Of a stretch of 52,132 bases of DNA, positions 1-52,132 are shown piece after piece. The position numbers and the translations under genes were made by a program. The stretch's first letter is position 1. Each line of letters begins with the position of its first letter. This DNA comes from Proteromonas lacertae (taxonomy: Eukaryota): positions 558,001 through 610,132 of the forward strand of contig NGBS01000871.1 of assembly GCA_002245135.1 (NCBI GenBank). The letters are read 5' to 3'. The notes beneath the pieces are model-generated. The model saw nothing but the letters and a program-made list of their open reading frames with translations, had not been told where the DNA came from and ran no database searches.

Positions 1-13422: not shown

Positions 13423-14230
13423 TAAATATGTTTTTTCTTCTTCTTTTTTTTTTTATGTGATTATTATTAAAGATATTCACATTCCATAAGTTTAAATACA
13501 ATTAGGTAAAAATGTACAAACAAATAATTATCTATACATACAAGAAATGACAGCACATTTATTTATTAACAAAATATATACGGAATAAACTGTTCAGCCT
13601 TTATGTACTTCAAATTTTGTGATTGAGTAGAACTGTTTATAATTAACTAAAATTTACTATTATTCTTGTTCTTTAATGATTATTGAATATTATTTATACT
13701 ACTATTCATTATATACAAGGTATAAAAGAATATTAATCATTTATTGCGAAGGATTTCAAAGATATTTTTATTAATGATAAAATAGACTCATTTTATGGAA
13801 TTAATCACATAGATATGAGCATATATTAACCAAAACATATGTGGATTAAACTGTTCAGCTTTTATATACTTCTAAATCTGGAATTATTCAAATCTATTTT
13901 GACAAATTTGGGATTATTATCATTATTAAACGAAATAATAAAACAAATTATATAAATAAATATCAAATCAATATCTTCAAGTGATATAAGAATATATTTA
14001 AAAAAAGTCTAATTATTAACTCAATTAGAAAGAGTCATTCTTGCAAACGTGGAGAGTAGATACTTTTTCACTATAATGAACTAGAATATGAGAATATAAT
14101 CGTTATATCATAATCGTAATACCTTTAACTCAACTATATAACATTTGAGATTTGATTGGTTAGCTTGTCAAATTATAGAATATTATTGGTTAATAGAAAA
14201 CTCATTTTGATTGGTAGTTGATTAACTGTA

Positions 14231-17200
14231 ATGAAATCAATTATTTTGAGTATACTAAGTAAAATATATTGTTAAAATAGTAATCATTGGAATATTGAGT
14301 GTATGGGCAGTTGATCTTAGAAGTTCAAGTATTTTTATCACTCGTAATTTTAATAGGAATACTACAGACAGGAAGTACAGTTCCAAGTGGAACAGTAATG
14401 AAATTTACAACAGATAAAACTGTAACCTATTTAGTAAGTGATGAAGTAGTAGTAGCTCAAATAGGAAATGATGCTAATAACTATCTAGTTTATCGAGTTA
14501 ATAGTCGAGATGCTGTTGATAAAAGTGATGTAAAGAAAGGTAGTTTATACAGTTTATCAATCGATAAAAGTGTAAGTGGAACATGTAGTGGTACAGCTGG
14601 TTCAGGAAGAGAAACAACCTGTGAAGTTGAAGCATCAATTCCAAGTCATTGTCCTGGTCAAGCTGGTGTAAAAACATGTATGATATAATGATATAATCAA
14701 TTATAATGAACTAGTAAAATCATTAACAATAATATATACCAAAGGATCAGAATCAGCTCCATCTGGAAGAAGAGGAAGATTATTAGCTGATACTATGACA
14801 ATAAAAGGTGTATATAATGATGATAGTGATATAAGTGTTGATGCAGATCCTTCAGTAATATCAGGTGAAGGTATAATAAATAAATAATAATATATAATAG
14901 AATTAAGCAATGCTGAAAAAGATTTACCAAAATATTTAGATGGTAGTTATTGTGATGGAGTTGCAAATGTAAAAGGAGAATTAGTTCCAAGTGGAACAGT
15001 AATAAAGTTTACAGTTGATAAAACTACAACCTATTTAGTAAGTGATGAAGTAATAGTAGCTCAAGTAGGCGATGCTAATAACTATCTAGTTTATGAAGCT
15101 GTAAAAGGAGAAGCAGTATCTGGTGATAAATCTAAAGGCAGTAAATACAGTTTGAATTTAAAAGTAGATAAAAGTGGAAAATGTAGTGGTACAGCTGGTT
15201 CAGGAAGAGAAACAACCTGTGAAGTTGAAGCATCAATTCCAAGTCATTGTCCTGGTCAAGCTGGTGTAAAAACATGTATGATATAATGATATACCAAAAG
15301 ATCAGAATCAGCTCCATCTGGAAGAAGAGAAAGATTATTAGCTGATACTGTGACAATTAAAGGTGTATATAATGATGATAGTGCTGTAGTTGTGGATGAA
15401 AATACTGCTATTGTTTTAAATAATGACACTAAACCTAGTATTTTGTGTTATGTTTATTGTCTATAGAAAAAGCAGAAGCTGAAGAAATGTTAAATAGTTA
15501 TAAAGATGGTGATTATTGTTATAGTGAAGAATTAACTACACCTGATTATGTATCTACGCCTGAGTTGACTACTCCTGATGTTAAACTTCCGTTAATATGT
15601 CCATATGAAAAAAATAATGTTAAGTTGATTGTTGATAAAGCTAACACCATTCGAACTATTTCTCCTAAATATCTAGATTATAAATATGAAAATTTAAAAT
15701 GCAATGATGGAAATGAAGGTATAAATTTAGTTAATAATGGCAATTTAACAGTAAATGCAAGTATGAAGATTGATTATAAGAATTGTAGAATAGAATGTAG
15801 TTATGGTGAAAGAAGTGGCTTTACAACAGTAACAATTGCAGTTGTAGAATATGAACCTTATATTAATAAATTTGCTTCAAAAGTTCCAGTTGTAGTTAAT
15901 TTTTCTCAAGAATTTCAAGCTAAAATTATTGTGAGTTATCCTATAATAAGTGATGTTAGTAATGATGACTTGGTTAATCAGAAAAATATAGTCAAAATGA
16001 ATGTTAGTTTAGATGATAGTTTTAGTAGTAAATTTAAGTTAGAAACAAAAGAAAAGGATCAAACTAATGCTACTATTTTTGAATGGAAAGATTTAATTAT
16101 TACCAACTCATCATATGAAGTTACTACTGGAACAACAGAAGTTATAACAAAGTTTATAAGTAATTATACTAATTTAGAAAGATCTTATAAAATTAATGTA
16201 TTTAATGGAGGAGATGGTATTAATATTTATTTATTTATTTACTATAAAAGGTTGTACTTATGGTTTTGATCCACAGGGATTGTGCTGTGAAAGAAAATAT
16301 GTTGGAGAATATTGCACTAAAGTTCAAGTTGCTTATTCATTTGTTGATAGTGGTAATGGTGGTGGTGGTAGTTTTTATAATTTTGCAAATTCTTTTGTTG
16401 AATCGATAAAAAATCTATTCACTGGAAGTTCATTTTGGGTTATTAACAAATCAAATGGTGATGATTATAGATATAAAAAAATCAGATTAATAATTAAGTA
16501 TATAGAGAATAGTAATAATACAGATGATGAAAATGTAATTCCAACATTAAGTAAGATAGAAAGTAGAGAATTAGATGAAGGTAATTCTATTTGGAATTCT
16601 TTAAAAGAAAATGAAGCTATTGATCCAATTGAATTTGCTAATACTGTATTGACAGTAATAGCTCCAAGTGATAGTTATGTAGAAAACACTGAAAATGTGA
16701 ATGCTGATGTAAATAATACAATTCAAGAATCAATAAAAGAAATACCATCTGAAGTACTTACAGGTGAATTAGGTGAAATAGTAAAATCATTTACTAAATC
16801 AGAAATATTTGTTGAAGCTATAAAGAATATTACATTAGCTGCTCAAGAACATGATGTAAAGAAAGATCCAAAAGAATACTTCACTCCTACAACACAACTT
16901 GGTGAAGAAGTTGATCACTCTCCATCAGAAAAGAAGCCTTGGGCAGAAGAGTATTGGTGGGTGATATTAATAATATGTGTAGGAGGTGTTTTATTAATTG
17001 GAATAATAATAGCAATAATAGTTGTTTCAACATCAAAATCTTCAACTAAATAGTCAAAGAAAGATTTAGAAAAGAGTGAAAAGATAATGGAAACAATAAT
17101 TCCAATCGAAAAGATGAGAGAAGAGAATGGTGTAACAGATGAAGATATATATAAACCATTTAGTTATGAAGTAATAATGGAAGGATATTTATTGAAAGAA

Positions 17201-17683
17201 GGAAGTGATCGAATAATGGATAAATGGCAAAAGAGATATTTTGTATTATATTTTGAACCCTGTGTATTAAGAATCTATGAATCAATGATTCCTAGTTATT
17301 ATGGGAAAGTATATATTGATGAGAAACAAAGTATTCCATTAGAATGTTATAATGGAATTGAATATGTTGAAGGAAGTAATGAATTTCAGTTATTATTGAA
17401 AGTGAGTGAATCTAAGTTAAAGACTTTTGAAGTAGGTGAAAAAGATCGAAAGATTCATTTGAAAGTAGAAGGAAAGAATGGAGTAGAAACAGCGAAGAAA
17501 TGGGTCGAATGTTTTAGAGATTATAAAAATCAAAAACCTAAAGCTGGAGAAGCTTGGACAAGACCATTGATAATTGATGAAAGTAATGGAAAGATCAGAA
17601 CAAGTACAAATAAATCAGTTGAAAAGAAGAATGAAGAAATAGTATTAAAAGCTCAACAAAGAAGACAGGAATATGATAATTAG
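14231..17683 (+). CDS. type I membrane surface protein with duplicated N-terminal domain and cytoplasmic PH domain
   Basis: Spliced signal peptide MKSIILSILIIIGILSVWA, two ~600-nt domain repeats, a Cys-containing ectodomain and TM helix YWWVILIICVGGVLLIGIIIAIIV. An in-frame downstream PH domain follows (MEGYLLKEG..DKWQKRYFVL...AKKWVECF). The TAG at 17051 is removed if 17024-17053 is a 30-nt intron. Confidence 0.65.
14378..15385 (+). repeat. intragenic tandem duplication (period about 598 nt)
   Basis: The blocks CAGTTCCAAGTGGAACAGTAAT...ACATGTAGTGGTACAGCTGGTTCAGGAAGAGAAACAACC...AAAACATGTATGATATAATGATATA recur near-identically at about 14380-14830 and 14985-15385. Confidence 0.9.
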
Positions 17684-17816
17684 ATTTAAATGTAGAAAAC
17701 AATACAAAGAATTTATATAATTATATACAATTTGTTAATGAATTTGTTTTTGATTTGATAGAGATTTTTAATTTATAAAACAAAGGAATAATGTAATAAT
17801 AATCACTATACAATAA

Positions 17817-20800
17817 TTATTCAATATTTTTAAATTCAATAGATAATTCTTTCTTTTCTTTTTCTGAAATTCCATCTAATATTATTCTATGAATTGTTGA
17901 GAATGTTTGTAAGAATGATATTAATTGTGATTTATATATACTCTCATTCACTATTATTGATAATTCTTCTAAACATTCAAACAGTCCTTTGCTTTGTTTC
18001 ATTAATTCTAATTCTATACCATTCAATTCATTTCCTGAAAGGTTTATTTTATCTAATTGTTTACAACATCCATTCCAATATCTATACATATTATATTATT
18101 ATCATCAAATACTTGATAGATTCAATGAGTATGAACCATTATCAATCGAAACATACTCTACAAATTTATTTAATACTTACATATCAATTCTACACCTTCA
18201 TTTCCAATTGGATTGTTACATATTGAAATATATCTAACATCTTCTGCAAAACAATCTGTTAATTCTTTTAATCCTTTGTAAGTGATTCTATTATTGGATA
18301 AATCAAGTTTCCAATAATCAATTTGTTTTATCAAGCATATATGAGAATCTCTTATATTTAATTCTATTTCATTACAAATATATATTACATACTCGAAAAA
18401 TCATATATTTTATCAAAATGACTATTCCGCCGTTGAATGTTCTTTACTATACAATAATCCAAATAAAATTCCAATTCTTCATTTGTCCATGATGAACATT
18501 TCATTTCTACAAATGGATTAGATCCACAATAATGACCATCAGATAATTCTATACAAATTGATTTTAATCCACACATTCTGATGCTATTACTTTTTAGATT
18601 GATTTGATTAGTTTCATTTAAACAACAAATATAATCTGCTAATAAGAATATACTCTCATCATCTATTGATATATTCCTCATTTTTATTATTTCATCAAAT
18701 TCTAATAATTTAATATTATCAAGTAGTAATTTAAATCCAATATTACCAATTGGATTATCTATTGAACAAATCATTAAAAACTAAATTTAATATATATACT
18801 ATCAACTATTAGCTTATATATTTTATAATTCTCTTTCACATAATTCATCAAATATTCTATTCCTGATGAATCTATATTATTACCACTTATATCAAGTCTT
18901 TTGATCTTCTTATGAATATTCTTTAAACCATCTAATAAATACTTTAATCCAACTGATGATAATCCCATTTCTATTTTATATTATATAACAATGAATATAC
19001 TTGAACAATTTAATACATCACCATCATTAATCAATAAATCTAAATGAGGAGATAATATTAACATTCCTGAATCTCCTATTTCATTTCCATAAAATTGAAC
19101 TTCTTTGAGATTTGGTAATGAAGATAAATTGTCTATAAGTGTTTCTACACTTTTATATGTTAGTTTATTATCTAAATAATAGAAAAAAATCAAATTATAC
19201 CACTCAAATCCAACTTTCTTATTTTTCTCAATTCATTTAATCTTAATAACATGAACAGGTTGAAAAGTTCATCATTAATTGCTAATCTACATAGATATAA
19301 TCTATTATTATCATTTTTGATGTATTTCAATATGTCTGGAATATTTTTATCTATTAATAATTCCTTACTTCTATTAAGATCAAATAACACTTTTGATATA
19401 GGAAATTTGGAGAATAAGGCTTTTAATCCTCTTGAATGAATATTATTCCTTGTAATATTAATTTTCTTAATATTTGGATATTTGTATAATTCTGATGATA
19501 ATAATATCATCGATTCATCGTTCAAATACATTTCTCTTAGATACAATTCATTCCTTTTGTTGATTAATAGATGTAAATATGGAAGTAATAGTTCAAAGCT
19601 TTTTGGCCCAATTGCATTACCTAATTTAAAGAATATATAAAATAAAATAAATACAATGAAGATCTACATATTTCAATTTCATGAATATAATTGATTTCTT
19701 AAATGAACTAATGAAACTAAAGCGAAGATTACTATTTGATAAATCCATTTCCTGTAAATTTGATATCTGCCTAAAATATGATCAGAATAATGATTGATGA
19801 TGAAATGGAATATTTATATCACAATGGATTCTATTAGGATTAATTAACTTCAGTATTTTGAAGAAATAACACATTCCTTCTTTACATAAACAAATACATC
19901 TTGAATTAATTTCAATTAATTTGTCATCATTACAGAAAAAATTAACATAAAACATCATTTCATCTAAATAGCTTCCTTCATTCTCTATACATTGGTGTAC
20001 TATATGATATTTTAGATTATCTGTTATTGAATAATCTTCTTTATACAATCTCATTGTCAATAATATTAATAATACTCTTTCACTATATTTGTTATTATAT
20101 AATTCTATCATTCTATCTCGAATTTCTATTCAATAATATTAAATATTATATATATATATACCTTCTCTTTTATTAAATCCAAGATAATAATAAACACTTT
20201 TATGAAAGGGGAATAATTGTAGTGAAATGTCATTATTATATAATATATCCTTTCTTTCTTCACATATCATTAAATAATTCTCTCCATCTCTTAATATTTC
20301 ACTCATTTTTATCATCTCTTTTCTCAACTCTTTTATACTCAATCTATCTTCACTCTTCACTTTTAACATCCCTTCTATCATTTCTTTCATCATCTTATCA
20401 CACTTTATATCATAAATGTATATACATCTCAGAATATTATTCATTGTTTTGATGATATTATTATCTTCATTAAATGGTAATTTCTTACAAATCATTTCAT
20501 ATAATATACAACCAATTGACCAAATCACACTTCTTTCATTAAATTCTAATCCATTCAACTCTTCTGGGGGTTTAAAGCAAATATCATACACTCTCATATT
20601 CTGTTCTTTTCTTAATATATTTAAACCTATATCACATATTTTTATATCACCATTTTCTTCATATATCACATTACTACTCTTCAAATTACCTATTTCTACG
20701 TTATATTCACGTAATATTATTAAAACATTACATAGTGAACTAATCATACTACACATGTCACTACTACAATACGAATCACTATTAATCATTTCTTCTAAAT

Positions 20801-21119
20801 CTCTATGGTAATAATCTCTTTCCAATATCATTTTATAATTATCAGATATTTGTATTTTTGATGAATAAATGAATGATAAACAGCAATCTAACAACAGATG
20901 GTTATTTTCATAGAATTTTAATATCATCTCTTCTGAAACTGTAGCTATATTTAACATTTTTAGTACTTTCATATTATTCTGATGTTGTATTGCTACAGTC
21001 ACTTCTATACCTCCATTTACATCTTTTCTCTATTAGATCGAAATATATTGATATACTGCACCGTTAGAAGGTAATATGGAGAATGTTTGACTCTCTAAGA
21101 CTGAATTAATGCTAAACAT
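17817..21119 (-). pseudogene. pseudokinase + LRR protein, copy 2, with in-frame TGA at 19782-19784
   Basis: Same architecture as copy 1 (GNLKSSN, KICDIG, PPEEL, WSIGCILYEM, then LRR exons). The frame reads HQSLF*SYFRQISNLQEMDLS where paralogs read SLFGSLFSQL or PLFALYLSQL. Confidence 0.7.
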
Positions 21120-21303
21120 TTTTTTAACATCTAAAATGACAATTTCAAGCCAAGCTAATTCTTTTTAATTTTCTTAGTTTTTATTTAGAAGTATTTACTT
21201 TTTGAAGTTAAAATTGCATAAATTGTTATTCGAATGATAGTTAACATTCGATAAAAACAATTTCATTAAAATATGCCATTAACAAAGAATTTCATTAATT
21301 ATT

Positions 21304-22511
21304 TCATTTTTTATTATTGTTCATTCTTTTCTTTTTCCTATCATTAATACGTTTCTTTAAACTACATAAACTACATTGCTGGAACTTTAATCTATTTTCA
21401 TTTTTACATTCTTTTATTAATCTCCAGAATAGTTTATATGCATGACAATGTTTACATTTTACTGAATATTTAGGTGATGGGTTTTCATTACACTCTTTAA
21501 ATAGAACAGGATTATACTTCATAATACAGGATTTACATAATGCATTATCATCATTTTCAAGTCTATTAATTTCATTATATATTCTTTATTCTTTTTATAA
21601 TTAATAAACTGGTTTATCTGATTTATTTGTTTATCATTTTTATCATTTCTTTCTTTATTTTCTTCTTTTCCTTTTTCAATTATTTCCTTTATCATTTCTA
21701 CATTAATTTTTGTTTCATCAAAAAATTCATATGCTAATGCTTTTATTTCTTTCTCTTTTCTCTTATTTCTTTTTTTTATACTTTCATCATCATTATCATT
21801 ATCTCTAATACATTTTTTCTTATTACATTCTTCATCTTCATCATAATGTGGTTTTTCAAACTCTCTTTTTACAGACAATTCATCTCTTTCTGCTTCATTT
21901 TTCTTACATCCATTATCACAACAGCTACTACTTTCATCATCATTCAACAGAATATTTCCCATTTTTGAATCAAAACTATCATTCACATTTACATCATTTA
22001 TATTCTTACTAACATTTATCTCATCAATATATCTATAATAGCTTTTATTACACAATGTCTTACCACACTCACTAAACACATCACTTACTACATTAGTTAA
22101 TACACTTAATACATGTTCTTCATTGTATTTAAATTCATTCTTCTCATTCTCAATTGTTTCAATATTATATAGATTATACTCCATTTCATGATTATTTTGA
22201 CCATGTGTATCATAATTTATGCAATTGGTACATTGTGTTTGCTGTATATCAATAAAATCGAAGACTGAAGAATTATTATCAGTAGATAATGGTGAATTTG
22301 GTAAACTGTATGAGATGTGCGTTATTTCAGGATGTTGTTCATTTTGGTTGTTGAGCTGAATCATATTTTGTCTTTGTGTTTTGTATATCTCTTCACTAAA
22401 TTCATTTTGTATGTTATTATAAGTTTGAGTTTCATCTGTTATATTGTTTGAATGTTCGTGAGTGTTGTATGTAGTGTTATCGAATGTAGAGTGGTTAAGA
22501 TGTTGAAACAT
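21304..22511 (-). CDS. hypothetical low-complexity protein with C-terminal CxxC...CxxC motif
   Basis: A 330-aa N/E/K-rich ORF plus an adjacent 72-aa ORF (KCKHCH...QCSLCS, basic tail), probably joined by an intron near 21500-21535. No recognisable family. Confidence 0.5.
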
Positions 22512-23049
22512 ATCTTGTACAAGTTATTTTAATCTAATTGTATATTTAATGTAAAGAAGACTTACCAGATAGATTGAAATGCAAATCAAAGCTTTGAAGA
22601 ACATTTATATATCTTTATTATATATGTTCTGGAGTTGATATTTAATGGGTGTATTGTGATGTAATAGATGATATGCGTTGTATAAAAGTTGTTTTAAAGT
22701 TGTTCAGATTAATTAGCGAGTAATATAAGAAATTGTGGTGATGATAGATAGTGATATGTTTTAGGAATGACTGACTCATTTACTTCATATCGCACTTTGT
22801 TTATAATTTCTTTAACATTAGTTAAAGAAGTTACTGTGATTATTAAAATCTCTAATGTGATTAATACCGTATGATTCACATTCTTATATGTATAACTGTC
22901 ATATCAACATAACTACTCAATCTAGAACATAAATGCGTTTCTATTTTACACTTCTCTTTTTATTTCAGAATCGTTGTAATTATATTTGCTTAAGTGACAA
23001 AACACATAATCACAAAAAATAAAAACAATTATTAAAATATCATTTCTTA

Positions 23050-25179
23050 TTAAAGAAATAATAATATTATCAATAAAATACATACAAGTGTAATTAATAA
23101 ATAATTCATCTTCTCTATTGAATTATAAGATGATATTAAAACTTCATAATTATTCTCTAACAATTTCATTTTTTCATTCATGTTATTATATGTCTTATTT
23201 AACTCATTTATTATCACATAATCTAATGACATTGATTGAGAATGAATATCAAAATATTCATTATTTCTTATTAGTGAAGATTGATTTATACCGAAGAAAT
23301 AATATCTTTCTGATAATGAAGAAGAAGAGGATGATGATGAAGTTGAAGGATTTGATTCATTATTACACTTCTATTTATGATTATATATATTATAATATCT
23401 TTTATTTATACTAATGATTTTGTTTTGTTTAATAAATTTTCATATTTTTCATTTGTTTCTTTGAATTTCTCTTGATAATGAAAGTTGATTTCATCTAAAT
23501 ACTTGTTCAACAATGAAACATCAATTTCAAGTGATTTTACTATATATATATATATACATAAATACAATAATATAATAATATACTTTTATCTGTTAATATT
23601 TTGAATATACTATTTGCACTATCAGGAGTTACAGATCGAGATGATGGTATGGATGATGATAAAATAGGTGTTGTTGGTGTAGCAGTATTTGTAGCACCAG
23701 TTGTAGTAGCAGTTGCTGGAGTTGTTGGATTAATGTTTGTATTTATTGATGATGTTGGATATACAGTGTTATTTGGATCTGTTTCATTTATTGCTTTGTT
23801 TGAACTATTTGTTTCACTTTTTACTTTTTCAGTTGGTTTCTTAATGGTTGAGTTATTATCTTTGATATTTTCATTTATTGCTTTTTTCTCATTTTCTTTG
23901 TTATTAGTAATTGTTGTTGTTGTTGTTGTTGTAGTTTTCATATTATTATTGCTTATATTTGTTGAAATTGTTTTATTTGTTGATTGTTTTTGTTTTTGTT
24001 GAGATGGTTCAGTTGTTGGTTCTGATGTTATATTCATTCTATTATTGTCATCATTTACTGTTTCTTCTTTTGTATTATTATTATTATTATTATTACAACT
24101 TTCTGTTATTTTTACTTCTTCTTTTTCTTCTTGCTTACTATCTTCTCTTTTATTTACATCAATCTCTTTGTTTTCTTTATTCTCATTCTCATTATTATTT
24201 GTTATTGATTCATCTTTAATTGTTTCATCTGTTGTAGTTGTTGTTTGTTTTGGTACATTCTGGATATTTTGAATTGCTTCTTTCACTTCCAAATTACTCT
24301 GGACCAAATCATCTTTCAATGTCTCCATCACTGTCTTACCATAAACACTTATTGAAGTTATTGTCCATACATCTTCTTTACCATAATGATTAATAAATCG
24401 AAACTTTAGAAATCTTGCCCAATCAGGCGATTGTAATCGAAATATTTGAGGACCATTTCTTTCTTCAGCTTCAAATTCTCCTAATAACAACCATTCAGCT
24501 GTTGGATATTCACTTGAACCCATTACTCGGAAACTACGATAAGTGCTGGAATATCTTTCATAATTCGCTAATACTACTGTATCAACTAGAATCTATTCAA
24601 TAAATAAATAAATAAATAATAATATACACTTTCAGATAAACCAATAACTATAAATATTTTATCATTTGTATCACTCTGACAGTATTTATCTTTAGCAGAA
24701 TTTAACACTTTTTTACAGTCTTTAGCTTCTTCATTACAACTCAATACAACTGCTCCTGCATCCACACTAGCGTAATTGAATCGATCAGAGAGTGGTATTT
24801 CAGCTAAGTTTTGTTGTTCTTTGATTGTTTTCTCATTTGTGTCGTTTATAGATGGTTCTGAGATGATTCGAGGTAACATTTCTTCTTTAAATTCTTTTAA
24901 ACTCTTTATACTCCCATCTTCATTCATTGAAAAGGAAAAATTGGAATTAGACGATGATATATTAGTTATATTATTCTCACAAAGCTCTACATCATACAAA
25001 TATGAAACATTTGTGTAATTTTGGAATTTGTAAATATCTAAATACGATAATTCTGTGTATGGACAAGTCAAATTGCCTTCACCAAAAGATATGTTATTCT
25101 GAGAAGTATTATTCTCAGCACTTAATACGTTCGACATAAAAATGACTTGAACAATAAAAATACACAATTTCAATTTCAT
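23050..25179 (-). CDS. mid-SUN domain protein (Slp1/SUCO-like)
   Basis: Signal peptide, then SUN domain RFNYASVDAGAVVL...KDKY...LANYERYSS...YPTAEWLLLGEF...RFLKFRFINHYGKE...SISVYGKT. Coiled coil SIFKILTDK|KSLEID..LLNKYLDE and a C-terminal TM helix follow. Confidence 0.85.
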
Positions 25180-25267
25180 GGAATAAATATTGCTAGAGAA
25201 AAACTAAGAAAATTAAAAAGAAAAAGCTTGGCTTGAAATTTAATTTTAGAAATCTATCTATTTTTGA

Positions 25268-26462
25268 ATGGAGGAATTAGCTGATCTTGAAATTGCAGGC
25301 GAAATCAGAAGAACTACAACATGCACTGTTCATGAGGGCAAATTTAGAGGTGAAAAGGTTATGATAAAAGTATATCCTATTTCTGGAATGGATGAATCAG
25401 AAAAAAATAAAATACAAGCTGAAGTATAGATTTATATATTATAATTTTAGTTGCATGCTTTAGAAACAATTCATAATCGTTATTTAGTTCATTATATCAC
25501 CAGTTTTCTATATGAAGAAAAATTCTATGTAGTTTTAGAATACTTTTATGGAAATACACTAGAAGAGTATATCAGAAGGTTGAGAATTGATGGAAGATTA
25601 TTAACAGAGCAAGTATATAAACAAATAATAATATATTTATAGACAGTATTACGTGCATTAGTGAATTTATTGTACGGATTGAACTATCTCCACAGTTTAC
25701 ATTTAATTCACCGAGATATTGCTCCAAATAACATAATGATCAGTTTAGGAGGTGAATTCGTATTAAGTGACTTAGGATTCATTCGAAAAATAGATGAAGA
25801 ATTTAACACTAAATTAACAGTAATTGGAAATCCACTTTACCGAGCACCTGAAATTTTAAAACAACATTATGATTATAAAGTAGATATATGGAGTCTAGGT
25901 TGTGTTATCTATGAAATGTGTACTTTAGAACCACCATTTAGAACAAATGATTTATTTATATTTCAAAACGATTCAAATATTTCAATATCTCGAATTCCAA
26001 CCTATTACAGTGATGAATTTAATGAATTAATAGAAAATATGTTACAATTTGATTCTACAAAGAGATATAATACAACGCAATTATTGAATTCAAATATCGT
26101 AAAGACATTTATAATGGATCAAGGGATAAATGGATTACCTTTTTCATTAGATGCATTAATATATGATCCAATGAAGGAAGGGACTGAGTTTAATGAACCA
26201 TATGATCCAACTAATGCAATAATTACAGCGAAGAAGATAATACCGAAGGTGGATTATGATGAGGAAGAAAATGATGATGAAGATGATGTTGGTGAAGTAA
26301 TTACGAAGAAAGAAGAACCAAAGAAACCTAAAAAACCAAAGAAAGATAATAATATTCCAAAAGTTCCAGTGAGGAAAGAATCGGATGGAGTTGTTTTATT
26401 ACCAACATCAACATCAACATCATCAACAACAACAGAAAAAGTAAAAGTTATAGCTAAAGAAG

Positions 26463-26493
<31 letters not shown>

Positions 26494-27252
26494 TAAAAAA
26501 CCAAAGAAGCCAAAAAAGCCAAAGAAAGTTGATAATACACCACCACCATCAACAATAGTTAATAAAGCAGTTGAACCTGATTTAACTAGTACGATCGTAA
26601 TGGAAGTTCATGATGACACGCCAACAATTAATAAATTCTATAATAATGAAATAGGCTCACTTCCTTCACACATATTTATCAATTCAATTATAGAAGATAA
26701 TTCGTTTCAATATTTCAAATATACAGCTGATAGAATGTGGTGGTTTCCAGTGAATTTAAAATCAACAGAATATCCATTAGTTCCCACTTTAGATAAAGGA
26801 GAATGGACTGCTTTTTCATTTAATACAGAAATGATGAATAAATTTTATAAATTATTAGATAAATCTTTGAATTATTTAGGTTATGTTCGACAAGAGAAAT
26901 TGTTAAATTATACTTCAAATTATACTGAGTGTTTTGAGTATATATATTTCTTATTATATATATATTAGGAGATGGGGAAATAATCATGAAGAATATACAT
27001 TTATTAAAAGAATGCTACAATGTTTAAATTTCTTAAACTTATTTCATATAACTGAAATGATTGGAATTAGATTGTTCTTTGATACAAAAGATAAGAAATA
27101 TAGATGTTATTTCCCAGAAGGTAAATCTATTTTTAAACACTATTGGTTATTACAGTATTTATTATATATATATATTTATATATTTTATGGATAGTATGAG
27201 ACAATCAAAGAAATATGATGGAATTAAAGCAGAGTTAGATAAACCAGAATAA
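25268..27252 (+). CDS. Ser/Thr protein kinase, NEK-like, with long acidic/Lys-Pro-rich C-terminal extension
   Basis: Motifs VMIK, HRDIAPNNI, SDLG, GNPLYRAPE, YDYKVDIWSLGCVIYEMCTLEPPF. Several mini-introns. Confidence 0.8.
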
Positions 27253-27438
27253 ATAGTATAATTGAATAATGACGTGATAATTATCAATTATTTTAATATT
27301 GTTGTAAATGAAATTGATGTATATCTCTCTTCAATTTAAAATGAATAAAATAAGTTTGATGATGGTTTGATATGTAATAAAAAATAGAGTGGTTTTTATT
27401 TTTAATTTTCATTTTTCTTTTCTTTTTGATTTAAATCA

Positions 27439-28870
27439 ATGGGTATAATTACTCTTTTTATTTCTTAGGAAGAGATTCACACAGTAGACACCATAGCTCA
27501 CGAAGAAGGAGCCGAAGTCGTGATAAAGAGAGAAAAAGAAGTCATAGTAGAGAAAAAAAGCATTCTAAATCTCGAAGTCGTGATAAACATCGTCATAGAA
27601 GTCGTAGTGACAGACACAAGTATCATGAGAGAAGAATTGAAAGAGATGAAAAAGAAAAGTATATTATTGATTATATTATATAATAAATAGACGAGAACAA
27701 AGACCAGCAACAACCTCATCATCAAAACCAGATGTAGAAGAGCCAAAGAAGAAAAGAAGATCTTTATTTGATGTTCGTCCTTCTGGTGTGACTGATGAAG
27801 TGATTGGTTTAGATTCTGATAATGCATTATTATTATCAATGTCAATTCCAACAGTCCAAACTGGTCCTCAAACTCGACATGCTCGACGATTATATGTAGG
27901 AGGAATAGGAGAATGTAGTGGTAAAGAAGTAGAAGCATTTTTCAATCAAAATATACGAAAAGCTTGTAATGTCGAGTTAAAACAAAATCCAGTGATTAAT
28001 GTCTTTTTATGTCAAGATAAGCGATATGCATTTGTTGAATTAAATAGTGTTGATATAACCAGTCAATGTCTAGGAATGGATGGAATTATGTTTAATGGCC
28101 AACCATTGAAAGTTCGTAGAGCAAATGATTTTAATCCAGCTCAATTACCACCACCTGATCCAAAAGCTCCTAAATTAGATTTACGTAAACTTGGTTTAAC
28201 GAATGTAGGTCCTCAAGTCGATGAACAAACTCCAAAATTTCTCTTTAGTGGTTTTAAAAGTGATAGTGCAAGTGAAAGTATATTTATTGAGTTATTTAAG
28301 CCATTCGGTAAATTATTAAAACTACAAATAATGCGAGATCCAGTTAGTTTGAGATGTCGAGGTTATGGATTTGGTGAATATGAAGATAATGTAATTTGTG
28401 ATTTGGCTTGTAACAATTTGAATGGATTAGATGTTGGTGAATTTATATTAAATGTAGAACCAGCTAATATGGATGCTTGTCAGAAAATAGTTCCACCAGA
28501 TCGAGCTGGTGATTTGGATGATTTATTAAAGGAATTAACAGAGAATTATGCAATTCCTAAGCAACCCAGTAGAATAATGGAAATAAAGAATATGATCAGT
28601 GGTGAAGATTTAGAAGATAGTGAAAAAATGCTAAAAATTCGTGAAGATTTGAATGGTGAATGTGTTCGATATGGAAGTGTAATGAGTATAGAAATTCCTA
28701 AGGAATTTAAAGATAAAATGAACAGTGGTAGAGTATTTGTAGAATTCGAGTTTATTGAAGAATGTAAAGCAGCAGTAACTCAATTATTTGGTCGAAAATA
28801 TGGTGATCGAATAATATTTACAGCATATTTTGATGAAGTTCGGTTTTTAAATGGAGATTTTTTATATTGA
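27439..28870 (+). CDS. U2AF2: splicing factor U2AF large subunit (U2AF65)
   Basis: Spliced N-terminal RS domain (MGRDSHSRHHSSRRRSRSRD), RRSLFDVRP, TRHARRLYVGG, YAFVEL, LKVRRANDFNP, RGYGFGEY, and a C-terminal UHM (ECVRYGSVMSIEIP...GRVFVEF...GRKY). Confidence 0.93.
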
Positions 28871-29034
28871 GTTTAATTTTTTTTAAATGAATTTTATTTG
28901 TTTGTTTAATGAGAAAGTAAAATATTTTGAATTGATAGTTGATTTATAGTTTATCATCTTCATAGAAATAAATAAAAAATGTAAATATGTTCGTTACAAA
29001 TATTTGAAAAATAAAAATTTTGTCAAATGAGTTA

Positions 29035-31607
29035 ATGAACTCAATATTTCCCAGTAATTGTGAAGTATATTTGATATTTATTTTTTATAGATACAAAATC
29101 GAGTAGAAAAGAGTGTATTTGAAGTAGAATTATTTGTGAAACACCAAAATGATATTAAAGTAGTAAAAATGTTAAAGATTGATGTAGTGAAGGAAAAGAA
29201 TAAATTGAAATTTTATGAAAATATATTTTTATTGAAAGAGAGTGTATTTCTTCTCTTGTGTATGGTTGTGAAATGTTTGAGTTGAATAATGGTGGTGAAT
29301 ACATGTTAATATCACAAGAATACTACAATATAGACTTAGAAGAGATAATTCAAAGAAAATGTATGTTAATTAGTGATATATGTAATATGATATGTTCATT
29401 GTGTGATGTGTTAATAGAATTGAGTGAAACTGATATAATGATAAGTAATTTGAAGAGTAGTAATGTGATATATGGAAAGAATGAAAGAGTAAAGTTGTGC
29501 GATTTGTTCTTAGATAATTTAAGAAAAGAAGAAGATTTAAGAATATATGATATCTGCTTCAAAAGCCCTGAAGAGTTGAATGGATATGAGTGTAATGATA
29601 GAAGTGTGATATGGTCAATTGGTTGTATATTATATGAGATGATAAACAAGAAATTACCATTTAATGAAGATAATAATATGAATGAAACAAAAGAAAATAT
29701 TCTGAGATGTAAATACAGTTTAGATGTAGAATTTGATAAAACAATGAAAGAGATAATAGAAAAAATGTTGAAAGTGAAGAGTGAAGATAGATTGAGTTTA
29801 AAAGAGTTGAAAAAAACAATGATTAAAACGAGTGAAATAATGAAAGATGAAGGTGATAATATGATGATATATAAAGAAAGAAAAGAAATATTATTCAATA
29901 TGATGATATTATTATCATCAGAATTATATAAATATCCAAATCTTAAGAAGATAATTATTTATGGAAATAAAAATATTCATTCAAGAGGATTAAAAGTATT
30001 CTCCAAATTTCCTATTTCAAAAGTGTTATTTGATTTTAAGAGTAAAGAGTTGCTGATTGATAAAGACATTCCAGAATTAGTAAAATACACCAATTTCACT
30101 GTAATTGATAATCCTAAATTAAATCTGAGTAATTTAGAAATTGATGATGATTATTTCAAATCATTCATTTCTTTAAGATCAAATGAATTAGGAGAAATAG
30201 AAGGATTGGATTTAAGTAGTATATTTTGATATTTTTATATTATTTAGATAATAAACTAGCACACAAAAGTATAGAAACACTTATAGACAATTTATCTTCA
30301 TTATCAAATCTCAATAAACTTCAAGTTTATGGAAATGAAATAGGAGATGAAGGAATGAAGATATTATCTCCACATATTCATTTATTGAATAGTGAAAATG
30401 TAATTAATTGTTCAAGTATAATTATAATTATTATGTTTTGAATAGAGATGGGATTATCTTCGACAGGATTGAAGTATTTATTAGATGGTTTAAAGAATAT
30501 TCATAAGAAGATCAAAAGACTTGATATAAGTGGTAATAATATAGATTCATCAGGAATAGAATATTTGATGAAATATATTAAAGAAAATGGTAATATCGAA
30601 ACTATATCTATTCAAGGTATAGATAGTTAATGTTTTTATTTTTTGAATAGATAATCCTATTGGTAATAATGGATTTAAACTATTATCAAACAATTTAGAT
30701 ATGATAAAATATGATGGCAAAATTGATTTGAGTAGAATTTCAATAGATGATGAGAGTGTGATATTATTAACGAACAAAATCAGCTCAATAGGAAGATGTA
30801 ATACAATAAATCTAAGTGGAAATGATATTAGAATAGAAGGATTAAAATTAATTTGTTCAAAATCAAATTGGAATTATCCATTTATAATGATGAGAAATTC
30901 CTCCTGGACAGATGAAGAATTGGAATATTATTTGAATTATTGCGTTGAAAAGAATAGATGTTCTTATAAAAGCCATGATTTTTCTAGTATAGATTATGAA
31001 TTAATAATGAAATAGATATGAATATCAATGATTGTCACATATCATTAATTAAACAGATCAATTATAAAACACTTTATTTATCACATAACATAATCAGTGC
31101 AAAGGGATTGAAAGAATTAACAGATTCATTATCACAGCATCCACAATATATATCAATATTCAATAATCCAATTGGAGATGAAGGAATAGAGATAATATGT
31201 AAATATATAAATAGATTTATTGACTGTAAAAATGTAGGATGTGGGATTTTATTATCATTGTGTCTGTCAAGTATTTATATTAATATTATTTAATCTTATT
31301 TTGAATAGATATAGATATGAGTGAAAAGGGATTAAGAACGTTGATAGAAAAATTAAAAGAGGGTTGTTTAGAGAAGATAGATATATCAGGAAATGAATTA
31401 AATGAAAGAGAATTGAGATTAATGATAGAAAACAAAGAAGTATTTGAATGTTTAGAAGATTTGTTTATAACAATGAAAAAAGATATAGATATATCAGAAT
31501 TGAAATCCTTTTTAAAGACATTTTCATCAATAAAAAGTATAAAAATAGATGGAATTTCAGAAGAAGAAAAGAAAGGGCTATCAGAAGAATTCTTCAATAT
31601 AAAATAA
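29035..31607 (+). pseudogene. pseudokinase + LRR protein, copy 3 (2-nt frameshift near 29236-29242 and internal deletion near 29900)
   Basis: ATG at 29035 and intron 29065-29090. An extra AG in GAGAGAG shifts the frame relative to paralogs. The kinase end ERKEILFN is fused directly to MILLSSELYKYPN, lacking the linker domain found in copies 1, 2 and 4. Confidence 0.7.
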
Positions 31608-34215
31608 TCTATTATTAACATATGCTATATTATAATTATCTTTGTATGTGAAGAAAAAATGAAAAGCTTTCTTTTTAAATTATTGGGGGAAACAATTCAA
31701 CCAAAATTTCGATATTTCTTTCTAAAACTCAAAATCGTCTCAAATGAATAATGATGAAGTATATAGGTAAATTATAATTCATAGAATATAAAAAGAGTGA
31801 AATATAATCACAGTGAAGTAGATTTGAGAATGGAAGAAGAAAGAGATAAATTAATAGAATGCTACAATAAGAAAACCAACGAAAATGTGTTATCAACGTT
31901 GTTAAAAATGAAATTATCCAAGGGAGATAATTCAATAAAGAATAATTTGAAATTCAAAATCTCTCACAGATGTGAAGAAGGGAATGAACGTTGTTTGGAT
32001 GAAATGATATTTGATATTGATACTGATAATGATGATAAAAATATTTTTGTAGTTGATTATTATTGTGTATGTTTTTGTGAAGAAGGGATGAGTTATTTCT
32101 TCAGAGTATTTAAACTAATCAATCCAACAAAACTTAGATTCAGTATAATTTATGTCATTTTCAATTGTGTAGATAATATTTCTATTCAAATCCAATATCA
32201 ATCATTATTTGGATCTTTATTCTCTCAATTATCAAGTCTAGAAGAGATAGAATTACATTCAATTTGTCTCGCTTCTGATTTTGTTGAATCATTTGTTAAA
32301 TCAATTCCGTTGATGAAATTGAAACATATACATCTTTCAAGTATATACTAATATTATGTTATATAAAATAATATTGATATAGCAAATCCAATTGGTTCAA
32401 AAGGCTTCAAATTATTACTTCCATATTTACATTTATTAATCAACAAAGATGATGAATTGGATCTTTGGGCAATGAATTTAAGTGATGAATCAATGATATT
32501 ATTATCATCAGAATTATACAAATATCCAAATGTTAAGAAAATTAATATTACAACGAATAATATTCATTCAAGAGGATTAAAAGCCTTATTCTCCAAGTTT
32601 CCTATATCAAAAGTGTTATTTGATCTTAATAGAAGTAAGGAATTATTAATAGATAAAGACATTCCAGATATATTGAAATACATCAAATATTTGGATTTGA
32701 GTGATTTAGAAATTGATGATGATTATTTCAAATCATTCATTTCTTTAAGATCAAATGAATTAGGAGAAATAGAAGGATTGGATTTAAGTAGTATATTTTG
32801 ATATTTTTATATTATTTAGATAATAAACTAGCACACAAAAGTATAGAAACACTTATAGACAATTTATCTTCATTATCAAATCTCAATAAACTTCAAGTTT
32901 ATGGAAATGAAATAGGAGATGAAGGAATGAAGATATTATCTCCACATATTCATTTATTGAATAGTGAAAATGTAATTAATTGTTCAAGTATAATTATAAT
33001 TATTATGTTTTGAATAGAGATGGGATTATCTTCGACAGGATTGAAGTATTTATTAGATGGTTTAAAGAATATTCATAAGAAGATCAAAAGACTTGATATA
33101 AGTGGTAATAATATAGATTCATCAGGAATAGAATATTTGATGAAATATATTAAAGAAAATGGTAATATCGAAACTATATCTATTCAAGGTATAGATAGTT
33201 AATGTTTTTATTTTTTGAATAGATAATCCTATTGGTAATAATGGATTTAAACTATTATCAAACAATTTAGATATGATAAAATATGATGGCAAAATTGATT
33301 TGAGTAGAATTTCAATAGATGATGAGAGTGTGATATTATTAACGAACAAAATCAGCTCAATAGGAAGATGTAATACAATAAATCTAAGTGGAAATGATAT
33401 TAGAATAGAAGGATTAAAATTAATTTGTTCAAAATCAAATTGGAATTATCCATTTATAATGATGAGAAATTCCTCCTGGACAGATGAAGAATTGGAATAT
33501 TATTTGAATTATTGCGTTGAAAAGAATAGATGTTCTTATAAAAGCCATGATTTTTCTAGTATAGATTATGAATTAATAATGAAATAGATATGAATATCAA
33601 TGATTGTCACATATCATTAATTAAACAGATCAATTATAAAACACTTTATTTATCACATAACATAATCAGTGCAAAGGGATTGAAAGAATTAACAGATTCA
33701 TTATCACAGCATCCACAATATATATCAATATTCAATAATCCAATTGGAGATGAAGGAATAGAGATAATATGTAAATATATAAATAGATTTATTGACTGTA
33801 AAAATGTAGGATGTGGGATTTTATTATCATTGTGTCTGTCAAGTATTTATATTAATATTATTTAATCTTATTTTGAATAGATATAGATATGAGTGAAAAG
33901 GGATTAAGAACGTTGATAGAAAAATTAAAAGAGGGTTGTTTAGAGAAGATAGATATATCAGGAAATGAATTAAATGAAAGAGAATTGAGATTAATGATAG
34001 AAAACAAAGAAGTATTTGAATGTTTAGAAGATTTGTTTATAACAATGAAAAAAGATATAGATATATCAGAATTGAAATCCTTTTTAAAGACATTTTCATC
34101 AATAAAAAGTATAAAAATAGATGGAATTTCAGAAGAAGAAAAGAAAGGGCTATCAGAAGAATTCTTCAATATAAAATAATCTATTATTAACATATGCTAT
34201 ATTATAATTATCTTT
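30132..34215 (+). repeat. near-identical direct duplication of about 1.5 kb (30132-31643 and 32704-34215; period 2572)
   Basis: All ORF translations are identical at an offset of 2572. Introns and 3' flank also match on reading. Confidence 0.95.
31744..34179 (+). CDS. kinase-less LRR protein, copy 4 (linker domain + LRRs, apparently intact)
   Basis: ATG at 31744 and 29-nt intron 31767-31795, then the linker domain (LIECYNKK..LDEMIF..CFCEEGMSYFFRVFKLINP) and phase-1 spliced LRR exons ending EEFFNIK*. Confidence 0.7.
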
Positions 34216-34284
34216 CTTTCTAAAACAAAAATGAAAAGCTTGAATATCTAGTTTGACATATAGTTTTTAAATTTGATTTATTGA

Positions 34285-35195
34285 ATGCTAGATAGAATAT
34301 TTGAAGACACAGATTGGAAAGAATGGTTAATTAATGTGGTAATATACCAAATAGCAAAACGGTTTGACTATATAGAACCAAATTTAAGATTTTTTCGAGA
34401 AGGTGATTTATCAATTTCATATCCTGTTAAACCTGATACATTCACGTATACTAACTGTATTTTATGGAATATAGTACAAATACGGTGAAATTACTTGCCT
34501 TATATATTCCCTTTATACTAATCCCATTCATAATAATCTATCTCCAAAATAAAGGATTTAGATTACCTACCTTTCAAAGAATAAATCTAGCCTTAGTTGA
34601 ATGTTGTTATTTTAATACATTCTTAATTGTAATATTCAAAACGATGAATGGTAGAATGAGACCTAACTTTTATTCACTATGTGGTTATGAATATAATAAT
34701 TCTACTCACTCATATGGAATAGCAGGAAAAATAGGAGATATAGTTAATTGTAAAGGAGAAGTATGAAATAATATTATGTAAAATATAGATAAGTGATATT
34801 TGGGAATCTAGGCGTAGTTTTCCATCTGGTCATTCCGCCTATGCTACATCAGGGTTGGTTTTTATTTCATTATTTATATATATGATTCTTAAACAAATTA
34901 AACCCAAATATTTTATTGTATTTATGTTATCTATCTATGAATATTATGTATTTAGTTATTGAAGATATTATTATCATCATTACCATCGTTTTTAGCTCTT
35001 TATATTGCTTCAACTAGAACTGTATTTATGATTTGTAGTATATATTATATTATATAGCAAGATAATTGGCACCACTTTTCAGATATTCTAGGTGGATGTA
35101 TTTTAGGTAGTTTAACAGCTTTCATTGTGTTCGAATTAAGAATAAACAACAACTACATGACAAATGTGAAATATAACTTACCCTATTTTATATAA
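34285..35195 (+). CDS. PAP2-family lipid phosphate phosphatase
   Basis: The three PAP2 motifs are present after splicing: KTMNGRMRP, SFPSGH and STRT|QDNWHHFSDILGG. Multiple TM helices. Confidence 0.9.
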
Positions 35196-35321
35196 TCCTT
35201 TATATAACTATTCTAAGTTGTTTATGATGAGTTGTGTGGAATAACGTTTCAAATTGAATTGGGTTATTCGAAAAGAAAACATTTTTTTCTTAAATTCGTT
35301 AATTCACCCAAAGATATTTTT

Positions 35322-35703
35322 ATGTTTAGAAAAGCTTTTTCTTTCTCATCTCCAACTTTTTACAAGAACTGTTGTAATGTTTTGATTAGTATAGTTATAA
35401 TTAATACCTATGTAGAACCTAAAGGAATAAAACCTTCCATCTCTTATATGATTCCTCATAACCGATATCAGTGTTTCTCTACCTCTCATTCTGCTTCATC
35501 TAATGTTGACAGTGAAGGATTGCCATCATATGTCAAAGTTGTGAAGAAAGTTCCAGAAACAGCACCAGATGTTGATAAGAATGCTAAGATTGATATAGAC
35601 GAAAAGAATCCTCCCAAGCCAGTAATGAAAAAGAGCTGGAATAGTTGTCCTTGTTTAAAGCATGGGTATATTTTTATCTTTTCTAATATTTAGAACCAAA
35701 TAA
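35322..35703 (+). CDS. small hypothetical protein, possible mitochondrion-related-organelle targeting peptide
   Basis: N-terminus MFRKAFSFSSPTFYK and RYQCFSTS. The intron near 35667-35693 gives the C-terminus CPCLKHGTK*. Confidence 0.4.
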
Positions 35704-36117
35704 ATAGTGTATTATAAAGTGATGTATATGTGTATGTTAAGATTTACAGTGTAAATATTTTGTACCTAAAAACAAAACAAATTTAGTATTTAGTATTTTT
35801 ATCTTTTTTGATTGGGATTTTATCACTTCAAAATCTTATGCATTGTTATATAACAAAACTATATAACTTTTGTATAGTGTGGAATAGTGTAAATATTCTT
35901 GGATTAATTCTTTTGCCTATCATTTGAAACAATAAAATTACCATAAACATGCTTATAATTCATTCTTTATTTCATTTCTAATGCAATAAAGCACAAGATT
36001 TGGTGGGCGGTATTAGCAAAATCAACCTCCAAAATTTAAATTTAAAAACTGTTGTTTGATTTTTAAAAATTGAATATTTGAATTTTGTAATTATTTCAGC
36101 ATATTAATCTTAATAAA

Positions 36118-37556
36118 ATGCAAAATATATCCGATGATATTGATGATTCATTTAGCTTTAATGCTGATGAAAGCATTATATCTTTAGGCGACATTTCAAT
36201 GTCATCTCCCCTAATCACAAGGCCGGTTGGTAGATGTCTGTTTGCTAGTGAAGAATCCATAAATAATATAAATCTAAAGAGAAAGGTATCAATATTAGGT
36301 GAGTTTATAACATTTATAGGCTGATGAGGATGCTTGCAAAGAAGTAGAACATAAGTTCAGAAGATGTTCTCTAGAAGATCATGAAGAAATAACAGAAGAC
36401 CCCTCATTTTCAATAGAATATGATTCACCTATTCACACCCCAAATTCAAGTCGTATCTTATTTCCAGATGTATATTTTAATTGTATTATAAATTATATCA
36501 TAGTCTCCGTTAAAATCTCCACCAAAAACACCTACAGTATCTTCATTTTCACGCAGATCAAGAGATAATGATGAACTATCATCCACAACCAATTTAAATC
36601 CCTTCATGAATGGAAATAAGATATCAGATTCTTCCTGTAATAGTTCAATAGATAGATATGCACATAGTCATTGGTTATCTACCAGAAGTGGTTCAATATC
36701 AAGATATATAGAAGATTTTCAAGAAGTATGTTGTATCGGTAAAGGAACATTTGGCTGTGTTTATAAATGTATCAAAAGAATGGATGGTGTAAGTTATGCT
36801 ATCAAGGAACTACGTATAAGTAAGAAAATAACCAAACAAACAATTCTTCAAGAGGTCTATGCTTTATCTGCATTGAGTTGTAGAGGTGATTTTAATAAAC
36901 ATATTGTGAGATACTTCAGCGCTTGGTGTGAAGATGAGAAGTTGTATTTACAAATGGAACTATGCGAATTGACTTTAGATAAGTATTTGTTAAATGTGAA
37001 AGTGAATGAAGAAAAAATTAAGAGAATTATGAAAGCAGTTCTTAAAGGATTAGCTTTTTTACATAATCAATACATTGTCCATTTGGATATTAAACCAGAA
37101 AACATATTTATACATAATGATGTGTTTAAAATTGGTGATTTAGGTTTTGCAACCCTACGTAATGGTATGCTGAGTGTTACTGAAGGTGATTGTCGATATA
37201 TGGCACCTGAATTATTGAATGAAGATTATAGTGACTTATCAAAAGCAGATATTTATTCATTAGGTATAATGATGTATGAAATTATCAGAAATAAACCATT
37301 ACCATATGCAGGTGATGAATGGTTGAAATTGAGAGAAAATAAATTTGAAAGTTTAGGTAGTTATTTTAAATTAGAGGTGATAATTAGGAAAATGATGAAT
37401 TCTGATCCTGATAAAAGGCCATCAGCTGCATCAATACTTCAAGATCCTTATTTCAAAGGAAAGAAGAGTAATGGTAACAGTGTTGAAAGTAATGACAATT
37501 GTAAAAAGTGTTATTGCTTAAACAATTTTAAGATTATGAGATCTACTACTATGTAA
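36118..37556 (+). CDS. WEE1: Wee1-like protein kinase
   Basis: SP/TP-rich N-terminus, then SRYIEDF, IGKGTFGCVYKCIKRMDGVSYAIK, HLDIKPENIF, KIGDLG, EGDCRYMAPE and KADIYSLG. Confidence 0.9.
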
Positions 37557-37799
37557 ATAACATCATATTCATGTTTAATTCTTCTTTGTTGATGAATTTT
37601 ATTTATTATTTAATTAATATGATTTATTTTATTATTTTTATATTTCTTTGTTTTTATATCATTCTTTTGTATTATATTGGTAATTTAAAAAATTATTTAT
37701 TTTTTAATTATGATGTTTTGACAATATTTGTCATAATAATTTAGCAAACTTACATCAAACCATCTTGAAAAAGAAACAAAATCGAATTTATAAGCAATA

Positions 37800-39734
37800 A
37801 TGGAGGCTGCTGATCAAAATAATAATGGAAATGCTAGAGCTCAGAGGACACTAGCTAATTGGCTTTTATTTCTTTTGTTACTTAACTTGTTCTTTAATAG
37901 AAGCAATGAGAGAAGTTCATTCCGAAAGGAAGTAGTGCCGACTGTATTATATTCGAATATATTGTGAATTAGTTATCTAAAGATGAATATAAAACAAAAG
38001 TAGATTATTTAGGTTCAATATTGAAGAATATGCCTCATCCTACACAGTCTCCAAGATATTTGAATGGAATCTATATGGGAAGATACAATCATACTCATGA
38101 AACAGCTGTTACTCTTTCACCAATATCGTATTTATTACATAGATGATATATTTATAGTGTTGTATCTGTTTATAATAGACAATATAATACTCCAAGTCAT
38201 GATAAGCATGAATATGGGGATATATCCTTACAAGTATTAAATTATTTACATTTTTGTGTATTTTGTATAGATAACTGATTCAAACACTACAATAGACGAT
38301 GTAAAGATAGTTAAAGGTAATGTAGCACTATTTGATAAAGTCACTGAAAATCTGATGAATATTGTAATGATTGGTTATTATATCGTTCCTTTAAATAGAA
38401 TACAGTTATATACCTCTACAATGAACAGTGTGATACAAATAAGATACAACCAAACTGCAAGTATTTTTATATATTTTTTCTGTTTATTTATAGTTGAACA
38501 ATACAACCAAAGTAAAGCAGAATATTTAAATCTATTAAACGATTATCCTCATAGATCCTATACATCCAGTATGTGTATAAGCGAATTAATAATTGAAGTT
38601 AAAAATTATTCTGAAAATGAAGAATATATGAAAGTATATATAAATATAATTTATTATTGTATTAGAATACTGGTTATATGAACAGTATAAACTGTGATAT
38701 TCATATCAATTTCACTGTAAAAGGACATCCATTTAGTTTTGATGATTTATCCTTCAATTCTAATATTTATGCAATAATTGTTATTGTCATAAGTATAATT
38801 GAATTGATTTGTACAGTAAACCAAATACAGAGTTCTAATACTGATGCTAAGAATGAAAAAATATCATTTTATACCACTGCTATTGTTTGTTCAAGTGATT
38901 GTTATTTTTCTATTATTCATTTTGTGATCGGTTCTCAGTTTTCTGATATAACGACTCTTTTTATGATAATTGCGTTATTGAAGTTTGTTTTGTTTGCATT
39001 TTATGATTTGAGATTTATGTTATTGACTTGGAAATCTCAAATAGATCCACGTATATTAATATATTTTGTTATTATATAGAAGTTGTTGATTTAAGACAAG
39101 GAATACTATCATTATATTTAAAGTTCTATTTCTTCCTATGTATTGGCTTTTTCTTCTGGCAAATTCCAATAGTTCCATATTTATATTGTATTTTATTTTT
39201 ATCACCGTTTATTCCACAAGTATATATATATTTATATATATATATAAATAGATATATAGAACAGCGTATAAGAATTATAGAAGATCAATATTGAGTGATA
39301 ATTATCTATATGGTTTATCACTATCAAGGTTATATGTAGTTTATTATTTCGGTTTATATTCTGGTAGTATAAGAGTCATTTTATTAGGTCATACTTATTA
39401 TTATTTATGGACATTTTTAACAACGTTTTGGATTATTCTTCAAGTGGTGATTATCAAATCACAGTCAATTTATGGACCAAGATTCTTCATTCCCAAAATG
39501 TTTTTGCCCAAAGTGTACAATTATCACAGAGCTATTCCAGAACATTGCTATTATACTGAAAATGGTGTTAAGACAGTGAGTGATTGCGTAATTTGTATGT
39601 CACCTATCAATCCTAAAGAAGATTACTTAATTACACCTTGTAATCATATTTATCATTCGAATTGCTTGCAGGAATGGATGGAAATGAAGATGGATTGTCC
39701 AACTTGTAGAAGTCATCTTCCTGATTTAGAATAA
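37800..39734 (+). CDS. Tul1/Dsc1/FLY-like multi-pass membrane RING-H2 E3 ubiquitin ligase
   Basis: N-terminal hydrophobic anchor, lumenal region and several TM helices. GPRFFIPKMFLPKVYNYHR precedes RING-H2 CVICM...TPCNHIYHSNCLQEWMEMKMDCPTCR. Confidence 0.87.
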
Positions 39735-39878
39735 TGTGTTTAATTGATATATATAGTTTCTAATTACATTATTATTATGTTAATAAGTTAATTATTCCAT
39801 GTTTTATTTGGATTTTAAAAAATCTATAGGTTTGATTATGTCAAACATTTTTGATATTTCTAATTTGTATTTTTCTCA

Positions 39879-52132: not shown

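What the first reader, a model, noticed from the sequence alone, without database searches (positions are those of the whole stretch)
30219..31308. LRR exons are symmetric phase-1 cassettes of whole repeat units (168, 171, 336, 255 nt)
Seen: introns 30219-30247, 30416-30445, 30617-30650, 30987-31015 and 31271-31308 are all phase 1 and fall at the same LRR position, just after LxLS. The exons encode 56, 57, 112 and 85 aa, equal to 2, 2, 4 and 3 repeats of about 28 aa. The other copies show the same pattern. Known: vertebrate NLRP genes have 171-nt modular LRR exons, and brown-algal LRR genes shuffle repeat exons. Inference: any exon can be skipped or swapped in frame, giving combinatorial diversification.
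Basis: partly seen in the sequence, partly recalled or inferred. Interest (0 to 1): 0.75.

Follow-up and report, generated by a model that had tools for sequence, protein, structure and literature searches.

The report
Old repeat-aligned introns, no shuffling seen
A small-intron protist, likely a Blastocystis relative, has four copies of a gene for a likely dead kinase joined to leucine-rich repeats; its predicted introns all fall at one spot in the repeat, a known layout that likely records old repeat duplication, while the copies differ by patches and deletions that end inside exons, not by swapped exons.

Summary
Observation confirmed, interpretation mostly not. The five GT-AG introns and the 168/171/336/255-nt exons are exact. 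All introns are phase 1 and split codon 8 of the LRR core, far beyond chance. The gene (copy C) is one of four paralogs (A-D) of a pseudokinase plus ribonuclease-inhibitor-type LRR family. The 'other copies' are not independent: D equals C over 1,512 bp, and A and B inherit the same introns. Every copy keeps the same exon order; 24 of 25 exons best match the same-rank exon; no stray LRR exons exist. The copies are mosaic, but through two gene-conversion tracts, a block duplication and two in-frame deletions; 0 of 8 mapped ends lie in introns. A relative carries an extra repeat inside an exon. Introns of 29-42 nt disfavour skipping. Skipping itself is untested: no RNA run was listed. The more interesting feature is the hypervariable predicted binding face (34-36% identity against 64-71% elsewhere), in a family where B and C look broken. 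Exon-modular LRRs are well known.

The parts
29035..31607 (+). Copy C (the finding): pseudokinase fused directly to LRRs; linker and first repeats deleted; frame break near 29230-29240
30219..30247 (+). intron, 29 nt, phase 1, LRR codon 8
   Evidence: same site read through in P0146, P0159, P0179
30248..30415 (+). exon L2, 168 nt, 2 repeats
30416..30445 (+). intron, 30 nt, phase 1, LRR codon 8
   Evidence: same site in P0159 cluster
30446..30616 (+). exon L3, 171 nt, 2 repeats; holds the 99-bp tract identical to copy B
30617..30650 (+). intron, 34 nt, phase 1, LRR codon 8
30651..30986 (+). exon L4, 336 nt, 4 repeats (28, 28, 26, 30 aa)
30987..31015 (+). intron, 29 nt, phase 1, LRR codon 8
31016..31270 (+). 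exon L5, 255 nt, 3 irregular repeats (23, 26, 36 aa)
31271..31308 (+). intron, 38 nt, phase 1, LRR codon 8
30132..31643 (+). 1,512-bp block exactly identical to 32704-34215; starts inside an exon, ends in the 3' flank
31744..34179 (+). Copy D: intact frame, kinase domain missing (likely deleted), linker plus about 21 LRRs, 7 phase-1 introns in the repeat region
32497..32687 (+). gene-conversion tract shared with copy B (19506-19316), 185 of 191 identical, wholly inside exon L1
33046..33144 (+). gene-conversion tract shared with copy B (18942-18844), 99 of 99 identical, wholly inside exon L3
4799..8142 (-). Copy A: full pseudokinase-linker-LRR; two frame-ambiguous spots (near 8050; intron ending 6838)
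17817..21119 (-). Copy B: full architecture but probable pseudogene (TGA at 19784-19782, frame breaks near 18172 and in the last exon); lacks the intron that A and D have near D 32143; has its own intron at 20161-20126

Best explanation
The predicted introns sit at one position of the repeat, likely because the LRR array grew long ago by copying a repeat block together with its intron and later lost some introns; today the four copies keep one exon order and differ by conversion-like patches and in-frame deletions that end inside exons. Shown: intron phase and position, colinear exons, two near-identical B-D tracts, an exact C-D block, loss of linker in C, absence of kinase in D, broken frames in B and C, and fast change at the exposed strand residues. 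Inferred: constitutive splicing by intron definition; birth-and-death evolution; and a protein that works as an intracellular binding or sensing module, in which the variable concave LRR face would bind a partner and the catalytically dead kinase would act as scaffold or switch.
For: Six introns at codon 8, phase 1. Exons L1 and L4 both begin at that junction and are the closest different-rank pair (41% over 71 aa, E 4e-11), as an old exon-bounded duplication predicts. One intron is absent in B but present in A and D, so introns are gained or lost between copies. 24 of 25 exon queries best match the same-rank exon; the 25th is an 8-residue stub with no hit. Conversion tracts: permutation p = 0.0002 each, synonymous distance 0.054 inside against 0.446 outside. 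0 of 8 ends in introns, nearest 26 nt from an edge. The 11-member P0159 cluster has one extra 28-aa repeat inside exon L1 and the same two introns. Exposed strand positions: identity 0.34-0.36, dN/dS about 0.8-1.2; other non-core positions: 0.64-0.71 and about 0.3-0.4; invariant 17 of 74 against 116 of 210, Fisher p 1.6e-6. Kinase fold by Pfam (E 2e-20 to 8e-22), but the catalytic-loop Asp is replaced by Asn and no GxGxxG is found in A, B or C, whereas the window's Wee1-like control has both.
Against: Only three distinct LRR sequences are compared. 0 of 8 ends in introns is also what random placement gives (p 0.43, introns are 10% of the region), and two ends nearly coincide, so it only argues against intron-focused swapping. 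dN/dS near 1 can be relaxed constraint, and B is a probable pseudogene. The exact C-D block and the frame breaks may be assembly or polishing errors. No ligand, expression or function is shown.
Confidence: 0.68

Rival explanations
1. Combinatorial diversity generator: symmetric exons are skipped at the RNA level or swapped between copies at introns, giving many LRR surfaces.
For: All intact internal LRR exons are 3n and phase 1-1. Human NLRP3 and brown-algal ROCO genes do this (PMC6642158 passages; PMC11378527 abstract and section 15). Exon-wise closest pairs vary.
Against: Same exon order in 4 of 4 copies; no orphan LRR exon in the window (best outside hit E 0.03); introns too short to hold exons; 0 of 8 ends intronic; skipped exons usually have long flanking introns (PMC6142364). 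In Ectocarpus, modular type II LRR exons and LRR-kinase loci show no shuffling, so modularity alone does not imply it (PMC3341825 passages).
Confidence: 0.1
2. Decaying duplicates: the family is largely non-functional debris near a chromosome end, and variation at exposed residues reflects relaxed selection, not ligand diversification.
For: B has a stop and two frame breaks, C a frame break and a large deletion, D lacks the kinase, A has two ambiguous spots. Telomeric arrays lie 15-18 kb from D. dN/dS at exposed sites does not clearly exceed 1.
Against: Overall dN/dS of about 0.4-0.46 shows purifying selection; indels in the LRR exons of A, C and D keep the frame; related proteins recur almost unchanged in clusters of 10 and 11 members.
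Confidence: 0.15
3. The shared position arose by repeated independent intron insertion at a favoured sequence in each repeat, not by copying an intron-bearing block.
For: Only 6 of about 21 repeats carry the intron; B has a private intron.
Against: The exon ends are mostly ..TCAA..TCTA or ..AGTA and not one shared AG|G-type site (that consensus is recalled). Copy B's private intron lies outside the repeats. L1 and L4 resemble each other from the junction onward.
Confidence: 0.07

Closest known systems
Vertebrate NLRP, NOD/NLRC and RNH1 genes with exon-modular RI-type LRRs (Hoss et al. 2019, PMC6642158; passages read)
   Same: RI-type 28-29-aa repeats; frame-preserving exons; border at one fixed position of the repeat; two exons of 168-171 nt with two repeats each.
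   Different: Exons hold 2-5 repeats of irregular length (168-435 nt), not a strict 171 or 84 nt; the N-terminus is a pseudokinase, not NACHT; introns are 29-42 nt; skipping not shown. From memory, not checked: the vertebrate junction is phase 2 and earlier in the strand, which would make this layout independent.
Brown-algal LRR-ROCO genes with shuffling type I exons (Zambounis et al. 2012, PMC3341825, passages; Teng et al. 2024, PMC11378527, abstract and section 15)
   Same: Repeat-aligned symmetric exons; clustered paralogs; pseudogenes; recombination between loci.
   Different: There one 72-nt exon encodes one 24-aa LRR, introns are phase 2, spare exons lie in introns and on the other strand, and recent duplicates differ in exon number (13 against 17). 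None of this holds here.
Ectocarpus LRR-kinases and type II LRR exons (PMC3341825, passages)
   Same: Kinase plus LRR, with modular exons and no sign of shuffling: the closest functional parallel.
   Different: 24-aa repeats, one per exon; few tandem copies and no pseudogenes reported, unlike this family.
Plant NB-LRR resistance-gene clusters (variable beta-sheet face cited in PMC11378527 section 15; conversion and birth-and-death in such clusters recalled)
   Same: Hypervariable exposed strand residues, sequence exchange between paralogs, broken copies.
   Different: No NB-ARC domain; different LRR class; no immune role shown.

Membership tests
Exon-modular RI-type LRR genes (NLRP/NOD layout) | RI-type repeats of about 28-29 aa | tested here: met
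   Spacings mostly 28-29 aa; LRR_6 hits, all at or below the Pfam cut-off; best solved-structure sequence hits are a GALA-type LRR (E 1e-4) and ribonuclease inhibitor (E 1e-3); fold hits nearly all RI-class but none at E <= 0.001
Exon-modular RI-type LRR genes (NLRP/NOD layout) | Frame-preserving exons with borders at one repeat position | tested here: met
Exon-modular RI-type LRR genes (NLRP/NOD layout) | Uniform exons of one or two repeats (84 or 171 nt) | tested here: not met
   168-435 nt, 2-5 repeats
NLR receptors | NACHT or NB-ARC NTPase domain before the LRRs | tested here: not met
   N-terminus is Pkinase; the only NACHT row is a 54-residue hit below cut-off (18.5 against 26.7 bits) on A's last exon
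Exon-modular RI-type LRR genes (NLRP/NOD layout) | LRR exon skipping in transcripts | not testable with these tools
   no RNA holder was listed
Brown-algal shuffling LRR-ROCO genes | One 72-nt exon per 24-aa LRR | tested here: not met
Brown-algal shuffling LRR-ROCO genes | Spare LRR exons in introns or on the non-coding strand | tested here: not met
   introns of 29-42 nt; tblastn of 25 exons finds nothing better than E 0.03 outside the four loci; only this window could be searched
Brown-algal shuffling LRR-ROCO genes | Exon number and order differ between recent duplicates | tested here: not met
   C and D identical over five introns; A and B colinear
Brown-algal shuffling LRR-ROCO genes | ROC-COR GTPase domain | tested here: not met
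   no such Pfam hit among the 44 frames scanned, 18 of them from copies A-D
Pseudokinases | Kinase fold lacking the catalytic-loop Asp and the glycine-rich loop (motif definitions recalled) | tested here: met
   Pkinase hits; Asn in place of Asp and no GxGxxG in 3 of 3 kinase copies, with intact motifs in the Wee1-like control; alignment to STK11
Pseudokinases | No phosphotransfer activity in assay | not testable with these tools
   needs biochemistry

The most novel reading that the evidence does not exclude
An undescribed family of intracellular pseudokinase-LRR sensors in a Blastocystis-like gut protist, evolving like plant resistance genes: a hypervariable binding face, patchwork gene conversion, and split kinase-LRR (C) and LRR-only (D) partners side by side. 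It would be a candidate non-self receptor system in a unicellular gut eukaryote.
Probability: 0.2. Interest if true: 0.65.

Novelty: new member of a known kind. Interest (0 to 1): 0.3.

Why it matters
Repeat-aligned symmetric exons are known from vertebrates and brown algae, so the layout alone is ordinary. This locus is a useful counter-example: the modules are there, but the visible diversification ignores them. If the family proves to be a variable sensor set, it would give a first handle on how such gut protists detect partners or enemies. The lineage assignment is an inference from one gene tree.

Tried and rejected
No whole genome is held, so the family census is limited to the window. 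RNA run search on 27400-34300: no RNA holder listed; this is no evidence either way, and no reads were laid. Search for longer relatives of A's kinase-linker: 18 weak generic kinase hits among 2,767 candidates, no kinase-LRR relative; weak evidence. JGI metagenome scan with alignment A1: 241 pattern matches, 0 confirmed. Profile search: 207 hits, 150 listed. I inspected 14 sequences and 10 clusters; four short unnamed clusters (P0146, P0159, P0162, P0179) are family members, and the long hits that carry names are fish and amphioxus proteins, mostly labelled NLRC-like or RI-like. Single-sequence fold of P0159 failed (pLDDT 32). Fold of exon L1 (pLDDT 77.5, last 50 residues poor) gave only weak RI-class matches. 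Atlas searches gave generic U2AF and kinase clusters. The Blastocystis downstream motif (recalled, then listed) is not enriched in the window: 9 found against 5.0 +/- 2.6 expected, 3 of 18 gene ends exact; not used. A-B and A-D pairs show no significant conversion tract (best p 0.054). My gene predictor proposed false introns around the breaks in B and C; rejected because those stretches align to coding sequence in the other copies. Literature: no paper held all terms for pseudokinase + LRR + protist + expansion + conversion, pseudokinase + LRR + Blastocystis, or LRR + intron position + exon duplication + intron loss; one search listed 17 papers, none on such a family by title; 'LRR' and 'leucine' occur 0 times in the main text of PMC5608401 and PMC12129017. 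Their supplements were not opened and may list such families.

Full report
Setting. The window is about 26% GC, ends in TTAGGG arrays and has standard stops. The 45 strong-consensus introns among 59 predicted in 15 other genes are 26-44 nt. Its aldolase has only unnamed close relatives (95% and 91%). In a 128-sequence tree these are sister, with support 0.946, to a clade holding Blastocystis sp. Blastoise. Low GC, canonical stops and variable intron lengths are reported for non-human Blastocystis (PMC12129017, passages). The organism is therefore likely a Blastocystis relative; this rests on one gene. No whole genome and no RNA run were available.

Observation. The five introns and four exons are exactly as stated and splice into one frame. 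All are phase 1 and split codon 8 of the LRR core. Copy D adds a sixth at that spot and a seventh about one codon off. Against a background of 27 phase-0, 22 phase-1 and 10 phase-2 predicted introns, five phase-1 introns have p about 0.007, and one shared nucleotide in an 84-nt unit has p about 2e-8. Repeat lengths are irregular, 23-30 aa with one of 36. Fragments from related unnamed organisms support two of the introns: P0146 and P0179 end in intron-like residues right after the same motif, and the 11-member P0159 cluster reads through a 10-codon intron there, continues into an L2-like exon (best hits are the L2 exons, E about 1e-9) and stops at the next intron site.

What the gene is. There are four paralogs: A (8142-4799, minus), B (21119-17817, minus), C (29035-31607) and D (31744-34179). 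The full form is kinase fold, linker, then about 21 LRRs. The kinase scores well in Pfam, but has Asn for the catalytic-loop Asp and no glycine-rich loop in A, B and C, while the window's Wee1-like kinase keeps both (motif definitions recalled). It is likely a pseudokinase. The repeats are RI-type on spacing and on weak sequence and fold matches. B carries a stop and two frame breaks. C has a frame break near 29230-29240 and lacks the linker and first repeats. D is intact but has no kinase; its 5' end still matches that of C and A (0 of 1,000 shuffles reach the score), so the kinase was likely deleted. A has two frame-ambiguous spots; under one reading its intron ending at 6838 is phase 2. Some breaks may be sequencing errors.

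Test of shuffling. All copies keep one exon order. Of 25 exon queries, 24 best match the same-rank exon of another copy (46-100% identity), and one is an 8-residue stub without a hit. No orphan LRR exon lies elsewhere in the window. C and D are identical over 1,512 bp, from inside exon L1 to the 3' flank, so they are one observation, not two. The copies are nonetheless mosaic. B and D share two tracts, 185 of 191 and 99 of 99 identical, each p = 0.0002 by permutation over 617 polymorphic sites. Synonymous distance is 0.054 inside against 0.446 outside, which points to gene conversion, not selection. Of 8 mapped ends (4 tract ends, 2 block ends, 2 deletion junctions) none is in an intron; the nearest is 26 nt from an edge. 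With introns at 10% of the region this is what random placement gives (p 0.43), and two ends nearly coincide, so the test only speaks against intron-focused swapping. In the P0159 cluster an extra 28-aa repeat sits inside exon L1: repeat number changes without regard to exon borders.

Test of skipping. Not possible without RNA. Across 65 eukaryotes, skipped exons are generally short with long flanking introns, with a few exceptions such as Bigelowiella natans (PMC6142364, passages). Exons of 168-435 nt between 29-42-nt introns fit constitutive splicing better. In Ectocarpus, modular type II exons and LRR-kinase loci show no shuffling (PMC3341825, passages), so modularity is a precondition, not evidence.

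Mechanism. Shown: one intron position, colinearity, exonic rearrangement ends. Inferred: an ancestral repeat block was copied with its intron. Exons L1 and L4 resemble each other from the junction onward (41% over 71 aa), and B lacks an intron that A and D have, so loss of introns can explain exons of three to five repeats. The family then spread by duplication, conversion and deletion. The exposed residues of the predicted beta-strands, chosen by motif in 15 repeats, are far more variable than the rest (identity 0.34-0.36 against 0.64-0.71; invariant 17 of 74 against 116 of 210; dN/dS about 0.8-1.2 against 0.3-0.4). That is the pattern of a variable binding face, but three sequences cannot separate positive from relaxed selection, and one of them is a probable pseudogene. 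I commit to a binding or sensing protein with a scaffold pseudokinase, diversified at the DNA level; its ligand is unknown.

Comparison and verdict. The layout works like that of vertebrate NLRP and NOD genes (PMC6642158, passages), but the gene is not an NLR and its exons are not uniform. It fails every tested feature of brown-algal shuffling ROCO genes. Earlier notes of this scan on other genomes reach similar verdicts for similar arrays; they are unchecked and not counted as support. My searches found no paper on a pseudokinase-LRR family in Blastocystis (supplements not opened). Verdict: real feature, new member of a known kind, combinatorial use unsupported; interest 0.3.

Noticed in passing
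window 48983-49606, 50278-51685, 51685-52132: Two TTAGGG arrays flank a hAT-like transposase (DUF659 and hAT dimerisation hits; arrays). No convincing terminal inverted repeats around it; a 17-nt inverted pair lies at 48324-48340 / 49698-49714, around the first array.
   Followed up: partly
window 41520-48044: Very large predicted gene (about 2,150 aa, 2 introns) with no Pfam hit and a 51-bp tandem array at 44361-45282. A Crinkler-like multidomain gene is suspected from memory only.
   Followed up: no
window 14231-16250: Predicted surface protein with an internal duplication (14379-14695 against 14983-15293, 85%) and seven consecutive predicted phase-1 introns: a second symmetric-exon array. 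It raises the phase-1 background used here, making that test conservative.
   Followed up: no
window 29895-29905 and 32485-32497: The junction of C's deletion and the 5' end of the first B-D conversion tract fall at almost the same point of exon L1: a hotspot or one shared event.
   Followed up: partly
window 32143-32172, 5993-5964, 6667-6629: Three LRR-region introns are multiples of three without an in-frame stop, so retention would insert 10-13 residues; the P0159 cluster has one too.
   Followed up: partly
window 8283-8354 and 13350-13422: tRNA-Pro just upstream of copy A, and tRNA-Glu.
   Followed up: no
window 21130-21216 and 25165-25250: An 87-nt inverted match (84%) between the region upstream of copy B and the region upstream of the kinase gene starting near 25268; possibly a shared promoter piece or a trace of the inversion that placed A and B on the other strand.
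   Followed up: no
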